Shown here piece by piece: positions 1 through 42,515 of a DNA stretch of 42,515 nt; positions within the stretch are counted from its first letter, which is position 1; each line of letters begins with the position of its first letter. The notes beneath the pieces were generated by a model. The model worked only from the letters and a program-made list of their open reading frames with translations. It had not been told where the DNA came from and made no database searches. A program made the position numbers and the translations under genes. Source of the DNA: a phage; sequence record PP754824.1; one strand, written 5' to 3'.

Positions 1-381
1 AGAACGTCCCACTTTAGCGGCAACAACGCCACTTTCATTTACGAAAACCTTGTCACCAAATGCCGGAGCAGCTGCAAGAGTAGTGCGAACCCAAATACGA
101 CCAGAAGTCATTACGTTAACTGCCTCAAGGCCGCGAGCCTGACCATCTGGAGTCTCATAATGAGATTTAACAACAACGCCGTAAGGTTTAATTGCAGTTC
201 CTGATATAGCCGGAAGGGCAACAACCTTGTGACCATCTACTGGCTGAGCGGTGCTAACACCTACGAATGTTCCAACCGGGATTCTAGTGGCAGCAGTACC
301 ACCAACTACACAAGCACCATCGATATTATACAGGGAAGTATCAGCTACCATACCTGCCAGAGCTACAGAACGAATTGCCAT
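1..381 (-). CDS. 5' portion of a ~165-aa structural gene that wraps across the window ends (continues at 42275..42515); candidate head decoration protein by position
   Basis: ATG at 381 preceded by GGAG RBS; reading frame is open to position 1 and continues in the identical sequence at the window end; sits between protease/scaffold and major capsid genes as gpD does in lambda. Confidence 0.5.
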   Translation of the reverse strand, partial: MAIRSVALAGMVADTSLYNIDGACVVGGTAATRIPVGTFVGVSTAQPVDGHKVVALPAISGTAIKPYGVVVKSHYETPDGQARGLEAVNVMTSGRIWVRTTLAAAPAFGDKVFVNESGVVAAKVGRS

Positions 382-392
382 TATCTATCTCC

Positions 393-1505
393 TTACTTTT
401 TAATTTTAGCCAGACGAGCACGTGGGTCTAATTTCTTAGGTTCGTCAGCTTTGTCAGATTTGTCGGAAGCTACGGTAGCTTTACGAACTTCAGCCATTTT
501 ATCAGAATCCTTGGCAATGTCGAACGCTGCGTCGATGTATGCGTCGGATTTATCAGCAACATCAAGGCCGGAAACTTCTTTAACGTAAGCTACTTTTATG
601 CCTTTAGCATCCAGACCATCAGTCTTAATTCCAACCTCTGCGGCTACAGTAACCAGAGCGGCAAGTGCTTCAGCGTCGGCTTTAGCAGCTTTAACGGCTT
701 TCTCGATTTCAGCAGGCATCGCGTCTACTTTAGCCTTCAGCGCATCACGCTCAGCTTCAATGCAGTCGGCTTTGGTTTTAGCGTCAACTGCATCTTTTTT
801 AATAGCTTCAATGTGTGCGGCAACTTCTGGAGAGATTTCGAACTCCTGGGCGCCATCCAGTTTAATCTTAACCATTTCTTTAACATCCTCTTTAATAGAA
901 TCAACGCTGTCAGTATACGGGTTTTCCTGTTCTGCGTCCATATTCAATTTTGCAACACCTGCGCGACCTTTGTATACCATTGCAACGTGATTAACAATAA
1001 TGTTAGTTTGCAGTGCATCAAAACGAACCCAGTCAGGTGGAATTTCATCTTGGGACTCGTAATCACCATCCAACTTGTATTCACCAGTCTCATTACTCCC
1101 CCAACCTGGAGACTCAACATCAACAGTCGAGTAGCCTACAGATAACTCGGCGGCAATGCCAGATTTAGCTTTCTCGATTGATTCCTTGTCGTAAACGGTT
1201 AGTGGAACTACCACGTTCGAATCCTGACGCATTGCTGAGCCAGACACTGAGCCTACAACTACCTGCTTGGCATTATCAACGTTAACAAACACGTGGCCTA
1301 AGGTAATCGGCTTGCCCTGATAACTTGCAAGAGAATCAGCTTTAAAGACCTCTGAAGCTGGCCTAAATTCGCGTCGTTCCGAGCCATCTGGCAGGTAGTA
1401 TGATTGCACGCCTACGCGAGCAACCACAGGTGTATCTACCAGGAATCCGTTTTCGTCAAATCGCGCTTTAACTTTTGCACTGTCATAACGAATTTTAGCT
1501 TTCAA
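393..1505 (-). CDS. prohead protease / scaffolding-like head morphogenesis protein (370 aa)
   Basis: Position directly downstream of portal; Ala/Lys/Glu/Asp-rich coiled-coil-like C-terminal half typical of scaffold proteins; family assignment is tentative. Confidence 0.5.
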   Translation of the reverse strand: MKAKIRYDSAKVKARFDENGFLVDTPVVARVGVQSYYLPDGSERREFRPASEVFKADSLASYQGKPITLGHVFVNVDNAKQVVVGSVSGSAMRQDSNVVVPLTVYDKESIEKAKSGIAAELSVGYSTVDVESPGWGSNETGEYKLDGDYESQDEIPPDWVRFDALQTNIIVNHVAMVYKGRAGVAKLNMDAEQENPYTDSVDSIKEDVKEMVKIKLDGAQEFEISPEVAAHIEAIKKDAVDAKTKADCIEAERDALKAKVDAMPAEIEKAVKAAKADAEALAALVTVAAEVGIKTDGLDAKGIKVAYVKEVSGLDVADKSDAYIDAAFDIAKDSDKMAEVRKATVASDKSDKADEPKKLDPRARLAKIKK

Positions 1506-2796
1506 TTACAATCTCCTCTTTTGGTGATTCTTCTTGTGCGGGCTGCTCAGTTACAATCGAACCTTCACCAATCTTAACCTCAGGGGCTAATGCGCGCAAG
1601 GTATCTCGTGCTTCATCTGCGTCCATTACTCCGTTAGTGATGAGAGTGGCGATTGAATCAACGTTATTCTTCAGTATTTCAGCGCGGTCCTTCTTCGATT
1701 CCTGAGCTAGCGGATTAAACTCAACTGACCATTCCTGCTCGGTTGTGATGAACGGGATTAAAAAACCAAGAACAGGGAGTAATTCTTCATTTCTCTTGCG
1801 GTCGATTAGTTTATGGAATGTCTCCAATGCTGTGTTTTGGCTTGATGACAAACCACCAACGTTACGGCCTTTGAGGATGATTTCATGAATACCACTCAGA
1901 GCAACAATCCTGTCGAATTTCTTATCCAGGAATCCATCAATCCCACCAATATCCGAGTTCAGAACACTGTACTCTTCAGACTCTGCATCAATACCAATCG
2001 CGCGACCAACGCCGGAATTATCATCAACCTGAGCCAGCCTTAACCTTGCCGCACCAAAACCTTCTGCGTCGTCACACAATTCAGCAAGCCCCTTCGCCTT
2101 CCATACCGCCTGTTGCTTACGGCGCAATAACTGGGTTGCCAGTTTCTCGCACGTCTGATAATCCTTGATTGCCTCCAGTAGGTCAGGAACCAGAACGCTA
2201 GCACCCCACCCATCATTGCCGAGACGCAATGAGCTAGGAATCTTCTCTCCATCCATAATGTGAACTCGAGAGTAATGCACATCATAAAACGTGGAGCTAC
2301 CTTCAGGTGTTATGCGGTACGTTAGTGGTTTTCCAAATCGAACATTGCGAGGATTCTCCTCCTTCGCTTGCACCCTCACCTGACTGCGATCGTATACTCG
2401 AAGCGATTCAAGTTCAGCACCTTCACGTACCGGACTAGTTAGCGCACGATTATCCTTAACGATAGCCACAATAGCTGAGCCGCCGAACAACCTCGCCCAT
2501 GACCATGCGTCAGAGATTGACTCGTTGACCTTTAGGTAATCCCACCTTGACCAGAATTCACCCTCGTTATCAATGCCATCAATATGGAAACCTGCGGCGA
2601 TTGCTGTCTCTGGGATGGTATCGACGATGCGGCGAACCAGTGAGTTAGACACGTAAAGTGAATCGGCGAATGGTGGCGCAAGGTAAGTGTTGCCGAATTG
2701 CCCGTAAATCTCGCTACCATCACTAGTTCCACCCAGGAACTGCGTGGCGTATGAATCTGCTTTTACCATTTTCTTGCTCCAATAAAAAAGCCCCAT
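1495..2796 (-). CDS. portal protein (433 aa)
   Basis: Size and position immediately downstream of terminase large subunit; start overlaps upstream gene end. Confidence 0.7.
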   Translation of the reverse strand: MGLFYWSKKMVKADSYATQFLGGTSDGSEIYGQFGNTYLAPPFADSLYVSNSLVRRIVDTIPETAIAAGFHIDGIDNEGEFWSRWDYLKVNESISDAWSWARLFGGSAIVAIVKDNRALTSPVREGAELESLRVYDRSQVRVQAKEENPRNVRFGKPLTYRITPEGSSTFYDVHYSRVHIMDGEKIPSSLRLGNDGWGASVLVPDLLEAIKDYQTCEKLATQLLRRKQQAVWKAKGLAELCDDAEGFGAARLRLAQVDDNSGVGRAIGIDAESEEYSVLNSDIGGIDGFLDKKFDRIVALSGIHEIILKGRNVGGLSSSQNTALETFHKLIDRKRNEELLPVLGFLIPFITTEQEWSVEFNPLAQESKKDRAEILKNNVDSIATLITNGVMDADEARDTLRALAPEVKIGEGSIVTEQPAQEESPKEEIVIES

Positions 2797-2818
2797 TTAA
2801 GAGGCTAGTTTATCACGC

Positions 2819-4390
2819 TTATTTAATTCCTGCTAATCGCATCATTCTCGCTTTAGGGTCTTCTGCGATGTTCAGTACCAGGTTGACAGCCATCGTCAAA
2901 CAGTCTATCTGGTCATCGTGCGAGTGAGAATCATCTGCCGTAAATGCTGAAATCTCTGTTAGCAATCCGTTAAGCCAATTTGCTGACTCCGGCAGGATAA
3001 CGTTGCCAGCCTTAATCTGAGGAAGTGCACTCATTACGCGAGTCAGCTTGTCGTTATCTGGCACGTATGGCTCGATAGGCGTTCGCATAACCCTTCCTGC
3101 TGATTGAATCAGACCTATACCAGATGCTTTCTTCTCGATGATGATTTTACGAAGGATACCATCTGTCTGATTGGATGCCCTTGCCATCCTCTCGAAGTCT
3201 AATAGCTCTGCCTCTAGCTCTGGCGCCTCCCATTTACCACGTCGCTGGTCTAACAGGTAAATCTTGCCATCCTTATAGCCCCAGAGTTGCAGTACACTAA
3301 AGTCACTGTAGCTTTTAGTGGTCATCGCGGTATCAAGCGTCATGAACCTGTAATCGTACTTAGCTGGCGGTCGCAGGGTGTCACTAATGCGCTGGAGCCA
3401 GTCTACGTTAATCAGGTTGCCACCTAGAGCTACAGGCTCCTGAGCATATTGACTAAGGAATGTGTAAGGATCAGCATCACGCATGGCTATCAAGTCTTCT
3501 ATTGATTCCTTTGCTGGGAAGTAGCTGTAATACTTAACCCCATCGCGCTCTACAAATGGCGAAGAAAGAACGTCATCTATAAACTGCTGCCTAATCCATT
3601 CAGGAAGCGTGTCGGCGTATTCTTCCGTGACTATTGCTGGAATTTTAACCACGTCGAATTTTATCCCCATCTGCCCGGACTCCATGAAGTGACTAGTGTC
3701 AAGAACATGAAGCCTTTGCTGAACGGCTAATATTGGAGTCTCTTTTCCCTTAACTGAACTCGCCCTTCGTGAGCGAATTGTGTTCTTGAGAAGCATATTA
3801 ACAGCCTCCCTCCTTACATTACTAAGCGCATCATCTGGCTTCAGCGGGTCATCAAGCATTATGCATCCACTGTAATCATCGGTCATGTAACCACCACGCG
3901 AACCAGTCACCTGTCCAGCCATTGCCTTAGATATCGATTCAAACCTCACCTTTCCATCTTCATCTAGAACCTGAATCTCATCATCCCTGCAAGTCCCAAA
4001 TGAGCAAGGCCAAAGTTCCTGAAACTCCTTTGACTTAATCAGGTCGCGCACACGCTTTGAGTTACGCTTAACCAATGAGTCAGAGAACGACAAACTAAGA
4101 TTTCTAACCTTCTTAATCTTGATCATGCTATATACAGGGAAATGTATACTAAAGAGCTCGGTTTTGGCTGATCCAGGAGCTACGTTTATGATGGTATCCT
4201 TTCTCTTACCATCAAGAATCTCATCTATGACACGACAAAGGTATTTAGCATGCCAATTCATTTTGAATCTCTCGCCTTGCGTTATCTGAAAGAAGCACCG
4301 CAAGAACCCTTCGAAACTATGCTCAGAGATTGCCTTTATAGCCATCTTTTCAGCGTGAGTCAGTTCATCCCAGACTATTAATTCACTCAT
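2819..4390 (-). CDS. terL: terminase large subunit
   Basis: Walker A-like VAPGSAKT, Walker B-like CIMLDD, acidic C-terminal nuclease region; 523 aa. Confidence 0.9.
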   Translation of the reverse strand: MSELIVWDELTHAEKMAIKAISEHSFEGFLRCFFQITQGERFKMNWHAKYLCRVIDEILDGKRKDTIINVAPGSAKTELFSIHFPVYSMIKIKKVRNLSLSFSDSLVKRNSKRVRDLIKSKEFQELWPCSFGTCRDDEIQVLDEDGKVRFESISKAMAGQVTGSRGGYMTDDYSGCIMLDDPLKPDDALSNVRREAVNMLLKNTIRSRRASSVKGKETPILAVQQRLHVLDTSHFMESGQMGIKFDVVKIPAIVTEEYADTLPEWIRQQFIDDVLSSPFVERDGVKYYSYFPAKESIEDLIAMRDADPYTFLSQYAQEPVALGGNLINVDWLQRISDTLRPPAKYDYRFMTLDTAMTTKSYSDFSVLQLWGYKDGKIYLLDQRRGKWEAPELEAELLDFERMARASNQTDGILRKIIIEKKASGIGLIQSAGRVMRTPIEPYVPDNDKLTRVMSALPQIKAGNVILPESANWLNGLLTEISAFTADDSHSHDDQIDCLTMAVNLVLNIAEDPKARMMRLAGIK

Positions 4391-4392
4391 TG

Positions 4393-4899
4393 TTACGCTC
4401 TCGTATTTAGGTAGCCTTTATTTTCAGAGCCATGATTTTCATGATATCCGTTCAATTTGTCATACTGCGACCTTGCCAATGCAGCCTCCTCTATAGTGTC
4501 CTTGTAGCATATGAAGACTGTTTTACCAAACTCTCTAGCCTGAACAAGCCATCTATTCTCTCTTTTGCACCAGCTTACACCGTTTATTCCGCTTTTATTT
4601 CTTGATGATAGTGATCTGTTATTTGAGTTCTCTTTATTGCTTACTAACCTTAAGTTCTCTATTCTATTGTCACTTCTATTTTGGTTTATGTGATCTATGT
4701 ACATGCCTTTAGGGATTGCTCCATTGTGCATCTCCCACACCACCCTGTGACACCTGTATGCTTTTTGTCTATACTTTAGTATCACATAGCCAAATTTATC
4801 AACTCTTCCGGCCACCTCTCCAACCTTTGATACATTTGCTACTTTTACCTTTCTTATTAAAAGCCCGTCTCTATATTCAAAAATATCATGCCAATTCAT
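4393..4899 (-). CDS. HNH homing endonuclease (HNH_3 + AP2-like domain)
   Basis: IDHINQNRSDNRIENLRLVS HNH motif followed by SGINGVSWCKRENRW AP2-like segment; N-terminus MNWHDIFEYRDGLL is paralogous to 33191..33661; inserted between terS and terL. Confidence 0.85.
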   Translation of the reverse strand: MNWHDIFEYRDGLLIRKVKVANVSKVGEVAGRVDKFGYVILKYRQKAYRCHRVVWEMHNGAIPKGMYIDHINQNRSDNRIENLRLVSNKENSNNRSLSSRNKSGINGVSWCKRENRWLVQAREFGKTVFICYKDTIEEAALARSQYDKLNGYHENHGSENKGYLNTRA

Positions 4900-4927
4900 A
4901 TGATCACCTCGCTAGTTTGTTGGGCCC

Positions 4928-4970
4928 ATTATCTCATTGATTGGGCCTCTTCTTTTAACAAAAAGTGCTA
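4928..4970 (-). promoter_or_regulatory. conserved promoter box, variant TAGCACTTTTTGTTAA, 22-nt spacer, -10 GATAAT
   Basis: Member of the repeated box family; the -10 lies inside an inverted repeat GGGCCCA..TGGGCC; about 30 nt upstream of the HNH start. Confidence 0.5.
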
Positions 4971-5492
4971 CAGCTTACTAATCACAGACTCCAGCGCTTC
5001 CTTCATCGTGCCAACGTCGTTAGCTGAAGAGTTATTGCTTATAGTAATCTCCTGCGGCTTATCGATGCCAAGTTCTTTGGAAATCATGCCAGGGTTAACA
5101 ATGCCAGACGCTGCCAGCTGATACTTCTGCTCGCGAATCACGGAATCAATGAATGCAATTACCTCGTCATAACCCGCCGACTTCCTCCATTTCTCTATTG
5201 CGCTATGGGTAACACCGCAGTAAAGGCAGAATCCTGTTAGTGTGAAGACTCGTGGCTTGTGCACCAGATTCTCGGTTACGACACCCTGGAAGCTGGCTGT
5301 CTCAATTGCCTTGATTGCCTGGCTCTCAGCCCATGAGAAGTATTTCACGGCCAGGTCGAATAGCTGCTCTGGGGTCATTATTCGGTTTTTGGACAGAGTT
5401 GTAATGTCAGAATACTTTTTGTTGTACATGGCTTTGAAGTTGCCAGAGCGAATCTTTTCTTGCGCCTGGCTGGTGAAGTTTTCGTCTTTCAT
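4968..5492 (-). CDS. putative terminase small subunit (174 aa)
   Basis: First gene after the early/late terminator and immediately upstream (HNH insertion apart) of terL; assignment by position and size. Confidence 0.5.
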   Translation of the reverse strand: MKDENFTSQAQEKIRSGNFKAMYNKKYSDITTLSKNRIMTPEQLFDLAVKYFSWAESQAIKAIETASFQGVVTENLVHKPRVFTLTGFCLYCGVTHSAIEKWRKSAGYDEVIAFIDSVIREQKYQLAASGIVNPGMISKELGIDKPQEITISNNSSANDVGTMKEALESVISKL

Positions 5493-5537
5493 TTGTGACC
5501 TCCTTTGTTGATGTAAGATTATACCATATTACAGACG

Positions 5538-5561
5538 TAAAAAAGCCCTCAAGAAGAGGGC
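5538..5561 (-). terminator. rho-independent terminator (minus strand)
   Basis: Hairpin GCCCTCTTCTTGAGGGC followed by a T-run on the minus strand; separates the early gene/tRNA region from the packaging operon. Confidence 0.6.
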
Positions 5562-5614
5562 GAATTATCGAACAACAACGAGAGAGATGAAACAACCAGA
5601 GAGTAGAACTTCTT

Positions 5615-5797
5615 TTACTTTCGCTCACGAACGTAAGTTACTAGGAATTTGTGGTAATCCGGGTCGGCACCAGACATTACCTTTACTTTCGCTACCGCTT
5701 CCTCTGAGGACTCAGCGGTAACCGACGCGATAAATTCTTGCTGACAATTCTTACAGCTTCGACCCATTAAGCGGATTGAAAGCTTAACATCCCACAT
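5615..5797 (-). CDS. hypothetical protein (60 aa)
   Basis: ORF track only. Confidence 0.4.
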   Translation of the reverse strand: MWDVKLSIRLMGRSCKNCQQEFIASVTAESSEEAVAKVKVMSGADPDYHKFLVTYVRERK

Positions 5798-5813
5798 AAT
5801 GAATCTCCTTTAT

Positions 5814-5889
5814 TGGTGTTCCGCGCTGGACTCGAACCAGCAACTAAGACTTAGGAGGTCTTTGCGTTATCCTGTTACGCCAGCAGAAC
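5814..5889 (-). tRNA. tRNA-Arg (anticodon CCU), CCA encoded
   Basis: Hand-folded cloverleaf on the minus strand: 7-bp acceptor stem GTTCTGC/GCGGAAC (one G-U), D-arm GCGT/ACGC, anticodon stem AAGAC/GTCTT with loop CTCCTAA, T-arm GCTGG-TTCGAGT-CCAGC, discriminator A, CCA. Confidence 0.8.
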
Positions 5890-5900
5890 AAATATTTAAG

Positions 5901-5917
5901 TAGCGATTGCGCTATTT
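5901..5917 (-). promoter_or_regulatory. box-family variant (AATAGCGCAATCGCTA) 12 nt upstream of the tRNA
   Basis: Palindromic variant of the repeated box; no -10 at the usual 22-nt spacing, which would fall inside the tRNA. Confidence 0.35.
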
Positions 5918-6088
5918 AAAGATTGCTGGTTACGCCTCCAGCGTCGAGTTTCTCGACCGGTTATTGAGGTTTGCGCCTTATCCTCTTTGGCCAACTTGCC
6001 ATGCACGCTACTTAATTAGCAATGGACTTTGTGTTGCGCTCCGTGCGCCGTTCTAGCTTGGCTAGCTCGTATGCCTACGAGATAAATA

Positions 6089-6355
6089 CTAATACTTTCC
6101 TGTCAGTGATGCAATCTCTTTTTCATACCTAACGAAATCCAGCGTGCTTTTACAAACCATTAGGTCAACATTTGAGTTAACAATCTTCCCGCAAACTGTA
6201 CAGATTAGCTTTGTCCTACACCCATCCTGATACGAATCCTCAAACCAACTTATGCGTCGGAATAATCTATATTTATGCTTATGTAGAATTCCGACCTTAA
6301 ACATTAGTGACTTGATCTTATTCATAAAGGCTATTCCCATTCTCATCGTGGTCAA
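6089..6355 (-). CDS. hypothetical protein (88 aa)
   Basis: ORF track only. Confidence 0.4.
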   Translation of the reverse strand: MTTMRMGIAFMNKIKSLMFKVGILHKHKYRLFRRISWFEDSYQDGCRTKLICTVCGKIVNSNVDLMVCKSTLDFVRYEKEIASLTGKY

Positions 6356-6554
6356 CGCGACCTTTTCTATACCCAGCTATCCACACAAATTTATCCCTCG
6401 CAATTAGCGTAGACACAGGACCCCAAACCTGAGTAATCAGTGCTGCGACAACTTTATCGTCTTTCTTCTTTGCGCCCAACTTTCCGTACTCGTCGTTCAG
6501 CTTGTCAGCCTGGTGCTTAACTGCGTTGAAGTATGCATCTTCTAATCCGAACAT
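6318..6554 (-). CDS. hypothetical protein (78 aa)
   Basis: ORF track; promoter box and -10 upstream. Confidence 0.45.
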   Translation of the reverse strand: MFGLEDAYFNAVKHQADKLNDEYGKLGAKKKDDKVVAALITQVWGPVSTLIARDKFVWIAGYRKGRVDHDENGNSLYE

Positions 6555-6583
6555 TTTCTGCCCTCTCGTTGTTTGATTGGTTG

Positions 6584-6630
6584 ATTATATGGCATCAATG
6601 CCTGTCACGTTTAGCTATTCGTGCTGTCTA
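6584..6630 (-). promoter_or_regulatory. conserved promoter box (CAGCACGAATAGCTAA), 22-nt spacer, -10 TATAAT
   Basis: Box overlaps the 3' end of the upstream small ORF; spacer contains hairpin GGCATTGATGCC. Confidence 0.55.
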
Positions 6631-6769
6631 CATCTGGCCCTCTATCAAAAGTTGCTAATACTTCGTCTGTATCGCCATCGCACTCAAACGTGTCACCGTA
6701 TTTCTCATTGAAGTAGATTAAATCCTCAACAAATTCATCACATTTCGGGAATAAACATGTGTTAAGCAT
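6611..6769 (-). CDS. small hypothetical protein (52 aa)
   Basis: ATG at 6769 overlaps stop of upstream ORF (ATGCTTAA); below the 60-aa ORF-track cutoff; stop codon lies inside the promoter box. Confidence 0.35.
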   Translation of the reverse strand: MLNTCLFPKCDEFVEDLIYFNEKYGDTFECDGDTDEVLATFDRGPDVDSTNS

Positions 6770-6920
6770 TTTTCTTATCCTCGCCCTTATTTAGACCACG
6801 CTTTTCCTCACGCTCTTTCCAGATATTCATTAACTCAAAGTACATCATGGCAATCTCGCCAGTCTCAGCATCATCCATCATTCTCTTAGCCCACTGGCTT
6901 GGTTTTTCGTAGTTATCCAT
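6762..6920 (-). CDS. small hypothetical protein (52 aa)
   Basis: Hand-translated minus-strand ORF in a tightly packed early gene array. Confidence 0.3.
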   Translation of the reverse strand: MDNYEKPSQWAKRMMDDAETGEIAMMYFELMNIWKEREEKRGLNKGEDKKNA

Positions 6921-6938
6921 CTAATCGCATGCCTTAAA

Positions 6939-7073
6939 TTATAGTTCGTTAGAATGCGTTTTAGCATCGTCTACGGCTGCCGAAATAATGTAAATAATCG
7001 CGAAGCCCAGAGACCACAACAACCATGGTAAAGCCTCAACTAAAACCTCGTCAATCATAAGTTCCGTGTGCAT
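6939..7073 (-). CDS. small hydrophobic protein (44 aa)
   Basis: Hand-translated; contains hydrophobic stretch LPWLLWSLGFAIIYIISAAV. Confidence 0.3.
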   Translation of the reverse strand: MHTELMIDEVLVEALPWLLWSLGFAIIYIISAAVDDAKTHSNEL

Positions 7074-7083
7074 CTTGTTTTCC

Positions 7084-7263
7084 TTAAATCTTGTTCAATT
7101 GCTCAAGAATTTCGTAAGCCAGTTCTCTAGCTTGCTCTTCTGTTAAGTGGATGGTGTGAACTTGAGGTTCGTCACGCATTCCGCAAGCCTGAGCAATGAT
7201 GAATGTTGCGTAGCCGTCGGAGTGGTTAGCCTGAAGTTTTGGTTCTGATTGTCGGAATCTCAT
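7084..7263 (-). CDS. small hypothetical protein (59 aa)
   Basis: ATGA start/stop overlap with the upstream gene 7260..7469. Confidence 0.35.
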   Translation of the reverse strand: MRFRQSEPKLQANHSDGYATFIIAQACGMRDEPQVHTIHLTEEQARELAYEILEQLNKI

Positions 7264-7469
7264 TCTTCAATTACCTCGTATTCGCCTTCTTGCAAACTAA
7301 TCTCGTTGCCGATTGTTACTAAATCAGTATCACGAATCGCCTGAACTGATAAGCTACCATCTTTATACTTACCGGAAACATCAACAATATCACCAACCTG
7401 GAAACCGCAATCAGCAAGGCTAAGTTCGTCACCATCAGCAATGTCAACTTCAATAATCTTGATTCTCAT
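7260..7469 (-). CDS. small acidic protein (69 aa)
   Basis: ORF track; strongly D/E-rich; promoter box plus CATAAT upstream and TGGAG RBS. Confidence 0.5.
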   Translation of the reverse strand: MRIKIIEVDIADGDELSLADCGFQVGDIVDVSGKYKDGSLSVQAIRDTDLVTIGNEISLQEGEYEVIEE

Positions 7470-7500
7470 CTCTATACTCCATCGTGTTGTCGATGTGGTA

Positions 7501-7548
7501 ATTATGCCGGATTTCTCCGGCGATTGTTTAGCAATTCGTGCTATTGTC
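7501..7548 (-). promoter_or_regulatory. conserved promoter box (AATAGCACGAATTGCTAAACAATCGCC), 22-nt spacer, -10 CATAAT
   Basis: Canonical box copy; TAG stop of 7541..7879 lies inside the box; spacer hairpin CCGGAGAAATCCGG. Confidence 0.6.
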
Positions 7549-7879
7549 CATTCAGGAGTAATTTAGCTTCCCGATAAAACTCCATCGCCGCCTCAACCTC
7601 TTCCTCGCTGTACCGCAAGTGGTATGGTAGTCTACTAGGATGCTCACCTTCGTATACTTTGAAGTTAGGTTCCCAACACTCATCAAGGATTGCAGGGTGA
7701 ACATAAATCTTATCACCAATCATGCAGACGAGATTCATCTTCTCTAGGTCTGGGATAAGTCCCTCCTGAAGCCTCGCCGTTAGTCTGACATTACGTGAAT
7801 CAACTGGTTTTGATTTCCTGAGGCCTTCGTATAATGACCTAACACCAAGCACCCCTTTCCCGTTTCTTCCCATTTTCAT
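7541..7879 (-). CDS. stand-alone paralogue of the C-terminal domain of the 527-aa P-loop protein (112 aa)
   Basis: NGKGVLGVRSLYE...MIGDKIYVHP aligns with NGKGVVGVRSLYE...LIGDKIYINP at the C-terminus of 10672..12255. Confidence 0.6.
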   Translation of the reverse strand: MKMGRNGKGVLGVRSLYEGLRKSKPVDSRNVRLTARLQEGLIPDLEKMNLVCMIGDKIYVHPAILDECWEPNFKVYEGEHPSRLPYHLRYSEEEVEAAMEFYREAKLLLNGQ

Positions 7880-7966
7880 AATTAGATTAACAAGAACCGC
7901 ATGCTCGCTACCTTTGTAGATTGACGATGCATCAGGGCGACCCCAGAAGCGCTGAGTTTGCCGATA

Positions 7967-8074
7967 TCAGTTATTACTGATTGCCACGCGAAGAATTGAG
8001 TAACCATCACGCTGCGCAATTCTTACGATTTCCTCGCCACTTAGCTTCACATCATTGAAATCAAACATTCCCAT
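7967..8074 (-). pseudogene. short ORF (35 aa) paralogous to the N-terminus of the 527-aa P-loop protein; probable remnant of an internally deleted gene copy
   Basis: MGMFDFNDVKLSGEEIVRIAQRDGYSILRVAISNN versus MFDFNEDKLSVEQVMAIAATDNLPPLRVAINAN; followed about 85 nt later by the C-terminal-domain paralogue. Confidence 0.45.
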
Positions 8075-8592
8075 TATTTGGTCTCCTTGATAAGTTCCTG
8101 GTAAGCGGTTAGTGCGAACATTGCGCCATTAAGCTCCTCGCCTTTCAGGTGGATTACGCTCGGAGTAACTGCAAGAAGTCGCTTCTTGAACTTCTCAATG
8201 ATAGCCGCCTCCCTCTCTTCCCCTGCTTTGCTTCGTGAGCCATGATTGATTGCACCAGGAACAAGCGAGATTACCGCAGAACGAACCTCCTCACCATTAA
8301 ACTCCATATCCTTTATCGAGAACATGGACCTGACGTTTGCAGCCTTAATTTCAGGCATGCGACTTACTGTGTTTGAAACGTATGAGGACTTCAGCTTATT
8401 GAGATTGTACTTACCATCCGGCTTAAGGTCTTCATCATAAACCTTGCTAATTTCCTCCTTGCTAAGCCCGTACACCTGGCGAACAATCATACGCACTGGT
8501 ACTGCAAATGATTTCGTGTCGCTATTTAAAGCCTGAGTCGCCATGTAGCGAACTACTTCACCAAGACTTACTGCTTCTTTACGTTCTGACAT
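8074..8592 (-). CDS. hypothetical early protein (172 aa)
   Basis: ORF track; first gene of the leftward early unit. Confidence 0.55.
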   Translation of the reverse strand: MSERKEAVSLGEVVRYMATQALNSDTKSFAVPVRMIVRQVYGLSKEEISKVYDEDLKPDGKYNLNKLKSSYVSNTVSRMPEIKAANVRSMFSIKDMEFNGEEVRSAVISLVPGAINHGSRSKAGEEREAAIIEKFKKRLLAVTPSVIHLKGEELNGAMFALTAYQELIKETK

Positions 8593-8634
8593 TCTTATTA
8601 CTCCTGATTGGTTGCTCTTCGTTAAGATGCATCC

Positions 8635-8662
8635 ATAGTATCACACATCTACATGTTATCAA
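8635..8662 (-). promoter_or_regulatory. candidate sigma70-type early leftward promoter (-35 TTGATA, 16-nt spacer, -10 TACTAT)
   Basis: Read on the minus strand about 40 nt upstream of the 8592 start; overlaps three spaced TGTTATC repeats. Confidence 0.4.
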
Positions 8663-8845
8663 GTGTTATCTCATGTTATTTTCAGCCAGATACGCCAAAC
8701 CACTCTGAGAGCCGCGCCAGAAGCGGTGTAAATGTCGTGTGTATGAATTTCCGCGGAAATGTCGGGGGTATACCTATATATATTAATATAGATAAATATA
8801 GTCATTTTCATAAAAAACTATCGACCCTCCCCATATGACAGATAT

Positions 8846-8950
8846 ACAAGATATACATATATATAATAATAATAATAATAATAAAGTAAAAGGTTGATAT
8901 ATATAGATATTATTATGTAACCATTGCGTAATTGCGCGTTATAGGCGTAC
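8846..8950. repeat. AT-rich ~100-bp element, copy A, with (TAA)n microsatellite
   Basis: Near-identical to 24310..24420: shared GATATACA, (ATA/TAA)n, AGTAAAAGGTTGATATATATAGATATT, ATGTAACCA, TGCGTAA. Confidence 0.7.
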
Positions 8951-9111
8951 AGCATTCCTACGGAGGGTGGGTGCATCTACACAACATAACTTCGGTAACG
9001 TGTACATCCAAAATGGCTCAGCCAGAATCAAAATCAACTTGTATGGTAGTCCTTCCTCTATTCATTCACTCCAACACAAATAATTGCTAAATTCGCAACA
9101 ATCAAAAAAAT

Positions 9112-9180
9112 CATTGCATCAGATGCAATATTGCTATATGTGCAATAATGAGATGAATCATTGCAATAACTGCAATAATA
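9112..9180. repeat. iteron-like cluster of five TGCAAT(A) repeats including palindrome ATTGCATCAGATGCAAT
   Basis: Direct reading of the non-coding region just upstream of the rightward early promoter. Confidence 0.5.
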
Positions 9181-9193
9181 CATAAACCCAACG

Positions 9194-9239
9194 AATAGCA
9201 CTTTTTGCTAATGACAAACATTGGTAACGAGACCATAAT
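9194..9239 (+). promoter_or_regulatory. conserved promoter box (AATAGCACTTTTTGCTAA), about 22-nt spacer, -10 CATAAT
   Basis: Plus-strand copy ahead of the rightward early genes; leader CATCAACAACGAGGAGAGAGAT precedes the ATG at 9267. Confidence 0.55.
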
Positions 9240-9266
9240 GAATCCATCAACAACGAGGAGAGAGAT

Positions 9267-9464
9267 ATGAAACTTAAAGACGAAGCGTATGAGCAGCTAA
9301 AGCAGGAATGCGCTCTGATTGGGTTGAACGAGATGTACAGCGATATGGTTTTGCGCGGCAAGATTGATATTGACCTCGCTAAGCAATTCCAGTCAGATGA
9401 TGAGTATCTATGTTGTGATGGCTTGGGCTGTGACGAATGTTTACCCTGGCAAGGAATGAGATGA
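9267..9464 (+). CDS. hypothetical early protein (65 aa, Cys-rich C-terminus)
   Basis: ORF track; RBS GAGGAG. Confidence 0.5.
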   Translation: MKLKDEAYEQLKQECALIGLNEMYSDMVLRGKIDIDLAKQFQSDDEYLCCDGLGCDECLPWQGMR

Positions 9465-9655
9465 TGAAAGTTAAGTGCTTAAATAATCTTAATGATGGAA
9501 CCTGGGAATTTAGAAACGGAAAGCATTACATTTATGATGAAATTTATGGTTACGTAGTTGGTGACAACTTCAAACCAGTTTACTGCTACATTGATGATGG
9601 ACGTGTCATTGCAGCAATTAAAAATAGGCTTATTTTTGAAACAGTAGAAGGTTAG
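9461..9655 (+). CDS. hypothetical early protein (start trimmed to the ATGA overlap)
   Basis: ORF track 9437..9655; ATG at 9461 overlaps the upstream TGA stop. Confidence 0.45.
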   Translation: MMKVKCLNNLNDGTWEFRNGKHYIYDEIYGYVVGDNFKPVYCYIDDGRVIAAIKNRLIFETVEG

Positions 9656-9656
9656 C

Positions 9657-9860
9657 ATGAAACTACTTTGCACCAATATCATTAAAGACTTTAACGACGC
9701 GTTCAATAAGGGCTCTGAATACAACGCTACCGATTTCAAAGATGACATGTGCCTTGTTACCGGAGAGCGTCCACATAAGCATCACGACACGTTTCAGGCT
9801 CTTAAATGCCTTGATTACGTCGTCATCCCAGGCATCGCAACTTTTAAGGTGATTGAATAA
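9657..9860 (+). CDS. hypothetical early protein (67 aa)
   Basis: ORF track. Confidence 0.45.
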   Translation: MKLLCTNIIKDFNDAFNKGSEYNATDFKDDMCLVTGERPHKHHDTFQALKCLDYVVIPGIATFKVIE

Positions 9861-10021
9861 TGCTATTACCATCTGAGATTAACTATTTTGATCTGGAAGT
9901 TATTAGTTCTTACAGCGGCAAGGGCTGGCCTTGCGGGGAATGGTTCAACGAGGACTTGCTTGAATCTCACGAGATTATGCTTAAGGCGATTGAGAAGGCG
10001 AGAAATAGCACGAATTGCTAA
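9860..10021 (+). CDS. small hypothetical protein (53 aa)
   Basis: Hand-translated; ATG overlaps upstream TAA; coding 3' end (ARNSTNC) is encoded by the promoter box. Confidence 0.35.
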   Translation: MLLPSEINYFDLEVISSYSGKGWPCGEWFNEDLLESHEIMLKAIEKARNSTNC

Positions 10022-10048
10022 AGCCCTTCGGGGCTTTTGTTGTATAGT
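10004..10048 (+). promoter_or_regulatory. conserved promoter box (AATAGCACGAATTGCTAA), 22-nt spacer, -10 TATAGT
   Basis: Canonical box; spacer is hairpin AGCCCTTCGGGGCT plus T-run; leader CATCGAAACGAAAGAG. Confidence 0.6.
10021..10038 (+). terminator. rho-independent terminator-like hairpin inside the promoter spacer
   Basis: AGCCCTTCGGGGCT followed by TTTTGTTG. Confidence 0.5.
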
Positions 10049-10080
10049 TTCCTCATCGAAACGAAAGAGAACAAGTAATC

Positions 10081-10245
10081 ATGTTTGACAACTTTTACGA
10101 CGCGATGGAAGAGGCAGTTTTCAGGGCCTCGCTTGATGGAAAGATTTACGGTTTAGTTCAGAAAGTTGATAAGATTGTTGTGCGTATCGTGCGCAAATCA
10201 GTACCAAACAAATTCATGTGGACTACAAAAGAGAGGGCTGAATAA
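10081..10245 (+). CDS. small hypothetical protein (54 aa)
   Basis: Hand-translated; TAATG overlap with the next gene. Confidence 0.35.
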   Translation: MFDNFYDAMEEAVFRASLDGKIYGLVQKVDKIVVRIVRKSVPNKFMWTTKERAE

Positions 10246-10598
10246 TGACTACTACCATAACTAAAAATTTCATTAGCAAAGACAACCAACTGTTTAAAGC
10301 TCGCGTTAAAGATGGTGTCGAGCAAATCAAGAAAGATGGCAAATGGGTTAATCTGGAAGAACGTGGTAAATACATTAAGACCAGAACGCTTTACGTGACA
10401 CATGTTAACCACAAATCTGGCGTTAAGAAGGATTTCAAAGAAGGAAAGAGATACCAGGTGCTAATGCATAGCGGGATGGGTCAGTCTGCTGGTTACATTT
10501 ACGACGAAGATGGTAATGCATGGCAGCTATATCGAAGCGAAGATGTTGGTTTCTACACTCTTTGCCAGACTTACCTATTTGAATCATCTTACAAATAG
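10245..10598 (+). CDS. hypothetical protein (117 aa)
   Basis: ORF track. Confidence 0.5.
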   Translation: MTTTITKNFISKDNQLFKARVKDGVEQIKKDGKWVNLEERGKYIKTRTLYVTHVNHKSGVKKDFKEGKRYQVLMHSGMGQSAGYIYDEDGNAWQLYRSEDVGFYTLCQTYLFESSYK

Positions 10599-10641
10599 CA
10601 GCACGAATTGATAATGCATTATAAGCGGCTGTTGATATAAT
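10594..10641 (+). promoter_or_regulatory. conserved promoter box (AATAGCAGCACGAATTGATAA), 22-nt spacer, -10 TATAAT
   Basis: The -10 lies inside inverted repeat AGCGGC..GCCGCT; upstream of the 527-aa P-loop gene. Confidence 0.55.
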
Positions 10642-10671
10642 GGCCGCTCAGAAACAATACGGAGAGAAGTA

Positions 10672-12255
10672 ATGTTTGATTTCAACGAAGATAAACTATC
10701 TGTTGAACAAGTTATGGCGATTGCCGCGACCGACAACCTCCCACCGCTTCGCGTGGCCATTAATGCAAATGGCTATCGGCAGTCTCAATCATTCTGGAAA
10801 ACACCTGTGGAGATTGACGCAGGTAATGACAAGTACCCTGTAATATCTCTAGGCAATGACATTGATGTTGTTGGTAAGCTCTCGGCAAATATTGCTCGCT
10901 CAGTTCAGTTCCCAGAGTCATCAGCATACATGCACTTTTTGGGTTGTGTGTCCGCTGCGATGCTAGGGCGCTTTACTGTTGAGTATCACGGAACCCAGCA
11001 GCCAACATCGCTTTACGTGGTAACTAGCCAGCCGCCATCTACTGGTAAGTCAGCCATTAACTCTCTGTCAATTGCGCCAATGATTGCTGAGACTGAGCGT
11101 TTGAACGAGGTGCGTAAACGTGACCGCAAAAAGATTATGGCTAAGCTGTCTGCGCTAGCAAAAGAAATGAAACAGGAGAAGTCACCATCTGAGATGGCTT
11201 CACTGTTTGAGGAGAAGGAAGATTTAGAGGAAAAGCTCGAGAAGCTGTGCGATATCGTATTCCCGGTCTCAGATACTACGCCAGAAGGTCTTGCACGAAT
11301 CAACAACCGCCAGGGTAACTTTGCGGTCATCTCGGATGAGGCAACAAGCGTCAACTCATTATTGGGCATGACATACGGTGATGGTTCCAAGAAAACGAAC
11401 AGCGAGCTTGTACTTAAAGCGTGGGATGCTGGTAACGTATCTATTGCCCGCGCTAACGCAGAAAACAACATGAGTTTCGTGGCAATGGGGTGCATCTCTG
11501 TAATTGCTCAGGATGAAACAATCAATGCGATTATGAATGCTGGTGCGCGTGGTATTGGTGTTTCCGAGCGTTTCCTTCTGGTGCGTGAAAAGTCATTTCT
11601 TGGAGACCGCGTGTTTGTTGATGAGAATGGCGATTCAACATACGAGGCTATTGATGATGGTCTTAAAGCAGACTATTTCCGTCTCGTTCATGAAATTATG
11701 AATGAAGTTGAAGTGAAACTGACAGTAAGTGCGTCATCCATGCGCTACCTTAACCGAGCTCGCCAGGAAATGGAACCGCATCTTGGTGATGGCGGTAAAT
11801 ATTCCCACACGATGTTACGTGGTGCTCTTGGTAAATTTGATAAGCAAGCAATCCGTATTGCCTCAGTATTGCACGTTATTCGCAACTGGTTCGCACCGGC
11901 GGGGTCGAGTCCGCAGAAATCAAGAGAGATTGAGCTTGAAACAATGCAAGAAGCGGTTATGATTTTCCACGAGTTAAGCAAGACTTATTTGTCGTCCGCT
12001 AGTGCTGCTGGTCATGCTGGTGATAATGCTGAAATGAATAAGCTGGTTGATATCCTGATTAAGCAAGGTAAGAATGGGAAGGGTGTTGTTGGCGTTCGCT
12101 CACTGTATGAAGCAGCACGCAAAGTTAAACCTTTTGAAGGACAGGCTGGCGTAATGACTCGCATCAAGGACCACTTGGTTCCTATGCTTGATGAGAAAAA
12201 CTATACATGCCTGATTGGTGATAAGATTTACATTAATCCGCGATTGTTGGGGTGA
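10672..12255 (+). CDS. P-loop NTPase, putative replication initiation/helicase-type protein (527 aa)
   Basis: Walker A-like QPPSTGKSA and Walker B-like AVISDEAT; N- and C-terminal segments have paralogues at 7541..8074. Confidence 0.55.
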   Translation: MFDFNEDKLSVEQVMAIAATDNLPPLRVAINANGYRQSQSFWKTPVEIDAGNDKYPVISLGNDIDVVGKLSANIARSVQFPESSAYMHFLGCVSAAMLGRFTVEYHGTQQPTSLYVVTSQPPSTGKSAINSLSIAPMIAETERLNEVRKRDRKKIMAKLSALAKEMKQEKSPSEMASLFEEKEDLEEKLEKLCDIVFPVSDTTPEGLARINNRQGNFAVISDEATSVNSLLGMTYGDGSKKTNSELVLKAWDAGNVSIARANAENNMSFVAMGCISVIAQDETINAIMNAGARGIGVSERFLLVREKSFLGDRVFVDENGDSTYEAIDDGLKADYFRLVHEIMNEVEVKLTVSASSMRYLNRARQEMEPHLGDGGKYSHTMLRGALGKFDKQAIRIASVLHVIRNWFAPAGSSPQKSREIELETMQEAVMIFHELSKTYLSSASAAGHAGDNAEMNKLVDILIKQGKNGKGVVGVRSLYEAARKVKPFEGQAGVMTRIKDHLVPMLDEKNYTCLIGDKIYINPRLLG

Positions 12256-12258
12256 TAG

Positions 12259-12594
12259 ATGTTTCTACTCGACGTATACAAGTTCTGCGAAGGATACAGG
12301 AACTTCAACCGCCAGCACCTGGCAAGATTCATCTACAAGCACAAGGATTGTGCAAGGATGGCTAAGGCCGCTGGAGTTGATGAAAGGTATTTTGCATCTA
12401 GTTGCTCGAAGGAGTTTATGGCGAGAATGCTTACGGCTGGTTATCTTGATGGAGTTAATGGCGTGTACTGGTCAAAGGGTTCAGGCAAGAGGCCATTCCA
12501 GTTTGAGTTTATGAGCCTTGAAGGTAAGTCTAGTGCTTATGTTAATGAGATGATGAATATAGCAACCATGAGTGACGAAGAATTGTTTGCATAA
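12259..12594 (+). CDS. hypothetical protein (111 aa)
   Basis: ORF track. Confidence 0.45.
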   Translation: MFLLDVYKFCEGYRNFNRQHLARFIYKHKDCARMAKAAGVDERYFASSCSKEFMARMLTAGYLDGVNGVYWSKGSGKRPFQFEFMSLEGKSSAYVNEMMNIATMSDEELFA

Positions 12595-12621
12595 AAATAG
12601 CCCCATTACGGGGCTTTTTTG
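12594..12621. terminator. bidirectional rho-independent terminator at a convergent junction
   Basis: AAAAAT-AGCCCCATTACGGGGCT-TTTTTGTTTTT. Confidence 0.7.
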
Positions 12622-12992
12622 TTTTTCCTGAATATTACCAAAAGCAGAATGATGATGATGCACAACATAATTCCACTTCCAACCCACGGGATTGCAGAAG
12701 AATCATTGTTTGTGATTTCAATCTTCTCAGCTGTGATTGTTGACGCTTTGATTGAGTTATCAGAAGTCTTCTTACCGCTTGAGCTATCAAGAGTGTCAAC
12801 ATTAGAGTTCTTCAACTCAGCCTTTGCATTGGAACTTGAATAAACCTTGTTTGTCAGACCTACGCCAACCTTATTGTTCTCCGCTCCAGCCTGGGCGCTA
12901 ATCTCTGGCTTACTGCCAATCAATCCGGTCAGTGCTGATGTTGCCGAACAACCAGAAAGAAGAATTGCCGCAGCAATTAATACAGTCTTCAT
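12606..12992 (-). CDS. unimolecular spanin (outer-membrane lipoprotein signal plus C-terminal transmembrane segment)
   Basis: Lipobox LLSGC near the N-terminus and hydrophobic C-terminus IMLCIIIILLLVIF followed by RKNKK; architecture of phage T1 gp11-type u-spanins. Confidence 0.65.
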   Translation of the reverse strand: MKTVLIAAAILLSGCSATSALTGLIGSKPEISAQAGAENNKVGVGLTNKVYSSSNAKAELKNSNVDTLDSSSGKKTSDNSIKASTITAEKIEITNNDSSAIPWVGSGIMLCIIIILLLVIFRKNKKAP

Positions 12993-13474
12993 TTACCAAC
13001 CCCGCTTAAGCACAATTTAATCTCCTCGTTACGCCTGTTTACGAGACCCTTGACTACCTTCAGCTTGCCATTTATTCGAGCCTTGTTCCACATCCCGAGA
13101 GCCTTGCAACCCTGCTCAACTTTACCCTGGTTAATCAGCCGTACAGCCGTTGACTTCCTCATTGCAGAACCGCCAACGTTATAACTAAAGCTGATTAACG
13201 CCGCCCTTGTTTCTGGTGAAATTGGATAGGTAACTGCATCCTGCACATACTTACCATGAATCTTAATGTGCCTCTCCAGCAAGTTACGGCACTCCCTTGC
13301 GCTGTATACTTTACCAACAATAACATCTGGGCCAGTCACACCAGAACAAACCGTAGGTATGCCAGCAATATCCATATATGGCCTGTACCCTACACCCTCA
13401 ACAAGCTCAATAACCGGCGCTGCGATGTATATTGCCGCTGCCGTCGCTGCACTAATTATCAGCCTTTGCTTCAT
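12989..13474 (-). CDS. SAR endolysin (GH24 lysozyme with N-terminal signal-anchor-release domain)
   Basis: Catalytic-triad pattern E-x8-D-x5-T (LVEGVGYRPYMDIAGIPTVCSG) after a weakly hydrophobic N-terminal segment AATAAAIYIAAPVI. Confidence 0.8.
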   Translation of the reverse strand: MKQRLIISAATAAAIYIAAPVIELVEGVGYRPYMDIAGIPTVCSGVTGPDVIVGKVYSARECRNLLERHIKIHGKYVQDAVTYPISPETRAALISFSYNVGGSAMRKSTAVRLINQGKVEQGCKALGMWNKARINGKLKVVKGLVNRRNEEIKLCLSGVGK

Positions 13475-13689
13475 TACTTACTCCTTATCTTGATTGCTGT
13501 TTTTAAGTCTCCTGATTCAAGTGCTCGTCGAATCGCCTGGCTATCCTTAAACTTCCAGTAAGACCCCCATAACCCAAAAACGATAAGAGCTACAAGGCTG
13601 ATTATTGCGACTGTGATTTGACCAGTTGCGGCGCCAGTTACAGCAGCCCCGCCAGTTGATGCCGTGGCGGCGTTAAGTACTTCCCTCAT
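13474..13689 (-). CDS. putative holin/pinholin (71 aa from the internal ATG)
   Basis: Single hydrophobic segment ITVAIISLVALIVFGLWGSYW and charged C-terminus; immediately upstream of the endolysin; the ORF-track start at 13767 would run into the upstream terminator. Confidence 0.5.
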   Translation of the reverse strand: MREVLNAATASTGGAAVTGAATGQITVAIISLVALIVFGLWGSYWKFKDSQAIRRALESGDLKTAIKIRSK

Positions 13690-13763
13690 GTGATCACCTT
13701 TAAATCCTAATTTGTCAATAGATAGTGTAAATATAATACAGTAGGCCAGTTCGGATTGTAAGC

Positions 13764-13790
13764 ACAAAAAAGGGGAGCCAAAAGGCCCCC
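13764..13790 (-). terminator. rho-independent terminator (minus strand)
   Basis: GGGGGGCCTTTTGGCTCCCC followed by TTTTTT on the minus strand. Confidence 0.6.
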
Positions 13791-13817
13791 CACTTGTAAA
13801 ACTATGTTTTTGATGTG

Positions 13818-13991
13818 TTAATCTGCGATAATAAATTCCACCAAAGAGCCATCAATCGGCGCAAGGATGTGAGTCATATCGTCGCCATAAATCTTGTAGT
13901 AACCGCTACCAAGATGCTCGCCGCTGTATGGCTGATTCTCAGTAAACGGAAGCGTCTTTGAGTTGTTTTTCACGCAGTATAGTTTAGTCAT
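13818..13991 (-). CDS. small hypothetical protein (57 aa)
   Basis: Hand-translated; promoter box, TATAAT and RBS upstream. Confidence 0.4.
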   Translation of the reverse strand: MTKLYCVKNNSKTLPFTENQPYSGEHLGSGYYKIYGDDMTHILAPIDGSLVEFIIAD

Positions 13992-14022
13992 TTTTGAATC
14001 CTCTGTTGTTTTCGATTTGGTG

Positions 14023-14067
14023 ATTATACCTAATTGCTGTGGCGATTGTTTAGCGATTAGTGCTATT
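14023..14067 (-). promoter_or_regulatory. conserved promoter box (AATAGCACTAATCGCTAAACAATCGCC), 22-nt spacer, -10 TATAAT
   Basis: Canonical architecture; leader AATCGAAAACAACAGAGG. Confidence 0.6.
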
Positions 14068-14069
14068 TA

Positions 14070-15209
14070 TTACATTCCAGGTCGATAGATATGACGACCA
14101 ACCTCGCCAAACTCTTTGTGATAAACAATCGCGGCAGCCTGACGATATGAGCGCCACCCCCCTCGTGCTGCATACGCATCCTTGCTTGCTAGTGCTGGAT
14201 GTACTTCGTCAATACCAAGAGTGCACTCTGTTACTGTTGCGTGGTGAAAATGCCCGGAATGGCAATAAACGAACTCGCATTCACCAAAGTCTTTCCTGTA
14301 ATCAGTTGCCATAGCTGCAAGTCTACCTTCCGCTTTCTTCATTGTGTGACCATGAGTGTAGCCAAGTAGTGTTGAGCCAAATCTTGTCTTGTGCATAATC
14401 GCAGGGCTTACATCAACAAAGACACGACTCTCATTTTCATAAAATGCAGCCATCGCAGCCCGAAGCCAGATCATGCCGCTTTGGTCATGATTTCCCTCGA
14501 TAATTTGAATGTCAACACTTTTATGCTTTTTAAGCATCTTTTCTACAGCGCCACGAATTGATCTAATTGCGATGTAGACTAACTTAGCGTAACGGCTATC
14601 TTGGTCAAGGCAGTGGCCACTAGCTGGAGTTACCGCCTCAAGACCATCTGAGTGGAGATAATCACCGCCAACAAGGATGACTGCCTTTTCTGAAGCTGGC
14701 GAAACTGATATTGCATGGTCAAAGTATGAGCCCATTAGTTTTTCTGCCGTTGCCGTGTCATAATTTTCACCAGACTCGTGGCGATGGGCCATCATTCCAA
14801 TATGTATGTCGAAAATTGGATACAGTGTCATTAGGTCAGGGTTTGTATCTTTGCCTGAATGCTTAACTTCCTCACACTTTGGCAACTCAGAACAGAAAGC
14901 CTCTCGCGCTTGCTCGAGCATAATTTCAAGGCGTTCATTATCAACGCTCGTCTTAACCCAGCGCAGCTTCTCATTCCCATCCGCATCAATCATGGTTGAA
15001 GTACCCTTGACTAAATAGCCGTCCGGCACTAACTTCTTGATACCATCATTGCCATGCCCAAACAAACCACTCTTAGCTAACTTACTGCGACGAAGTTCAA
15101 CGTTGCGAATGTTCATGTCGTACTTCTCCGCAATCGCCTTGTTAGTCATGCCGTTTTTAAGTTCTTCGATTAGCTGATCGTTGGTAATCTTTGCTACTGT
15201 CATTTTCAA
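14070..15209 (-). CDS. calcineurin-like metallophosphoesterase with N-terminal helix-turn-helix domain (379 aa)
   Basis: Metallophosphatase signature blocks DIHIG, GGDYLHSDG, EGNHD, GYTHGH, CHSGHFHH; N-terminal 50 aa resemble an HTH (NKAIAEKYDMNIRNVELRRSKL). Confidence 0.65.
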   Translation of the reverse strand: MKMTVAKITNDQLIEELKNGMTNKAIAEKYDMNIRNVELRRSKLAKSGLFGHGNDGIKKLVPDGYLVKGTSTMIDADGNEKLRWVKTSVDNERLEIMLEQAREAFCSELPKCEEVKHSGKDTNPDLMTLYPIFDIHIGMMAHRHESGENYDTATAEKLMGSYFDHAISVSPASEKAVILVGGDYLHSDGLEAVTPASGHCLDQDSRYAKLVYIAIRSIRGAVEKMLKKHKSVDIQIIEGNHDQSGMIWLRAAMAAFYENESRVFVDVSPAIMHKTRFGSTLLGYTHGHTMKKAEGRLAAMATDYRKDFGECEFVYCHSGHFHHATVTECTLGIDEVHPALASKDAYAARGGWRSYRQAAAIVYHKEFGEVGRHIYRPGM

Positions 15210-15284
15210 ATCCTTAGTTCATCACGATAAAATATAAGATAGTAAAGCTAAACAGTGGTACTAATACTACTAGGGCGGCGTACT

Positions 15285-15536
15285 TCATACAACCTCCTTC
15301 AGCCAGTAATCAATTAAATTCGCACTAATTGCTAATTTCTCGTCCAGGTCAGTCATGCAGAGATTGCCGCACGCTGGCGAGTAATAAATCTGAACCCACT
15401 TTCCATCCTTCGTCTTCGCATTAACATCCGCATAGTCAGGAGGAAACCAATCAGCAATAGGTATCGCCCTAAACTTAGCACCACTACTCCCACTCACCAA
15501 ATCATAATGCTCAGGCTGAAAATCTAATCCAAACAT
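15285..15536 (-). CDS. hypothetical protein (83 aa)
   Basis: ORF track. Confidence 0.45.
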   Translation of the reverse strand: MFGLDFQPEHYDLVSGSSGAKFRAIPIADWFPPDYADVNAKTKDGKWVQIYYSPACGNLCMTDLDEKLAISANLIDYWLKEVV

Positions 15537-15538
15537 AA

Positions 15539-15781
15539 CTAACCCTTCGTTATCTTAAATTTGAATCCCTGCTCTTTCAGGAACTCATTTGTGTCTATCG
15601 TTACGCCAGGCTTAACCCTGACATACTTGCGCGGCCTTTCATCCATGTACGTAAATTTACCGTTGAAAATAACGCTGATATCTTTTATATCAAAATACTT
15701 AGATATCATCTTAATGTCATCCTGAAGCCCAGCCTCTGCGCAGTGGGTCCATACCGCGGCCCTTCCTGTTTCAACTATCAT
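15539..15781 (-). CDS. hypothetical protein (80 aa)
   Basis: ORF track. Confidence 0.45.
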   Translation of the reverse strand: MIVETGRAAVWTHCAEAGLQDDIKMISKYFDIKDISVIFNGKFTYMDERPRKYVRVKPGVTIDTNEFLKEQGFKFKITKG

Positions 15782-15903
15782 AAGCCGTATGCCATTTTCA
15801 GGTATTCACGAGCGCACACCCATGACCATTGTGAATTATTCTTAACAGCGTCAATCGCATAAACCTGTGCAATCTCGAACATCTCTTTATCTAAGATTTT
15901 CAT
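15778..15903 (-). CDS. small hypothetical protein (41 aa)
   Basis: Hand-translated; ATGA and TAATG overlaps with both neighbours. Confidence 0.3.
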   Translation of the reverse strand: MKILDKEMFEIAQVYAIDAVKNNSQWSWVCAREYLKMAYGL

Positions 15904-16124
15904 TATTTAAAATCCTCTGGGCAATCTTTCTTCATCTCTGCAATGTCTGCAACCATTCGGTCGCGCCACGTTTCGATATCAGTTCGCAAGTAATCTTCCT
16001 CAAAACTATAATCCAGGCAACGAGCCAAATCCCAAACATCACCTTTATATCCAGCCTTGTGCAACTCCTGCGATGCCATTGCCTGAAATAACTCCCACTG
16101 CTTGTCAAAGGTTAAAATCGCCAT
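15903..16124 (-). CDS. small acidic protein (73 aa)
   Basis: ORF track; D/E-rich. Confidence 0.45.
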   Translation of the reverse strand: MAILTFDKQWELFQAMASQELHKAGYKGDVWDLARCLDYSFEEDYLRTDIETWRDRMVADIAEMKKDCPEDFK

Positions 16125-16324
16125 TACTCAGATACCTCATCAAATTTCTCGCCAAACGCGTTTTTAACAGTTTCTAAATCGTCTTTGTAAGTTGGGCTGA
16201 CTTCAAATGCGTAGTTAACATCTTCAACATCAATAAGAATATAACCATCATCTGTGATAGCAAGTGAGTATTGGTAACCGGTCTTGCGTGATTCGTAGAA
16301 TTTTCCAGTATAGATAGTAGCCAT
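16124..16324 (-). CDS. small acidic protein (66 aa)
   Basis: ORF track; D/E-rich; promoter box upstream. Confidence 0.45.
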   Translation of the reverse strand: MATIYTGKFYESRKTGYQYSLAITDDGYILIDVEDVNYAFEVSPTYKDDLETVKNAFGEKFDEVSE

Positions 16325-16362
16325 TTTCTTTCTCTCTTCGTGTGTTTCGTTTCGATGAAGTG

Positions 16363-16407
16363 ATAATACACCACTTCATCAATTCGTCTTTAGCAATTCG
16401 TGCTATT
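16363..16407 (-). promoter_or_regulatory. conserved promoter box (AATAGCACGAATTGCTAA), 22-nt spacer, -10 TATTAT
   Basis: TAG stop of 16403..16822 lies in the box; -10 inside inverted repeat GATGAAGTG..CACTTCATC; leader CATCGAAACGAAACACACG. Confidence 0.6.
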
Positions 16408-16822
16408 TTCTAATCATCTCTGCGAATGCAGCAAGAAAACCATCTCTGCCGTAGGCAACTCCTGCGAAACCGCCTGATTCCCTTACGCTTTTTAGGAATG
16501 ACTTTTGCTCATCACTTACTGGGCTAGCCTGTGTTTTCCCAGCCCTCTTTAGCTCTATTGCGCCAAATGGATAACTTCCTCGTAATGACTCAGGTATTAG
16601 AAATAGGCAGTCTGATACGCCTTTAAGAAGTCCTTTAGCCTGGTCTTTCCTTGCCTGACCAATGCTCTTCATTGATTCATTAACTGTGTGCCAGTAAACA
16701 ACCTGCGGATAGTTATACTTAACCCAATCAGAGCAAAAGATTTGTTCGTCGTCTTCCTTCGGGCATGACTTCACCGGGCCGCCATAGAACTCGAGGTAGT
16801 CAGTTTTGTCTGTAACTTTCAT
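16403..16822 (-). CDS. VRR-NUC domain nuclease (139 aa)
   Basis: PD-(D/E)xK-type pattern GVSDCLFLIP ... GAIELK. Confidence 0.65.
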   Translation of the reverse strand: MKVTDKTDYLEFYGGPVKSCPKEDDEQIFCSDWVKYNYPQVVYWHTVNESMKSIGQARKDQAKGLLKGVSDCLFLIPESLRGSYPFGAIELKRAGKTQASPVSDEQKSFLKSVRESGGFAGVAYGRDGFLAAFAEMIRK

Positions 16823-18813
16823 AACAATTCTCCAAAATTCTTAAAAGCGATTATATCTTTACCTTTGCCGTTTTTTCTATGTGTAACCTGCACTGGTGCG
16901 CGGAACTTATCCACGTTCGCCATAATCATTCTCGCATTGCGAAGTCTGCCAATTCTTGTGGCTTCAGCGCGATTCTCTATATGAGCAAGGCAGAAGTTCT
17001 TCCATAGCACGCTGCAAACTCGATGGTCAGACTCGGGGTTGAAGAATTCCCATGCATTAAACCGATCTCCGTTATGAGCCATGATATTGTACTTAACAAC
17101 AATTCCGGTTTGATTCTTACTTAAGCCAACTTGAAAATCATAAACAAGAAGGTAATCACCACGACGATACATCTTACCTGTAAGGTTAGCATTGGGGTCT
17201 TTAAGCATCTCTCCGCACTCTCGACAGACCTTCGCTGCTATATCATTGCGAGTCCCGCACCCTTTTTTGATAATAGCCTTTGTCTGCAGGTCTGTAATAT
17301 CTTCACAAACTGTAAAAGTAAAGAAGTGCTCACATCTCTTTCCGTCAATCTTATTTCCGCATCTACGAGCAAAAGGCGAATTCTCGTATGAGCAAATTGG
17401 GCACACTCGAACCTCTGAATCACCATTGCGTGATGACTTAAACTTCTCGGCCTGAATCTCTTCAATTATTGGATCAAAGTAAAGTTCAGCCATATCATCA
17501 AGTGCGCCAGCAAAGTCCAGGACTAAGTGGTCATCCTTTTTCATACCAATTTCAATATGTTTCTTCTTGAGAATTCGCATTCCACGACCAAGAAGCTGAA
17601 TCATTAATGTCAGGCTTCCAATCCTGCGGAGTATGACACTTGTGTCCCACGGAGGCACCGAAACGCCTGTGGTTAAGCATCCAATCTGAAAAATAATCTT
17701 GTACTTTCCGGTCTGGCATTCATCTAGAATTTCCCTTCTCTTCTTCTCACCAGTGGAATCAGTGATTATCGCGTAAGGATAACCATCGGGTAGAGCAGCA
17801 GCCGCTTCATCGCAGTGCATTTTACCAGCGCAAGTTACCAGTGCGGCGTTACGTGTTTCAAGTATTTTGATAACGAACCCCATTATCTTTTGTGTCATCG
17901 TCTGGTTTTCGTGAATCTTTGCAGCCATTGCATCCATTTCTTTTTTGCTGAAATCCTTAACGCCATCACTTCCATCAGGTGCAAACTCGCTAAGGTCATA
18001 ACCCAAATCACCAACCTCACCGTAAACAGTTGGAACAACGAATCCCAAATCAACCAGGTAACTGGTCGGAACTTGCATTACCGTCTTGCGCCAGAAGCCA
18101 CGAATATTTGGGTTACTAACTACAATGTGGTCGTTGTTACGATACGGGCTACCAGTCAAGCCGAATATACGGAGCTCGCGACCATACTTCTCTTTGCAGC
18201 GGCGCTTCATTTCAGTGATGATTAGTGTGTACTGCGCACGACCAGTTCCAAGAAATCCGGTATTCACTCCATCCTTGAAAACCATTTCGCCTTTCTTGGT
18301 GCTCATTTGCTCAAATGTCTCTTCGTTCTCTTCAGCTTCTACGATATCCATGTGGTCCACCATGTGTGCCTCATCTATTGCGATAACCGCAGGAACATAG
18401 TCACCAAGACCCTTAAACAATCCATTGGCAGCCGTTCCTTCACTAGCCACTATGGTTGGGTAATAAACTGATTTAACGTTAAGGCCAGCGCAATATACGC
18501 TATTACGAATGCCAAAGCTGCGAAGTTCTTCAGCGTTCTGACTGATAATTTCAGACTGGCGAGAAAGTACCATATAAGGAAGGCCAAGTTGCTCCATGCG
18601 TTTACCAATCATGGCAATAATGATTGTCTTGCCAGCCGATACAGACAGGTCTGCGATGAACGGAGCTTCGTACTTAGCAATATTCTTGCCGATTTGGTCG
18701 AATGTCACGCACTGGAATGGATACGGCGTAATATCTCCAAACTGATAGTCTCTCTGAATCTGCTTAATCTTTTCTTGGTCAAAGTTTGCCACTAAGCGTT
18801 CTACTGGAAGCAT
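16819..18813 (-). CDS. SF2 DEAD/DEAH-box helicase with C-terminal zinc-ribbon region (664 aa)
   Basis: Motif I SVSAGKT, motif II IDEAH, helicase C-terminal region, then Cys clusters CPICS...RRCGN and CRECG. Confidence 0.85.
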   Translation of the reverse strand: MLPVERLVANFDQEKIKQIQRDYQFGDITPYPFQCVTFDQIGKNIAKYEAPFIADLSVSAGKTIIIAMIGKRMEQLGLPYMVLSRQSEIISQNAEELRSFGIRNSVYCAGLNVKSVYYPTIVASEGTAANGLFKGLGDYVPAVIAIDEAHMVDHMDIVEAEENEETFEQMSTKKGEMVFKDGVNTGFLGTGRAQYTLIITEMKRRCKEKYGRELRIFGLTGSPYRNNDHIVVSNPNIRGFWRKTVMQVPTSYLVDLGFVVPTVYGEVGDLGYDLSEFAPDGSDGVKDFSKKEMDAMAAKIHENQTMTQKIMGFVIKILETRNAALVTCAGKMHCDEAAAALPDGYPYAIITDSTGEKKRREILDECQTGKYKIIFQIGCLTTGVSVPPWDTSVILRRIGSLTLMIQLLGRGMRILKKKHIEIGMKKDDHLVLDFAGALDDMAELYFDPIIEEIQAEKFKSSRNGDSEVRVCPICSYENSPFARRCGNKIDGKRCEHFFTFTVCEDITDLQTKAIIKKGCGTRNDIAAKVCRECGEMLKDPNANLTGKMYRRGDYLLVYDFQVGLSKNQTGIVVKYNIMAHNGDRFNAWEFFNPESDHRVCSVLWKNFCLAHIENRAEATRIGRLRNARMIMANVDKFRAPVQVTHRKNGKGKDIIAFKNFGELL

Positions 18814-18853
18814 TTTAAATATCCTGATAGTTCTTTAGTTCGTTGCATTGATG

Positions 18854-18897
18854 TATAATAACAGCCATCGAACCCATTGTTTAACAAAAAGTGCTAT
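18854..18897 (-). promoter_or_regulatory. conserved promoter box, variant AATAGCACTTTTTGTTAA, about 22-nt spacer, -10 TATTAT
   Basis: Upstream of the helicase start at 18813; sits in the divergent region before the plus-strand gene at 18910. Confidence 0.5.
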
Positions 18898-18909
18898 TGA
18901 GGTAATGAG

Positions 18910-19392
18910 ATGTGTGAAATCGACAAGCGAACTATTAACGGCAATAACGGAACCGTGCGCACAAAAGACAAAAAGCAACGCAAACGACCATCAGGCTACT
19001 ACGTATTGAAAGATGAGGTAAAGGCTGGGCTACGTGCTCGCCTGGAGATGGTTCTTGATTTCTACGGTACAAAGGCGAACATCGCAAAGCAGTTAAATGT
19101 GTCCAACCAAGCTGTATCGGAATGGTTTAACCGCGGTATGATTTCGGCTCGAGGGGCTCAGCGAGCACATAATGCGTACAAGCGAAATAAGGAGGGATTT
19201 CGAGCTACATTCTGCCGACCAGACCTGCAATTCGACGGAAACGGAAAACCGCTAACACTTCGATGCAAGAAGCGCCATATGCTTCGCGTAGTTACCGATG
19301 CAGAACTAGCAACAAAGCCACCCTGTCGACCATGGCGAAAGAATAAGATTGCCAACGAAGCCGCACGAAAAGCTAAAGAAAGATCTGAATGA
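18910..19392 (+). CDS. HTH DNA-binding protein (YdaS/Cro-like), putative transcriptional regulator (160 aa)
   Basis: GTKANIAKQLNVSNQAVSEWFNRGMIS resembles Cro/YdaS-type helix-turn-helix; basic flanks. Confidence 0.55.
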   Translation: MCEIDKRTINGNNGTVRTKDKKQRKRPSGYYVLKDEVKAGLRARLEMVLDFYGTKANIAKQLNVSNQAVSEWFNRGMISARGAQRAHNAYKRNKEGFRATFCRPDLQFDGNGKPLTLRCKKRHMLRVVTDAELATKPPCRPWRKNKIANEAARKAKERSE

Positions 19393-19403
19393 GTATGTAT
19401 AAT

Positions 19404-19432
19404 GCCCTCAAGTTAAATGCGAGGGCTTTTTT
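19404..19432 (+). terminator. rho-independent terminator
   Basis: GCCCTCAAGTTAAATGCGAGGGC followed by TTTTTT; abuts the ATG at 19433. Confidence 0.6.
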
Positions 19433-20356
19433 ATGCATCACGATAAGAATGAAGTTTTGTCAAAAATGAAGGGCATGTGGTCAAAGTTTTACGAATCTCA
19501 CATGGGCTGGACAAAAGAAAACCTTAGCAAGAAACACGGGCCATGCCCTTACTGCTTTGGTAAGGATAGGTTTCGTTTTACTGATGAATTAAATAACGAG
19601 AAAGGTAATGGCGCTGCAATTTGCAGTCAGTGCGGTAATGATACAGGTATAGGATGGGTCATGAAGTGCACTGGATTGTCCTTCACCGATTCAGTAAATT
19701 TGCTTGGTGACTGGCTGAACTTAACACCAATTGAGGTTATAGTTAAAGCAAACAAGCAAGCGTCGAGAACTCAGCGATACAAAATGGGTGCCCATGTCGA
19801 CCACGAGAAAGTTCTGGAGGTAATGGAGAGAACCATGAGAGTCGAATCAAGTCCACTCACGACATACGAGGGTATTTACCTTAGTGATGGTTTTGATGTT
19901 GGTATCGCTAAGGATGGTTCAATGATTCACGCAACCCCATGCTCTATGGTTTATGAGGATGGGCTTGGTGATGAGTTTTGTAACGTAATGTTTATTGATG
20001 AGGATTCAAATGTTAAGTTCCTTGCTGGTGATTACACTCGTGATTCTGTTTCCGTTATTGGTTCTAGGCAGGATAATAGTTACACTTATGTTGTCGACAA
20101 TTACATTGATGGCGTACATGTTCACCTTGCTACTGGGGGTCGCGAGGTGTTTGTTGCTTTCTCCTGTTACAATATGGAGATGGTTATCCACCGCGACAGG
20201 TCAAGAAGGTTCAGGATTGCTTGCCGCGATTGTGATACTGATATACTCGCTGTCGCTGACGATCGTAATGTTGATGTGGTGATTCCTAACGACGGGAGGT
20301 CATTTAAAACAGGAATACGCAAGAAAATATACAAAGCCAACGACTTACTAAACTAA
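19433..20356 (+). CDS. putative DNA primase with N-terminal zinc ribbon (307 aa)
   Basis: CPYC-x21-CSQC zinc-ribbon as in phage primases; catalytic-domain assignment is tentative. Confidence 0.5.
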   Translation: MHHDKNEVLSKMKGMWSKFYESHMGWTKENLSKKHGPCPYCFGKDRFRFTDELNNEKGNGAAICSQCGNDTGIGWVMKCTGLSFTDSVNLLGDWLNLTPIEVIVKANKQASRTQRYKMGAHVDHEKVLEVMERTMRVESSPLTTYEGIYLSDGFDVGIAKDGSMIHATPCSMVYEDGLGDEFCNVMFIDEDSNVKFLAGDYTRDSVSVIGSRQDNSYTYVVDNYIDGVHVHLATGGREVFVAFSCYNMEMVIHRDRSRRFRIACRDCDTDILAVADDRNVDVVIPNDGRSFKTGIRKKIYKANDLLN

Positions 20357-20376
20357 CCTCCTTCGGGAGGTTTTTT
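20357..20376 (+). terminator. rho-independent terminator
   Basis: CCTCCTTCGGGAGG followed by TTTTTT. Confidence 0.7.
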
Positions 20377-20407
20377 ATTGCCTGAAAGATGGTAGAATGA
20401 ATTTTAT

Positions 20408-20423
20408 CAATTAGTGCTATTTT
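20408..20423 (-). promoter_or_regulatory. box-family copy in anomalous orientation upstream of the plus-strand tail fibre gene
   Basis: Plus strand reads CAATTAGTGCTATTTT, i.e. the box on the minus strand; no good -10 at the 22-nt spacing. Confidence 0.3.
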
Positions 20424-20441
20424 ACAAACGGAGACTTTACA

Positions 20442-21620
20442 ATGGCAATTTATGATTCTGGCACAGCAAGCCTGGCAGCCAACGGTACCGTAACTGGTAC
20501 TGGAACCAACTGGATGGCTCCGCTTACTCTCATTCGTGTAGGCGCCACTATTGTGTTCAAAACTGAACCAGTGAAGATTTACACTATCTCTGAAATTATC
20601 AGCGATACGCAGATTAATGTATACAACCCAAATTCTGAAACCGTTGCTGCTGGAACTGGTTACGCCATTCTTCTTCATGATGGTATTACAGTTCAGGGTT
20701 TGGCACAGGACGTAGCCGAGACGCTTAGATTTTATCAGTCAAATAATTATGTGAGCGGTGGTGATGATGGGAATGTAAAATTAGAGAACGGAGGAACAGG
20801 AGCTAGTACAGCACCTGAAGCGCGTAACAACCTCGGGCTTGGTCCATTGTCCACAGTTAATGTGGCTCCAATAGAGAACGGAGGAACAGGAGCTAGTACA
20901 GCACCTGAAGCGCGTAACAACCTCGGGCTTGGAACTTCTGCTGTCATTGATCATGGCTATGATCCTGGGCAGGTTCAACTAGTTTTTGGATCAAGGATAA
21001 TGCGAACCGACAAGCCCAAAACAACCTGGACGTATGGATATGAACCTATTAGTCCAACCAACTTATACTACCTAGATTATGTTGTATTTATGGATATGCC
21101 TGGACCAACTGCTAGAGAGTGGGCTCAGCTTGCCGTTTCTTATGCGGAAAGGAGATGCTATATAGCTAACTCAACTTATAATAACGGCCTTGGGTTCATG
21201 GAACTTTACCACTCACAAAACGTAACCGTAGACTCTAACGGTTTCCTTAAAAAGGCTTCTCCTATAATTAAAGTCTTCAGTGATGGTGGTTTTGAAACAA
21301 ACGAGCAATCAAAGGGAGCTACAGTGGAGAGAGTTTCCACTGGTGTTTATAGGGTATCAGGTGTGCTTGGTCTAAATTCGGATGCCTCCTGGGGTGGTGT
21401 TAATGGTGGCTTTGAGATACCTTTAGATGCAAACAAGCAGCCAAGAATATGGCTAGATTATGAGGTTGAGTCTAATGGCTCAATAGTAGTAAAAACTTAC
21501 CATCGAACTCACGATTCATCCCCGTCCTTTGCAAGAAATAAAGTTGAAGGTTTTAGTAACGGCGATCCTATAGATATTCCTTCTGACTCTTTCGTTTCAA
21601 TTCGAGTAAATATGCCATAA
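20442..21620 (+). CDS. tail fibre protein with tandem fibre-repeat motifs (392 aa)
   Basis: Two copies of ENGGTGASTAPEARNNLGLG (phage tail-fibre repeat type); separate plus-strand transcription unit with own RBS and terminator. Confidence 0.7.
   Translation: MAIYDSGTASLAANGTVTGTGTNWMAPLTLIRVGATIVFKTEPVKIYTISEIISDTQINVYNPNSETVAAGTGYAILLHDGITVQGLAQDVAETLRFYQSNNYVSGGDDGNVKLENGGTGASTAPEARNNLGLGPLSTVNVAPIENGGTGASTAPEARNNLGLGTSAVIDHGYDPGQVQLVFGSRIMRTDKPKTTWTYGYEPISPTNLYYLDYVVFMDMPGPTAREWAQLAVSYAERRCYIANSTYNNGLGFMELYHSQNVTVDSNGFLKKASPIIKVFSDGGFETNEQSKGATVERVSTGVYRVSGVLGLNSDASWGGVNGGFEIPLDANKQPRIWLDYEVESNGSIVVKTYHRTHDSSPSFARNKVEGFSNGDPIDIPSDSFVSIRVNMP
20784..20932 (+). repeat. two perfect 59-bp direct repeats (20784..20842 and 20874..20932) inside the tail fibre gene
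   Basis: Identical nucleotide strings GAGAACGGAGGAACAGGAGCTAGTACAGCACCTGAAGCGCGTAACAACCTCGGGCTTGG. Confidence 0.9.
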
Positions 21621-21623
21621 AAA

Positions 21624-21640
21624 AGCCCCCGAAAGGGGCT
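21624..21640. terminator. bidirectional rho-independent terminator
   Basis: AAAAA-AGCCCCCGAAAGGGGCT-TTGTCTTTT between convergent tail fibre and SSB genes. Confidence 0.7.
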
Positions 21641-21650
21641 TTGTCTTTTA

Positions 21651-22082
21651 TCAGAAGGGGATATCATCCTCGAAGTTCTTCTGCTGTTGAGGTTGACGCT
21701 GCTGCTGTTGTTGCTGTTGCTGCTGCTGTTGTTGCTGCTGCTGTTGTTGCTGAGGTTGTGAATCACCACGCTGACTAAACTCAAGTCGAGGGTTGTTCAT
21801 ATTGATCGTTACGTAGGTCTTACCATCTTTATCACGAACATCAACAGCCAGGCTTTCAGCGCTCACGCTAACAACTTTACCCTCCTGGAACGCCTCGTTG
21901 TACCAATCTAACATTGACTCTTTAGCGAAGAAGACGGCGCGATAGTTACTATACTGTGCATTCCCATCTTTATCCTTGTATCTCTCACTCAAGTCAACCG
22001 CAAACATTTTCCAGTTACCATTTGCGTTTTGACCTTCTTTGGTGAATGGGGCGCGGCGAATCTGACCAGTAATTACGTGCAT
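21651..22082 (-). CDS. ssb: single-stranded DNA-binding protein with poly-Gln linker and acidic DDIPF tail
   Basis: OB-fold-like N-terminal region, run of about 20 Gln, C-terminal FEDDIPF as in bacterial and phage SSBs. Confidence 0.85.
   Translation of the reverse strand: MHVITGQIRRAPFTKEGQNANGNWKMFAVDLSERYKDKDGNAQYSNYRAVFFAKESMLDWYNEAFQEGKVVSVSAESLAVDVRDKDGKTYVTINMNNPRLEFSQRGDSQPQQQQQQQQQQQQQQQQQQRQPQQQKNFEDDIPF
21680..21758 (-). repeat. CAG/CAA trinucleotide tract encoding the SSB poly-Q linker
   Basis: Plus strand shows (CTG/TTG)n over about 75 nt. Confidence 0.9.
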
Positions 22083-22125
22083 GCTTTATCTCTCTATGTT
22101 TGTTGGGGCCGCAGCCCCGTTAAAT

Positions 22126-22776
22126 TTAGAATGTGTCGATTTGTTGTGATTCTACTTTAATCTTTTCTTCAGGACTACTTTTTTCTGTAACTTTCTTTGG
22201 TGTTGCTGGGTTGAAGCCAGTCATCGCATTTGCCTCAATCTCTGCCTTGCGCTCGATAATGTGAGGTTCAAAAACCTTCCATCCAGCCGCATCAAGTGAC
22301 TGCTTAGCCTCTTTCCAGACGTTACGAAGTTCATCAAGAGTATTGCATTTCTCTAGCTCTCGCTTGAAATCCTTAACGCCTTTGGCTGCAAGATTTCCGT
22401 CATCATCAGCCTGGCTAAGACCCAAGGCAGCTGTGATACCGTAGCGACGAGCGTATGTTAAAGCTGATCCGTAACCTTGTGCATCATTCTTGCTGATTGG
22501 GACTATCATTAAGAAGCTTACCCACTCTCCAGATTCAACATGAAACAGCTTTGTCTCGACCTTCATGCGATTTGTTTGTTCGTCATCAATCACACTCTGG
22601 AACATCACCAAACCACACTCATATAAACCAGGCTCAACAGCCGCCAAAACGTCTTCTAAGGTAGCGTATTTATTCTTTAAGTGAGAGTTCTGCTTAGACT
22701 TTTCAGCCTTCGCAAATAGCGATTTAGCAGTGTGAAGCGCTTTTAAAATTGATTTGCATAATTCTGAAATTTGCAT
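22126..22776 (-). CDS. Erf-like single-strand annealing protein (216 aa)
   Basis: GYGSALTYARRYGITAALGL resembles the ERF-family core; sits between SSB and exonuclease. Confidence 0.6.
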   Translation of the reverse strand: MQISELCKSILKALHTAKSLFAKAEKSKQNSHLKNKYATLEDVLAAVEPGLYECGLVMFQSVIDDEQTNRMKVETKLFHVESGEWVSFLMIVPISKNDAQGYGSALTYARRYGITAALGLSQADDDGNLAAKGVKDFKRELEKCNTLDELRNVWKEAKQSLDAAGWKVFEPHIIERKAEIEANAMTGFNPATPKKVTEKSSPEEKIKVESQQIDTF

Positions 22777-22805
22777 CTTTAACCTCGTTCGTTGTTGATT
22801 GGATA

Positions 22806-22850
22806 ACTATACCTAAGTCATCCCGTTTTGTTTTAGCAATTCGTGCTGTT
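22806..22850 (-). promoter_or_regulatory. conserved promoter box (CAGCACGAATTGCTAA), 22-nt spacer, -10 TATAGT
   Basis: Box overlaps the stop of the exonuclease gene; leader AATCAACAACGAACGAGG. Confidence 0.6.
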
Positions 22851-23815
22851 TAGATTTCTTTGTATTGCTTTAGAGCCCACTCAGGGACTAGTAGTTCTTG
22901 CTCTGTTATGCCGTTCGAGTACCCAGGCCAGATATCTAGCTCCTTGCACTTCTTGTAAGTGGCAAGTGCCTCAAGATACTGGAGACGACCAATGCGAAGC
23001 TGTTCGTCAGTTAGGGTGTACAGCATTGGTAAGTATGGCTCCACCTTCTCCTGTGCCAGCAACCCCACAACAACCTTGCGCTTCTCGTTGAATGCTTTCA
23101 CAAACAGATCACGCTGAAGTGCCATTTTTGCAAGGTATCCGTGGTTGAATGCTGACTTACCGAATCCTTCCGGGCTTGCGTCTGCTGTCGTTTTGTAATC
23201 TGTGATCCGAACTGCTCCATCAACAACATCAACGTGGTCAATTCGAATCTTAACGCCGACTCCTAGAATCTCACCGAAGATCGATAACTCTTTCTGCGCC
23301 GTCTTACTGTTCACGATCGCATTATACGCCGGAATGTTGCAGAGGACCTCACACATCGCTACAACCTTGTCATAGTCTACTGCGCTAACTAGCTCCTTAC
23401 CATCCGCAAGCGCCTGGGCGCTCTCCTGCTGCTCAATTAACCATCCAACGGGCCAATCCTCACCAGATCGATACATCATCTCTATAAGCTCGCTATACCC
23501 CTTACCTGACGTGCCAGCTACACCAACTTCTTTAAGTGCTGATGATAATCCAGACTGACTTGTAATTAAGCCTTCAATCGAGTCAAGGTCTGTTGCGCGA
23601 AGGTATTCTTTTTCGAATACATCTTGCTCTAAAATCATCGTGTGGCTTAGCGTGCCGAACTTAAGCGCCTTGCTATCATTGTTGCGCTGCTTAAACTTCC
23701 ACTTGGCTGGTGATCCCTGGATAATCTCGACAAGCGAGCTACCTGAGATGTGTTCAGTTTCAGCGTGGTAAGCCTCGTTGCTTAGCTCCTCTCGCGTAAA
23801 AACTTTAAAGCTCAT
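22850..23815 (-). CDS. PD-(D/E)xK exonuclease (Cas4/RecB-nuclease-like) (321 aa)
   Basis: RIDHVDVVDGAVRITDYKTT motif block typical of phage recombination exonucleases. Confidence 0.65.
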   Translation of the reverse strand: MSFKVFTREELSNEAYHAETEHISGSSLVEIIQGSPAKWKFKQRNNDSKALKFGTLSHTMILEQDVFEKEYLRATDLDSIEGLITSQSGLSSALKEVGVAGTSGKGYSELIEMMYRSGEDWPVGWLIEQQESAQALADGKELVSAVDYDKVVAMCEVLCNIPAYNAIVNSKTAQKELSIFGEILGVGVKIRIDHVDVVDGAVRITDYKTTADASPEGFGKSAFNHGYLAKMALQRDLFVKAFNEKRKVVVGLLAQEKVEPYLPMLYTLTDEQLRIGRLQYLEALATYKKCKELDIWPGYSNGITEQELLVPEWALKQYKEI

Positions 23816-23818
23816 AAC

Positions 23819-24013
23819 TCACCCCTTGACCTTAACTACTTTAACAGACTTCAAATCTTCTTCAGTGAAGTAACCGGTCAGTACATCGCGGGCTTCTCCT
23901 TTGGTCTCGAATCTGTCTGCTTCGTTCTTATCCGTGGTGTAACCGGCCTCTCCTCCAAAGTAGCAGTCGCCGAACAGTGCGTTGTTTTTCTCTTTGATAA
24001 TGTAGTAGGTCAT
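23819..24013 (-). CDS. hypothetical protein (64 aa)
   Basis: ORF track. Confidence 0.45.
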   Translation of the reverse strand: MTYYIIKEKNNALFGDCYFGGEAGYTTDKNEADRFETKGEARDVLTGYFTEEDLKSVKVVKVKG

Positions 24014-24235
24014 TTATATATCTCTCTGGTTGATTGCTTTCGATGAGGTAACTATATATTCAGCACCGTAACCAGTCCAATTGGTTTTGCCAATCGTTGA
24101 TTTAAGTTTACGCGTGAATCTTTGTAATTTCGTGTAGGCATTGGCACTAGTTACGCTTTTTGGCATCTCAAGCCAGCCATAGCTCAATGTAAACATCGTG
24201 TATATCGTGTATGCCGTTTCTCGCTGAGGGTGCAT
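24014..24235 (-). CDS. hypothetical protein (73 aa)
   Basis: ORF track. Confidence 0.45.
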   Translation of the reverse strand: MHPQRETAYTIYTMFTLSYGWLEMPKSVTSANAYTKLQRFTRKLKSTIGKTNWTGYGAEYIVTSSKAINQRDI

Positions 24236-24309
24236 TGGTATAGCTGCCGCGCAATACTGTATAAATACACATGATATTAAAATTATAACCGGAACACTCT
24301 ATAGAAGTA

Positions 24310-24420
24310 GTTACATGATATACACAGTAATATATATAATAATAATAATAAGAGTAAAAGGTTGATATATATAGATATTTTAATGTAACCAATGCGTAAA
24401 TTGGCGTAACAGCGCGTATA
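24310..24420. repeat. AT-rich ~100-bp element, copy B, with (TAA)n microsatellite
   Basis: Near-identical to 8846..8950; lies in the second divergent intergenic region. Confidence 0.7.
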
Positions 24421-24499
24421 TCATTTCCCGCGGATGAGATTGTATACATCGAGTTACATCGGTTACGTGTAACTGTGATTTATGGTGAAATTGTCGATA

Positions 24500-24544
24500 A
24501 ATAGCACGATTTGCTAAAGACAACTGGCTATCTTTAGGTATATT
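24500..24544 (+). promoter_or_regulatory. conserved promoter box (AATAGCACGATTTGCTAA), 22-nt spacer, -10 TATATT
   Basis: Plus-strand copy ahead of the 24625..26101 gene set. Confidence 0.55.
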
Positions 24545-24624
24545 TAGGCGCGTGGCGGCAATGGTGCTGTCAACTCCTCCTCAAATTGAGGAAAAGAACT
24601 TAGTTAACTCCTCAAATCTTAGGA

Positions 24625-25314
24625 ATGAAAAACAAAAGAGAGACGAAAATGAACTTAGCATTACTTAATGAAGACGTAAAAATGAATAGTTATCAGTTTT
24701 TAAATGAAGTTATCAACCCAGCGAGGTTGATCGCTGGGGAGTCCAATGTTCGACACAATGACTTTGTTGAGAGAATAGAGGATGAGCTTGAAGGGTTTGA
24801 GTTTGACTACGAAAGTTTCGTAATCAAGAGTGAGGGTAGAGGAGGTTATAGAAAGTCAATCAACTCACCAGTGCTCAATATGGAACAGATGCTTTTGATT
24901 GGGATGAGAGAATCAAAGTTCGTTCGTCGCGCAGTGCTTGCTAAGCTTAAAGAAATGCAAAGCACCATCAACAAGCAAGCGGAAGTAATCAGTCAGATGG
25001 TAAGCATTGATGAACTTAAAGAGGAAAGAATGAAGAATGGATACCTGCAAGCGCAGAATGCTCACTTGATCCAGAGAATCGTAGCTGAGCAGCGAATTAC
25101 TGAAATCACCCTGTCAGATAAGGAACTTGACAAGAAGATTGATGAGCTAGCGTGCGAGGCTCGGCAGTGCTGGTCAAGTCGCTCTGATGAGATGGAGTTG
25201 AGATTCAAGTATGAAACACAGTGCTTCGCACTTAAGGAAAAGGTAGGTGCACTGACTGGATTGATTGAGAATAATCTAGGAATTGATATCAAGTTGCTAC
25301 TTAAAGATAAGTAG
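24625..25314 (+). CDS. hypothetical protein with coiled-coil C-terminal half (229 aa)
   Basis: ORF track; alternative ATG at 24649; TAG stop is followed by a degenerate box TAGCACTAATGACC. Confidence 0.5.
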   Translation: MKNKRETKMNLALLNEDVKMNSYQFLNEVINPARLIAGESNVRHNDFVERIEDELEGFEFDYESFVIKSEGRGGYRKSINSPVLNMEQMLLIGMRESKFVRRAVLAKLKEMQSTINKQAEVISQMVSIDELKEERMKNGYLQAQNAHLIQRIVAEQRITEITLSDKELDKKIDELACEARQCWSSRSDEMELRFKYETQCFALKEKVGALTGLIENNLGIDIKLLLKDK

Positions 25315-25456
25315 CACTAATGACCACAATAAGATGTGGTCATTTAAAGTGACTGCAATAAAATGCAGCATGTAGTAACCACTACTCAGCAGCAGAATCG
25401 GAATGTTATGATGTCAGTTAATAGCGTAATGCAAATCGAAAACAAGGCGGTATAAG

Positions 25457-25726
25457 ATGAACTACGAGAAAGAGATTGCAAAAGCGAAGAAAGAGCTCAA
25501 TGAAAAGGTTGTGACAATCCTGGTAAACAACGCTCTTTTTGTTAAGCGCGCAGAGTTACTAGCAGATGACGACCCTGTCAGAAATGAGTTAATAAATCAC
25601 ATCACTGAGTCTTCATTTATTATCTCTGGCGCCCTTAAATGCACGGTCGAGCAGGCTCTTAACTTGATATTCGCTTATCGGCATTACAATGTTAAGTCCA
25701 TTCCTGGCTGTGAGGATATTCACTAA
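25457..25726 (+). CDS. hypothetical protein (89 aa)
   Basis: ORF track. Confidence 0.45.
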   Translation: MNYEKEIAKAKKELNEKVVTILVNNALFVKRAELLADDDPVRNELINHITESSFIISGALKCTVEQALNLIFAYRHYNVKSIPGCEDIH

Positions 25727-25769
25727 TAGCACTAATTGCTAAACACTTATCGCAAGGATGCGGTATTAT
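25725..25769 (+). promoter_or_regulatory. conserved promoter box (AATAGCACTAATTGCTAA), 22-nt spacer, -10 TATTAT
   Basis: Leader CATCGAAACGAAACACAC then RBS AAGGAA and ATG at 25810. Confidence 0.6.
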
Positions 25770-25809
25770 CTTTCCATCGAAACGAAACACACTTACTAAG
25801 GAATACAAA

Positions 25810-25914
25810 ATGACTAACTTAACTACTAACGTAATCTCTGCAATCTTCGGTGTAGCAGCTACTGGTTTCTTCGTATGGCTTCTGATGCTGGCTAGCAACT
25901 TTAAAGGGTTCTAA
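25810..25914 (+). CDS. small membrane protein (34 aa)
   Basis: Hand-translated MTNLTTNVISAIFGVAATGFFVWLLMLASNFKGF; single hydrophobic helix. Confidence 0.35.
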   Translation: MTNLTTNVISAIFGVAATGFFVWLLMLASNFKGF

Positions 25915-25915
25915 G

Positions 25916-26101
25916 ATGAAAAAATTAATCGTTATCACTGCAATGATTTTAGCTGGTTGTTCAGGCGGTGAAAGAACTATAGTTCTTATCAGTGACTACT
26001 CAGTTACAATTAGAGGTTGTGAATACAGCAATGGAGAGGTAAATCAAAATCTTTATTCGGTTTTACCAGCTGGATATTGTTTTAACAAGAAGGCCCATTA
26101 A
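25916..26101 (+). CDS. small lipoprotein (61 aa), candidate Llp/Cor-like superinfection-exclusion factor
   Basis: Signal peptide with lipobox ILAGC; convergent with and adjacent to the putative receptor-binding gene. Confidence 0.5.
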   Translation: MKKLIVITAMILAGCSGGERTIVLISDYSVTIRGCEYSNGEVNQNLYSVLPAGYCFNKKAH

Positions 26102-26112
26102 GGGCCTTATTT
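26091..26112. terminator. bidirectional terminator-like hairpin
   Basis: AGGCCCATTAAGGGCCT followed by TATTTTTATTT between convergent genes. Confidence 0.55.
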
Positions 26113-26910
26113 TTATTTGTTTTCCTTTCTTATCTCAACTGGATTGTAATTAAGAGGCAGCCTCGAGGTGTCGCAAACCATAACTTGCGTCCTCATATTG
26201 CCAACCCAGCCGCCAGTTGGTGAAACATCAAGGTATACACCTGTAGGTATTATGGATATAAATAGATTACCGGATGAGTCAAGGTGACAGCATTCATTAT
26301 AGTAGTACCCACCCTGCAATGATGTTTCAACCCACCCCCTACCAACAGGCATTGATAATGCTGAGTTTGATACGTTCGCGGAGTTGACAATATTCCCGAC
26401 GTTAGTCCAGTTACTACCACCTTCCTGATCTGAATGGTTTGGATAACTTGGATCAAGCCATAGCACATCCCTAAGTTTGAGGAAGTACCAGCCAGAATCA
26501 AAGATTATAGAACCAGATTCATTAAATATCTGCATTCCATAATCACTTCTTTCTGGCGGGATCCACTTGTCAAATATGTAATACTCTACAGTTCCTAGCG
26601 GTATGTTCCACCACTTGAATAGGTCTATGCTTGTCTTTGTTATTGTGGTATTTGGGTTAACAAAATCAGGTGATATTTTGTTAACTCCAGGCTTCTGGCT
26701 TATCCTTGACCTACTTTCGTTCATCTTTAGAAATAGAAGAGGCGAATTCATTCCTGTGGTCATGAGGCTAATTGCAGATGTGGAGTTTGCATATGAGTAG
26801 AAATTTGAATCATTAAATGTACCAGAACTTCTTAGTACGTAATTTACATCCTCTGCGTCAGCAACCTTTAAACCATAGTCATTTATTAGTTCAACACCAT
26901 AATCACTCAT
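26113..26910 (-). CDS. tail-associated protein, candidate receptor-binding / distal fibre protein (265 aa)
   Basis: Last gene of the tail operon downstream of J; Asn/Ser/Gly/Tyr/Trp-rich like beta-structured fibre tips. Confidence 0.4.
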   Translation of the reverse strand: MSDYGVELINDYGLKVADAEDVNYVLRSSGTFNDSNFYSYANSTSAISLMTTGMNSPLLFLKMNESRSRISQKPGVNKISPDFVNPNTTITKTSIDLFKWWNIPLGTVEYYIFDKWIPPERSDYGMQIFNESGSIIFDSGWYFLKLRDVLWLDPSYPNHSDQEGGSNWTNVGNIVNSANVSNSALSMPVGRGWVETSLQGGYYYNECCHLDSSGNLFISIIPTGVYLDVSPTGGWVGNMRTQVMVCDTSRLPLNYNPVEIRKENK

Positions 26911-27278
26911 TTATTATAAACTCCTAAGTGAACATCAACACCACCAACTGCAAGTATGTACCCAAGATCGTCCGGATAGGAAACATGCCTGTTTGTATAC
27001 CTGAGTGTAACTGCATTTCCAGATATTATTATATCAGGTGATACTGGATACCAGTTAGTAGATGCAGGGACCACCACCCCTGTTCTGGTATTGCAATGCG
27101 CATAAGGCGTTCCATTTGAGAAGTTAACATTAAATGAGACTTCCCATGGTATGTTTGCAGATAAAGCCCTTATCAGTGGCACGCTATAAGTGAATAGCCT
27201 CCTGCTCATTATGCTGCTATTGTCAGCTACAAGCCGCCCCGCAGAATCGTACATCTCCCAACCATACAAACCAGCCAT
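26907..27278 (-). CDS. tail-associated hypothetical protein (123 aa)
   Basis: ORF track; immediately downstream of J. Confidence 0.4.
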   Translation of the reverse strand: MAGLYGWEMYDSAGRLVADNSSIMSRRLFTYSVPLIRALSANIPWEVSFNVNFSNGTPYAHCNTRTGVVVPASTNWYPVSPDIIISGNAVTLRYTNRHVSYPDDLGYILAVGGVDVHLGVYNK

Positions 27279-27319
27279 ACAAATAAAACCTTAGGCGGGA
27301 TTTACCCGCCAATAATTTA

Positions 27320-30300
27320 TTAACCCAAGTATCCTAATTTTACCCTAACCACTCCATTCCGGTCCAGGACTCTCATCTTGCCACGATCGGAACCCCTAAG
27401 CGTCAATCCATCATCCTTATCTAGCCTCCAGCCTGAATTTGTACCCCAGTCATTAGACTGAATAAAGTTACCAATCTTCGCGTTACTGATTGAGCCATCG
27501 CCGATAACTGCACTCTTGATGATTACGTTTCCATTCTCGACAACGAAGGGGAGTTGCCACTGACCGGAGCCGGAACCAATGCCGTTACTGATAGCGAATC
27601 TGTTTGCGTCAAAAATGAATTGACTACGAACATTGTCACCAGTGCCGACAAGCTCCATGCTCATACCGGATGAATAAGTCTGTCCATTGTATTTCAGGCC
27701 AAGACTAATTCCGTACTGCACACCAGTCGATGTGGCATTAGAGAATGCGTCCAGCTTCTGGTTTAAAGCCGCCTCATTTTCACCAAGTCTTGCTGATAGA
27801 GTCGTGTCTGCAGTAGTCCTTGCTTCTGTCTCTGTGGCTAATGCAGTCTGAACTTCTGTAATCGATGCTACAACTTCATCATCTATCTGCGCCTTAAGGG
27901 CCGTTAGAGCCTCTACGCGCGCCTGAGTTTCATCGGCTATGAGATTCACAGCCTGAACATATTCAGCCTTACGCTTGCCGTTCTCCTTTGTCATTCTGCG
28001 AACATCGCCATCATTAGCCAGTGCGTTCTCGATAATTGCCTCAGCTTGATTCTGAATGTCCTGATTCTTTTGAATCGCATTCTGCTCGAGGTATTTGAAT
28101 CCTTCTGAACCTTCAATATCAACCTTGATGAAATCATTGATAATGTTTGCGTCGTCAGTACTCATGCCTCTTGCGAAATTAGACCAATCAGAGGTATTTC
28201 CGATTCTGTCAATCAATCTTGCGCGATACCAAATCACCTTACCTGGCTGAATTGGCGTATGCCAGTATTCGTAGGCAGGATAAGGAAGTAACGTAAGCAA
28301 ACTTGCATTATCAGGATTGTAAGTACCATCACCATTATCTGGAACCTGCTGAAGCTCAGTGTAAGCAGTATCGCCAGAGCCTTCAGGGAATCCCCATTTA
28401 ACACGGATACCAAATACTTCATCAGTTGACGCCGTGATAACCGTAGGTGCCGATGGGCGACCAATCTTGCCAGTTAGCGATACCGTTACAATACCAGACC
28501 AGGCAGACACGTTTTCAGTATCTGATACGCTGCGAACCCTAACGTCATAAATTCCTGCGTAAATACCTTCGATATCAACCTCTGTGCTAGCTGTTCTTGG
28601 TACGTTAATCCAGTTGCCATTCTCTTTTCTCCACTGAACATTGTAGGTTTTAGCGTATGGCGCTTTATCCCACCCGATAACCATCGTCTCAACTGATAAT
28701 CCTTGAACAACCTTGCTGTAGCTTGACACTGTTAAATTCTCAGGTGGCGACAATCTATCAGGCTCTACGACTGAAGTTGGACGGTCAACAATATTAACGC
28801 CGTAGTCAATCTCGTCATACTTGTTAGGGTCATACTCCACCGCAGTAATCGTGTACTGAAATGAATCAGAGCCGTCAGTATCTGCCTTTTGAATCCCGGT
28901 CACAACATACTGCTGAAGCGCAAGGTTATCCTTATCAATTGCGAACACAGTGTCTGGCTGAGCTACAAAACTGAAAGCAGTGTTAAGGTTGATTGTTCTG
29001 CCGTCTTCCGAAACACTGGCAATAGTTCTTGCCTCCGGGCTTCCGTCTGGCTTGTTAAGAATAATTCTGTCACCCGGCGCTGCGTCAACTTTAAACGGTG
29101 TAAAAACCTGTAGCCCCTGCACTGATTCAATGCGGCCGGAAAGGTTCAACTGATAGTTGCTCGACCATGCCGCATCATTAACTGCAATAACCTCGCCAAT
29201 CATCGGAATCATGCCTTCCAACCCGGTAGTGAAGCTGATAGTTTCGCTTCTCAGGTTGGTTTTTAGGAGCCATCTGCCGCGTCTGTTTGCTTCACTTCTG
29301 CGAGTGCAGCCAATTGCCGTAAGGTCGACTGGATTAAACCCGAACCTGCGAGTAGCCTCAAGCTCAAATACTGGCTCAACATCCTGCTGATAGTTGTTCT
29401 CTACATCATCAAACTGAACGTTTGCCGTGGTGTAAAGACTTTTATCGCTGGCAAATGTGCGACTGAACAATCCGTTTACAACGTTATCATTGGTGAAGAT
29501 GTAAGATGGGTTGCGAGGCTTATCAACCACGATGCCAATCTTTTCGCCGTCATAGAAAGTCAGGCCGCGAAAGATTGAACAGATATCACGAATTAGCGTG
29601 TAAGCCTCAACCTTGTTCTGTACAACCATATCGCAAAGGTAACGCGGCTCTAAGCCACCCTTGCCATCTGGAACCATCTGGTCACAGAATTGTGCAGCTT
29701 CGTACAGGCCCCACTTATCAATCTCTACACCCAGCTCTCGCTGGTCAAGTCCGTAACGGCGGTTTGTTACTAGGTCATAAAGAACCCATGCTGGGTTGTT
29801 TGACCATGCCATCTTGAATAGACCATTCCATGTGCCGCTATAAGTTCTGGTTTCAGGGTTATAGTTTGTAGGAACCTGAATCAACTTCCATCTCTTCTTG
29901 ATTGAGATTGTTGGGATGCCGTTAGGGAACAAGTCAGAACCAAACTCAACGTAAACCAGAGCCGTAAGCGGATAGCGGAATTTAGCGTCAATTACTTCCT
30001 GATAGGTTGTAATCTGCATACCGTTAACCAGGGTGCTACTTGTTGAATCCGGCGTAATCTTACGGATGCGAACAAGCGCGCTATCAAATTCTGCCGGAAG
30101 GTTTACGCGAATGCTTCGGTCGTAACCTGTAGTGGTCTTTCCGTTAGCAACTCCGCGAGTGTATTCCTGGTAAGCGCCACCATTAACAGAAAGGTCAATT
30201 GCATACTCGCAGGTTGTTCCGTTCAGGTCTCCATTGCTTTCTTGCTTAACCAGTCGAGGCCAGAATAGCTTAACTCGAATTGCCGAAAGCTGGCTGTTAT

Positions 30301-30676
30301 TAACCGCAATGATGTACGGGGTATCGTTCGTAATTTCCCTGGAAGCCTGAATCTCTGAGTTCGCACCGTCAAGCCCAGCGATATAGTCCTGATATTGCGT
30401 ACCAGCGCGAAACTCGGCGCGAACACCTTCATAGTTGTAGGTGCCATTCTGATTTTGCACTGGAACATCAGCAAGGTATAAATCCTTCAATGAGAAGTTA
30501 GGGTCCACCTCTCCGTCAGCAACCGCAAGTAATACCTTAACCTTGTTAAGTGAAATTAGGTTATCTTCCTGCTCCACTGGTTGATGCTGCTTCTGGTTAC
30601 CGCCTTTGGCACCATAAATCTTAATTTCTTCAGCCATATCACAAAGCCTCATGTTTGTTTTGATCATTTGTGCCAT
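27320..30676 (-). CDS. tail tip central fibre / host specificity protein J (1118 aa)
   Basis: Colinear similarity to lambda gpJ, e.g. QVPTNYNPETRTYSGTWNGLFK and RRGRWLLKTNL versus lambda LQVPSNYNPQTRQYSGIWDGTFK and HRAGLWLIKTEL. Confidence 0.85.
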   Translation of the reverse strand: MAQMIKTNMRLCDMAEEIKIYGAKGGNQKQHQPVEQEDNLISLNKVKVLLAVADGEVDPNFSLKDLYLADVPVQNQNGTYNYEGVRAEFRAGTQYQDYIAGLDGANSEIQASREITNDTPYIIAVNNSQLSAIRVKLFWPRLVKQESNGDLNGTTCEYAIDLSVNGGAYQEYTRGVANGKTTTGYDRSIRVNLPAEFDSALVRIRKITPDSTSSTLVNGMQITTYQEVIDAKFRYPLTALVYVEFGSDLFPNGIPTISIKKRWKLIQVPTNYNPETRTYSGTWNGLFKMAWSNNPAWVLYDLVTNRRYGLDQRELGVEIDKWGLYEAAQFCDQMVPDGKGGLEPRYLCDMVVQNKVEAYTLIRDICSIFRGLTFYDGEKIGIVVDKPRNPSYIFTNDNVVNGLFSRTFASDKSLYTTANVQFDDVENNYQQDVEPVFELEATRRFGFNPVDLTAIGCTRRSEANRRGRWLLKTNLRSETISFTTGLEGMIPMIGEVIAVNDAAWSSNYQLNLSGRIESVQGLQVFTPFKVDAAPGDRIILNKPDGSPEARTIASVSEDGRTINLNTAFSFVAQPDTVFAIDKDNLALQQYVVTGIQKADTDGSDSFQYTITAVEYDPNKYDEIDYGVNIVDRPTSVVEPDRLSPPENLTVSSYSKVVQGLSVETMVIGWDKAPYAKTYNVQWRKENGNWINVPRTASTEVDIEGIYAGIYDVRVRSVSDTENVSAWSGIVTVSLTGKIGRPSAPTVITASTDEVFGIRVKWGFPEGSGDTAYTELQQVPDNGDGTYNPDNASLLTLLPYPAYEYWHTPIQPGKVIWYRARLIDRIGNTSDWSNFARGMSTDDANIINDFIKVDIEGSEGFKYLEQNAIQKNQDIQNQAEAIIENALANDGDVRRMTKENGKRKAEYVQAVNLIADETQARVEALTALKAQIDDEVVASITEVQTALATETEARTTADTTLSARLGENEAALNQKLDAFSNATSTGVQYGISLGLKYNGQTYSSGMSMELVGTGDNVRSQFIFDANRFAISNGIGSGSGQWQLPFVVENGNVIIKSAVIGDGSISNAKIGNFIQSNDWGTNSGWRLDKDDGLTLRGSDRGKMRVLDRNGVVRVKLGYLG

Positions 30677-30685
30677 TCTACACTA

Positions 30686-30710
30686 AATAAAAAACCCGCA
30701 CTAGGCGGGT
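30686..30710 (-). terminator. terminator-like hairpin upstream of J
   Basis: ACCCGCCTAGTGCGGGT followed by TTTTTTATTT on the minus strand between I and J. Confidence 0.5.
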
Positions 30711-30717
30711 ATGATAT

Positions 30718-31290
30718 TTAAGCATTGTCTTCAGAATAGCTTCCCGCACTAAACACGGAGCCGCCAACCGTTCTATAACCATATGGAAGGCAAACTGGAT
30801 AACCAGCCGCTACCGTGTTTACAGCAGAGCCGAATGCGTAAGAAGCTCTATTGCTTGTCTGGTTACTTTGGTCTTTTAATCCGGTAGCTTGAGGTGAAAG
30901 AAGCTGGGCAATGCCGCCAGCAGCCAGAGAAACACCAGCGCCAATCAAGTAAACCTGCCCAGTGAAGATGCCAACTGTAATAAGCGCGGCACCTAGTATT
31001 GTCTGAAATAACCCACCAGACTTACGACCCTGCGGAACTGGAAGAATGCGTATCTCCTGAACGGCGCTAAAATCAGCAACTCTATGCTCATTAACATTTC
31101 TACCATCCACAAAAATTGCATACCTGGTGTTTTGCCCCACATGGCTATTCATGAACTCCTTGAAGGCTGGAATCTGAGAACAAAGCGCCCTCATTGCCTC
31201 AGGCACACTGTTTACTGCCATTTGGTGAACCTTGCCAAACTTGCGACCTAGAGATAGGCCTAACTTAATATCAATCAGTTTCTGGGTCAT
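30718..31290 (-). CDS. tail assembly protein I-like (190 aa)
   Basis: Position between K and J; Gly/Ala-rich hydrophobic C-terminal half. Confidence 0.6.
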   Translation of the reverse strand: MTQKLIDIKLGLSLGRKFGKVHQMAVNSVPEAMRALCSQIPAFKEFMNSHVGQNTRYAIFVDGRNVNEHRVADFSAVQEIRILPVPQGRKSGGLFQTILGAALITVGIFTGQVYLIGAGVSLAAGGIAQLLSPQATGLKDQSNQTSNRASYAFGSAVNTVAAGYPVCLPYGYRTVGGSVFSAGSYSEDNA

Positions 31291-32029
31291 AAATTACATC
31301 CTCTGGTAAATCCTTATGGCGAACAATGCGAACAGTTCGCTCGCGCCAGTAATAGGAATAAATATCTACAGAACTCATTTTACCATAAAGGTGATGTATG
31401 AATCTGTTGTTGCCAATGTAGATTCCTGCGTGGTTAGTAACCTCGCTTTGTACTTGCATCATGATCATTGAGCCAATTGGAATATCTGAAGTTTTTACTA
31501 GCTCAAAACCTTCCTTAACCCAGTTGTCGTCATAGATATTTTCCCCGTACCTCTTCTCCCACCACGGGTAATTAACTCGGTAGTCGTTTAGTTTGACGCT
31601 GTATTTTTTGTGAAATCCCATGACTAACTCCCAGCAATCAAAGCTACCCAAACCCCACGGTCGACCAATCAGTGGCATTGTTGATGGTTCAAGTATCCTC
31701 ATGTCTCCTTCTGGAATACTGACGATAACATAAGGGATCTCGCACTCGTTGCAGCTACAGATATCCGCTGGGCTAGGTCTTGTTGTCGCACCATCACCAG
31801 TGTGGGAGTGAACTACGTAAACAATTGACTCGTTATCAACCAGATTAAATGCAATGTCGGCATACTCATTTGAATCAAGTACAAACTCATTTTCAGGGTC
31901 TTTGCTGACATTGGTTATTCTATGATACTTCTGCGCACGACCCTTCTGCGTAACAACTCCACAGCACTCATGCGGGTAAACTTCCTTTGCGTGCTGGAAA
32001 ATTTCCAGTTTAACCTTTGAACTTAACAT
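31271..32029 (-). CDS. tail assembly protein K-like (MPN/JAB + NlpC/P60 domains)
   Basis: ECCGVV ... HSHTGDGATTRPSPADI (JAMM-like) followed by a Cys/His block CWELVMGFH ... HHLYG; start trimmed to the ATG at 32029 to avoid overlap with L. Confidence 0.75.
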   Translation of the reverse strand: MLSSKVKLEIFQHAKEVYPHECCGVVTQKGRAQKYHRITNVSKDPENEFVLDSNEYADIAFNLVDNESIVYVVHSHTGDGATTRPSPADICSCNECEIPYVIVSIPEGDMRILEPSTMPLIGRPWGLGSFDCWELVMGFHKKYSVKLNDYRVNYPWWEKRYGENIYDDNWVKEGFELVKTSDIPIGSMIMMQVQSEVTNHAGIYIGNNRFIHHLYGKMSSVDIYSYYWRERTVRIVRHKDLPEDVIYDPETD

Positions 32030-32042
32030 TAATAAATACCTC

Positions 32043-32810
32043 TTAGTTCTGATTGGCCTTTGCCTGAAGGCTTGCTGCCGCACAACCGCCGAAATCCAAT
32101 TGATTGTTAGCGCCAAATCTAATTTTGCAACTGTTTACCGTTCCGGAGCAGAAGTCTAATGAGGGATCACTAACTGGGTTATCATCTTTATCAAAGTATC
32201 GGTTTCCAGCATAGGCGCAACCATTGCCGCTACGATACCAGCCACGAGAAGCCCAATAGCAAACTGACTGAACAAGTCGCGCTGGAATGTAAATTCCATC
32301 CATATCCATTGGGCTACTTAGCTCAAACGAGGCAGTCTTGTAGTCAACCTGCTTTGGTCGCTCAATGAAGTAAACGAATCGTCGATAGTCCCCATCAGCG
32401 ATGCTTCCGTCTTCATTGATGTTATCGCGCGTAGTAATCCAGATAGTAACCTTAGCCTTAACTAGACCATTGTATTCACGAATCAATGCGCTAATGCGCT
32501 GGTCTACGTTTGATACTGTCAGAGTAACCTTGTTTGCCTTGCCGTCAGAAGTCATATTGATACCCGAGATACCAAATGGTCGGGGCCCATACTCTTCACC
32601 GCGGAAGGTAATTGTCTTCTCTGGCAGTGGCTCTCCGTTCATTTGGGCCAGCATGATTTCCTCTGGCGTGTATGAGATGTTTTCATTGTGGAAATTATAA
32701 ACGAGACTACCAAATGCCGTCCCATCAACCTGGATTAGTGTCACAATCTCGCCAGGGAAAAGGCTTTGCAACTGATTTTCAAACTTTGGACTTAACATGA
32801 TTTTCTCCAA
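32043..32810 (-). CDS. minor tail protein L-like (255 aa)
   Basis: Position and C-terminal Cys cluster (CYWAS...GNGCAY...CSGTVNSCK...GGC) as in lambda gpL. Confidence 0.7.
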   Translation of the reverse strand: MEKIMLSPKFENQLQSLFPGEIVTLIQVDGTAFGSLVYNFHNENISYTPEEIMLAQMNGEPLPEKTITFRGEEYGPRPFGISGINMTSDGKANKVTLTVSNVDQRISALIREYNGLVKAKVTIWITTRDNINEDGSIADGDYRRFVYFIERPKQVDYKTASFELSSPMDMDGIYIPARLVQSVCYWASRGWYRSGNGCAYAGNRYFDKDDNPVSDPSLDFCSGTVNSCKIRFGANNQLDFGGCAAASLQAKANQN

Positions 32811-32836
32811 TAAAAAAAAGCCCCTAATGGGGCTTA
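32811..32836 (-). terminator. terminator-like hairpin between M and L
   Basis: AGCCCCATTAGGGGCT followed by TTTTTTTT on the minus strand. Confidence 0.5.
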
Positions 32837-32838
32837 GT

Positions 32839-33189
32839 TTAACGCATTGAGCTAAAGACTTCCACGAATTGCATGCTTACAGTCTGAACTTCGCTACTTA
32901 ATGGCGTTACACTGATGCTATCTTGCTGAATAACAAACATAGAAGTATCGCCTTGCGGTGTTCTCCAGAAGAATGGTGTGATGATGTGATTGAAACAGAA
33001 ATCCATAACCTCACGCCAGTTCTTGTTTGTGTAAGTCATCTGGTAGCTGCGCTTATTGCTGCGGTATCCTCCCGTCCCTCTTTGTTCATAACCATTGCCA
33101 AAGCTAACAATACGCACGTTATTGGTGTTAGAGAATGTCGCGCCTCCATTTTGAATCTGAGTGCAAAAATTAAACGTATCTAGAGCCAT
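32839..33189 (-). CDS. minor tail protein M-like (116 aa)
   Basis: Size and position directly after the tape measure gene (HNH insertion apart). Confidence 0.6.
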   Translation of the reverse strand: MALDTFNFCTQIQNGGATFSNTNNVRIVSFGNGYEQRGTGGYRSNKRSYQMTYTNKNWREVMDFCFNHIITPFFWRTPQGDTSMFVIQQDSISVTPLSSEVQTVSMQFVEVFSSMR

Positions 33190-33190
33190 A

Positions 33191-33661
33191 TTATTTACCC
33201 CCGTGATTTTTGTGATAATTAAGGGCTATCTCTGCGCTTTTTCTCGCTTTTACAGCCTCTTCAAAATTGCTTGTTGTTAATAGAATTCTCTTACCTATCT
33301 TTGATATAAATTTTTTCTTTGTTTTGCAGTAACTAACCACGACAACGCCAGTTTTATTTGATGAGTACATGCTTTTGTTTTTCATGTTATCACTCTTCGT
33401 TACCAGTCTTATGTTTGATATGTTGTTGTTTTTTCTAGAGTGGTCAATGTGATCAATTTCCATGTCATCAGCTATTCTTCCATTAAACATTTCCCATACA
33501 ACCCTATGGGCCATTACCTTTACACGCTTGTATTGAACGATTATGTAACCTCTCTTTTCACAAAAGAAACCAGCAACATCGCCAATATTGTATTGTATTG
33601 CTGGCTTTATCTTCCAATAAAGAACGCCATTTCTATAATCAAAAATATCATTCCAGTTCAT
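33191..33661 (-). CDS. HNH homing endonuclease (156 aa)
   Basis: EIDHIDHSRKNNNISNIRLVT HNH motif; N-terminus MNWNDIFDYRNGVLYWKIK paralogous to 4393..4899; inserted between tape measure and M. Confidence 0.85.
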   Translation of the reverse strand: MNWNDIFDYRNGVLYWKIKPAIQYNIGDVAGFFCEKRGYIIVQYKRVKVMAHRVVWEMFNGRIADDMEIDHIDHSRKNNNISNIRLVTKSDNMKNKSMYSSNKTGVVVVSYCKTKKKFISKIGKRILLTTSNFEEAVKARKSAEIALNYHKNHGGK

Positions 33662-33689
33662 TTTATCTCCTTATGATTTTAATGAGTTG

Positions 33690-33734
33690 ATTATAGCAAG
33701 CCAAATCCTTTTGGCTTTACCATTTTGTGCTATT
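33690..33734 (-). promoter_or_regulatory. conserved promoter box variant (AATAGCACAAAATGGTAA), 22-nt spacer, -10 TATAAT
   Basis: Spacer hairpin AGCCAAAAGGATTTGGCT; RBS AAGGAG; drives the HNH gene. Confidence 0.55.
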
Positions 33735-36717
33735 AGTTGAAACCTCTCAAATAAGCAAATGCTCTGCCGCCCTGCTGGAAAGACTGAGCAATCTCTTCTG
33801 CTACAATTGCCTTAACGCCATTTTGCAGCGCCTTGGCCTGTTCCGGGTCGCTTCCAATCCCACTATTAACGTTAACGGTTATTCCGCTAACATTAACATC
33901 TGCACCACCAGAAACCAAGCCGCCATTTGCATAGCCCGAAGGCCCGCCTACAACACCGCCATTTGCGTAACCTCTCATCAATGCGTAAAGGTTTTTAACA
34001 CCAATCCTGCTTGTTGCTTCTTTTGTGAATACAAACTCCCCCTTATGTACAGTGCCTGCTGGTTGATATTTTCCACCGTCTCCAGTGTAACCGCCGCTAG
34101 CAAAGCCACCGCCAATCGCAGATGCGATAGACCCAATCGCGCCACCAGTACCACCAAAGCTACTTAAGCTAGACTCGATAGCCTTAACAATAAGAAGCTG
34201 AGTTGCAATTCTTGCAATCTGCTTGAGTATGTTTACAGTAAACTCCCTGAAGTTTGTTTCTCCAGTGGTTACAAGGTCAGTAATCTGGTCAGTAATGCCT
34301 TCAAATACCTTAGTGGTTAAACTTCCGGCAATTGAGAAAGCATCTGTAGCGCTTTCAGCCCAGTTAGCAAAGGATTGATTCACGCCAGCAAGCCAGTTTT
34401 CACGTAGCGCATCCTCTTGAGCATAGAAATTACGCCTTGCTTCGAGTAAAGCCTGAAAATCAGTGTCATCTACAGAGCCACCTTTGTTTAACTGATTGGA
34501 CTGAAGCGACTGAATCTCTCTGGCTCTCTGCTTCTCCCTGTCAGATAAATTAGCAGCAAGCGAAACATTATTTGCTTCATTCTTAATCTGCACAGTCTTC
34601 TTAAGGTTGTCATCAAGTAACTTGTTTGACCTCTCCTGAAGCACAATCTGGTCACCAAGCTCAGCCTTCTGTTTAGCCTGTTCAAGAATGATATTCTTCT
34701 GCGCAAGTAACTTGGCTTGTGATTTTGTAAGCGTACCATCCGCTTGCCTTTGCTCAAGTATTGCAAACTTCGCTTCTTCCTGGAATAACTGCTTGCGTTC
34801 GTTGCTTATTACATCACTTATTTTCTTGTGCTCTTGTAAAACCTTCAGCTGAGCCTGAAGAGCAAGAACACCAGATTCATAAGATAAAGTTAAATCCATT
34901 TCTTCTTTTACTGCCTTATTCCTCTCGCTCCTCGATTTCTTTATTGCATCAAGCTCGTCTGCTAGCGCTTTCTTCCTTGCTCCGAACTCCTTATCTGTTG
35001 ATGCATTATTCCCGCTCAGGTTAGTGTTATTGTTGCTCTCGACATAACCAAGTTCACCCTTCCTGATTCTCGCGTCTCGCTCAGCTATGCTTTTAGCTAA
35101 CTCAATGTTTTGCTTCTTGGCAGCATCGACAATCTTTTGCTGCTCAGCGATTGCTTCATTGCCTAAATCGCCAAGTCCCGGGATTGACTGAAGCGTCTTG
35201 GTTGCAGCGATAGCAAATTCACCAAGAAGAATGTCGCCTGAGTTTATGAACGACCTTATCTGCTCAATCGTCCCAGCAACAACGTCAGTTATTAAGTTAA
35301 GAGCACCAAGTGTCCTTTTGCCGATATCATCCCAAATATTACTTACAAACTTCCTGAAGCTATTCCATGCACTTTCTAGCGGATTGAGGCTTAGTGCAAC
35401 ATCTTCTAGCCTGTTTTCCATAACGTTAGCAAATAACTCAGTAGCTGCTGTTACAGCCTCAGTCTCTCCCGCTGTCTTCCTTAAGTTCTCTATGTGTTTT
35501 AACTGCCCACTTTGAAGGAAGTTAAATTGCTTATCAAGCTCAGCAAGGCCTTTAACAGGGTCTTTTGTAATTTGGTCAAAGTACCCGAGAATGGTCTTTG
35601 AATCGGTTGATGTTACTGCCGCCCACTGCGCTGTTGCCTTAGTTATCTTGTCTATCTGCGTAAGAGTTAGGTTTCCGTTTGCCACAAGGCTATTGGCTAT
35701 TTCCTGAATAAGTCCGCGAGTAGCTAGTGTTGATCTCTCAATTCCATCAACAACCTGATTTATCTGCGCTGTAGACGTGATAGTTGAGTTGCCAACCAAC
35801 GTTATCGTAGATGCTAGTCCTCGAGCATTCTTATCGGCCTGATAAGCCGCAACACCCAAAGCGCCAAGAGCCAGGCCTAGAGTCCCAACAACTGCTGTTA
35901 ATGGGTTAATGGCTGCCAGTGCAAACCTTGCTGTATTTCCAATACCGCCAAAACTATCCTTAATCTGCCCACCCTGTTGGATTGCAACAAGCCAGACTGG
36001 CATGCCGCTAGCAAGGGAAGTTCCGATATCTGTAATCTGAGCGGGTAGCTGGCGAATCGCTTGCTTGTACTGACCGGCGCTTAAACCTGACTTAAGAAAA
36101 GCGGAACTCTGCTTCTGCAACTGAACAGCAGATGCCTCGGCAGCCTTACCAATCCTGTCGATAATAGGCGCAGCTTGGTCACTAACCCCTAGCTGAGCAG
36201 CCTTAAGCTGAAGCAGTTCAGTCCTTGTAAGGCTTGCTGCATTCGCCTCGTTCTCAAGAGATTGAATGAACTTTTGCGCCGCTGCTGTTGCCTTTTCTTT
36301 GTCTATTGATGCCTGGAGTGCAGCCCGACCTTCCTCGCTAAGAGCAGCTTTAGACCTGTTGAGCTTATTGATTTGAGTTTCAATAACAGAGCCAAGCCTG
36401 AAGAATTCTTCATCAGGAACTATCCCAGATTCAAATGCTTTGTCTAATTCAGTTGCTGCCTTCTGCAACTTCTGGAATTTAGCGGCAGTTGGGTCTATGG
36501 CTTTCTGAAGTGATGCGAAAGATTTGCGCTGTTCCTCAAGCTGCCTTGCAGTGTCCCTTGCTTGAGTCTTGGCTACAAGCTCGGCGTTGATGAAGCTATT
36601 GATTCCCGTTGCAGCTTGCTCGTTTGCTTGCCTGAATTTCTGTAATGATTGCGTACCCTTATCGACCTGAGCGACGTCGACGGCTAGCGTGATACCAGCA
36701 ATTTCGTTAGTTGCCAT
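33733..36717 (-). CDS. tail tape measure protein (994 aa)
   Basis: Long Ala/Gln/Lys-rich alpha-helical protein with Gly-rich C-terminal segment, downstream of the G/G-T chaperone pair. Confidence 0.9.
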   Translation of the reverse strand: MATNEIAGITLAVDVAQVDKGTQSLQKFRQANEQAATGINSFINAELVAKTQARDTARQLEEQRKSFASLQKAIDPTAAKFQKLQKAATELDKAFESGIVPDEEFFRLGSVIETQINKLNRSKAALSEEGRAALQASIDKEKATAAAQKFIQSLENEANAASLTRTELLQLKAAQLGVSDQAAPIIDRIGKAAEASAVQLQKQSSAFLKSGLSAGQYKQAIRQLPAQITDIGTSLASGMPVWLVAIQQGGQIKDSFGGIGNTARFALAAINPLTAVVGTLGLALGALGVAAYQADKNARGLASTITLVGNSTITSTAQINQVVDGIERSTLATRGLIQEIANSLVANGNLTLTQIDKITKATAQWAAVTSTDSKTILGYFDQITKDPVKGLAELDKQFNFLQSGQLKHIENLRKTAGETEAVTAATELFANVMENRLEDVALSLNPLESAWNSFRKFVSNIWDDIGKRTLGALNLITDVVAGTIEQIRSFINSGDILLGEFAIAATKTLQSIPGLGDLGNEAIAEQQKIVDAAKKQNIELAKSIAERDARIRKGELGYVESNNNTNLSGNNASTDKEFGARKKALADELDAIKKSRSERNKAVKEEMDLTLSYESGVLALQAQLKVLQEHKKISDVISNERKQLFQEEAKFAILEQRQADGTLTKSQAKLLAQKNIILEQAKQKAELGDQIVLQERSNKLLDDNLKKTVQIKNEANNVSLAANLSDREKQRAREIQSLQSNQLNKGGSVDDTDFQALLEARRNFYAQEDALRENWLAGVNQSFANWAESATDAFSIAGSLTTKVFEGITDQITDLVTTGETNFREFTVNILKQIARIATQLLIVKAIESSLSSFGGTGGAIGSIASAIGGGFASGGYTGDGGKYQPAGTVHKGEFVFTKEATSRIGVKNLYALMRGYANGGVVGGPSGYANGGLVSGGADVNVSGITVNVNSGIGSDPEQAKALQNGVKAIVAEEIAQSFQQGGRAFAYLRGFN

Positions 36718-36721
36718 ATTG

Positions 36722-36750
36722 TCTCCATAATAAAAAAGCCACCCCGAAGG
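36722..36750 (-). terminator. terminator-like hairpin upstream of the tape measure gene
   Basis: Imperfect hairpin AGCCATCCTTCGGGGTGGCT followed by TTTTTT on the minus strand. Confidence 0.4.
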
Positions 36751-36754
36751 ATGG

Positions 36755-37081
36755 CTATTTCTTGGCGTTCATCATATCTAAGGCTTTAGCCTCAAGTATT
36801 CTGATATCGTTAAGTACCATTTCTTCATCATCTATTTTATAGACTTTGAACAAGAATGGAAGGCAATTATAATCAAGGCCTGTGGCACCGCAAGCACCTA
36901 CTCGCCATTGTGTCGACATAGCACAGTACACATCCCAGCTTTGCATCATTGTTTCATCGAAGTGTAACTCTTCAGGCTCCTCACCTTCATAATCGGAACG
37001 TTTCATTCCGATAGCTTCGAGTTCGGCATCCGTTGGCGGTGACTGGTATTGTAAGTATACTGCGCGTTTTAGTTTTTTACT
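36755..37081 (-). CDS. tail assembly chaperone G-T, -1 frame extension (fusion made by programmed frameshift from 37069..37383)
   Basis: Reading the -1 frame from the A_AAA_AAC slippery heptamer runs without a stop into ORF 36755..37006. Confidence 0.65.
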   Translation of the reverse strand, partial: SKKLKRAVYLQYQSPPTDAELEAIGMKRSDYEGEEPEELHFDETMMQSWDVYCAMSTQWRVGACGATGLDYNCLPFLFKVYKIDDEEMVLNDIRILEAKALDMMNAKK

Positions 37082-37383
37082 CGCTGCCCTGCAAGTGCTT
37101 TCATGTAGCTATCCATTAGCGATGGAACTGCACCAGGGAAAAGGTTTGCAAACTCATCGACGTTCTCATCGTTAAATGGTTCTTCTAAATCCCAGTCAGA
37201 GCAGATTTCGCTAATCAATTCCTTAGTGCTGAAGTTTTCACGATTAAGAATCTCCTGTAACTCAGATGATTTCTTGTGCTTAACTGTTAAGACTACTTCT
37301 GCGTCCTCTCCATTCGCAAGCTGAAACTTAACTGGAAGTTTAAAGTCAGGAAGCGCCTTAAGTGAAAGTTTGAATTTTGCCAT
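37069..37383 (-). CDS. tail assembly chaperone G-like (104 aa)
   Basis: Position upstream of tape measure; acidic; ends just after the slippery heptamer. Confidence 0.7.
   Translation of the reverse strand: MAKFKLSLKALPDFKLPVKFQLANGEDAEVVLTVKHKKSSELQEILNRENFSTKELISEICSDWDLEEPFNDENVDEFANLFPGAVPSLMDSYMKALAGQRVKN
37072..37078 (-). other. programmed -1 ribosomal frameshift slippery site A_AAA_AAC
   Basis: Minus-strand codons GTA AAA AAC TAA; plus strand shows GTTTTTT. Confidence 0.65.
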
Positions 37384-37418
37384 CTCGTTATCTCCTTTGT
37401 TTATGTTGAATGATTATA

Positions 37419-37667
37419 TTACTTTGATTCGTTTTTTACAATGTTGTGAGCAACTTCGGTGCACACTTCGCGACCATAGTGCAGAATCTGGTTTGTCTTA
37501 TCGCCAGCTACTTTTTCACAATGCGAATATGCACTATTAAATTCATGTTCATACTTTATTGCATCAGAGTTTGCGGTTGCGCCACCAGTTGGGTTGACAA
37601 TCTGAATTGCCAGGTAGAAAGCACCAAGAGCAGCAGTAAGTTTGATGATATTTTTAACGTTGTTCAT
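37419..37667 (-). CDS. small secreted protein with signal peptide (82 aa)
   Basis: N-terminal signal-like segment IIKLTAALGAFYLAIQIV; mature part has three Cys; inserted between major tail and G. Confidence 0.5.
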   Translation of the reverse strand: MNNVKNIIKLTAALGAFYLAIQIVNPTGGATANSDAIKYEHEFNSAYSHCEKVAGDKTNQILHYGREVCTEVAHNIVKNESK

Positions 37668-37685
37668 TTTGTTTTCTCTCTCGTT

Positions 37686-37826
37686 TTAGCGATTACGCAG
37701 CGCTATCACAATTAAAGCAAGCAAAGCAGATACGAAGTAAGTGCCTATGGCTGCACCTAATGATACCCAAAAGGTTAGACCTGTAGCATAATAGAAAAAA
37801 GCGGTCAGCATACCAATTAAAATCAT
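37686..37826 (-). CDS. small membrane protein (46 aa from the internal ATG)
   Basis: MILIGMLTAFFYYATGLTFWVSLGAAIGTYFVSALLALIVIAL; RBS GAGGT; the ORF-track GTG start at 37886 would overlap the -10. Confidence 0.45.
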   Translation of the reverse strand: MILIGMLTAFFYYATGLTFWVSLGAAIGTYFVSALLALIVIALRNR

Positions 37827-37865
37827 TTTGCTTACCTCTATAATCCATCTCGTTTCGATAAAGTA

Positions 37866-37909
37866 ATAATAGCAAATCCCTGCCACACGTCTTTAACAAA
37901 AAGTGCTAT
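37866..37909 (-). promoter_or_regulatory. conserved promoter box variant (ATAGCACTTTTTGTTAA), 22-nt spacer, -10 TATTAT
   Basis: Immediately after the major-tail terminator; leader TTATCGAAACGAGATGG. Confidence 0.55.
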
Positions 37910-37912
37910 CAA

Positions 37913-37940
37913 TAAAAAACCCTCCGAAGAGGGTTAATTT
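37913..37940 (-). terminator. rho-independent terminator after the major tail gene
   Basis: AACCCTCTTCGGAGGGTT followed by TTTTTT on the minus strand. Confidence 0.7.
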
Positions 37941-38599
37941 TATACTAGCTCAGAAGCCACAGAACTCAGCCTACCACGGATGGATACCGCGATGGATACC
38001 GTTTCGATTTCGTTAACACCAATGCTCGGGGTGTCGTTGAAAGAGATAGTGCCAGACTGAAGTCGCATCTCACTAGCGCGAGGCACGAACAGACGGATAG
38101 CAACAACCTGACCAGACTCATCATAGTTACGCAGAATCGGATATACCGGGTTGGTGTATTCGTGCGCGAACGTGTAGGTGTTAGTTACCGCAGACTTATA
38201 GGTTGGAATCTTTTGCTCGCGGTCATCAGATAAACACTGGAAGTTAACGAACTGCTGTTCGCCGCCGTCAGTGGATACATCCTGAACACAAGGAACTTCA
38301 AACCAGCTAAGAATCTTAACTACTTCACCAGTTAAACCGGCTGGAAACTTAGTGTTGTTGGAGGTATCAATACCTTCAACAGTTACGTCCGAACCAGATA
38401 CCGCGGTGACACGAACTTGCTTATCAGCCAGAAGTGTTGAAGCTGAGCTGGTGAACAGCAGGTAATCCCCGCGCGCAATACCTGTGGCGTCGGACAAAGT
38501 TAAAACAGGAGCAACAGCATTGGTAATTGCTGTTACGTCGATAGTATTACCCCTAGTGCCCTCTACGAAGACCTGGGTGCCATTGCTGAGATGGGCCAT
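37940..38599 (-). CDS. major tail (tube) protein (219 aa)
   Basis: Position upstream of G/G-T and downstream of the head-tail joining genes; followed by a strong terminator. Confidence 0.6.
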   Translation of the reverse strand: MAHLSNGTQVFVEGTRGNTIDVTAITNAVAPVLTLSDATGIARGDYLLFTSSASTLLADKQVRVTAVSGSDVTVEGIDTSNNTKFPAGLTGEVVKILSWFEVPCVQDVSTDGGEQQFVNFQCLSDDREQKIPTYKSAVTNTYTFAHEYTNPVYPILRNYDESGQVVAIRLFVPRASEMRLQSGTISFNDTPSIGVNEIETVSIAVSIRGRLSSVASELV

Positions 38600-38610
38600 A
38601 TATTTTCCTT

Positions 38611-39009
38611 TTAGTCAAGACGAACATAGAAACGAACTGGAATAAACCAGCCAGATTTTGACTTCACTACCGGGTGAACTACTCCGCCCTCATAAATGTA
38701 GCCTGTGTCAAGCATTGTACCATCAAGCATTGATTCTGCCAATTGATTCGCCAACCTCCTTGCGCTATCAACACCATCACCTGGTGAGAAAAATACAGAG
38801 ACCTGAACCATGCCGACATAGTATTTGCACTTGCGACTCAAGCTATAGGTTACGGTATCGGCCTCAGTGTAGTCGTACTTCAGCCACATACCGCCATTAC
38901 TTGGAGGAGAGAATGCTACGTTTTCGTAGGAGATTGGATACCTGACTGGAAACGTTTTAACCAAATCAGTCACAAACCTCCTTGATGCTAAAGATAGCTC
39001 ATACTGCAT
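38611..39009 (-). CDS. tail terminator-like protein (gpU position) (132 aa)
   Basis: Gene order only. Confidence 0.45.
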   Translation of the reverse strand: MQYELSLASRRFVTDLVKTFPVRYPISYENVAFSPPSNGGMWLKYDYTEADTVTYSLSRKCKYYVGMVQVSVFFSPGDGVDSARRLANQLAESMLDGTMLDTGYIYEGGVVHPVVKSKSGWFIPVRFYVRLD

Positions 39010-39455
39010 TATCGTTTACTCCTCGCTTCAGCAACGGCTTCCTCAAAGTATCGACCAAGTCTGATATTAACTACACCAAGTACACCTGCTGGCGCTTGCT
39101 GCGATGCACCGTATTCAAGATCTGACGCATAATCTAGCCTGTTGGTTATGTAGATAACCTTTGTTGCTGGTGAGTTAGCTACTGCTCTGGCTTGTCTTGC
39201 AAGGTACCTTTTTGTATCACCGCCAGTCTTGTCGTAATCATTTAACGACTGTACTGCTGGTGAGTTTGCTGTAATCTGCCAGTTAGCCTTAAACCTACCA
39301 GTATCAACAGGAGATAAATCAACAATGGCGTTAGCTGCTTTAATTACAGTGCCTGAAACAATTTCAGAAAAACCATCATCAGCTCTTGAAATCCAGTCAT
39401 TGATAGAGTTCGTGAATGTAGCTAAGCCACCAACATTATTAGCCATAAGCAGCAA
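39009..39455 (-). CDS. tail completion-like protein (gpZ position) (148 aa)
   Basis: Gene order only. Confidence 0.45.
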   Translation of the reverse strand: MLLMANNVGGLATFTNSINDWISRADDGFSEIVSGTVIKAANAIVDLSPVDTGRFKANWQITANSPAVQSLNDYDKTGGDTKRYLARQARAVANSPATKVIYITNRLDYASDLEYGASQQAPAGVLGVVNIRLGRYFEEAVAEARSKR

Positions 39456-39822
39456 TCCTCCTCAGAATTGGCCTGTATGCGACTACAGTACCTGTTGGTT
39501 TCACTGGTCTCGGGTCGACTACAGTGTAAGTTTCATCGTCCACAATAATCCTGTAGCCCTGTAAGATTGGGACTTCGGAAGTGAAGATTCCACGCTTATC
39601 GCCAAACTGAATATACTCACCATCAATATCTCTGGTTTTAATCTCCCTCACCAGCCCCTTGATTAATGCAGTGCCGCCAGATACAGGAACCTCGACACCA
39701 TCGACAATCTCCACCCCACCTTTACCAGTTTCCATGGTAAACGTACCATCGCCATCACTAAAGATATTGATTCCCGTTCGCATTAATGATTCGATTTGAG
39801 AGTAATTCATCGGCAACCGCAC
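39439..39822 (-). CDS. head-tail joining protein (gpFII position) (127 aa)
   Basis: Gene order only. Confidence 0.45.
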   Translation of the reverse strand: MRLPMNYSQIESLMRTGINIFSDGDGTFTMETGKGGVEIVDGVEVPVSGGTALIKGLVREIKTRDIDGEYIQFGDKRGIFTSEVPILQGYRIIVDDETYTVVDPRPVKPTGTVVAYRPILRRIAAYG

Positions 39823-40217
39823 CCACGCCCACCGGACGTAACCAATCCAAAGCCACCACCTTTCTTACGCAGAAGGTTCCAGTACAGACGACCCCACGGG
39901 GTGGAAGTCAGTGCTGATTGTGATTGAGACGTTGATTCATAGCTGATAGAGAACTCACCACTCAGTGAGTAACTTGCCACCTTCTTACCGTAATCATCCA
40001 AAGACTCATTCTGCTTAAGTGCACCATCAAGAAAGGCAATGTGCATAGTGTACAGTGCCAGTGCCTTGTAAGCATCATCACCAAACTTACTGGTACAGAT
40101 GTAAAGCTTGGCTAGCTCAAGCCATACGTCAAGTGTTTCATCAGAAACATTCTTAAGGGCAGGAACTAATGACCTCATGAATGCTAATGCTTGTTCGTTC
40201 ATATTACCTCCATACAA
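39807..40217 (-). CDS. head-tail connector / head completion protein (136 aa)
   Basis: Gene order only. Confidence 0.45.
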   Translation of the reverse strand: MYGGNMNEQALAFMRSLVPALKNVSDETLDVWLELAKLYICTSKFGDDAYKALALYTMHIAFLDGALKQNESLDDYGKKVASYSLSGEFSISYESTSQSQSALTSTPWGRLYWNLLRKKGGGFGLVTSGGRGCGCR

Positions 40218-40243
40218 AAACGGACGCCGAAGCGCCCATTTTG

Positions 40244-40489
40244 TTATTTGTACTCGTTGCCAGTCTCGGCTTCAGAGATGGTCTTTGGTTCTTTGCGTTT
40301 TTTCTGACTGTTGATTTCTTGCGCCACTTCTTTAGTTGCCTTGTAGTCACCTTCAATGGTGAGTTTACCTTCAGCAATCAGGCGTTTCAGTCCATCACAA
40401 AGCTCACTTGCTTCAATTGTGTCGCCAGGTAAGTATTTAGCACCTTTATAAACAATCATGCACGCGCCAGTGTGTTCTAACTTAATCAT
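40244..40489 (-). CDS. hypothetical protein (81 aa)
   Basis: ORF track. Confidence 0.45.
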   Translation of the reverse strand: MIKLEHTGACMIVYKGAKYLPGDTIEASELCDGLKRLIAEGKLTIEGDYKATKEVAQEINSQKKRKEPKTISEAETGNEYK

Positions 40490-40519
40490 TACTTGCTCCT
40501 TTTATTAATTGATGATTGA

Positions 40520-41128
40520 TTATAGCACTAAACAATCGCCTTCGTGAACCCCATTGGCGTTTCCGTACTCGCCGAATATTTCTTTACACCAACTGTCGTA
40601 ACACTCCTTAGCCTCTTCAATTGTGTCAAACCTTTTAGCCATCCTTACATCTCCGCAATCCTTTTGTATCTGGGCTTTCCACTTCCCCCTTGATTTATCG
40701 TAGCTAACACCTTTAAATCCACTCTTGTTCCTTTTGTATAGGCTCGTATTCATCATGTTCTCACTTCGAGTAACAACCCTTAGGTTTTCCACCCTATTGT
40801 TTAATGAGTTACCATCAATGTGATCTATCTCACCTGTCGGCCAACTCCTGTGATGATAAAACCACTTTAACTTATGCATTGAAACGTGAAACTTCTTCCC
40901 GGAAACTTTAATACATAGCTTCCACATCTTACTTTCTGGGCATGTTGGGTTTGGAGTGAATTCACCTCCAGCAACCTTTCCGGCGCACCTTGAATTCCAT
41001 ACATTTGTAAACCTATCATTTCCCGGCTTTACTTTCCATGTCATAACGGGACTTTCAGAATCTGATTCAAGTCTTGATGTTAGCTCTTCGTGAGTTAGTA
41101 GTTCTTCAATTTTCATTTTCGCCTCCAT
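40520..41128 (-). CDS. HNH homing endonuclease (HNH_3 + AP2-like) (202 aa)
   Basis: EIDHIDGNSLNNRVENLRVVT HNH motif and SGFKGVSYDKSRGKWKAQI AP2-like segment; inserted after the major capsid gene. Confidence 0.85.
   Translation of the reverse strand: MEAKMKIEELLTHEELTSRLESDSESPVMTWKVKPGNDRFTNVWNSRCAGKVAGGEFTPNPTCPESKMWKLCIKVSGKKFHVSMHKLKWFYHHRSWPTGEIDHIDGNSLNNRVENLRVVTRSENMMNTSLYKRNKSGFKGVSYDKSRGKWKAQIQKDCGDVRMAKRFDTIEEAKECYDSWCKEIFGEYGNANGVHEGDCLVL
40521..40540 (+). promoter_or_regulatory. truncated box copy (ATAGCAC joined directly to TAAACAATCGCC) at the 3' edge of the HNH insertion
   Basis: Plus strand reads TATAGCACTAAACAATCGCC: the two halves of the long box lacking GAATTGC. Confidence 0.3.
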
Positions 41129-41144
41129 TGTTTTGATGGAAACA

Positions 41145-41190
41145 AAAATACCACCTTTCGGTGGTATTGTTTTGTCATTTAGTGCTATTA
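41145..41190 (-). promoter_or_regulatory. box-family copy (AATAGCACTAAATGACAAAAC) upstream of the HNH gene, overlapping the major-capsid terminator
   Basis: Box followed by hairpin ATACCACCGAAAGGTGGTAT and TATTTT; RBS GGAGG before the ATG at 41128. Confidence 0.45.
41147..41172 (-). terminator. rho-independent terminator after the major capsid gene
   Basis: ATACCACCGAAAGGTGGTAT followed by TTTTGTTT on the minus strand. Confidence 0.65.
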
Positions 41191-42132
41191 GGCAAAGGTA
41201 ATTCCTTTGATAGCTGCCACTGTAAGAGGGCGATATAAAATCAAACCTGTCGCCTTAGAGGTTACAGGGAAGCGGAAGTGAAGATCACGAGGCTGACCAG
41301 GTAAAACGTTTGTAACTTCCGGAATCTCGATGCTCATGTTGAGCGGATCCTTTTCAAACGCCAGCGCAGCTTTACCGCCAGCACCATCGTAGTTATCCAG
41401 GAACTGCATAAAGCGCAGGGTTACACCTGGGTTGTTACGAGTAAACAACTCGCCATAGCTCAGGGTTGTATTATCAACAAGGCGCTGCATTACACGGCGA
41501 GCGGAAGCTGGCAGCAGAATGTCAGTTACATGGTGGAGGCCCTGTGTGCTGGTTTCTACAGCATCAATCATTGCGGTAACGTCGTTAACCGCGTTAATTG
41601 GATTGCTCCAGTTTGGAGTTGCAACAACGTTGTTGATGTTCGGCTGGTTAAATACGCTTACGATGCCGTGAGGTGCAGAGCCAGACCATACCAGTTTATC
41701 AAGCAGGTTGTCGTGAGCTTCAAAAGCCAAAGCCTGTTTGCGAGCGGACAGTGACTGACCAGTAGCAGCGCCAACTTTAATCTCATCAACTGAGATCATA
41801 AACGCATTACCGAAGCGGAATACTTTACCCTGCTTCTCGGTCATGAAAGCATCAACCAGCGGCAGGTCGTCAGAGTAATCAGCGATGATCTGAGCAATAC
41901 CAACACCATCGAACTCATGGTATTCGAAGTATTTCGCGTGACCAGGGATTTCGTTGGTTACTGGGAAGATGTTGACAACTGAGTTGTCTGCGTATTCTTT
42001 TTCGTAAGCGCGATTCAGTGATGCGGTTAACTGCTTAACGGTCCAGATACCAGCAGCATCAGCCTTATCTACGCCCATTTGCTCTAGGTGAGCGGTGATT
42101 TTTGCTTGTTCTGCATCAAATTTAATGGCCAT
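41188..42132 (-). CDS. major capsid protein (lambda gpE-like) (314 aa)
   Basis: Size, position after the wrap-around gene and before the head-tail joining genes; flanked by strong hairpin terminators as expected for the most abundant late transcript. Confidence 0.7.
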   Translation of the reverse strand: MAIKFDAEQAKITAHLEQMGVDKADAAGIWTVKQLTASLNRAYEKEYADNSVVNIFPVTNEIPGHAKYFEYHEFDGVGIAQIIADYSDDLPLVDAFMTEKQGKVFRFGNAFMISVDEIKVGAATGQSLSARKQALAFEAHDNLLDKLVWSGSAPHGIVSVFNQPNINNVVATPNWSNPINAVNDVTAMIDAVETSTQGLHHVTDILLPASARRVMQRLVDNTTLSYGELFTRNNPGVTLRFMQFLDNYDGAGGKAALAFEKDPLNMSIEIPEVTNVLPGQPRDLHFRFPVTSKATGLILYRPLTVAAIKGITFA

Positions 42133-42232
42133 TCTTGTTTATTCCTTTTCAGTTAGGTATGTACGAGTCAATTATACACTAGTTTGAGGACCGCGCAATG
42201 ATTCTATCATGACCAAGCGGAAGGTATAAAAA

Positions 42233-42250
42233 AACCTCCCGAAGGAGGTT
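42233..42250. terminator. bidirectional terminator-like hairpin upstream of the major capsid gene
   Basis: AAAAAAA-CCTCCCGAAGGAGG-TTGTTTATTT. Confidence 0.55.
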
Positions 42251-42274
42251 GTTTATTTGTGCATTCAGATTTTG

Positions 42275-42515
42275 TTAAGCCACAGTTGAGTCTGCGGATT
42301 GAATCAGCTGAACTTCAACCAGTGCGCCATCAACGCTTTCACTAGCTGATACATAGCCACCAGCAAATGTGAAACCAGTTCCCCAGGTAGAACGTCCCAC
42401 TTTAGCGGCAACAACGCCACTTTCATTTACGAAAACCTTGTCACCAAATGCCGGAGCAGCTGCAAGAGTAGTGCGAACCCAAATACGACCAGAAGTCATT
42501 ACGTTAACTGCCTCA
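42275..42515 (-). CDS. 3' portion of the wrap-around structural gene (joins 1..381)
   Basis: Frame is open from the window end down to the TAA at 42275; the last 127 nt duplicate positions 1..127. Confidence 0.5.
   Translation of the reverse strand, partial: EAVNVMTSGRIWVRTTLAAAPAFGDKVFVNESGVVAAKVGRSTWGTGFTFAGGYVSASESVDGALVEVQLIQSADSTVA
42389..42515. repeat. 127-bp exact duplicate of positions 1..127 (terminal overlap of a circular or terminally redundant genome)
   Basis: Direct comparison of the first and last 127 nt. Confidence 0.95.

What the first reader, a model, noticed from the sequence alone, without database searches (positions are those of the whole stretch)
12606..13689. Lysis cassette of holin, SAR endolysin and unimolecular spanin
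The endolysin has the GH24 catalytic pattern behind a signal-anchor-release segment. The last gene combines a lipoprotein signal (LLSGC) with a C-terminal transmembrane helix, the architecture of phage T1 gp11. This points to relatedness with T1-like phages and implies holin-independent endolysin export.
Basis: partly seen in the sequence, partly recalled or inferred. Interest (0 to 1): 0.45.

Follow-up and report, generated by a model that had tools for sequence, protein, structure and literature searches.

The report
Ordinary T1-type phage lysis cassette
The region is the standard three-gene cell-bursting module (holin, membrane-tethered lysozyme, single-protein spanin) of a T1-like E. coli phage; nearly identical deposited genomes already annotate it this way, so it is correct but ordinary.

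Summary
Three minus-strand genes with overlapping stop and start codons encode:
- a 71-aa holin (13689..13474)
- a 161-aa GH24 lysozyme (13474..12989) with an N-terminal signal-anchor-release-like segment and an E26-X8-D35-X5-T41 triad
- a 128-aa unimolecular spanin (12992..12606) with lipobox LSGC (Cys15), Ser at +2, no periplasmic Cys, and a C-terminal transmembrane helix followed by a basic tail

No other lipobox-bearing ORF is embedded or overlapping.

The three proteins are 54%, 45% and 39% identical to T1 gp13, gp12 and gp11. The gene order matches T1, as does a bidirectional terminator over the spanin stop codon. The DNA is 99.7-99.9% identical to Escherichia phages TR2, TR3, CY1 and Rao1 (Drexlerviridae, Braunvirinae, Christensenvirus). 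Between them, those records already label these genes holin, lysozyme or SAR endolysin, and u-spanin.

The holin's class is not settled by any data I found. This covers pinholin versus large-hole holin, and one versus two membrane segments.

Side observations are a DUF7244 (SH3-like) gene just upstream and a ~1.2 kb deletion of pnk plus an ATPase gene relative to the nearest relatives.

Novelty: already known.

The parts
13474..13689 (-). Holin gene, 71 aa, T1 gp13 homologue. One strong TMD (aa 24-44, nt 13558-13620). It is preceded by a weakly hydrophobic Gly/Ala/Ser/Thr-rich segment (aa 4-20, nt 13630-13680) and followed by a basic C-terminal tail.
   Evidence: PHROG 2877 'holin' 1.5e-35, full length. 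54% identity to T1 gp13, E 3e-30. Family alignment supports the start at M1. Shine-Dalgarno AAAGGTGATC lies just upstream. Hydropathy. No Pfam family.
12989..13474 (-). SAR-type GH24 endolysin, 161 aa, T1 gp12 homologue. SAR-like segment aa 5-22 (nt 13409-13462). Catalytic E26/D35/T41 (nt 13352-13399).
   Evidence: PF00959 6.1e-34. PHROG 7 endolysin 1.9e-46. 45% identity to T1 gp12, E 5e-43. Best solved relatives are RrrD 4ZPU and phage 21 R21 3HDE/3HDF, E about 1e-26, with the alignment running into the SAR region. Triad invariant in the family. Annotated 'SAR endolysin' in phage CY1.
12606..12992 (-). Unimolecular spanin, 128 aa, T1 gp11 homologue. Lipoprotein signal plus lipobox aa 1-15 (nt 12948-12992). 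Periplasmic domain aa 16-102 without Cys. C-terminal TMD aa 103-121 (nt 12630-12686). Tail RKNKKAP.
   Evidence: PHROG 1804 Rz-like spanin 5e-44. 39% identity to T1 gp11, E 1e-23. G14, C15 and S16 invariant in 10 family members. Architecture rule passed by the window protein; in 8 relatives the lipobox, Cys-free periplasmic domain and C-terminal TMD recur, with Klebsiella phage Shelby lacking K/R in residues 1-7 and having Ala at +2. AlphaFold helix 104-124. Annotated 'u-spanin' in TR2 and TR3.
12599..12615 (.). Bidirectional intrinsic-terminator-like hairpin between the spanin and the convergent gene 12259..12594. The spanin stop codon lies in the loop.
   Evidence: Found on both strands. RNA fold -12.2 kcal/mol, z = -2.6. 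Equivalent terminators are annotated at the same place in T1, SU57 and Shelby.
13772..13791 (-). Terminator-like hairpin upstream of the holin, after the DUF7244 gene. It marks the 5' boundary of the cassette.
   Evidence: 8-pair stem with 7 G-C pairs plus a T run. Fold -20.7 kcal/mol, z = -4.1, 0 of 200 shuffles as stable.
13733..13762 (-). Possible sigma-70-like promoter for the cassette (CTTACA-18-TATTAT). Weak evidence only.
   Evidence: 9 of 12 consensus match. The scan found 4 such sites against 3.4 expected by chance in the region, so this is not significant on its own. A BPROM promoter is annotated at the equivalent place in SU57.
13818..13991 (-). Adjacent 57-aa DUF7244 (SH3-like) gene, T1 gp14 homologue. 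A possible accessory of the lysis module, not a proven part of it.
   Evidence: PF23896 7.9e-27. 43% identity to T1 gp14. PHROG 4788, unknown function. Proposed as a 'shell' lysis-module component in PMC13164509.

Best explanation
This is the late lysis operon of a T1-like (Drexlerviridae, Christensenvirus) coliphage. It most likely works as the T1 / phage 21 type 'pinholin - SAR endolysin - spanin' pathway.

1. The endolysin is exported by the host Sec system through its N-terminal, weakly hydrophobic, uncleaved signal-anchor segment (aa 5-22). It accumulates tethered to the periplasmic face of the inner membrane in an inactive form.
2. The 71-aa holin accumulates in the inner membrane and, at a programmed time, triggers and collapses the proton-motive force.
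3. Depolarisation lets the SAR segment leave the bilayer. The enzyme refolds with E26/D35/T41 in place. This is the R21 type, because the SAR segment has no Cys, so activation is not by the P1 Lyz-type disulfide isomerisation. It then degrades the peptidoglycan.
4. The u-spanin is lipid-anchored to the outer membrane through Cys15 (Ser at +2 allows Lol sorting) and anchored in the inner membrane by its C-terminal helix. Until then it is held in check by the intact murein meshwork. Once freed, it disrupts the outer membrane, probably by fusing it with the inner membrane.

Shown here: gene structure, homology, motifs and hydrophobic segments. Inferred from the characterised homologues: export route, release, hole size, lipidation and membrane fusion.
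For: - Gene structure and coupling.
- Family assignments.
- Homology and synteny with T1 gp13-gp12-gp11, including flanking genes and the terminator.
- 99.7-99.9% nucleotide identity to phages whose records, taken together, annotate holin, lysozyme or SAR endolysin, and u-spanin.
- The endolysin's best solved relatives are E. coli RrrD (4ZPU) and the prototype SAR endolysin R21 (3HDE, 3HDF), with the triad aligned. The triad is invariant in the family.
- SAR segment: Kyte-Doolittle about 2.0, 53% Ala/Gly/Ser/Thr, K2 and R4 upstream, Pro20 after the only Ala-X-Ala-like site.
- Spanin: the window protein has the lipobox, +2 Ser, no periplasmic Cys, and the C-terminal TMD with a basic tail. In 8 relatives across 5 Drexlerviridae lineages and 2 Autographiviridae genera the lipobox, Cys-free periplasm and TMD recur, with one departure (Shelby: Ala at +2, no K/R in residues 1-7).
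- No second lipobox ORF.
- Literature: T1 gene 11 complements lambda RzRz1, and the gp11 family sits with a pinholin and a SAR endolysin (PMC6139136). SAR mechanism is reviewed in PMC6116005.
Against: - Nothing contradicts the overall reading.
- No experiment exists for this phage. Lipidation, SAR release and hole size are all inferred.
- The holin has no detectable sequence similarity to the S21 pinholin (E = 3) and no Pfam family.
- Published annotations disagree on one versus two TMDs for T1-type holins. T1 and Shelby records say one. The Sushi and TLS papers say two.
- The single-sequence AlphaFold model of the spanin is poor (pLDDT 54.7). It says nothing about the periplasmic domain, so the beta-rich fold reported for gp11 could not be confirmed.
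- Identity to T1 gp11 itself (39%) is just under the 40% clustering threshold used by Kongari et al. Membership of that cluster would be by linkage through closer members (46-50% to GS71, KLB19 and Minorna).
Confidence: 0.93

Rival explanations
1. The cassette is as described, but the holin is a canonical large-hole holin rather than a pinholin. Phage P1 works this way: a SAR endolysin paired with a canonical holin. The endolysin would still be exported by Sec, and the holin would merely depolarise the membrane.
For: There is no sequence similarity to the S21 pinholin and no Pfam family. The review PMC6116005 notes that phages with exported endolysins may still encode canonical holins, for example P1. 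No hole-size experiment on a T1-type holin turned up in the three full-text searches I ran.
Against: Literature from the Young laboratory and others consistently classifies T1-type holins as pinholins. The protein is small (71 aa). Its N-terminal segment has the same weak hydrophobicity as the SAR-type TMD1 of S21: crude Hessa-scale sum +6.2 for both, and 76% against 65% small residues. Its TMD has a conserved FGxxG motif (F38, G39 and G42 invariant).
Confidence: 0.15
2. The endolysin's N-terminus is an ordinary cleavable Sec signal peptide, so the enzyme would be a secreted soluble lysozyme rather than a signal-anchor-release protein.
For: The N-terminus has the n-region/h-region layout common to both kinds of signal (K2, R4, then 18 hydrophobic or small residues). 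No signal-peptide predictor was available here.
Against: The only Ala-X-Ala-like site (I17-A18-A19) is followed by Pro20, which blocks signal peptidase I (established rule, my knowledge). Catalytic E26 lies only 4 residues after the hydrophobic segment, as in R21, where the released SAR segment becomes part of the active fold. The alignment to full-length R21 (3HDE) extends into this segment. A constitutively secreted active muramidase would lyse the host prematurely. Relatives are annotated as SAR endolysins.
Confidence: 0.04
3. The last gene is a lipoprotein with another role, for example Cor/Llp-type superinfection exclusion or an o-spanin whose partner lies elsewhere, rather than a unimolecular spanin.
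For: There are very weak N-terminal PHROG hits to the Cor superinfection-exclusion protein (E 0.02) and to spackle (E 0.059), covering the signal peptide only.
Against: Full-length homology to the experimentally validated T1 gp11 and to PHROG 1804. The C-terminal TMD recurs in all 8 relatives checked, which a Cor-type or o-spanin lipoprotein would lack. The gene overlaps the endolysin stop codon (ATGA), consistent with translational coupling. No i-spanin-like ORF is present in the cassette.
Confidence: 0.02

Closest known systems
Escherichia phages TR2 (OP251154), TR3, CY1_Cui-2023 and Rao1: Drexlerviridae, Braunvirinae, Christensenvirus
   Same: 99.7-99.9% nucleotide identity over 12400-13900. 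The same three genes are present, annotated variously as holin, lysozyme or SAR endolysin, and u-spanin or putative spanin. TR1, at 91.8% identity, has its lysis genes described in PMC10450929.
   Different: Essentially nothing within the cassette. Upstream, the window lacks the ~1.2 kb pnk plus ATPase pair that all five of these relatives carry.
Phage T1 lysis cassette gp13 (holin), gp12 (endolysin), gp11 (prototype u-spanin)
   Same: Same gene order and similar sizes (71/162/133 aa against 71/161/128). Identities are 54%, 45% and 39%. The lipobox LSGC is the same, and so is the terminator overlapping the spanin stop. The DUF7244 gene (gp14) upstream and the convergent helicase module downstream are also shared.
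   Different: Different subfamily (Braunvirinae against Tunavirinae). The signal peptide is shorter (Cys15 against Cys22). The periplasmic domain has diverged. T1 has an HNH endonuclease gene upstream of gp14, which the window lacks.
Phage 21 S21 pinholin, R21 SAR endolysin, Rz/Rz1
   Same: R21 is, with E. coli RrrD, the closest solved relative of the endolysin (E 1.2e-26) and has the same E-X8-D-X5-T triad and N-terminal SAR segment. The overall logic is the same: a small holin plus a Sec-exported, membrane-tethered muramidase.
   Different: The holin is not detectably homologous to S21, and it lacks the dual-start motif and the inter-TMD loop. Outer-membrane disruption uses one protein (a u-spanin) instead of the two-component Rz/Rz1.
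gp11-family u-spanins in Autographiviridae (Drulisvirus Minorna, Bonnellvirus usur / J8-65 type)
   Same: Homologous u-spanin: 46% identity (Minorna) and 27% (usur) in the alignment, with the same lipobox plus C-terminal TMD architecture.
   Different: Different gene order in Minorna, where the spanin precedes the annotated holin and endolysin; in usur the endolysin lies two genes downstream and no holin is annotated. The phage backbone is podovirus-type. Kongari et al. name J8-65 as one of the two family members not sitting in a pinholin plus SAR-endolysin cassette.

Membership tests
T1 gp11-type unimolecular spanin | N-terminal lipoprotein signal sequence with lipobox and acylatable Cys | tested here: met
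   MKTVLIAAAILLSG-C15. It passes a PS51257-style rule (K in residues 1-7, six uncharged residues, [LIVMFWSTAG]2-[LIVMFYSTAGCQ]-[AGS]-C, Cys at 15-35). G14 and C15 are invariant in 10 homologues. LipoP and SignalP were not available.
T1 gp11-type unimolecular spanin | Outer-membrane sorting (no Asp at +2 after the lipid Cys) | tested here: met
   Ser16 at +2. The relatives checked have Ser (or Ala in Shelby), and none has Asp. The Lol-avoidance rule is established knowledge. Actual localisation was not tested.
T1 gp11-type unimolecular spanin | C-terminal transmembrane domain anchoring the protein in the inner membrane | tested here: met
   WVGSGIMLCIIIILLLVIF, aa 103-121, Kyte-Doolittle 19-residue mean 2.91, followed by RKNKKAP. 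AlphaFold helix 104-124, with mean pLDDT about 90 for residues 111-120.
T1 gp11-type unimolecular spanin | Sequence homology to gp11 | tested here: met
   BLASTP gives 39% identity over 119 aa, E 1e-23. PHROG 1804 5e-44 over the full length. This is just below the 40% cut-off of Kongari et al. against T1 itself, but 46-50% to other members.
T1 gp11-type unimolecular spanin | No periplasmic cysteine (unlike two-component spanins) | tested here: met
   0 Cys between Cys15 and the TMD. The same holds in all 8 relatives. This matches PMC6139136.
T1 gp11-type unimolecular spanin | Last gene of the lysis cassette, with no embedded, overlapping or separate o-spanin | tested here: met
   ATGA overlap with the endolysin stop. 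A six-frame lipobox scan of 12550..13750 finds only this ORF with an N-terminal lipobox.
T1 gp11-type unimolecular spanin | Periplasmic domain predicted mainly beta-strand rather than coiled coil | tested here: inconclusive
   The single-sequence AlphaFold2 model has pLDDT 54.7. The periplasmic part (residues 25-103) has no assigned secondary structure, and residues 20-53 and 55-63 fall below pLDDT 50. No coiled-coil helices are predicted.
T1 gp11-type unimolecular spanin | Functional complementation of a lambda Rz/Rz1 defect | not testable with these tools
   Shown for T1 gp11 only (PMC6139136).
SAR endolysin, R21 type (GH24 muramidase) | T4-lysozyme-like (PF00959 / GH24) catalytic domain with Glu-X8-Asp/Cys-X5-Thr | tested here: met
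   PF00959 6.1e-34. E26, D35 and T41 fall by alignment offset on R21 positions 35, 44 and 50 and are invariant in 6 Drexlerviridae homologues. That E35/D44/T50 form the R21 catalytic triad is from my own knowledge (Sun et al. 2009), because the paper is not held.
SAR endolysin, R21 type (GH24 muramidase) | N-terminal weakly hydrophobic TMD rich in Gly/Ala/Ser/Thr, basic residues before it, not cleavable | tested here: met
   K2 and R4, then LIISAATAAAIYIAAPVI (Kyte-Doolittle about 2.0, crude Hessa sum +1.7, 53% A/G/S/T). Pro20 follows the only AXA-like site. This is sequence-level evidence only.
SAR endolysin, R21 type (GH24 muramidase) | No Cys in the SAR segment and Asp (not Cys) in the triad, so activation is by refolding rather than by P1 Lyz-type disulfide isomerisation | tested here: met
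   No Cys in aa 1-42. The triad residue is D35.
SAR endolysin, R21 type (GH24 muramidase) | Sec-dependent export, membrane tethering, PMF-dependent release | not testable with these tools
   Inferred from P1 Lyz and R21 (PMC6116005).
T1 gp13-type holin (PHROG 2877) | Sequence homology, small size, at least one TMD, charged C-terminal tail, first gene of the cassette | tested here: met
   PHROG 2877 1.5e-35. 54% identity to gp13. TMD aa 24-44. Tail KFKDSQAIRRALESGDLKTAIKIRSK.
S21-type class II pinholin | Homology to S21 (Pfam Phage_holin_2 family) | tested here: not met
   No Pfam hit. BLASTP against S21 71 gives E = 3. The S21 sequence I used was verified as 100% identical to the phage 21 record.
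S21-type class II pinholin | Two TMDs, the first a SAR-like segment able to leave the membrane | tested here: inconclusive
   The N-terminal segment aa 4-20 matches S21 TMD1 in weak hydrophobicity. However, it abuts the strong TMD with no loop between them. Published calls differ: one TMD or two.
S21-type class II pinholin | Forms nanometre-scale holes that depolarise the membrane but do not pass endolysin | not testable with these tools
   Needs a co-expression test with a soluble endolysin.

The most novel reading that the evidence does not exclude
The T1-type 71-aa holin may be a pinholin of independent origin. Its membrane topology has never been determined: either a single N-out/C-in TMD, or a loop-less SAR-TMD1/TMD2 hairpin. 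Separately, the adjacent signal-less DUF7244 SH3-like protein may be a genuine fourth lysis factor. Because it has no export signal, it could reach the murein only after the inner membrane is breached, which pinholes would not allow. That would imply either larger holes or a post-lysis or cytoplasmic role. Neither point is specific to this window; both apply to all Drexlerviridae.
Probability: 0.2. Interest if true: 0.35.

Novelty: already known. Interest (0 to 1): 0.07.

Why it matters
It matters little beyond correct annotation. It places the window in the Drexlerviridae and shows that the lysis module follows the T1 paradigm, which is useful for annotation and for phage-engineering or endolysin-mining work. 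The open questions it touches are family-wide, already recognised in the literature, and not made newly testable by this sequence. They are how u-spanins fuse or disrupt membranes without coiled coils, the topology and hole size of T1-type holins, and the role of the DUF7244 SH3-like protein.

Tried and rejected
- Embedded or overlapping o-spanin. A six-frame scan for lipobox motifs across 12550..13750 found only the spanin's own N-terminal LSGC. The other three motif hits lie deep inside ORF fragments with no start or signal context. Rejected.
- Antisense ORFs inside the cassette (13256..13561 +, 101 aa; 12619..12843 +, 74 aa). No PHROG match. Treated as spurious.
- The 97-aa holin version starting at TTG 13767, used in the published TR1 gene table. 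Rejected in favour of ATG 13689. All homologues start at the equivalent Met, a strong SD precedes it, and the extension would begin within a few bases of the upstream terminator's T-run and run across the promoter-like site.
- NCBIfam. No holin or spanin family above cut-off, and the endolysin gave only sub-threshold hits to GTA endolysin and SpmX models. Uninformative.
- A viral-contig scan with the spanin found only 7 close relatives. Family diversity was taken instead from the annotated phage collection, where tblastn hit 1132 records.
- Single-sequence AlphaFold2 of the spanin gave low confidence, and only the two terminal helices were informative. A deep-alignment model was not attempted, because the alignment I had contains sequences the tool does not accept and the verdict did not justify a 13 CPU-hour search.
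- Key primary papers are not held in the library: Kongari 2018 J Virol, Kuty 2010, Sun 2009 and Young 2014. Statements that rest on them are marked as my own knowledge or are taken from reviews that are held.
Full report
**Observation**

The interval 12606..13689 holds three co-oriented minus-strand ORFs.
- ORF 1 is 71 aa, from ATG 13689 to the stop at 13474.
- ORF 2 is 161 aa (13474..12989).
- ORF 3 is 128 aa (12992..12606).

The junctions are TAATG and ATGA, overlaps of 1 and 4 nt that are consistent with translational coupling. Strong Shine-Dalgarno sequences precede the first two genes (AAAGGTGATC and TAAGGAG).

**What the genes are**

PHROG profiles give holin (phrog_2877, 1.5e-35), endolysin (phrog_7, 1.9e-46) and Rz-like spanin (phrog_1804, 5e-44), each over essentially the full length. 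Pfam recognises only the lysozyme domain (PF00959, 6.1e-34).

The DNA of 12400-13900 is 99.7-99.9% identical to Escherichia phages TR2, CY1_Cui-2023, TR3 and Rao1. TR2 is classified Drexlerviridae; Braunvirinae; Christensenvirus. TR2 and TR3 label the three genes holin, lysozyme and u-spanin. CY1 calls the middle one 'SAR endolysin', and Rao1 labels a holin and a 'putative spanin'. More distant Braunvirinae such as SU57 carry 'holin / endolysin / unimolecular spanin'.

**Comparison with T1**

I fetched the T1 genome (NC_005833) and compared the proteins directly.
- Holin against gp13: 54% identity, E 3e-30.
- Endolysin against gp12: 45% identity, E 5e-43.
- Spanin against gp11: 39% identity, E 1e-23.

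Gene order and sizes match. So do the small gene upstream (gp14), the convergent helicase module downstream, and the terminator overlapping the spanin's stop codon.

**Endolysin**

E26-X8-D35-X5-T41 follows directly after the hydrophobic segment LIISAATAAAIYIAAPVI (aa 5-22), which is preceded by K2 and R4. The best matches among solved structures are E. coli RrrD (4ZPU) and phage 21 R21 (3HDE full length, 3HDF truncated), with E about 1e-26 to 1e-27. The alignment extends into the hydrophobic N-terminus. By its offset it places E26, D35 and T41 on R21 positions 35, 44 and 50. That these form the R21 catalytic triad is my own knowledge of Sun et al. 2009, which is not held in the library. The triad is invariant in six Drexlerviridae homologues.

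The segment is moderately hydrophobic (Kyte-Doolittle about 2.0, 53% Ala/Gly/Ser/Thr). It has no Cys, and its only AXA-like site is followed by Pro. This is the R21 type of signal-anchor-release endolysin, not the P1 Lyz disulfide-isomerisation type.

According to the review PMC6116005, such enzymes are exported by Sec without cleavage. They stay tethered and inactive in the energised membrane, and they are released and refold when the holin dissipates the PMF. So 'holin-independent export' is right, but activation remains holin-timed. For this protein the whole route is inferred.

**Spanin**

The N-terminus MKTVLIAAAILLSGC passes a PROSITE-style lipoprotein rule, with Cys at position 15. Ser at +2 allows outer-membrane sorting. 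There is no Cys between Cys15 and the C-terminal hydrophobic helix WVGSGIMLCIIIILLLVIF (aa 103-121, Kyte-Doolittle mean 2.91), which is followed by RKNKKAP.

The lipobox, the Cys-free periplasmic domain and the C-terminal TMD recur in all 8 relatives checked. These are T1, Tlsvirus GS71, Vilniusvirus KLB19, Webervirus Shelby, Rogunavirus C119, IME542, and the Autographiviridae Minorna and usur. Shelby departs in two details, with Ala rather than Ser at +2 and no K/R in its first seven residues. G14, C15 and S16 are invariant alignment columns.

A six-frame lipobox scan found no other candidate lipoprotein start in the cassette, so there is no hidden o-spanin. A single-sequence AlphaFold2 model is poor overall (pLDDT 54.7). 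It gives a confident helix only at 104-124 and no coiled coil.

Kongari et al. 2018 (PMC6139136) report several relevant points. T1 gene 11 complements the lambda RzRz1 defect. The gp11 family is the largest u-spanin family. Its members, except J8-65 and Limezero, sit in pinholin plus SAR-endolysin cassettes. No u-spanin has periplasmic Cys. The proposed mechanism, still unproven, is inner-outer membrane fusion once the murein is removed.

**Holin**

There is one strong TMD (aa 24-44) with a conserved FGxxG motif (F38, G39 and G42 invariant) and a basic tail. The N-terminal stretch aa 4-20 (VLNAATASTGGAAVTGA) is only weakly hydrophobic. Even so, it is quantitatively as hydrophobic as the experimentally established SAR-type TMD1 of the S21 pinholin. 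I checked the S21 sequence against the phage 21 record first.

There is no sequence similarity to S21 (E = 3). Published annotations disagree on the number of TMDs. The T1 and Shelby records say one, while the Sushi and TLS papers say two, N-in/C-in, class II pinholin. I therefore file it as a T1 gp13-family holin. 'Pinholin' is a reasonable inference but untested.

**Boundaries and surroundings**

A stable terminator-like hairpin lies between the upstream gene and the holin (13791-13772, -20.7 kcal/mol, z = -4.1). It is followed by a weak promoter-like site that is not statistically distinguishable from chance. A bidirectional terminator-like hairpin (12599-12615) has the spanin stop codon in its loop.

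The upstream 57-aa gene (13991..13818) is DUF7244 (7.9e-27) and a homologue of T1 gp14. A 2026 paper (PMC13164509) describes this as a standalone SH3-like protein. It found the gene in 188 of 522 Drexlerviridae, always next to the lysis genes, and proposed an auxiliary lysis role.

I note that it has no signal peptide or TMD, and that a terminator-like hairpin separates it from the holin. Its membership of the cassette is therefore unproven. A murein-binding role is also hard to reconcile with pinholes.

**Deletion relative to the nearest relatives**

The five nearest relatives are TR1, TR2, TR3, Rao1 and CY1. Compared with them, the window lacks about 1.2 kb carrying polynucleotide kinase and an ATPase / dNMP-kinase-like gene. 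That segment would lie between the DNA-repair exonuclease (15209..14070) and DUF7244. The break lies in a repeated intergenic sequence.

**Verdict**

This is a textbook T1-type lysis cassette, already annotated in near-identical genomes and covered by the spanin literature. Interest is low. The only loose ends are holin topology and hole size, the u-spanin mechanism and the DUF7244 role. All are family-wide and already recognised.

Noticed in passing
window 13818..13991 (-): A 57-aa DUF7244 (PF23896, 7.9e-27) gene lies directly upstream of the holin. It is 43% identical to T1 gp14. A 2026 paper (PMC13164509) calls it a standalone SH3-like 'shell' component of the Drexlerviridae lysis module. 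It has no signal peptide or TMD, and a strong terminator-like hairpin (13791-13772) separates it from the holin. That sits awkwardly with a periplasmic murein-binding role in a pinholin system.
   Followed up: partly
window ~14025..14075 (junction), between exonuclease 15209..14070 and DUF7244: The window lacks about 1.2 kb that is present in all five closest relatives (TR1, TR2, TR3, Rao1 and CY1, 99% nucleotide identity). That segment carries polynucleotide kinase and an ATPase / dNMP-kinase-like gene. In TR2 the two ends of the missing segment share a ~50-nt intergenic repeat beginning AATAAATAGCAC, which suggests deletion by recombination between repeats.
   Followed up: partly
window 13690..13767 (-): The published TR1 gene table (PMC10450929) lists a 97-aa holin, reported as 100% identical to that of IME542. 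This corresponds to the in-frame TTG at window 13767. The family alignment, the SD sequence and the upstream terminator all favour the 71-aa ATG 13689 start, so the 97-aa version looks like an over-extended gene call.
   Followed up: yes
phage-collection hits of the spanin and of the cassette DNA: Homologues of this cassette appear in records labelled with unlikely hosts. These include Listeria phage LM 4-11-1 (an 8-kb record, 48% identity to the spanin), 21 Campylobacter phage records including A110b, and Pseudomonas phage PsgS01F (78% nucleotide identity). A spanin has no function in a monoderm such as Listeria. These are probably coliphage contaminants or mis-assigned hosts.
   Followed up: no
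L014 (Escherichia phage Minorna) 1471-2702; L016 (phage usur) 1486-2862: gp11-family u-spanins also occur in Autographiviridae (Drulisvirus, Bonnellvirus). In Minorna the gene order is different: the spanin precedes the annotated holin and endolysin. In usur the endolysin lies two genes downstream and no holin is annotated. This indicates horizontal spread of the u-spanin gene independent of the T1-type holin and endolysin.
   Followed up: partly
window 12259..12594 (+) and 10672..12255 (+): The genes convergent on the cassette are a conserved 111-aa protein of unknown function (PHROG 2794, 3.2e-58; no Pfam hit) and a 527-aa protein annotated as DUF3987-domain-containing in TR2. It occupies the position of the gene annotated 'DNA helicase' in T1 (ST9).
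   Followed up: no

What the first reader, a model, noticed from the sequence alone, without database searches (positions are those of the whole stretch)
14070..15209. Fusion of an N-terminal HTH domain with a calcineurin-like metallophosphoesterase
The 379-aa protein has metallophosphatase metal-binding blocks (DIHIG, GGDYLHSDG, GNHD, GHT, HSGHFHH) after a ~50-aa HTH-like N-terminus. It is expressed from a conserved-box promoter among replication genes. Possible roles are a DNA-targeted phosphoesterase/nuclease or a protein phosphatase acting on host factors.
Basis: partly seen in the sequence, partly recalled or inferred. Interest (0 to 1): 0.5.

Follow-up and report, generated by a model that had tools for sequence, protein, structure and literature searches.

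The report
T1-type phage HTH-tethered metallophosphoesterase nuclease
This is the window's copy of a widespread, already annotated but never tested phage core gene (T1 gp16 family): a small DNA-binding domain tied to an Mre11-like two-metal phosphoesterase, and a reasonable candidate for the still unidentified enzyme with which T1-like phages break down host DNA.

Summary
The gene is on the minus strand, 14070-15203. It starts at ATG 15203, not TTG 15209, and encodes 377 aa. The window is a Drexlerviridae (Christensenvirus) coliphage, and the protein is 100% identical to annotated proteins of phages TR2, TR3 and Rao1. It is the ortholog of T1 gp16 and TLS gp66 (PHROG 704, "DNA repair exonuclease").

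No conserved-box promoter lies directly upstream. The nearest one (16389-16406) heads a seven-gene operon, and another lies just downstream of the stop codon.

My best reading is a DNA-tethered Mn-dependent nuclease, most likely acting in host-DNA breakdown. This rests on analogy with T5 A1/A2 and mycobacteriophage Gp48; the function itself is untested. The protein is not a member of the Mre11/SbcD, T5 A1 or Gp48 families by sequence.

In passing I found a conserved, unannotated 24-aa hydrophobic mini-gene translationally coupled to it. Overall this is an ordinary architecture with a worthwhile open function.

The parts
14070..15203 (-). HTH-metallophosphoesterase gene (377 aa plus stop). Ortholog of T1 gp16 and TLS gp66; PHROG 704.
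   Evidence: ORF list. SD and ATG. 100% identical to the TR2 CDS UXQ90351. PHROG 704 at E 2e-147.
15069..15182 (-). N-terminal tri-helical HTH, residues 8-45, of the LuxR/GerE/sigma-70 region-4 type.
15024..15068 (-). Flexible linker, residues 46-60.
   Evidence: pLDDT below 50 for residues 49-55 in the full-length model. Length is variable in the family: 46-125 residues precede the hairpin.
14892..15023 (-). Family-specific beta-hairpin plus helix, residues 61-104, with signature VKGTSTxxDxDGxxxxxWVKT.
   Evidence: Strands 63-72 and 78-87, helix 89-104, pLDDT above 90. W82 is in 128/131, G76 in 120/131, S69 in 114/131 and K84 in 114/131 relatives. Largely retained in the HTH-less Fletchervirus homolog, which matches PHROG 704 from profile position 78.
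14073..14843 (-). Metallophosphoesterase catalytic core, residues 121-377, with all five motifs.
15214..15288 (-). Unannotated 24-aa hydrophobic mini-ORF, MKYAALVVLVPLFSFTILYFIVMN. Its ATG overlaps the stop of the upstream gene, and its TAA overlaps the SD of the HTH-MPE gene.
   Evidence: Sequence. A comparable hydrophobic ORF occurs at the same place in 24 of 36 Drexlerviridae-type loci and in T1. Shuffles give a mean of 1.26 (maximum 4), and the reverse strand gives 3.
15285..16324 (-). Five small, tightly packed or overlapping upstream genes of the same transcription unit (66, 73, 41, 80 and 83 aa; PHROGs 6031, 2676, 2817 and 4596, all of unknown function).
   Evidence: ORF list. PHROG hits. 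No minus-strand terminator-like site between 16389 and 14070.
16363..16406 (-). Conserved-box promoter heading the operon: box ATAGCACGAATTGCTAAA at 16389-16406 and -10 TATTAT at 16363-16368.
   Evidence: Exact box match. In register with the other copies (family D1).
14023..14066 (-). Second conserved-box promoter, immediately downstream of the gene's stop codon. It serves the 57-aa SH3-like gene and the lysis cassette.
   Evidence: Box with 2 mismatches at 14049-14066. TAAACA-18-TATAAT at 14052-14023.

Best explanation
The gene encodes a two-metal (probably Mn2+) phosphodiesterase of the nuclease branch of the calcineurin-like superfamily. A flexible ~15-residue linker ties it to a small LuxR/sigma-70-region-4-type HTH.

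Proposed mechanism (inferred):
- The HTH holds the enzyme on double-stranded DNA.
- The catalytic core, capped by a family-specific beta-hairpin/helix module, cleaves phosphodiester bonds in DNA.

Expression: the gene is the last of a seven-gene early/middle operon. It is translationally coupled to a 24-aa membrane-type peptide and sits just before the lysis cassette.

Most likely biological role (inferred by analogy): it takes part in the breakdown of host DNA, and so in nucleotide supply, which T1 and TLS are known to carry out but for which no gene has been identified.

Shown here: the domain architecture, the intact active site, the fold neighbours and the gene context. Not shown: DNA binding, nuclease activity, the substrate and the phenotype.
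For: Active site and fold:
- The active site is intact under strong purifying selection in 131 relatives at 31-59% identity.
- Motif II is GD(F/Y)LH with the His kept in 97% of relatives. From my own knowledge, Mre11 has GDLFH.
- Conserved basic residues K84, R204 and R260 fit a polyanionic substrate.
- The N-terminus is a DNA-binding-type HTH.

Open question in T1/TLS:
- Both phages degrade the host genome and reuse the nucleotides, and the responsible gene is explicitly unidentified (PMC11447400).

Precedents from two other phage MPE families:
- T5 A1 is necessary and sufficient for host DNA digestion in vivo, and T5 encodes a separate HTH-type DNA-binding protein, A2, beside it (bioRxiv 10.64898/2026.04.02.716235).
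- Purified mycobacteriophage A10ZJ24 Gp48 degrades linear, plasmid and genomic DNA (PMC12287305).

Gene context:
- In about a quarter of related loci, a HAD phosphatase and a dNMP-kinase-like P-loop protein follow immediately downstream. The HAD phosphatase falls in PHROG 415, the same PHROG as T5 Dmp.; also noted in PMC13164509.
- In other phages the gene sits next to thymidylate synthase and dCMP deaminase, or next to DNA ligase.
- It is a persistent gene, present in 508 of 522 Drexlerviridae (PMC13164509).
Against: - There is no biochemical or genetic test of this family; five literature searches found none.
- Sequence-profile links to T5 A1, Bxb1 gp47 and SbcD are confined to the generic GNHD region, at hhalign probability 8-13%. 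The analogy is therefore at superfamily level only.
- The family is also common in prophages of Proteobacteria. Wholesale host-DNA destruction is less expected in temperate phages.
- The window phage itself lacks the HAD and kinase partners.
- How phage DNA would be spared is unexplained.
Confidence: 0.45

Rival explanations
1. A Rad50-independent, Mre11-like end-processing or structure-specific nuclease. It would act on phage replication and recombination intermediates together with the phage RecE-like exonuclease, Erf recombinase, SSB and VRR-NUC, rather than on host DNA.
For: - Same fold evidence as the best explanation.
- The gene lies at the end of the replication/recombination gene block.
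- The Fletchervirus homolog sits directly after a DNA ligase and near a Holliday-junction resolvase.
- There is a weak PdeM (ligase-associated nuclease) hit.
- Presence in temperate prophages fits a housekeeping DNA-processing role.
- Databases name it 'DNA repair exonuclease'.
Against: - There is no SbcC/Rad50 partner and no capping domain.
- It is not in the SbcD PHROG.
- The phage already encodes other recombination nucleases.
- The frequent neighbours, a nucleotidase and a kinase, point to nucleotide metabolism.
Confidence: 0.25
2. A nucleic-acid end-healing phosphoesterase (2',3'-cyclic phosphodiesterase or 3'-phosphatase). It would work with a split Pnkp (HAD 3'-phosphatase plus P-loop 5'-kinase) to repair RNA or DNA cut by host defence nucleases. 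From my own knowledge, the metallophosphoesterase domain of bacterial Pnkp works this way.
For: - The HAD_PNKP-type phosphatase (Pfam E 1.7e-16; PDB Pnkp1 E 1.3e-05, T4 Pnk E 0.005) and a P-loop kinase lie immediately downstream, often with overlapping stop and start codons, in about 22 of 85 viral loci from several lineages.
Against: - The window phage and most relatives lack both partners.
- In T1 the partners lie 35 kb away.
- No ligase is present.
- The HTH suggests duplex DNA.
- The fold neighbours are nucleases.
Confidence: 0.1
3. A small-molecule phosphodiesterase, for example one that degrades cyclic-nucleotide immune signals or other nucleotides. The HTH would serve autoregulation or localisation.
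For: Class III cNMP phosphodiesterases and other small-substrate MPEs are good fold matches: MJ0936 14.0, YfcE 12.6, Rv0805 12.4, GpdQ 12.1.
Against: - There is no match to any known defence or anti-defence model (PADLOC).
- There is no precedent for an HTH on such enzymes.
- The top fold hits are nucleases, with longer aligned lengths of 186-210 residues.
Confidence: 0.07
4. Primarily a transcription factor, as some GenBank records annotate it, acting at phage promoters. The phosphoesterase domain would be a regulatory or secondary activity.
For: - The HTH is sigma-70 region-4/LuxR-like.
- The phage has a conserved palindromic box (TAGCA-N5-TGCTA) at ten promoter-like sites, for which no binder is known.
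- It is annotated 'transcriptional regulator', 'DNA binding protein' or 'sigma-70 region 4 domain-containing protein' in some records.
Against: - Catalytic residues are invariant while the HTH is the least conserved part.
- The HTH is absent in Fletchervirus homologs.
- The box is restricted to Drexlerviridae-type loci, whereas the protein family is far wider.
- The phage has a separate 160-aa regulator.
Confidence: 0.05
5. A lambda-phosphatase-like Ser/Thr/Tyr protein phosphatase acting on host factors.
For: It has the generic metallophosphatase motifs. From my own knowledge, phage lambda encodes such an enzyme.
Against: - Motif II is GGDYLHSDG, not GDxVDRG.
- No Pfam, NCBIfam or PDB sequence hit to PPP enzymes was found.
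Confidence: 0.03

Closest known systems
T1 gp16 (ST16) / TLS gp66 / PHROG 704 'DNA repair exonuclease'
   Same: Direct orthologs, 64% and 58% identical. They share the length, the HTH-hairpin-MPE architecture and the position between the replication genes and the lysis cassette. The upstream mini-ORF is also present in T1.
   Different: Nothing essential differs. The family's names ('DNA repair exonuclease', 'proof-reading exonuclease', 'phosphoesterase', 'DNA binding protein', 'transcriptional regulator') are all computational. I found no experiment.
Mre11 / SbcD double-strand-break nucleases
   Different: No C-terminal capping domain and no Rad50/SbcC partner gene. It is not in the SbcD PHROG, and hhalign gives only 13% probability. 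It carries an N-terminal HTH and hairpin module that Mre11 lacks.
Archaeal PolD small subunit DP1 (3'-5' proofreading exonuclease)
   Different: Only 12% identity. T1-type phages encode no DNA polymerase for it to proofread. There is no DP2 partner.
Phage T5 A1 (metallophosphatase) with A2 (DNA-binding protein) and Dmp
   Same: A phage MPE whose fold neighbours are likewise Mre11 and proofreading exonucleases. It is necessary and sufficient for host DNA degradation. T5 pairs it with an HTH-type DNA-binding protein and a small membrane protein encoded between them. Its Dmp nucleotidase falls in the same PHROG 415 as the HAD protein that follows the gene in many relatives.
   Different: A different family (PHROG 1745; 556 aa). 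hhalign gives 12% probability, limited to the NHD..S.WL stretch. In T5 the HTH is a separate protein. T5 A1 is pre-early and also controls DNA transfer.
Cluster A mycobacteriophage MPE (A10ZJ24 Gp48; Bxb1 gp47)
   Same: A phage-encoded MPE shown in vitro to degrade DNA and in vivo to break host genome integrity. It is needed for phage DNA replication in M. tuberculosis (PMC12287305).
   Different: A different family (PHROG 221; about 255 aa; no HTH; motif I at residue 10). hhalign gives 8% probability.
Pseudomonas putida nuclease MPE / PdeM (ligase-associated DNA damage response)
   Different: Far below the family cut-off (16.9 against 150 bits). About 200 aa, with no HTH or hairpin module.

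Membership tests
Calcineurin-like metallophosphoesterase superfamily | Five motifs supplying the binuclear-metal ligands: DxH, GD, GNH(D/E), H, GHxH. | tested here: met
   D132/H134, D181, N238/H239, H284 and H318/H320 are present. They are 96-100% conserved in 131 relatives.
Calcineurin-like metallophosphoesterase superfamily | MPE beta-sandwich fold. | tested here: met
Calcineurin-like metallophosphoesterase superfamily | Pfam Metallophos / Metallophos_2 score above the gathering threshold. | tested here: not met
   PF12850 scores 16.4 bits against a cut-off of 27. Only 25 and 18 of 101 relatives hit PF00149 and PF12850 at E up to 0.01. This is a divergent family that the Pfam models barely reach.
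PHROG 704 (T1 gp16-like 'DNA repair exonuclease') | Full-length match to the family profile. | tested here: met
   E 2.2e-147, residues 6-379 against profile positions 2-388 of 390.
Mre11/SbcD nucleases | Sequence-profile membership. | tested here: not met
   E. coli SbcD maps to PHROG 100, not to 704 or 284. hhalign of the family against SbcD gives 13% probability over 17 columns.
Mre11/SbcD nucleases | Capping domain after the nuclease core. | tested here: not met
   The model ends with the MPE core at residue 377, with no extra C-terminal domain.
Mre11/SbcD nucleases | Adjacent Rad50/SbcC SMC-like ATPase partner. | tested here: not met
   There is no such gene in the 19 kb of phage TR2 shown around the identical gene or in the whole T1 genome. 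The window has no ORF of that kind: its large ORFs, by size and position, look like tail fibre, tape measure and helicase (not checked by homology).
Mre11/SbcD nucleases | Mn2+-dependent exo/endonuclease activity on DNA. | not testable with these tools
   Needs purified protein.
LuxR/GerE / sigma-70 region 4 HTH | Tri-helical HTH fold with a recognition helix. | tested here: met
LuxR/GerE / sigma-70 region 4 HTH | Pfam GerE or Sigma70_r4 above threshold. | tested here: not met
   The window protein scores 11.9 bits on GerE against a cut-off of 23.5. Some relatives do reach it, with best E 1.5e-09 for Sigma70_r4_2 and 2.4e-08 for GerE. The HTH subtype varies among relatives (HTH_1, HTH_8, HTH_50, HTH_23/28 and others).
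LuxR/GerE / sigma-70 region 4 HTH | DNA binding. | not testable with these tools
   Needs EMSA or ChIP.
PPP protein phosphatases (lambda phosphatase type) | GDxVDRG and GNHE signatures, and closest fold. | tested here: not met
T5 A1 family (PHROG 1745) | Sequence-profile membership. | tested here: not met
   T5 A1 hits only PHROG 1745. hhalign gives 12% probability over 19 columns.
Mycobacteriophage MPE / Bxb1 gp47 family (PHROG 221) | Sequence-profile membership. | tested here: not met
   Bxb1 gp47 hits PHROG 221 and 20266. hhalign gives 8% probability.
Pnkp-type end-healing module | Co-encoded polynucleotide 3'-phosphatase and 5'-kinase. | tested here: not met
   There is no HAD or P-loop kinase homolog anywhere in the window. 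They are present immediately downstream in about 22 of 85 related loci, including TR2 with its identical MPE.

The most novel reading that the evidence does not exclude
The HTH-MPE is the long-sought nuclease that destroys the host chromosome in T1-like phages. From memory, this is the classical T1 'gene 2.5' high-transduction phenotype; the open status of the question is stated in PMC11447400. It would be a single-chain counterpart of the T5 A1 (MPE) plus A2 (DNA-binding) pair. The conserved, unannotated 23-24-aa membrane peptide translationally coupled to it would be part of the system, for example to restrain or localise the nuclease. The variable HTH would provide discrimination between host and phage DNA.
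Probability: 0.2. Interest if true: 0.6.

Novelty: new member of a known kind. Interest (0 to 1): 0.4.

Why it matters
The family is one of the most widespread uncharacterised enzymes of tailed phages. It occurs in about 4% of all GenBank phage genomes and in 508 of 522 Drexlerviridae, and it has thousands of prophage relatives. Its annotations contradict one another.

T1 and TLS degrade the host genome and recycle the nucleotides, and the gene responsible has never been identified. Two unrelated phage metallophosphoesterase families (T5 A1 and mycobacteriophage Gp48) were recently tied to exactly that activity. This makes the gene a concrete, cheaply testable candidate.

If confirmed, three results would follow:
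- It would give a third, independently evolved MPE host-DNA nuclease.
- It would explain the high-transduction T1 mutants.
- It would be relevant to phage therapy and to engineering T1-like phages, through transduction risk and through defence systems that sense host-DNA breakdown products.

If it is only a recombination nuclease, it is ordinary.

Tried and rejected
Searches that gave nothing useful:
- PDB sequence search with the single protein returned only a FixJ HTH at E = 2. With the family profile it returned only marginal GerE and Mre11/SbcD hits, E 0.02-0.2.
- PADLOC gave no hit, so there is no support for a link to a known defence system.
- NCBIfam gave only far-sub-threshold PdeM and FixJ hits.
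- PHROG search with three mini-peptides found no family.
- Five literature searches for any experiment on this family found none.

Family comparisons that did not support membership:
- hhalign of the family profile against T5 A1, Bxb1 gp47 and E. coli SbcD matched only the GNHD region, at 8-13% probability. I therefore did not file the protein in any of those families.
- I tested whether PHROG 284 'exonuclease' (E 3e-13 to this protein) is the SbcD family. SbcD goes to PHROG 100 instead, so that lead gave no functional anchor.
- BLASTP of the TR2 HAD protein against T5 Dmp was weak (E 0.019), although both fall in PHROG 415. I kept this as a lead only.

- The AlphaFold-database fold library was unavailable.

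Ideas rejected:
- The HTH binds the conserved promoter box. The box is confined to Drexlerviridae-type loci, while the protein family extends far beyond them.
- The gene is a small terminase or a packaging nuclease. The phage has its own TerS and TerL elsewhere.
Full report
**What is there.**
- The window is a T1-like coliphage. The 1140-bp interval is 100% identical to Escherichia phages TR2, TR3 and Rao1 (Drexlerviridae, Braunvirinae, Christensenvirus). It is about 80% identical to many other Braunvirinae.
- The ORF is on the minus strand. The plus strand is closed by many stops.
- The mechanical ORF starts at TTG 15209, but that codon lies 1 nt after the Shine-Dalgarno AAGGA. ATG 15203 lies 7 nt after it, and TR2 annotates the 377-aa form. 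The gene is therefore 14070-15203 (-), 377 aa.

**It is a real, large family.**
- The protein matches PHROG 704 ("DNA repair exonuclease") over its full length at E 2e-147.
- tblastn finds homologs in 2016 of 50,697 phage records. These include Drexlerviridae, Kagunavirus/Guernseyvirinae, Dhillonvirus, Klebsiella, Salmonella and Vibrio siphoviruses, Rhodobacter Casjensviridae, N4-like Ruegeria phages and Campylobacter Fletchervirus.
- An exhaustive HMMER scan finds 4649 clusters at 50% identity, 1061 of them below E 1e-30 and most 370-420 aa long.
- T1 gene 16 and TLS gene 66 are the orthologs.
- The 52 copies found in bacterial genomes (Alpha-, Beta- and Gammaproteobacteria) lie in prophages. 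Sampled recurrent neighbour families are endolysin, large terminase, integrase, primase, a connector protein (head-tail adaptor) and tape measure.

**Catalytic domain.**
- In an alignment of 131 relatives at 31-59% identity, the metal ligands and catalytic His are essentially invariant:

| Residues | Conserved in |
|---|---|
| D132, H134, D181, H320 | 131/131 |
| N238, H239, H284 | 130/131 |
| H318 | 126/131 |

- Motif II carries a His (H184, 127/131).
- The family also has its own conserved elements. One is the hairpin VKGxSTLYDxxGxxxxQWVKT (W82 in 128/131). Another is TPxSGHxLDxDxR between motifs II and III (D200 in 130/131, R204 in 126/131).
- Pfam barely sees the domain: Metallophos_2 scores 16.4 bits against a cut-off of 27. 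That probably explains the inconsistent database names.

**Structure.**
- AlphaFold2 with this alignment gives a confident model: mean pLDDT 93, pTM 0.78.
- Its layout is three helices (8-44), a disordered linker (pLDDT below 50 at 49-55), a beta-hairpin (63-87) plus helix (89-104), and then the MPE core (121-377) with no further domain.
- Small phosphodiesterases follow: MJ0936 14.0, LpxH 13.4, YfcE 12.6 and Rv0805 12.4.
- PPP protein phosphatases score only 8.8-10.7, and P. putida nuclease MPE scores 9.3.
- In the viral structure library the relatives are uncharacterised phage proteins. Several are auto-named "DNA polymerase II small subunit". This is presumably the same DP1 resemblance behind TLS gp66's label "proof-reading exonuclease".

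**N-terminal domain.**
- The window protein itself gives only weak sequence signals:

| Match | E-value |
|---|---|
| GerE (Pfam) | 0.18 |
| FixJ (NCBIfam) | 0.0097 |
| FixJ (PDB) | 2 |
| PHROG 3855 "HTH DNA binding protein" | 0.002 |

- Across 101 relatives, many different HTH Pfam families are hit, including HTH_1 (20 members), HTH_8 (18) and HTH_50 (12). Others reached low best E-values: Sigma70_r4_2 (9 members, 1.5e-09) and GerE (3 members, 2.4e-08). Transposase-, resolvase- and NUMOD-type HTHs are also hit.
- The family profile finds GerE in the PDB at E 0.024.
- A separate model of residues 1-58 (pLDDT 73) gives the classic three helices.
- The refutation condition of the finding ([quoted passage not shown]) is therefore not met.
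- All 131 full-length relatives have 46-125 residues ahead of the hairpin.
- The Fletchervirus homolog (317 aa) lacks the HTH but keeps most of the hairpin and the core. The HTH is thus an exchangeable accessory and the least conserved part.

**Expression context.**
ATAGCACGAATTGCTAAA occurs 10 times with at most 3 mismatches, against 0.06 expected.
- The box contains the inverted repeat TAGCA-N5-TGCTA and is followed about 19 nt later by a TATAAT-like hexamer.
- None lies directly upstream of this gene. The nearest on the minus strand (16389-16406) precedes five small overlapping genes, the mini-ORF and then the HTH-MPE gene.
- No terminator-like site lies between them. The gene is therefore probably the last cistron of that operon (inference).
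- A second box (14049-14066) begins 4 nt after the stop codon. It serves the 57-aa DUF7244/SH3-like gene and, after a strong terminator at 13772-13791, the holin-endolysin-spanin cassette.
- The box is shared by Drexlerviridae-type loci, including T1. It is absent from the Kagunavirus, Dhillonvirus and prophage loci that also carry the protein. So it is not the family's general DNA target.

**Clues to function from neighbours.**
- A recent pangenome analysis reports the module exonuclease-holin-endolysin-spanin in 508 of 522 Drexlerviridae. It also notes that "polynucleotide kinase" and "dNMP kinase" genes are the commonest genes right after the exonuclease when the SH3 gene is absent (PMC13164509).
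- I confirmed this independently. In about 22 of 85 viral loci from at least four lineages, a HAD protein follows immediately on the same strand. In all but two of those loci a P-loop kinase comes next. The lineages include TR2 with an identical MPE, Klebsiella phages at 64% identity, Kagunavirus at 45%, and others at 41-42%.
- In Kagunavirus K1ind1 the three genes form a self-contained cassette among tail genes.
- The "polynucleotide kinase" is really a HAD phosphatase: Pfam HAD_PNKP 1.7e-16; PDB Pnkp1 1.3e-05, T4 Pnk 0.005. It belongs to PHROG 415, and T5 Dmp (the dNMP 5'-phosphatase) also scores E 3.6e-57 against that PHROG. Direct BLASTP between the two is weak.
- The "ATPase" matches PHROG 139, dNMP kinase.
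- The window phage has neither gene. T1 has both at its left end.
- Elsewhere the gene sits after thymidylate synthase and dCMP deaminase (Ruegeria N4-like phage), after DNA ligase (Fletchervirus), or beside endolysins.

**What it most likely does.**
- The TLS re-annotation paper states that T1 and TLS enzymatically degrade the host genome and reuse the nucleotides. It adds that the responsible early gene products have not been identified (PMC11447400).
- Two other phage MPE families have recently been tied to exactly this activity:
  - T5 A1 is necessary and sufficient for chromosome digestion in vivo. Its authors describe its fold neighbours as DSB-repair and proofreading nucleases. T5 encodes beside it the DNA-binding protein A2, a small membrane protein and Dmp.
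  - Purified mycobacteriophage A10ZJ24 Gp48 degrades linear, plasmid and genomic DNA, and motif mutants are dead (PMC12287305).
- The T1 family is not a sequence-level member of either, nor of SbcD. The argument is therefore "works like", not "is a".
- I commit to this reading: a DNA-tethered Mn-dependent nuclease whose main role is host-DNA breakdown and nucleotide supply (confidence 0.45).
- The chief rival is a Rad50-independent recombination or replication-intermediate nuclease (0.25). The family's abundance in temperate prophages and its ligase and resolvase neighbours favour that rival.
- Other readings rank lower: end-healing with a split Pnkp (0.10), small-molecule phosphodiesterase (0.07), transcription factor (0.05) and protein phosphatase (0.03).

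**Side observation.**
- Between the upstream 83-aa gene and the HTH-MPE gene lies an unannotated 24-codon ORF at 15288-15214 (-), encoding MKYAALVVLVPLFSFTILYFIVMN.
- It has its own GGAGG. Its ATG overlaps the upstream stop, and its TAA is embedded in the MPE gene's Shine-Dalgarno.
- A hydrophobic 17-29-aa ORF occupies the same position in 24 of 36 Drexlerviridae-type loci, down to about 56% MPE identity, and in T1 itself. Shuffled sequence gives a mean of 1.26 (maximum 4), and the reverse strand gives 3. A recognisable pattern is kept: a central Pro and a C-terminal (I/L)(M/L)Y(F/Y)(I/L)(V/I)M.
- No PHROG covers it. It is not annotated in TR2, RobRod40 or T1.
- It looks like a genuine micro-gene translationally coupled to the nuclease gene.

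**Verdict.**
- The protein is identical to deposited sequences and belongs to a known, annotated, persistent phage family. The architecture itself is therefore not new.
- What remains open, and cheap to test, is its function. The unexplained host-DNA degradation of T1-like phages gives that question some weight.

Noticed in passing
window 15214-15288 (-): An unannotated 24-aa hydrophobic mini-ORF, MKYAALVVLVPLFSFTILYFIVMN, is translationally coupled to the HTH-MPE gene. It is conserved in position and character in 24 of 36 related loci and in T1, against about 1 expected from shuffles. No PHROG covers it.
   Followed up: partly
window 6610-6627, 7527-7544, 10005-10022, 14049-14066, 16389-16406, 20403-20420, 22832-22849, 24501-24518, 25726-25743, 33716-33733: An 18-nt box, ATAGCACGAATTGCTAAA, containing the inverted repeat TAGCA-N5-TGCTA, sits about 19 nt upstream of TATAAT-like hexamers. 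There are 10 copies against 0.06 expected. It is shared with T1 and other Drexlerviridae-type loci but absent from Kagunavirus, Dhillonvirus and prophage loci. It looks like an operator or activator site overlapping the -35 region, and its binder is unknown. The copy at 20403-20420 (-) points into the 3' end of the primase gene, antisense to it.
   Followed up: partly
window 13992-14069 compared with L001 (phage TR2) 7713-9000: Phage TR2 has an identical MPE gene but carries a ~1.15-kb insertion here. The insertion encodes a HAD_PNKP-type phosphatase (annotated 'polynucleotide kinase'; same PHROG 415 as T5 Dmp) and a dNMP-kinase-like P-loop protein. The window phage and RobRod40 lack both. T1 has them at its left end, split by an HNH gene.
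   Followed up: yes
window 13818-13991 (-): A 57-aa DUF7244 protein (Pfam E 8e-27) has its own box promoter and is followed by a strong terminator at 13772-13791. It is the stand-alone SH3-like protein recently described as a lysis-module component of Drexlerviridae (PMC13164509).
   Followed up: partly
window 20782-20842 and 20872-20932: A perfect 61-nt direct repeat with copies 90 nt apart lies inside the 392-aa ORF 20442-21620 (+). That ORF is probably a lateral tail fibre protein, so this would be an in-frame 30-aa duplication.
   Followed up: no
window 8762-8967 and 24312-24412: Two AT-rich stretches 15.4 kb apart share 60-nt (87%) and 40-nt (80%) repeats rich in TATATA and ATAATAATAA. 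They are candidates for regulatory or origin-like regions.
   Followed up: no
GenBank records MG065688 and MG065649 (Campylobacter phages A110b, A143), PP134917 (Pseudomonas phage PsgS01F) and OR786094 (Streptococcus phage MBBL140): These records are labelled with non-enterobacterial hosts, yet at this gene they match T1-like coliphages: 79-80% nucleotide identity to the window (MG065688, PP134917), about 57% protein identity (MG065649), and 93% to TLS gene 66 (OR786094). PsgS01F has the same length, 44,679 bp, as E. coli phage vB_EcoS_UALMA_PCEc3. The host labels or the samples look doubtful.
   Followed up: no
L142 (Bxb1) 5876-6788: In the RefSeq Bxb1 record the product name 'site-specific recombination directionality factor RDF' is attached to the 46-aa gp46. 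The metallophosphoesterase gp47 is the published RDF, to my knowledge. This looks like an annotation shift.
   Followed up: no

What the first reader, a model, noticed from the sequence alone, without database searches (positions are those of the whole stretch)
24310..24420. Copy B of the duplicated AT-rich element, spuriously spanned by a tyrosine-rich ORF
This is the second copy of the element described at 8846..8950, in the divergent region between 24014..24235 (minus) and the plus-strand units starting at 24500. ORF 24168..24449 in the track translates the microsatellite as YYYYYIYY and is almost certainly not a gene. Gene callers will tend to annotate it, hiding a regulatory element.
Basis: seen in the sequence. 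Interest (0 to 1): 0.5.

Follow-up and report, generated by a model that had tools for sequence, protein, structure and literature searches.

The report
Duplicated conserved AT-rich phage control element
The tyrosine-rich "gene" is an artefact: it lies over one of two copies of a highly conserved, non-coding, easily melted DNA module of T1/Rtp-like coliphages, which looks built to bind proteins and open the helix and is most likely a replication origin or an early control site.

Summary
The window is a complete Rtp-like coliphage genome (Drexlerviridae); its closest relative is TR3. 24310-24420 is a true paralogue of 8846-8950 (E about 1e-25), and the homology extends to about 300 bp (24172-24472 versus 8710-9007).

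ORF 24168-24449(-) is not a gene. It has no Shine-Dalgarno sequence. Its codon-usage score is -0.21 per codon, against +0.30 ± 0.08 for real genes. It has no Pfam or PHROG hit. Frameshifts or stops break it in 4 of 8 relatives, although the DNA is 92-100% identical. Only TR3 and three other database entries annotate it.

Module B is more conserved than its flanking genes (0.88-1.00 versus 0.70-0.78 pairwise identity), and it persists where the flanking genes are replaced.

All 27 distinct copies share one architecture:
- two TACR sites;
- a 64 ± 1 bp AT-only spacer holding (ATA)5-7, GGTTGWTATATATAGATA and an IHF-consensus match;
- four YGTA sites phased at 11/10/10 bp.

The two cores are the least stable duplex in the window, Rtp and T1. 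Each lies between outward-facing promoter-like sites.

Best reading (about 0.42): a paired replication-origin-type unwinding element, like SPP1 oriL/oriR. The main rival is an early transcription control hub. Function is inferred, not shown.

The parts
24172..24472 (.). Module B: the conserved non-coding unit, which contains the reported 24310-24420
   Evidence: In 13 distinct sequences, mean pairwise identity is 0.88-1.00 over 24280-24460, against 0.70-0.78 in the flanking CDS. The left flank is non-homologous in ESCO41 from about 24170. The right flank diverges from about 24472.
24168..24449 (-). Spurious tyrosine-rich ORF (93 aa)
   Evidence: No SD. Codon-usage log-ratio -0.21 per codon. 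No Pfam or PHROG hit. Frame broken in 4 of 8 relatives. Annotated in TR3 only, plus 3 other database entries.
24195..24212 (+). 9-bp tandem repeat, ATCGTGTAT x2, in the left part of the module
   Evidence: TRF. GTATATCGTGTAT is invariant in 13 sequences.
24312..24324 (+). Left pair of TACA sites (reverse complement of YGTA) at 24312 and 24321, 9 bp apart
   Evidence: Found at -48/-39 (+/-1) from the core start in all 27 distinct copies but one, which lacks the outer site.
24328..24383 (.). AT-only spacer, the candidate unwinding core, including (ATA)5.3 at 24336-24351
   Evidence: Second least stable duplex in the genome (z = 4.6-5.2; the next unrelated site is about 3.2). The syntenic site ranks the same way in Rtp and T1. 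TRF.
24355..24367 (-). Match to the IHF consensus WATCAANNNNTTR (TATCAACCTTTTA)
   Evidence: 6 matches in the genome against 2.8 expected, two of them in the A and B cores. The site carries a T-to-A change in 3 of 7 A1-type copies.
24360..24377 (+). Core GGTTGATATATATAGATA
   Evidence: Exactly two occurrences per genome in six phages. Note that it is invariant by construction in the collected set.
24385..24419 (+). Four phased YGTA sites (TGTAAC, GCGTAA, GCGTAAC, GCGTAT) at 24385, 24396, 24406 and 24416
   Evidence: Offsets are +8, +19, +29/30 and +38/39 from the core end. The first two are present in all 27 distinct copies, the third in 22 and the fourth in 25. The spacers between them vary.
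24445..24466 (+). 10-bp tandem repeat TACATCGGT(T) x2.3, followed by GTTACGTGTAAC at the right edge of the module
   Evidence: TRF. GTAAC/GTTAC occurs 6 times in the module against 0.86 expected.
24051..24079 (-). Leftward sigma70-like promoter (TGGACT-17-TATAGT) with the phage-typical TTACCTCATCGAAA leader, lying inside ORF 24014-24235
   Evidence: Promoter scan. It has the same -10 and leader pattern as the 15 repeat-associated promoters.
23819..24013 (-). First well-supported leftward gene (64 aa, MTYYIIKEKNN...)
   Evidence: Codon-usage log-ratio +0.32. Matches phrog_5247. Its cluster has 33 members. Intact in all relatives that share this flank.
24014..24235 (-). Doubtful ORF (IME253 gp65), probably untranslated upstream DNA
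   Evidence: Stops in IME542, L023 and L007. Codon-usage log-ratio -0.02. No third-position excess. No SD. Contains the promoter-like site listed above.
24501..24544 (+). Rightward promoter: 21-nt repeat ATAGCACGATTTGCTAAA plus AAGACA-16-TATATT
   Evidence: This repeat family is described for TLS, T1 and Rtp in PMC11447400.
8710..9007 (.). Module A, the paralogous copy: TACA at 8845 and 8854; (ATA)7.3 at 8863-8884; core 8892-8909; YGTA at 8917, 8928 and 8947
   Evidence: It is the least stable duplex in the genome (z = 4.9-6.2).
9040..9180 (.). Packaging-start zone next to module A only (GCAAT-rich 30-bp tandem at 9121-9179). It is absent at B
   Evidence: The MSK PhageTerm start at 36,862 (PMC8421802) maps to about 9046. 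Rtp record position 1 maps to about 9135. T1 record position 1, with terminal repeat 1-2800, lies in the syntenic region. TRF.

Best explanation
Shown: 24310-24420 is the centre of a roughly 300-bp non-coding module (24172-24472). The genome holds two paralogous copies; the other is at 8710-9007. Each copy sits at one of the two large divergent intergenic regions of an Rtp/T1-like virulent phage. The ORF across it is an artefact of reading (TAT)n as tyrosines.

Every copy has the same layout. Two TACR sites (YGTA on the other strand) lie 9 bp apart. A 64 +/- 1 bp AT-only spacer follows; it is the easiest DNA in the genome to melt, and it holds (ATA)5-7, GGTTGWTATATATAGATA and a match to the IHF consensus. 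Then come up to four YGTA sites on one face of the helix (11/10/10 bp).

Inferred: this is a protein-binding and unwinding element, most likely a replication origin of the 'direct repeats plus AT-rich unwinding element' kind, present twice as in SPP1 oriL/oriR. A phage replication protein would bind the opposed YGTA arrays; the conserved DUF3987 helicase and the Cro-like HTH protein are candidates. IHF would bend the spacer. Negative supercoiling from the two outward-firing promoters would help open the AT tract, so that the phage helicase and primase and the host polymerase can start. Copy A also adjoins the packaging start. Copy B adjoins the exonuclease/Erf/SSB recombination genes.
For: - Duplication.
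- Non-coding status.
- Conservation above that of flanking genes, and survival of the module where flanks are replaced.
- Site positions and spacer length fixed in 27 distinct copies, although classes are only 63-72% identical to each other (B-B 95.5%).
- The two cores are the two least stable duplex regions in the window, in Rtp and in T1 (z about 5-6, next about 3).
- T1's two elements are also paralogous (52.5 bits; block shuffles 25.6 +/- 4.3, maximum 41.1).
- Outward-facing promoter-like sites on both sides of both modules.
- The phage encodes its own helicases and primase: DUF3987 (PHROG 'DNA helicase', 90-94% conserved), a Zn-ribbon primase and a further helicase with a Helicase_C domain. 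The T1 primase is annotated as similar to P4-type alpha protein.
- No origin has been identified for T1-like phages in the TLS 2024 and SU57 2020 papers.
- Precedent: SPP1, a 44-kb virulent pac siphovirus, has two similarly organised origins about 13 kb apart, each made of direct repeats plus an AT-rich unwinding element (PMC6316719).
Against: - There is no experimental evidence of origin activity, protein binding or melting. Every functional step is inferred from anatomy.
- AT-rich DNA between divergent promoters is also what a promoter or regulatory hub looks like. The EC3a record places two predicted promoters inside the core.
- The near-invariance of B could reflect binding by invariant host factors (RNA polymerase, IHF) rather than a phage initiator.
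- A third divergent node (18813|18910) has no such element.
- The IHF match is not statistically exceptional genome-wide, and it is weakened in some A copies.
- GC skew follows gene orientation and gives no independent signal.
- No homologue of a known origin-binding protein was shown, and the DUF3987 protein has no solved relative.
- The sequences were collected by exact match to the 18-nt core, so the invariance of that core is circular.
Confidence: 0.42

Rival explanations
1. Early transcription control hub. The two modules would be paralogous control regions, comparable to lambda oL/oR, for the two divergent early nodes. The AT core would carry or enhance sigma70 promoters (leftward TTTACT-16/18-TATTAT/TATATT, with the (TTA)n run as spacer and -10). 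IHF would bend the DNA. A regulator would occupy the phased YGTA sites to switch early transcription on or off. Candidates are the phage Cro-like protein or a host OmpR/CpxR-type winged-helix protein.
For: - Promoter-like hexamers lie in the core of both copies, and the EC3a annotators predicted two promoters there.
- The leftward operons leaving A and B are the only ones without the 21-nt repeat, so they could form a separate temporal class.
- A perfect TATAAT on the minus strand at 24287..24282 is invariant.
- GTAAA-N5-GTAAC at 24396-24410 resembles the CpxR box (own knowledge).
- The phage encodes a Cro-like HTH protein.
- Near-invariance of B fits recognition by unchanging host proteins.
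Against: - Promoter-like matches are only 9 of 12 and not clearly above shuffles (6 found against 3.0 +/- 1.7).
- Better promoters, with the phage-typical leader, lie outside the module next to the genes: 24079..24051 and 8662..8635. In T1 the recE operon has its own TTGACT-16-TATAAT (read).
- About 300 bp of constraint, opposed site arrays and a rigid 64-bp AT spacer are more than a sigma70 promoter needs.
Confidence: 0.3
2. Packaging-related site: a recognition or assembly site for small terminase, with cutting nearby.
For: Copy A lies 130-230 bp from the inferred packaging start: the MSK PhageTerm position maps to about 9046, and record position 1 of Rtp and T1 lies in that region. Repeats flanking an IHF site recall the P1 pac site (own knowledge).
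Against: Copy B has no counterpart of the 9010-9190 zone, and no packaging series from B is reported. B, not A, is the more conserved copy, while TerS is only about 65% identical between phages.
Confidence: 0.07
3. Conserved 'linker' for homologous recombination between co-infecting phages, or a recently spread selfish DNA segment, with no other function.
For: Mosaic breakpoints coincide with both module edges. Identity is far above that of the neighbouring DNA.
Against: The same two syntenic sites carry paralogous elements in T1, a different subfamily, so the arrangement is old. Site phasing is kept in copies that have diverged to 63-72% identity, which indicates selection on architecture rather than recent spread.
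Confidence: 0.07
4. ORF 24168-24449(-) encodes a real small Tyr-rich protein, or the module encodes a structured RNA.
For: The ORF bounds nearly coincide with the conserved module. TR3 and three other entries annotate a protein.
Against: - Frameshifts or stops in 4 of 8 relatives.
- No SD.
- Codon usage about 6 sd below real genes.
- No codon-position pattern in the substitutions.
- No Pfam or PHROG family.
- No Rfam match even at E <= 1.
- No terminator, and no conserved hairpin by inspection of the alignment.
Confidence: 0.03

Closest known systems
Bacillus phage SPP1 oriL / oriR (PMC6316719)
   Same: SPP1 is a virulent pac-type siphovirus of about 44 kb. It has two similarly organised elements about 13 kb apart (15.5 kb here). 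Each has direct repeats next to an AT-rich unwinding region, and the AT-rich islands are the strongest composition bias in the genome. An exonuclease, an annealing recombinase and SSB are involved in the later switch to concatemer synthesis; the equivalent genes lie next to copy B here.
   Different: There is no sequence similarity. SPP1 uses gp38/gp39/gp40 (origin binder, loader, DnaB-type helicase), whereas this phage has a DUF3987 helicase and a Zn-ribbon primase. SPP1 oriL lies inside gene 38; both copies here are intergenic, between divergent promoters. Origin activity is proven for SPP1 and untested here.
Satellite phage P4 ori + crr, bound by alpha protein (own knowledge; P4 primase/helicase noted in PMC7145576)
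   Same: Two separated cis sites carry the same short repeated binding motif. The replication proteins are of the P4 primase/helicase lineage: the T1 primase is annotated as alpha-like.
   Different: The P4 repeats are TGTTCACC-type octamers and crr is not an AT-rich unwinding element. Here both copies have the full layout. Binding was not tested.
Lambda oL / oR operator regions (own knowledge)
   Same: Two paralogous control regions, each at a node of early transcription, sharing the same repeated protein-binding sites. A Cro-like protein is encoded by the phage.
   Different: Lambda operators are 17-bp dyad-symmetric sites that overlap the promoters. Here the sites are short (about 5-6 bp), directly repeated at helical phase, and split into opposed arrays around a 64-bp AT tract. 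This phage is virulent.
SaPI/PICI origins and bacterial oriC (unwinding element + IHF + initiator boxes) (own knowledge; oriC features summarised in PMC11447400)
   Same: Sets of short repeats flank an AT-rich region that melts, with an IHF site as architectural helper.
   Different: No convincing DnaA boxes were seen by inspection (best partial match 8 of 9), and there are no GATC clusters in the module. There is no sequence similarity to SaPI iterons.
21-nt intergenic repeat aaATAGCACnnnTTGnTAAAA of T1-like phages (PMC11447400)
   Same: It is another conserved non-coding repeat family of the same phages, with function still open. One copy (24501-24518) lies 30 bp to the right of module B.
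   Different: It is a different sequence. It has 15 copies, always oriented with transcription and about 75 nt before start codons. It is not AT-extreme, and it is absent from the modules themselves.

Membership tests
Protein-coding gene (ORF 24168-24449, minus strand) | Reading frame kept intact in relatives | tested here: not met
   Frameshift or internal stop in IME542, L007, ESCO41 and UViG L023, and a premature stop in EC3a and Rtp.
Protein-coding gene (ORF 24168-24449, minus strand) | Ribosome-binding site and codon usage like the phage's genes | tested here: not met
   No SD upstream of the ATG at 24449. Codon-usage log-ratio -0.21 per codon, against +0.30 +/- 0.08 for long genes. Variable sites by codon position are 25/29/31.
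Protein-coding gene (ORF 24168-24449, minus strand) | Membership of a known protein family | tested here: not met
   No Pfam hit and no PHROG hit. Its 90% cluster has 4 members, none with a functional name.
Replication origin of the 'repeats + AT-rich unwinding element' kind (SPP1 oriL/oriR-like) | AT-rich, low-stability unwinding region | tested here: met
   The A and B cores are the two least stable duplex regions in the window, Rtp and T1.
Replication origin of the 'repeats + AT-rich unwinding element' kind (SPP1 oriL/oriR-like) | Arrays of short repeated sites adjacent to the unwinding region | tested here: met
   Two TACR sites and up to four YGTA sites at fixed offsets in 27 distinct copies, with the repeats conserved and the spacers between them variable.
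Replication origin of the 'repeats + AT-rich unwinding element' kind (SPP1 oriL/oriR-like) | Two similarly organised copies in one genome | tested here: met
   T1 also has two.
Replication origin of the 'repeats + AT-rich unwinding element' kind (SPP1 oriL/oriR-like) | Binding by a cognate initiator and support of replication initiation | not testable with these tools
   This needs EMSA or footprinting, plasmid replication assays or marker-frequency sequencing. No gp38 homologue was looked for. The phage's candidates are the DUF3987 helicase and the Cro-like HTH protein.
Sigma70 promoter | -35 and -10 hexamers with 16-18 bp spacing, better than chance | tested here: inconclusive
   Only 9-of-12 matches occur in the core. 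Six sites were found in 23800-24800, against 3.0 +/- 1.7 in shuffles. Any AT-rich tract yields -10-like hexamers.
IHF binding site | WATCAANNNNTTR with an AT-rich 5' flank | tested here: inconclusive
   Exact match at 24367..24355 and at 8899..8887. Genome-wide there are 6 matches against 2.8 expected, and 3 of 7 A1 copies carry TTGTT instead of TTGAT. Binding was not tested.
pac site (headful packaging start) | Coincides with mapped genome ends | tested here: not met
   For copy B, the end-proximal zone (window about 9040-9180) has no counterpart next to B. Copy A is adjacent to that zone but distinct from it.
Known RNA family (Rfam) | Covariance-model match | tested here: not met
   No match in 24000-24700 at E <= 1. 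In the whole window, only the tRNA reaches the gathering threshold.
Variable microsatellite (slippage-prone contingency repeat) | Repeat number varies between close relatives | tested here: not met
   The (ATA) run and total spacer length are constant in 13 of 14 distinct B copies; IME542 has one extra base. Site-to-site distance is kept within 1 bp across the A and B classes.

The most novel reading that the evidence does not exclude
T1-like phages (Drexlerviridae), whose origin of replication has never been identified, would use a paired origin. Two paralogous modules would each have opposed YGTA arrays that load the phage's DUF3987 (P4-alpha-lineage) helicase on either side of a fixed-length, IHF-bent AT tract, which is opened with help from divergent transcription. 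One copy would double as the neighbour of pac. The other, next to the exonuclease/Erf/SSB genes, would act as the fork barrier or recombination trigger for the switch from theta replication to concatemer synthesis, as proposed for SPP1 oriR.
Probability: 0.2. Interest if true: 0.7.

Novelty: new member of a known kind. Interest (0 to 1): 0.5.

Why it matters
T1-like phages are classic models, notorious laboratory and fermenter contaminants, and candidates for therapy. Yet their origin of replication, early control circuitry and pac recognition remain undefined: the TLS 2024 and SU57 2020 papers both report finding no origin.

This analysis identifies a discrete module of about 300 bp, present twice per genome. 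It is the most constrained DNA around it and the most meltable DNA in the genome, and its binding-site layout is precise enough to test directly.

It also flags annotation errors that hide the module. The Tyr-rich ORF is deposited as a CDS in TR3, ORF 24014-24235 is probably spurious, and several Tunavirus records place 'hypothetical proteins' over the equivalent T1 region.

If the module is the origin, it offers a handle for engineering these phages, for phage-dependent plasmids, and for sequence-specific anti-phage measures in fermentation strains.

Tried and rejected
- **Rfam.** Gathering threshold on the whole window and E <= 1 on 24000-24700 gave nothing apart from the tRNA.
- **GC skew.** It simply follows gene orientation and gives no independent origin signal.
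- **GATATAC/GTATAC motif.** Five of 7 GATATAC copies in the genome lie in the modules. However, total counts equal expectation and T1 shows no such clustering, so I dropped it as a family-wide site. The YGTA/TACR phasing is the more robust pattern.
- **GTAA-N6-GTAA and the IHF consensus.** Neither is significant as a genome-wide count. Only their positional conservation counts.
- **Co-variation of A-module type (A1/A2) with TerS or other proteins.** Too few loci contained terS to decide.
- **RNA hairpin CCAAT...ATTGG at 24388-24403.** Variants in relatives break it without compensating changes (by inspection).
- **Metagenome scan.** Of 91 stretches, only about 20 were true homologues; the rest were chance AT-rich matches.
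- **Related-loci search with the exonuclease protein.** It returned only 6 loci.
- **Original Rtp genome paper (J Bacteriol 2006).** It could not be read, so I cannot exclude that it mentions these AT-rich regions.
- **Literature search for transcription-start data.** One full-text search returned no T1-like phage transcription-start data.
- **PDB sequence search with the DUF3987 protein.** No hit.
- **Variable-site counts for the left-flank genes.** They are saturated by sequences with replaced flanks, so only the within-module counts are used.

Full report
**What the window is.** The 42,515-base window has identical 127-bp ends (1-127 = 42389-42515), so it is a circularly assembled complete genome of about 42.4 kb. 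It is an Rtp-like virulent coliphage (Drexlerviridae, Braunvirinae). The closest record is phage TR3, at 98% identity over 84% of a 24-kb query. Gene order is collinear with Rtp and T1.

**The observation.**
- The sequence at 24310-24420 is as described: a run of (ATA)5.3 at 24336-24351 inside an AT-rich tract.
- The minus-strand ORF 24168-24449 reads it as ...FYSYYYYYIYY....
- It is a genuine second copy of 8846-8950. blastn gives 82.5% identity over 114 nt with E = 6.6e-26, and a 60-nt ungapped block is 87% identical.
- Weaker homology extends from about 8729/24193 to 9007/24472.
- There are only two copies in the window.
- The 18-nt core GGTTGNTATATATAGATA occurs exactly twice per genome in Rtp, IME253, IME542, ESCO41, the 44,219-bp clade and a UViG.

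**The ORF is not a gene.**
- Its ATG at 24449 has no Shine-Dalgarno sequence.
- It overlaps ORF 24014-24235 by 68 nt.
- It has no Pfam or PHROG family.
- Its codon-usage log-ratio is -0.21 per codon. Nineteen long genes score +0.30 ± 0.08 (minimum +0.14), and six small real genes score +0.11 to +0.35.
- Variable sites are spread 25/29/31 over codon positions 1/2/3.
- The frame is destroyed in IME542 (+1 base), L007, ESCO41 and UViG L023, and shortened in EC3a and Rtp. The DNA of the core is nevertheless 91.6-100% identical in those same phages.
TR3 deposits it as CDS WVX92954.1, but its 90% cluster has only four members, against 33 for the neighbouring 64-aa gene. The IME253, Rtp and EC3a records do not call it.

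**The neighbouring ORF 24014-24235(-) is also doubtful.**
- It carries stops in three relatives.
- Its codon-usage log-ratio is -0.02.
- It has no SD.
- It contains a promoter-like site, TGGACT-17-TATAGT at 24079..24051, followed by the same 'TTACCTCATCGAAA' leader seen at the phage's other promoters.
- The first solid leftward gene is 23819-24013: codon-usage log-ratio +0.32, phrog_5247, and a 33-member cluster.

**What is really there.** I aligned region B from 9, and then 13, distinct phages.
- Mean pairwise identity is 0.88-1.00 across 24280-24460 and still about 0.9 at 24180-24220. The flanking coding DNA scores 0.70-0.78.
- The exonuclease next door is only 80-92% identical at protein level.
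- The module survives replacement of its neighbours. In ESCO41 the left flank is non-homologous from about 24170. On the right, homology ends at about 24472, where some phages join directly to a promoter plus a cor-type lipoprotein gene and others to an anti-repressor gene.
- The unit is therefore about 24172-24472.
- Collecting by exact match to the core makes the invariance of 24360-24377 circular. The conservation outside it is not.

**Architecture.** I compared 27 distinct copies from GenBank phages, IMG/VR and metagenomes. They fall into class B (95.5% mutual identity) and two A classes (A1, A2), which are 63-72% identical to B and to each other. All share one plan:
- two TACR sites (YGTA on the other strand), 9 bp apart, at -47/-48 and -38/-39 from the core;
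- an AT-only spacer whose length is fixed to ±1 bp, even though its content differs ((ATA)7 in A, ATATAT(ATA)5 in B);
- the core GGTTGWTATATATAGATA;
- up to four YGTA sites at +8, +19, +29/30 and +38/39 from the core end. The first two are in all 27 copies, the third in 22 and the fourth in 25. This puts them on one face of the helix, with conserved GCGTAA/GCGTAT units and variable spacers.

In the window these sites are TACA at 24312 and 24321 and GTA at 24385, 24396, 24406 and 24416. In copy A they are TACA at 8845 and 8854 and GTA at 8917, 8928 and 8947. So the 'microsatellite' is a length-constrained spacer, not a variable repeat.

The minus strand of both cores matches the IHF consensus (TATCAACCTTTTA). 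The match is not exceptional genome-wide, and it is weakened in three A1 copies.

**Physical property.** With nearest-neighbour energies, the A and B cores are the two least stable duplex regions of the genome at every window size (z = 4.6-6.2; the next unrelated site is about 3.2). The same holds for the two syntenic sites in Rtp and in T1, which belongs to a different subfamily. T1's two elements are also paralogous to each other: 52.5 bits, against 25.6 ± 4.3 (maximum 41.1) for shuffles that keep local AT content. T1 also shows 10-bp-phased GGCGTAATTT units next to its AT core (read). The arrangement therefore probably predates the split of these subfamilies.

**Context.**
- Fifteen copies of the known 21-nt repeat ATAGCACnnnTTGnTAAA mark promoters in the direction of transcription (PMC11447400).
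- Each module lies between a rightward promoter of that type (24501-24544; 9195-9239) and a leftward promoter-like site that lacks the repeat (24079..24051; 8662..8635).
- The AT tract therefore sits where two diverging polymerases would generate negative supercoiling (inference).
- Copy A is next to the packaging start. The MSK PhageTerm position (PMC8421802) maps to about 9046. Rtp's position 1 maps to about 9135. T1's position 1, with its terminal repeat, lies in the syntenic region.
- That zone (9040-9180, GCAAT-rich tandem repeats) has no counterpart at B, so the shared module is not pac itself.
- Copy B lies next to the exonuclease/Erf/SSB genes.

**Mechanism.**
- *Shown:* a non-coding, duplicated, strongly constrained module with opposed arrays of short phased sites around the most meltable DNA in the genome.
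- *Inferred:* it binds proteins in a fixed geometry and opens.
- The best fit is a replication origin of the 'direct repeats plus AT-rich unwinding element' type, present twice.
- The closest precedent is SPP1. It is a 44-kb virulent pac siphovirus with two similarly organised origins about 13 kb apart, whose AT-rich islands are its strongest composition bias (PMC6316719).
- This phage encodes its own DUF3987 helicase (90-94% conserved), a Zn-ribbon primase and a further helicase with a Helicase_C domain. T1's primase is annotated as P4-alpha-like.
- Recent papers state that no origin has been found for T1-like phages.
- I give this reading about 0.42.

**Rival explanations.**
- The main rival (about 0.30) is an early transcription control hub, analogous to lambda oL/oR. 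The core has promoter-like hexamers, and the EC3a annotators predicted promoters there. The two leftward operons uniquely lack the 21-nt repeat. The invariance of B could reflect host factors. Against it, the promoter matches are weak, better promoters lie outside the module, and the rigid 64-bp spacer with opposed arrays exceeds what a promoter needs.
- Packaging (0.07), a pure recombination linker (0.07) and a real gene or RNA (0.03) are less likely, for the reasons given above.

**Novelty and verdict.** The kind of element is known. The finding is correct in its essentials and leads to a concrete, testable candidate for the missing origin or control region of T1-like phages.

Noticed in passing
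window 1-127 and 42389-42515: The two ends of the window are an identical 127-bp direct repeat. This is probably an assembly overlap of a circularly permuted genome, so the unique length is about 42,388 bp.
   Followed up: partly
window 24014-24235 (-): This ORF is annotated as a gene in IME253 (gp65). It has no SD and no codon-usage signal, carries stops in three relatives, and contains a promoter-like site with the phage-typical leader. In Rtp and EC3a it is fused to the downstream 64-aa gene as a 132-143-aa CDS, whereas a TAA at 24014-24016 separates them here. It is probably not translated.
   Followed up: partly
window 20403-20420 (-): An orphan copy of the 21-nt promoter-associated repeat sits between the primase gene (ends 20356) and the tail-fibre gene (starts 20442), on the opposite strand. 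It is followed by a terminator-like hairpin (AACCTCCCGAAGGAGGTT) rather than by a -10 element and a gene.
   Followed up: no
window 24257-24272 (+): CTGT-N8-ACAT, inside TACTGTATAAATACACAT, resembles a LexA box (CTGT-N8-ACAG). CTGT and ACAT are invariant in 13 sequences. It lies just downstream of an invariant perfect TATAAT on the minus strand (24287..24282). No heterology index was calculated.
   Followed up: no
window 9080-9180: A cluster of ATTGCA/TGCAAT motifs, including a 30-bp tandem repeat (9121-9179), lies next to copy A. Records of Rtp, T1 and several other phages start here, and a PhageTerm start from MSK maps nearby. This is the likely pac region, and it is absent at copy B.
   Followed up: partly
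window 20782-20842 and 20872-20932: A perfect 61-bp direct repeat, spaced 90 bp, lies inside the 392-aa ORF 20442-21620 (tail-fibre region). This may be a recent in-frame 30-codon duplication.
   Followed up: no
window 21682-21752: A degenerate TGC/TGT/TGT triplet array lies on the plus strand, inside the minus-strand SSB gene 21651-22082. It would encode a Q/A/T-rich low-complexity stretch.
   Followed up: no
L004 (TR3) 9623-9880 (+); Tunavirus records under hits H109, H118: Other deposited records place 'hypothetical protein' CDSs across the AT-rich modules. TR3 has one over copy A, and ULIM2 and CLB_P3 have 3-4 over the T1-type B region. Spurious ORF calls over these elements therefore recur.
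   Followed up: no
window 8074-8592 (-) and relatives: The first gene to the left of module A (DUF7174, the rtp1 homologue) is only 33-71% identical between phages whose DUF3987 helicase is 90-94% identical. This is a hypervariable early gene next to a conserved cis element.
   Followed up: no
window 5814-5889 (-): A tRNA-Arg (anticodon CCU), as reported for other T1-like phages.
   Followed up: no

What the first reader, a model, noticed from the sequence alone, without database searches (positions are those of the whole stretch)
25916..26910. Small lipoprotein convergent with the distal tail gene: candidate receptor-blocking superinfection exclusion pair
The 61-aa ORF has a signal peptide and lipobox (ILAGC). 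It is transcribed from the plus strand with early-type genes and ends at a shared hairpin with the last gene of the tail operon (26113..26910, a candidate receptor-binding protein). The same arrangement is known for T5 llp next to the pb5 receptor-binding gene and for cor in T1/phi80-type phages, where the lipoprotein inactivates the receptor.
Basis: inference. Interest (0 to 1): 0.55.

Follow-up and report, generated by a model that had tools for sequence, protein, structure and literature searches.

The report
FepA-type receptor cassette with exclusion lipoprotein
A T1/Rtp-like coliphage carries, just after its tail-tip gene, a swappable cassette that encodes its receptor-binding protein and a small lipoprotein that probably blocks the same receptor (FepA); this layout is already known, and the only new point is that this lipoprotein belongs to no known sequence family.

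Summary
ORF 25916..26101 (+) encodes a 61-aa protein with a textbook lipoprotein signal (MKKLIVITAMILAG|C, Ser at +2). It converges on the 265-aa gene 26113..26910 (-) across hairpin 26090-26108.

The region 24500-28000 is 100% identical to phage vB_EcoS-IME253 (Drexlerviridae, Rtpvirus), whose published receptor is FepA and whose infection needs TonB.

Homology to Rtp and JulesPiccard breaks exactly at the lipoprotein start and inside the C-terminal tip of J, so lipoprotein, 265-aa, 123-aa and J tip form one exchangeable cassette.

The lipoprotein is real. Two metagenomic contigs carry a diverged cassette with a 43%-identical homologue that keeps the lipobox and both extra cysteines (dN/dS about 0.19).

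It is not a detectable member of the Cor, Llp or Rtp45 families, but it matches them in size, cysteine pattern, sorting residue and position.

The architecture and the IME253-FepA link are already published (BASEL; the Rtp45-LptDE and Llp-FhuA structures). Receptor blocking remains untested.

Verdict: a new member of a known kind, of modest interest.

The parts
25727..25741 (.). Inverted repeat TAGCACTAATTGCTA, an operator-like site about 70 nt upstream of the small + strand operon
   Evidence: TAGCA-N5-TGCTA occurs 15 times (up to 1 mismatch) in the window against 2.0 expected, and 0 of 100 shuffles reached 15. The same site is conserved upstream of cor in JulesPiccard, of rtp45 in Rtp and of the homologue in L015. 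Assigning it to an Rtp52-type regulator rests on my memory of Wietzorrek et al. 2006; that paper is not held.
25740..25769 (+). Sigma-70-like promoter candidate (TAAACA-18-TATTAT) for the micro-ORF/lipoprotein operon
   Evidence: This is a consensus match only, 9 of 12 positions. It lies in the leader that is 78% conserved with Rtp and JulesPiccard.
25810..25914 (+). 34-aa hydrophobic micro-ORF (MTNLTTNVISAIFGVAATGFFVWLLMLASNFKGF). It has the Shine-Dalgarno sequence TAAGGA, and its stop lies 1 nt before the lipoprotein ATG. It belongs to the conserved backbone rather than to the cassette.
   Evidence: Homologues occur in 153 phage records, in JulesPiccard and in L015 (65% aa identity, dN/dS 0.26). 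In Klebsiella phage Sushi it precedes a DNA methyltransferase instead.
25916..26101 (+). 61-aa prolipoprotein; the mature form is 47 aa and 5.2 kDa, with Cys15 as the lipidated residue and Cys35 and Cys55 available for one disulfide. It is the candidate FepA-directed superinfection-exclusion lipoprotein.
   Evidence: It is 100% identical in five Rtp-like coliphages. A 43%-identical homologue keeps the lipobox and both cysteines in L015 and L016. It has no other relatives.
26090..26108 (.). GC-rich hairpin between the convergent genes; it is an intrinsic terminator for the + strand, with a T-run extending to 26118
   Evidence: The diverged cassette in L015 has a different hairpin at the same place, flanked by an A-run and a T-run.
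26113..26910 (-). 265-aa all-beta protein (phrog_4062), the candidate FepA-binding receptor-binding protein
26907..27278 (-). 123-aa accessory protein, translationally coupled to the 265-aa gene; a probable adaptor or assembly partner between the J tip and the RBP
   Evidence: It overlaps the 265-aa gene by 4 nt. A 119-139-aa gene precedes every 265-aa homologue examined. It is 71.5% identical in L015 with dN/dS 0.13. It matches no family. Its role is inferred.
27320..27447 (-). Cassette-specific C-terminal tip (about 30-42 aa) of the J-like tail-tip protein; the whole gene is 27320..30676
   Evidence: Homology to Rtp resumes at 27412 and to JulesPiccard at 27448. Divergence from ZL19 starts at 27464. 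The J domains were identified.

Best explanation
The stretch 25924-27447 is the FepA allele of the exchangeable receptor-specificity cassette that T1/Rtp-like phages carry downstream of the tail-tip gene J. The 265-aa protein, probably helped by the co-translated 123-aa protein, docks on the cassette-specific C-terminal tip of J. It is the receptor-binding protein that recognises the enterobactin transporter FepA from outside the cell.

The convergent 61-aa gene is expressed from its own operator-controlled promoter. Its product is exported, lipidated on Cys15 and sent to the inner leaflet of the outer membrane (Ser at +2). There the 5-kDa, probably disulfide-bonded, domain binds the periplasmic side of FepA and makes it unusable for this phage. 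It would do so either by changing the extracellular loops, as Llp does to FhuA and Rtp45 does to LptD, or by blocking the TonB-dependent step. The result would be exclusion of superinfecting FepA-dependent phages and protection of progeny from being lost on debris.

Shown here: the gene structure, the lipoprotein signal, the cassette boundaries, the RBP fold match, and conservation of the lipoprotein under selection. Taken from the literature: the FepA and TonB dependence of the phage with an identical cassette. Inferred: binding of either protein to FepA, and the exclusion phenotype.
For: The region 24500-28000 is 100% identical to IME253. IME253 needs FepA and TonB, shown by deletion, complementation and adsorption (PMC6499177).

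The cassette boundaries against Rtp and JulesPiccard fall at 25822/25923 and 27412/27448. In ZL19 and Rao1 the block 25231-27463 is almost invariant while the flanks diverge.

JulesPiccard has the same layout: J, then a 105-aa gene, then a 222-aa gene, converging on Cor. Rtp has Rtp45 and Rtp44 at the same locus behind the same leader.

Rtp45 is a roughly 6-kDa, disulfide-bonded exclusion lipoprotein that binds periplasmic LptDE (PDB 9RPS; PMC12685063). Llp binds periplasmic FhuA, and its authors expect the mechanism to extend to other TonB-dependent transporters (PMC9586334).

Mature lipo61, Rtp45 and Cor are all 47-59 aa, each has exactly three Cys, and each has Ser at +2.

A diverged cassette in L015 and L016 keeps the convergent lipoprotein with its lipobox, both cysteines and the motifs DY, RGC, NG and SVLP; dN/dS is about 0.19.

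An unrelated convergent lipoprotein sits next to 43%-identical RBP homologues in L034, L037 and L038.
Against: There is no functional data for the lipoprotein.

The mature lipoprotein has no detectable similarity to Cor, Rtp45, Llp or anything else. The weak Cor hit (7e-5) disappears when the signal peptide is removed.

The structure prediction of the mature domain was useless, with pLDDT 45.

Most RBP homologues lack an adjacent lipoprotein. This holds for E. coli prophages at 73-76% identity, Klebsiella Webervirus, a Brenneria phage and several metagenomic phages, so the RBP does not need it.

No homologue of the lipoprotein gene was found in 5,426 complete E. coli genomes.

The RBP-FepA contact is inferred from genetics on the whole phage, not on this protein. 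The window is not IME253 outside the cassette.
Confidence: 0.6

Rival explanations
1. The lipoprotein does exclude superinfecting phage, but not by inactivating the receptor for adsorption. It would block a later step, such as TonB coupling or DNA passage through the envelope, so that phage still adsorbs but does not inject.
For: IME253 infection is TonB-dependent, so blocking the periplasmic TonB-box interaction would be enough. A periplasm-facing outer-membrane lipoprotein is well placed for this. The sequence is unrelated to Cor, Llp and Rtp45, so the mechanism need not be the same.
Against: Both structurally characterised analogues act by changing extracellular loops and abolish RBP binding. 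The gene is in the receptor-specificity cassette rather than next to injection functions.
Confidence: 0.15
2. The lipoprotein is an accessory (moron-like) envelope protein with a role unrelated to the phage receptor, for example modifying the host envelope or helping lysis or release. On this view its position beside the RBP gene is a by-product of that site being a recombination hot spot.
For: It has no homology to any exclusion protein. Most homologues of the RBP lack it. The junction is clearly a hot spot where different genes are inserted, such as the anti-repressor insert at 24472-25725.
Against: The same slot holds Cor in FhuA-type phages and Rtp45 in LptD-type phages behind a conserved leader. 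The gene stays with the RBP in the diverged cassette. An unrelated lipoprotein recurs next to distant RBP homologues. A full lysis cassette with its own spanin exists elsewhere at 12606-13767.
Confidence: 0.2
3. The 61-aa ORF is not a gene (a chance ORF), or it is an outer-membrane spanin subunit.
For: It is short and annotated only as 'hypothetical'. PHROG gave a weak hit to an Rz-like spanin family, phrog_6073 at 1e-4.
Against: Only 2 of 1272 candidate ORFs carry a lipoprotein signal. The homologue in L015 and L016 shows dN/dS of about 0.19 with a conserved lipobox and cysteines. The spanin hit vanishes without the signal peptide. The phage has holin, endolysin and a spanin at 12606-13767, and there is no partner inner-membrane spanin here.
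Confidence: 0.03

Closest known systems
Rtp45/Rtp44 of phage Rtp (same genus): a superinfection-exclusion lipoprotein plus an LptD-binding RBP (PDB 9RPS; related RBP 9RPT)
   Same: The locus is the same, between J and the recombination genes, behind the same conserved operator and leader. Both are small outer-membrane lipoproteins with Ser at +2 and two further cysteines. The RBP fold is shared, through the Oekolampad RBP.
   Different: Neither protein shows sequence similarity to its counterpart. In Rtp the lipoprotein and RBP are co-transcribed on the strand opposite J and there is no 123-aa gene. The receptor is LptD, not a TonB-dependent transporter.
The Cor cassette of T1, phi80, N15, HK022 and JulesPiccard (phrog_557 + phrog_425 + phrog_1119), which targets FhuA
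   Same: The gene order and orientation are identical: J, a roughly 105-123-aa gene, a roughly 222-265-aa gene, then a convergent lipoprotein preceded by the 34-aa micro-ORF. The receptor is also a TonB-dependent transporter.
   Different: The mature lipoprotein has no match to phrog_1119. The two tail proteins share no significant similarity. The receptor is FepA rather than FhuA.
Llp/pb5 of phage T5 (FhuA; Llp binds the periplasmic face and changes the loops allosterically, the FhuA-Llp crystal structure being given as PDB 8A60 in a figure legend of the KanT1 paper)
   Same: A small lipoprotein gene lies next to the RBP gene. The target is a TonB-dependent transporter. It has an intramolecular disulfide. 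This is the most likely mechanistic model.
   Different: The phage family, RBP fold and genome position are unrelated. No sequence match to any PDB chain was found, Llp included. T5 does not need TonB, whereas IME253 does.
The RBP of phage Oekolampad (Bas18), solved bound to LptDE (9RPT)
   Different: Identity is only 10%. The receptor differs. Only about 56% of the model aligns.

Membership tests
Bacterial lipoprotein (signal peptidase II substrate) | A positively charged n-region, a hydrophobic core, and the lipobox [LVI][ASTVI][GAS]C within about the first 35 residues | tested here: met
   The signal is MKK-LIVITAMI-LAGC. It is one of only 2 matches among 1272 candidate ORFs, and the other is the phage spanin. 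The lipobox is conserved in the L015 homologue as LSGC. SignalP and LipoP were not available.
Bacterial lipoprotein (signal peptidase II substrate) | Outer-membrane sorting, meaning no Asp at +2 | tested here: met
   The +2 residue is Ser, and Ala in the homologue. Actual localisation was not tested.
Cor superinfection-exclusion lipoproteins (phrog_1119) | Sequence match of the mature domain to the family profile | tested here: not met
   The full-length protein scores 7e-5, but the mature 47 aa gives no hit even at E<=10, while JulesPiccard Cor scores 1e-28. tblastn of the mature part against the JulesPiccard locus finds nothing.
Rtp45-type exclusion lipoproteins (phrog_4281; PDB 9RPS) | Sequence match to the family or to the solved chain | tested here: not met
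   There is no phrog_4281 hit and no PDB chain matched at E<=10 other than an unrelated plant protein.
T5 Llp | Sequence match to Llp (in the PDB as part of the FhuA-Llp complex) | tested here: not met
   phmmer against all PDB chains at E<=10 found no Llp match. tblastn found no hit in any T5-like genome at E<=1.
Phage receptor-inactivating exclusion lipoproteins (a functional class) | A small (about 5-7 kDa) mature domain with one intramolecular disulfide | tested here: met
   The mature protein is 47 aa and 5.2 kDa, with Cys35 and Cys55 conserved in the homologue. The disulfide itself is inferred.
Phage receptor-inactivating exclusion lipoproteins (a functional class) | Encoded next to, and exchanged together with, the cognate RBP gene | tested here: met
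   The cassette boundaries are, the invariant block, and the diverged cassette that keeps the pair. However, many RBP homologues lack it.
Phage receptor-inactivating exclusion lipoproteins (a functional class) | Binds the receptor and abolishes infection by phages that use it | not testable with these tools
   This needs expression and plating or adsorption assays, or a complex structure or prediction with FepA. FepA could not be submitted to the structure tool.
Small-siphophage RBPs encoded downstream of gpJ (Oekolampad RBP fold) | Structural similarity to the solved RBP | tested here: met
Small-siphophage RBPs encoded downstream of gpJ (Oekolampad RBP fold) | Located in the variable locus directly downstream of the J homologue | tested here: met
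   This holds in the window and in all homologue loci examined.
Small-siphophage RBPs encoded downstream of gpJ (Oekolampad RBP fold) | Direct binding to the terminal receptor (FepA) | not testable with these tools
   Only whole-phage genetics is available, for IME253.

The most novel reading that the evidence does not exclude
The 61-aa protein and its 56-aa metagenomic relative would found a new sequence family of exclusion lipoproteins, the first directed against FepA. On this reading it arose independently of Cor, Llp and Rtp45, and phages repeatedly recruit unrelated mini-lipoproteins next to RBP genes to shut down their own receptor from the periplasmic side. If so, it would be a genetically encoded 5-kDa inhibitor of the enterobactin transporter that should also block colicins B and D and other FepA-dependent phages.
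Probability: 0.5. Interest if true: 0.45.

Novelty: new member of a known kind. Interest (0 to 1): 0.33.

Why it matters
If confirmed, it would extend lipoprotein-mediated receptor shutdown to a third outer-membrane protein, FepA, alongside FhuA and LptD. It would use a protein with no sequence relation to the known ones. That would support the published expectation that the mechanism is general for TonB-dependent transporters. It would also provide a compact tool to switch off enterobactin uptake and a marker for predicting FepA specificity and cross-exclusion in phage cocktails. The structural link between the 265-aa protein and the Oekolampad RBP adds the FepA allele to a common RBP fold family, which helps receptor prediction and cassette-swap engineering. 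It does not change the overall picture, which is already in the literature.

Tried and rejected
- **Pfam, NCBIfam and PADLOC.** None gave an informative hit for the 61-, 265- or 123-aa proteins.
- **Cor and spanin PHROG hits.** The weak hits for the lipoprotein come from the signal peptide and disappear for the mature part.
- **Homologue searches for the lipoprotein.** The word-indexed search of 5.8 billion proteins found only the protein itself. The exhaustive HMMER search of 1.84 billion representatives found itself plus two repeat proteins. One is a eukaryotic CUB-like repeat protein and the other a 612-aa repeat protein, and their scores are inflated by 6-15 repeated weak matches. I rejected both as chance.
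- **IMG/VR and E. coli genomes.** The IMG/VR scan found only IME253 and Cor genes matched through the signal peptide. There was no match in 5,426 E. coli genomes.
- **Structure of the mature lipoprotein.** AlphaFold2 on the single sequence gave pLDDT 45; I did not use it.
- **Comparisons between cassettes.** Pairwise and profile comparisons between the FepA-, FhuA- and LptD-type cassette proteins found nothing significant.
- **The second lipoprotein family.** Profile comparison of the lipo61 family with the L034/L031 lipoprotein family showed no similarity.
- **Klebsiella phage NJS1.** It is reported to use FepA but was not among the 265-aa homologues, so it gives no independent support.
- **The Rtp genome paper.** Wietzorrek et al. 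2006 could not be read.

Full report
**1. What is in the sequence**

The ORF at 25916..26101 (+) is present as described. It encodes MKKLIVITAMILAGCSGGERTIVLISDYSVTIRGCEYSNGEVNQNLYSVLPAGYCFNKKAH.

- The N-terminus is a textbook lipoprotein signal: two lysines, a hydrophobic core, and the lipobox L-A-G-C. Ser at +2 indicates outer-membrane sorting.
- A lipoprotein-signal pattern run over all 1272 start-stop combinations of at least 30 aa in six frames matched only this ORF and the 128-aa ORF at 12606..12992. The latter is the phage spanin (phrog_1804) and sits next to the endolysin and holin. The signal is therefore not a chance feature, and the spanin role is already filled.
- The mature protein is 47 aa (5.2 kDa) and has two further cysteines.

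The ORF converges on 26113..26910 (-; 265 aa), the last gene of the operon that contains the J-like tail-tip gene (27320..30676) and a 123-aa gene (26907..27278). The 123-aa gene overlaps the 265-aa gene by ATGA.

Between the convergent genes lies the hairpin AAGGCCC-ATTAA-GGGCCTT (26090-26108). It overlaps the lipoprotein stop codon. It folds better than shuffles on both strands (z -2.3 and -3.7). It has a canonical T-run only on the + strand.

**2. Where the window comes from**

Positions 24500-28000 are 100% identical to Escherichia phage vB_EcoS-IME253 (Drexlerviridae, Braunvirinae, Rtpvirus). They are 99.9% identical to phiA2-1 and TR3; Rao1 (99.9%) and ZL19 (98.3%) match over part of the region. 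All four genes are annotated 'hypothetical'.

Elsewhere the window is not IME253. Positions 17500-22500 match phiA2-1, CY1 and Rao1 best, at 88.7-96.4%. The window is therefore a mosaic relative that shares the identical cassette.

Li et al. 2019 showed by deletion, complementation and adsorption assays that IME253 needs FepA, and by a tonB deletion that it needs TonB (PMC6499177).

**3. The cassette**

blastn against Rtp and JulesPiccard shows flanking homology of 86-94% that stops at 25822 (Rtp) or 25923 (JulesPiccard) on the left. It resumes at 27412 or 27448 on the right, inside the last 30-42 codons of J. The exchanged unit is therefore the lipoprotein, the 265-aa gene, the 123-aa gene and the J tip.

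In ZL19 and Rao1 the block 25231-27463 differs from the window at only 1-2 positions. The flanks carry 14 and 32 differences. This is what a recently transferred unit would look like.

The left junction is a conserved leader with three elements:
- an inverted repeat, TAGCACTAATTGCTA, at 25727-25741;
- a promoter-like site;
- a Shine-Dalgarno sequence followed by ATG-ACT-AAC.

In JulesPiccard (the FhuA type) the layout is the same as here. J is followed by a 105-aa gene (phrog_557) and a 222-aa gene (phrog_425), which converge on Cor (phrog_1119). Cor is preceded by the same 34-aa micro-ORF. In Rtp the conserved start codon begins rtp45 itself, followed by rtp44, both opposite to J.

**4. The 265-aa protein**

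Sequence searches gave only phrog_4062 ('unknown function'), plus homologues of 41-88% identity. The homologues occur in:
- E. coli lambdoid prophages;
- Phytobacter, Mixta, Serratia and Pantoea genomes;
- Klebsiella Webervirus phages;
- a Brenneria phage;
- metagenomic phages.

In every locus examined the order is J, a 119-139-aa gene, then the roughly 260-aa gene.

An AlphaFold2 model built from 22 sequences is all-beta, with pLDDT 74 and pTM 0.78. Residues 1-21 are of low confidence. Foldseek against the PDB gave nothing significant, but the second-ranked chain was 9rpt_C.

BFVD gave 18 significant matches to uncharacterised phage proteins of about 200-360 aa. The 265-aa protein is therefore a diverged member of the RBP fold used by small siphophages. 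With the FepA genetics, the best reading is that it is the FepA-binding RBP. The 123-aa partner and the cassette-specific J tip probably form its docking site; this is an inference.

**5. The lipoprotein**

It has no detectable relatives in any protein database searched or in E. coli genomes. The two other hits are repeat artefacts.

The weak matches to Cor (7e-5 in PHROGs; about 42% identity at E 0.07-0.3 in tblastn) are carried by the signal peptide. The mature 47 aa hit no PHROG, and nothing in the JulesPiccard locus. No PDB chain matched, including Llp and Rtp45. It is therefore not a demonstrable member of the Cor, Llp or Rtp45 families.

It is nevertheless a real gene. I inspected contigs that carry the closest diverged RBP (P0002, 88% identity). 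Two Logan metagenome contigs, L015 and L016, hold the whole cassette at 71.8% DNA identity. On them an uncalled convergent ORF encodes MKKIFAIAALLLSGCADRIEVMVNDYENSSRGCIIKNGVKEVDLSSVLPPPVCLKK.

- It is 43% identical to the window protein overall, and 17 of 42 aligned positions match in the mature part.
- It keeps the lipobox, both extra cysteines and the motifs DY, RGC, NG and SVLP.
- dN is 0.49 and dS is 2.6, giving dN/dS of about 0.19. dS is saturated, so the ratio is approximate.
- It is preceded by the micro-ORF and the operator, and followed by its own hairpin flanked by an A-run and a T-run.

The lipoprotein has diverged much faster than the RBP (88% identity) or the 123-aa protein (72%).

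**6. Co-occurrence**

Most of the more distant RBP homologues have no adjacent lipoprotein. In E. coli prophages the RBP gene is followed by lom or by stf-like tail-fibre genes; Webervirus, Brenneria and several metagenomic phages also lack one. The RBP therefore does not depend on it.

However, L034, L037 and L038 (RBP 43% identical) carry an unrelated convergent 76-aa lipoprotein immediately after the RBP gene. L031 carries a homologue of that protein. RBP genes of this fold thus sit beside small convergent lipoprotein genes of at least two unrelated families. Together with Cor and Rtp45 at the same slot, this argues that the adjacency is functional rather than accidental.

**7. Mechanism and comparison with what is known**

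Rtp45 is a roughly 6-kDa lipoprotein with a Cys30-Cys38 disulfide. It binds the periplasmic side of LptDE and distorts the extracellular loops that the RBP needs. Llp does the equivalent to FhuA, and its authors expect the mechanism to apply to other TonB-dependent transporters. They also note that RBPs and cognate exclusion proteins can be found downstream of gpJ.

Maffei et al. 2021 matched allelic variants of these loci to receptors and list IME253 (FepA) among the phages with a known receptor. A 2026 preprint confirms the locus-receptor correlation for FhuA, BtuB, LptD and YncD.

lipo61, Rtp45 and JulesPiccard Cor share four features: a mature size of 47-59 aa, exactly three cysteines, Ser at +2, and their position. 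The most likely function of lipo61 is therefore periplasmic inactivation of FepA.

Because this phage needs TonB, blocking the TonB-dependent step instead of the loops is a live alternative. Nothing here tests binding or phenotype.

**8. Verdict**

It was, however, already anticipated in the literature for this phage family and this receptor allele.

What this analysis adds:
- the structural link between the FepA-allele protein and a solved RBP;
- precise cassette boundaries;
- evidence that the lipoprotein is a selected gene forming a new two-member sequence family outside Cor, Llp and Rtp45.

I rate it a new member of a known kind, with interest about 0.33.

Noticed in passing
window 25810-25914 (+): A 34-aa hydrophobic micro-ORF lies 1 nt upstream of the lipoprotein ATG and is not annotated in IME253. 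Homologues occur in 153 phage records, mostly Klebsiella Webervirus, where it precedes a DNA methyltransferase instead. In Rtp its start codon and first four codons begin rtp45 itself. It looks like a conserved leader gene at a recombination junction.
   Followed up: partly
window, 15 sites, e.g. 7529, 9196, 10006, 16391, 24502, 25727: The inverted repeat TAGCA-N5-TGCTA occurs 15 times (up to 1 mismatch) against 2 expected. The sites I checked (24502, 25727) lie just upstream of gene starts. It is probably the operator of the phage regulator at 18910..19392 (phrog_2856) and resembles the Rtp52 repeats that I recall from Wietzorrek et al. 2006.
   Followed up: partly
window 17500-22500: The window is not IME253 throughout. 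This stretch matches phiA2-1, CY1 and Rao1 best, at 88.7-96.4%. The lateral tail-fibre ORF at 20442..21620 is only 392 aa, whereas the IME253 record annotates a fibre gene of about 2.9 kb there. The genome is a mosaic.
   Followed up: partly
window 24472-25725: Relative to Rtp and JulesPiccard there is a 1.25-kb insertion. It carries an anti-repressor/KilA-like gene (24625..25314, phrog_8235) and an 89-aa ORF (25457..25726), with its own operator-like repeat at 24502.
   Followed up: no
window 26116-26910 and 26910-27278 (-); L002 3744-4735: The N-termini of the 123-aa and 265-aa proteins share a motif of the form M-x-x-Y-G-x-x-x-x-[DN]-x-x-G. It recurs internally in the 265-aa protein at residues 124-140 and at the N-termini of the two FhuA-type cassette proteins. 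Residues 1-21 of the model have low confidence. It may be a docking strand. I read this by eye and did not test it statistically.
   Followed up: no
L034 3348-3578 (-), L037 1415-1645 (-), L038 3348-3578 (-), L031 3325-3552 (-): Environmental phages with 43%-identical RBP homologues carry an unrelated convergent 76-aa lipoprotein (MKIIVAIAAACVLVVSGCASHKTKYFTVNC...) right after the RBP gene. The L031 version has Arg (CGC) where the lipidated Cys (TGC) should be.
   Followed up: partly
L005, L010, L023-L026: E. coli lambdoid prophages carry the 123-aa and 263-aa pair (73-76% identical RBP) between J and lom or stf-like tail-fibre genes, with no adjacent lipoprotein. This suggests that FepA-type RBP modules move between temperate and virulent phages.
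   Followed up: partly
window 12606-13767 (-): The lysis cassette comprises a holin (phrog_2877), an endolysin (phrog_7) and a 128-aa lipoprotein spanin (phrog_1804). The spanin is the only other ORF in the window with a lipoprotein signal.
   Followed up: yes

What the first reader, a model, noticed from the sequence alone, without database searches (positions are those of the whole stretch)
36755..37383. Programmed -1 frameshift joining the G-like and T-like tail chaperone ORFs
The upstream ORF ends ...CGA GTA AAA AAC TAA. A -1 slip on A_AAA_AAC gives a frame that is open through the 60-nt gap and continues into ORF 36755..37006. This is the conserved G/G-T mechanism of long-tailed phages and explains the apparently separate 83-aa ORF.
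Basis: partly seen in the sequence, partly recalled or inferred. Interest (0 to 1): 0.5.

Follow-up and report, generated by a model that had tools for sequence, protein, structure and literature searches.

The report
Tail chaperone frameshift in T1-like phage

Summary
On the minus strand the 104-codon ORF 37383..37069 ends GTA AAA AAC TAA. The heptamer A_AAA_AAC (37078..37072) is in register. The -1 frame is open from 37108 to the stop at 36757..36755, so a 209-aa fusion is possible.

The window is an Escherichia phage TR2-like genome (Drexlerviridae, Braunvirinae). The upstream ORF is PF08748 (T1 gp40-like tail assembly chaperone) and the downstream part is PF08809 (DUF1799). Both lie between the tail tube gene and the tape measure gene.

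- In 107 related loci, T is in the -1 frame in 104.
- 71 of them carry A_AAA_AAC directly followed by a stop. The codon before it changes amino acid but always ends in A.
- The peptide just after the slip (LKRAVYL) is nearly invariant.
- There is no conserved start codon or Shine-Dalgarno sequence for T.

The TLS (tfmS) and Skenny records already annotate this frameshift product, so the finding is already known and of low interest.

Two side notes. The window lacks the downstream hairpin that T1, TLS and other relatives have. No protein evidence exists for this phage.

The parts
37069..37383 (-). G-like tail assembly chaperone ORF (104 aa, 11.8 kDa), the product of standard translation
   Evidence: ORF list and translation. 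Pfam PF08748 Phage_TAC_4, E 4.2e-31, 108 bits against a cutoff of 21.1. Annotated 'tail assembly chaperone' in TR2.
37392..37397 (-). Shine-Dalgarno sequence AAGGAG, 8 nt before the G start codon; it serves both G and GT
   Evidence: Read directly from the sequence.
37072..37078 (-). Slippery heptamer A_AAA_AAC in X_XXY_YYZ register (codons 102-104 are GTA AAA AAC)
   Evidence: It is the only in-register heptamer within the 12-codon overlap of the two frames. It is conserved with an adjacent stop in 71 of 107 related loci.
37069..37071 (-). 0-frame stop codon TAA immediately 3' of the heptamer (ends G; possible pause element)
   Evidence: A stop directly follows the heptamer in every relative that carries A_AAA_AAC. 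The pause role is an inference.
36755..37072 (-). T-like segment read in the -1 frame after the slip (105 codons plus the TAG stop). Together with 37383..37072 it gives the 209-aa GT fusion.
   Evidence: no stop. Pfam PF08809 DUF1799, E 6.7e-14. The fusion matches phrog_17368 at positions 1-211 of 213, E 7e-88.
37007..37068 (-). The apparent 62-nt 'intergenic gap', in fact coding in the -1 frame (KRAVYLQYQSPPTDAELEAIG)
   Evidence: The peptide is conserved across the family. Column entropy by codon position in the -1 frame is 0.80/0.56/1.51, so the third position is the variable one.
36755..37006 (-). 83-aa ORF as called by ORF finders and GenBank ('TfmS' in TR2); it is the C-terminal part of GT, not an independent gene
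   Evidence: There is no Shine-Dalgarno sequence before the ATG (CTATCGGAATG). The first in-frame ATG lies at +21 to +150 nt in different relatives, and several records annotate no gene there at all.
36737..36756 (-). Terminator-like hairpin plus T-run overlapping the GT stop, just before the tape measure gene
   Evidence: Terminators are annotated at the same place in T1, Skenny and CEB_EC3a.
37413..37441 (-). Promoter-like site (TTGTAA-17-TATAAT) just upstream of G
   Evidence: consensus match only. Promoters are annotated at the equivalent place in CEB_EC3a and Rogue1.
37940..38599 (-). Tail tube (major tail) protein gene, upstream neighbour
   Evidence: PF08813, E 7.7e-67; phrog_584.
33733..36717 (-). 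Tape measure protein gene, downstream neighbour
   Evidence: PF06791 and PF09718; phrog_24.

Best explanation
This is a programmed -1 ribosomal frameshift that makes two tail assembly chaperones from one translation start in a T1-like siphophage (Escherichia phage TR2-like, Drexlerviridae).

Most ribosomes that start at ATG 37383 stop at TAA 37071..37069 and release the 104-aa G-like chaperone. A minority slip back one base on A_AAA_AAC (37078..37072), with tRNA-Lys and tRNA-Asn re-pairing on AAA AAA. They then read CTA AAA CGC... and continue for 105 more codons to TAG 36757..36755. This gives a 209-aa fusion (...GQRVKN-LKRAVYL...) that carries a DUF1799 'T' domain.

By analogy with lambda gpG/gpGT, the shared G part would coat the tape measure protein, and the T domain of the rare long form would recruit the tail tube protein. 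The frameshift frequency would therefore fix the G:GT ratio.

Shown here: the sequence anatomy, the domain families, the gene context and the evolutionary conservation. Inferred: that slipping really occurs in this phage, its efficiency, the exact tRNA events, and the binding partners.

No downstream RNA structure is predicted in this phage. The heptamer, and perhaps the adjacent stop codon, would act alone, as in lambda.
For: - Anatomy: the heptamer is in register, a stop is adjacent, and the -1 frame is open for 105 codons.
- Context: the genes sit between tube and tape measure, and the domains are PF08748 and PF08809. The fusion matches one PHROG family, built from already fused proteins, over its full length.
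- Frame and slip site in relatives: in 107 related loci from GenBank and IMG/VR, T is in the -1 frame in 104. Of these, 71 have A_AAA_AAC plus a stop, and the others have A_AAA_G, A_AAG_G or G_GGA_AAC at the same place.
- Nucleotide-level selection: the codon before the heptamer is GTA, GCA, GAA, CAA or ACA, which are five different amino acids, all ending in A.
- Slip position: in the loci resembling Aeromonas phage pAEv1818 the -1 frame opens only 7 nt before the stop, which pins the slip to the heptamer.
- Translation of the 'gap': the residues right after the slip (LKRAVYL) are nearly invariant although they lie upstream of any start codon. Third-position variability follows the -1 frame.
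- No independent start: T has no Shine-Dalgarno sequence, while G and the tape measure gene have AAGGAG and GGAG.
- Prior annotation and literature: TLS tfmS and Skenny are annotated as joined CDS. The mechanism is noted for T1-like Skenny (PMC6763657). [quoted passage not shown] The lambda mechanism is reviewed in PMC5009743.
Against: - There is no protein-level evidence for this phage, and none for any family member came up in the few paper searches run here.
- A_AAA_AAC is reported as much less shift-prone in E. coli than A_AAA_AAG (PMC5009743).
- No stimulatory structure is predicted downstream in the window: z = -0.49 and MFE -6.5 kcal/mol for the first 70 nt. Many relatives have a strong hairpin 6-7 nt after the heptamer.
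- The motif alone is not statistically rare.
- The public records of TR2, TR3, Rao1 and CY1 annotate two separate genes.
Confidence: 0.9

Rival explanations
1. The frameshift is real, but it works through slippage of a single P-site tRNA-Lys on A_AAA rather than tandem slippage of two tRNAs. The A site would be empty or would hold a slowly decoded codon. The junction would then read ...VKK-LKR... instead of ...VKN-LKR...
For: Webervirus relatives (GCA AAA GTY TAA) and Rogunavirus relatives (GCA AAG GTC TAA) keep the whole arrangement with only A_AAA or A_AAG, where the second tRNA cannot re-pair. A_AAG is known to be shifty in E. coli (PMC5009743).
Against: The full heptamer with AAC is kept in 71 of 107 loci, down to 28% protein identity and never as AAT. 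This suggests selection on the second codon too.
Confidence: 0.15
2. The 83-aa ORF is translated on its own from ATG 37006, by independent initiation or by re-initiation after the G stop. The two products are separate, as the GenBank records show them.
For: An ATG exists at 37006, and GenBank records of TR2, TR1, ES and C119 annotate a separate CDS.
Against: - There is no Shine-Dalgarno sequence (CTATCGGAATG).
- The ATG is not conserved: the first in-frame ATG lies at +21 to +150 nt in relatives. Haarsle, SLUR29 and PWKp17 have no annotated gene in that 350-nt stretch.
- The 22 codons upstream of the ATG are highly conserved as protein in the -1 frame.
Confidence: 0.04
3. The fusion arises by transcriptional slippage: RNA polymerase adds one extra A in the A-run, and a fraction of mRNAs then carry G and T in one frame.
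For: One inserted A gives the same downstream frame. Two database relatives differ by exactly one A in this run: L061 has A8 and an in-frame fusion, and L058 has A5.
Against: The run is only six A in the window. From general knowledge, that is shorter than the runs of about nine usually needed for efficient slippage in bacteria. Relatives with A4, A3 or GGGAAAC keep the same two-frame layout, which only ribosomal slippage explains.
Confidence: 0.03
4. There is no recoding. The T region is a decaying remnant and only G is made.
For: None beyond the absence of direct protein data.
Against: A 105-codon frame is kept open in more than 100 loci. The DUF1799 domain is conserved and substitution follows codon periodicity.
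Confidence: 0.01

Closest known systems
Phage TLS tfmA/tfmS/tfmB and Klebsiella phage Skenny gp38/gp39 (Drexlerviridae), annotated frameshifted tail assembly chaperones
   Same: The proteins are homologous: G 54% and T 70% identical to TLS, about 40% and 50% to Skenny. They have the same position between tube and tape measure, the same -1 frame relation, and the slip site at the last codons of G. TLS has the identical GTA AAA AAC TAA. Both records carry a joined CDS for the fusion.
   Different: TLS has a strong hairpin 6-7 nt after the heptamer, which the window lacks. Skenny has GCA AAA GTT TAA instead of the full heptamer. The window lineage has an extra small gene or two between the tube gene and G.
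Bacteriophage lambda gpG/gpGT (Levin et al. 1993; Xu et al. 2004, 2013, 2014)
   Same: It has the same logic and gene position. A low-level -1 slip on a heptamer near the end of the chaperone gene adds a second domain. No downstream structure is needed, and the ratio of the two products is set by the slip frequency (PMC5009743).
   Different: The sequence families differ: PF08748 and PF08809 here, with no hit to lambda's G or T families at E <= 0.01. The heptamer differs: A_AAA_AAC here against G_GGA_AAG in lambda. Here the stop codon directly abuts the heptamer.
Acinetobacter phage vB_AbaS_Loki gp12/gp13
   Same: [quoted passage not shown]
   Different: The phage and host are unrelated. Homology of the proteins to the window's was not tested here.

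Membership tests
G/GT-type tail assembly chaperone pair expressed by -1 programmed frameshift (Xu, Hendrix & Duda 2004 criteria) | Two ORFs located between the major tail (tube) gene and the tape measure gene | tested here: met
   Tube 38599..37940, G 37383..37069, T 37072..36755, tape measure 36717..33733. Two small extra ORFs lie between the tube gene and G.
G/GT-type tail assembly chaperone pair expressed by -1 programmed frameshift (Xu, Hendrix & Duda 2004 criteria) | The second ORF is in the -1 frame, overlaps the end of the first, and lacks its own translation start signals | tested here: met
   The -1 frame is open from 37108, a 37-nt overlap. There is no Shine-Dalgarno sequence before ATG 37006. 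The start codon is not conserved in relatives.
G/GT-type tail assembly chaperone pair expressed by -1 programmed frameshift (Xu, Hendrix & Duda 2004 criteria) | A slippery X_XXY_YYZ sequence, in register, inside the overlap | tested here: met
   A_AAA_AAC at 37078..37072 is the only in-register heptamer in the overlap.
G/GT-type tail assembly chaperone pair expressed by -1 programmed frameshift (Xu, Hendrix & Duda 2004 criteria) | The frame arrangement and slip site are conserved among diverged relatives | tested here: met
   T is in the -1 frame in 104 of 107 loci. A_AAA_AAC plus a stop is present in 71. A slippery A_AAR or G_GGA_AAC sits at the same place in 33 more of those 104 loci.
G/GT-type tail assembly chaperone pair expressed by -1 programmed frameshift (Xu, Hendrix & Duda 2004 criteria) | Both the short and the long product are made, at a low fixed ratio, and both are needed for tail assembly | not testable with these tools
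   This needs protein detection and genetics. No data for this family came up in the few paper searches run.
G/GT-type tail assembly chaperone pair expressed by -1 programmed frameshift (Xu, Hendrix & Duda 2004 criteria) | The G part binds the tape measure protein and the T part binds the tube protein | not testable with these tools
   Inferred from lambda only (PMC5009743).
Pfam PF08748 Phage_TAC_4 (T1 gp40-like tail assembly chaperone) | Score above the Pfam gathering threshold over the full domain | tested here: met
   108.2 bits against 21.1; residues 1-103 on profile positions 1-123 of 124.
Pfam PF08809 DUF1799 (T1 gp39 / TLS TfmB-like) | Score above the Pfam gathering threshold | tested here: met
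   52.3 bits against 26; residues 126-205 of the fusion on profile positions 2-80 of 80.
Lambda gpG / gpT sequence families themselves | Detectable sequence match to lambda's own G and T Pfam families | tested here: not met
   Only PF08748 and PF08809 were reported at E <= 0.01. The relation to lambda G/T is by position and mechanism, not by detectable sequence.
Tail assembly chaperone 'spiral' fold (Pell et al. 2013) | The predicted or solved structure of the G part adopts the TAC fold | tested here: inconclusive
   The single-sequence AlphaFold2 model has mean pLDDT 59.9, too low to search with. There is no PDB relative by sequence.
Canonical -1 frameshift cassette with a 3' stimulatory RNA structure | A stable stem-loop or pseudoknot 5-9 nt downstream of the heptamer | tested here: not met
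   In the window, z = -0.49 for 112 nt and MFE -6.5 kcal/mol for 70 nt. The hairpin seen in T1, TLS and Henu7 is broken in the window, and only 64.7% of cells pair across the panel. This feature is not required for G/GT-type sites.

The most novel reading that the evidence does not exclude
Within one protein family the same slip site comes with a strong hairpin 6-7 nt downstream (T1, TLS, Henu7, haarsle, LF82-19) or without any predicted structure (this window, CEB_EC3a, C119, Sd1). It also comes with either a full A_AAA_AAC heptamer or only A_AAA/A_AAG. If all of these deliver the same G:GT ratio, then in the window lineage the stop codon directly abutting the heptamer, or some unrecognised element, would be doing the work of the hairpin. 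That would make this family a natural series for studying how -1 frameshift efficiency is tuned in bacteria.
Probability: 0.25. Interest if true: 0.3.

Novelty: already known. Interest (0 to 1): 0.1.

Why it matters
The main value is for annotation. The GenBank records of TR2, TR3, Rao1, CY1 and many other Drexlerviridae list either two separate small genes or an empty 350-nt stretch. The real products are most likely a 104-aa chaperone and a 209-aa frameshift fusion. The label 'TfmS' on the 83-aa ORF is itself inherited from the TLS fusion protein. Annotating this correctly matters for proteomics, for engineering tails of therapeutic T1-like phages, and for studies of defence systems that sense tail assembly chaperones (PMC13581612). 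It adds nothing new to the biology of frameshifting.

Tried and rejected
- Downstream stimulatory RNA structure in the window: folding 112 nt gave z = -0.49. The hairpin found in relatives does not form in the window, so it was rejected for this phage.
- Upstream Shine-Dalgarno-like stimulator, as in dnaX: AGGG lies 8 nt before the heptamer, but it is the Ala-Gly codons GCN GGN and its third positions vary freely in relatives. It was not pursued.
The single-sequence model of G was too poor to use (pLDDT 59.9), so no fold search was run.
- PDB sequence search and NCBIfam gave no hits.
- The paper search for 'TfmS' returned only unrelated chemistry and medicine papers.
- Independent initiation, transcriptional slippage and a pseudogene were considered and rejected, for the reasons given under the rival explanations.
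- The first locus search with a single protein found only 8 close relatives. The alignment-based search was the useful one.

Full report
**What is in the sequence.**
All genes in this part of the window run on the minus strand. ORF 37383..37069 (104 aa) starts 8 nt after an AAGGAG Shine-Dalgarno sequence and ends ...CAG CGA GTA AAA AAC TAA. The heptamer A_AAA_AAC occupies 37078..37072 in the X_XXY_YYZ register, and the 0-frame stop follows it directly. The -1 frame is bounded upstream by a TAG at 37111..37109. It stays open from 37108 to the TAG at 36757..36755.

A one-base backward slip on the heptamer therefore gives MAKF...GQRVKN-LKRAVYLQYQSPPTDAELEAIGMKRSDYE...NAKK. This is 209 aa and 23.9 kDa, against 11.8 kDa for the short form. 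The 83-aa ORF 37006..36755 that ORF finders report is the tail end of this frame.

**What the genes are.**
- The window is at least 99.9% identical over 36600..37700 to Escherichia phages TR2, TR3, Rao1 and CY1. TR2 is classified in Drexlerviridae, Braunvirinae, Christensenvirus.
- The upstream ORF is Pfam PF08748, the T1 gp40-like tail assembly chaperone (E 4e-31).
- The -1 segment is PF08809, DUF1799 (E 7e-14).
- The gene before them is the tail tube protein (PF08813), and the gene after them is the tape measure protein (PF06791 and PF09718).
- The conceptual fusion matches PHROG 17368 over positions 1-211 of 213 (E 7e-88). That family must have been built from proteins already annotated as fusions.

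**Is it more than a chance motif?**
The motif alone is weak. AAAAAACTAA occurs once in the window, with 0.26 expected, and 24 of 100 shuffles contain at least one copy. The overlap of the two frames is only 12 codons, so a random in-register heptamer there has a probability of a few per cent by my own estimate.

The comparative evidence is what makes the case. A tblastn search of the fusion found 1142 phage records, and in 906 of them a single place covers at least 80% of the query; every such record listed is in two pieces, that is, two frames. I examined 107 loci that have both parts: 24 GenBank regions and 88 IMG/VR regions.

- T is in the -1 frame relative to G in 104 of the 107.
- 71 carry A_AAA_AAC immediately followed by TAA or TGA, at G-protein identities from 100% down to 28%.
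- The codon before the heptamer is GTA, GCA, GAA, CAA or ACA. These are five different amino acids that always end in A, so selection acts on the nucleotide and not on the residue.
- In the loci resembling Aeromonas phage pAEv1818, the -1 frame opens only 7 nt before the stop, so the slip can occur nowhere else.
- The remaining loci have GCA AAA GTY/GCC TAA (Webervirus, 30 loci), GCA AAG GTC TAA (Rogunavirus, 2 loci) or CGG GGA AAC TGA (a Ralstonia phage). All are shift-prone sequences at the same position.

**Evidence that the 'gap' is translated.**
- The residues right after the slip, LKRAVYL, are almost invariant across the panel. They lie upstream of any possible start codon.
- The first in-frame ATG of the T frame is at +21, +27, +66, +123, +144 or +150 nt in different phages, and none has a Shine-Dalgarno sequence.
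- The records of haarsle, SLUR29 and PWKp17 annotate nothing in this roughly 350-nt stretch.
- Across 26 diverse sequences, mean column entropy after the slip site is 0.80, 0.56 and 1.51 for codon positions 1, 2 and 3 of the -1 frame. That is the signature of purifying selection on a protein read in that frame.

**Mechanism.**
The best-supported reading is a lambda G/GT-type programmed -1 ribosomal frameshift. One start codon serves both products. Most ribosomes terminate and make G. A minority slip on A_AAA_AAC and add the T domain.

By analogy with lambda, the G part binds the tape measure protein and the T domain recruits the tube protein. The slip frequency then sets the ratio of the two products, which is 30:1 in lambda, and neither protein ends up in the virion (PMC5009743). 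These functional steps are inferred and not shown here. A_AAA_AAC is reported to be much less shifty in E. coli than A_AAA_AAG (same review), which would suit a low-level event.

I found no stimulatory structure in the window. The 112 nt after the heptamer fold no better than shuffles (z = -0.49). Many relatives are different: T1, TLS, Henu7, haarsle, SLUR29 and LF82-19 have a strong hairpin (GGGCGGUUU..CUG/CAG..AACCGCCC, region MFE -18 to -25 kcal/mol) starting 6-7 nt after the heptamer, with some compensatory changes. It is not family-wide, since only 64.7% of cells pair, and it is broken in the window, CEB_EC3a, C119 and Sd1. In the window the heptamer would therefore act alone, perhaps helped by the abutting stop codon. 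That last point is speculation.

**Rivals.**
- Independent initiation at ATG 37006 is contradicted by the missing Shine-Dalgarno sequence, the non-conserved ATG and the conserved upstream coding.
- Transcriptional slippage would give the same frame, but the run is only six A. Relatives with A4, A3 or GGGAAAC keep the same layout.
- Single-tRNA slippage on A_AAA is a genuine sub-variant. It must operate in Webervirus and Rogunavirus, and it would give ...VKK-LKR... instead of ...VKN-LKR... Only a junction peptide can decide between them.

**Comparison with what is known.**
The frameshift is already annotated in homologues. The TLS record has tfmA (short), tfmS (a joined CDS, the shifted fusion) and tfmB, with the identical GTA AAA AAC TAA. 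The Skenny record has a joined CDS named 'tail assembly chaperone frameshift product', and its genome announcement cites the lambda analogy (PMC6763657). [quoted passage not shown]

The window's proteins are not in lambda's own G and T sequence families. 'G-like' and 'T-like' therefore describe position and mechanism. What is missing is only the annotation in the TR2-group records, where the T ORF is even labelled 'TfmS', the TLS name for the fusion.

**Verdict.**
The finding is already known and of low interest (0.1). Confidence that a GT fusion is made by -1 frameshifting at this heptamer is about 0.9. The residual doubt comes from the lack of any protein data for this phage family in the sources I could search. 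A structure-based test of the chaperone fold could not be completed.

Noticed in passing
L002, L004, L005, L014/L023 (T1), L024 (TLS) and L018, about 6-45 nt after the heptamer; equivalent window position 37065..37027: Many Tempevirinae and Tunavirinae relatives have a strong hairpin (GGGCGGUUU..CUG / CAG..AACCGCCC) starting 6-7 nt after A_AAA_AAC, which is the classical spacing for a frameshift stimulator. LF82-19 and Webervirus show partly compensatory changes. The window, CEB_EC3a, C119 and Sd1 lack it.
   Followed up: partly
L061 1505-1516; L058 1509-1517: Two IMG/VR relatives differ by one A in the slippery run. L061 has A8 instead of A7, which puts G and T in one frame as a natural in-frame fusion. 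L058 has A5 instead of A6, which puts T in the +1 frame. Whether these are sequencing errors at a homopolymer or real variants is unknown.
   Followed up: partly
L006, L008, L063-L090 (Webervirus); L010, L011 (Rogunavirus); L016 (Ralstonia phage): The slip site is not uniform in the family. Webervirus has GCA AAA GTY TAA and Rogunavirus has GCA AAG GTC TAA. Neither is a full X_XXY_YYZ heptamer, which implies single-tRNA-Lys slippage. A Ralstonia phage has G_GGA_AAC TGA.
   Followed up: partly
window 37419..37667 (-) and 37686..37886 (-): Two small ORFs (82 aa, phrog_22925, unknown function; and 66 aa with a GTG start) sit between the tail tube gene and the chaperone gene. This slot is empty in T1, TLS and Skenny. 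TR1 holds a different 381-nt ORF there, so it looks like a variable insertion slot.
   Followed up: no
window 37431..37437 (-), near the end of the 82-aa ORF: The 82-aa ORF ends ...ATT GTA AAA AAC GAA TCA AAG TAA. This is the same in-register GTA AAA AAC as in the chaperone gene, but the -1 frame runs only 5 codons there, so it is probably a coincidence.
   Followed up: no
window 37918..37935 (-), 36737..36756 (-), 37413..37441 (-): Terminator-like hairpins lie directly after the tube gene and directly after the GT stop, before the tape measure gene. A promoter-like site lies just before G. Terminators or promoters are annotated at equivalent places in T1, Skenny, CEB_EC3a and Rogue1, which suggests the chaperone cistron is transcriptionally set apart.
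   Followed up: partly
GenBank OP251154 (TR2), OR466728 (ES), and RefSeq records of T1, TLS, C119, Rogue1 and CS01: Product names in public records are unreliable here. The tail tube gene is called 'major capsid protein' in TR2. The 82-aa ORF is called 'exonuclease' in ES. Both chaperone ORFs are called 'tail length tape measure protein' in several RefSeq records.
   Followed up: no
L022 (MT836437.1, unverified metagenomic scaffold) 900-1270: This distant relative has CTG GGA AAC TCC TAA (G_GGA_AAC in register). The conserved linker peptide is in the -1 frame, but the TQW core of the T domain is back in the G frame. This is probably an indel error in a low-quality scaffold.
   Followed up: no
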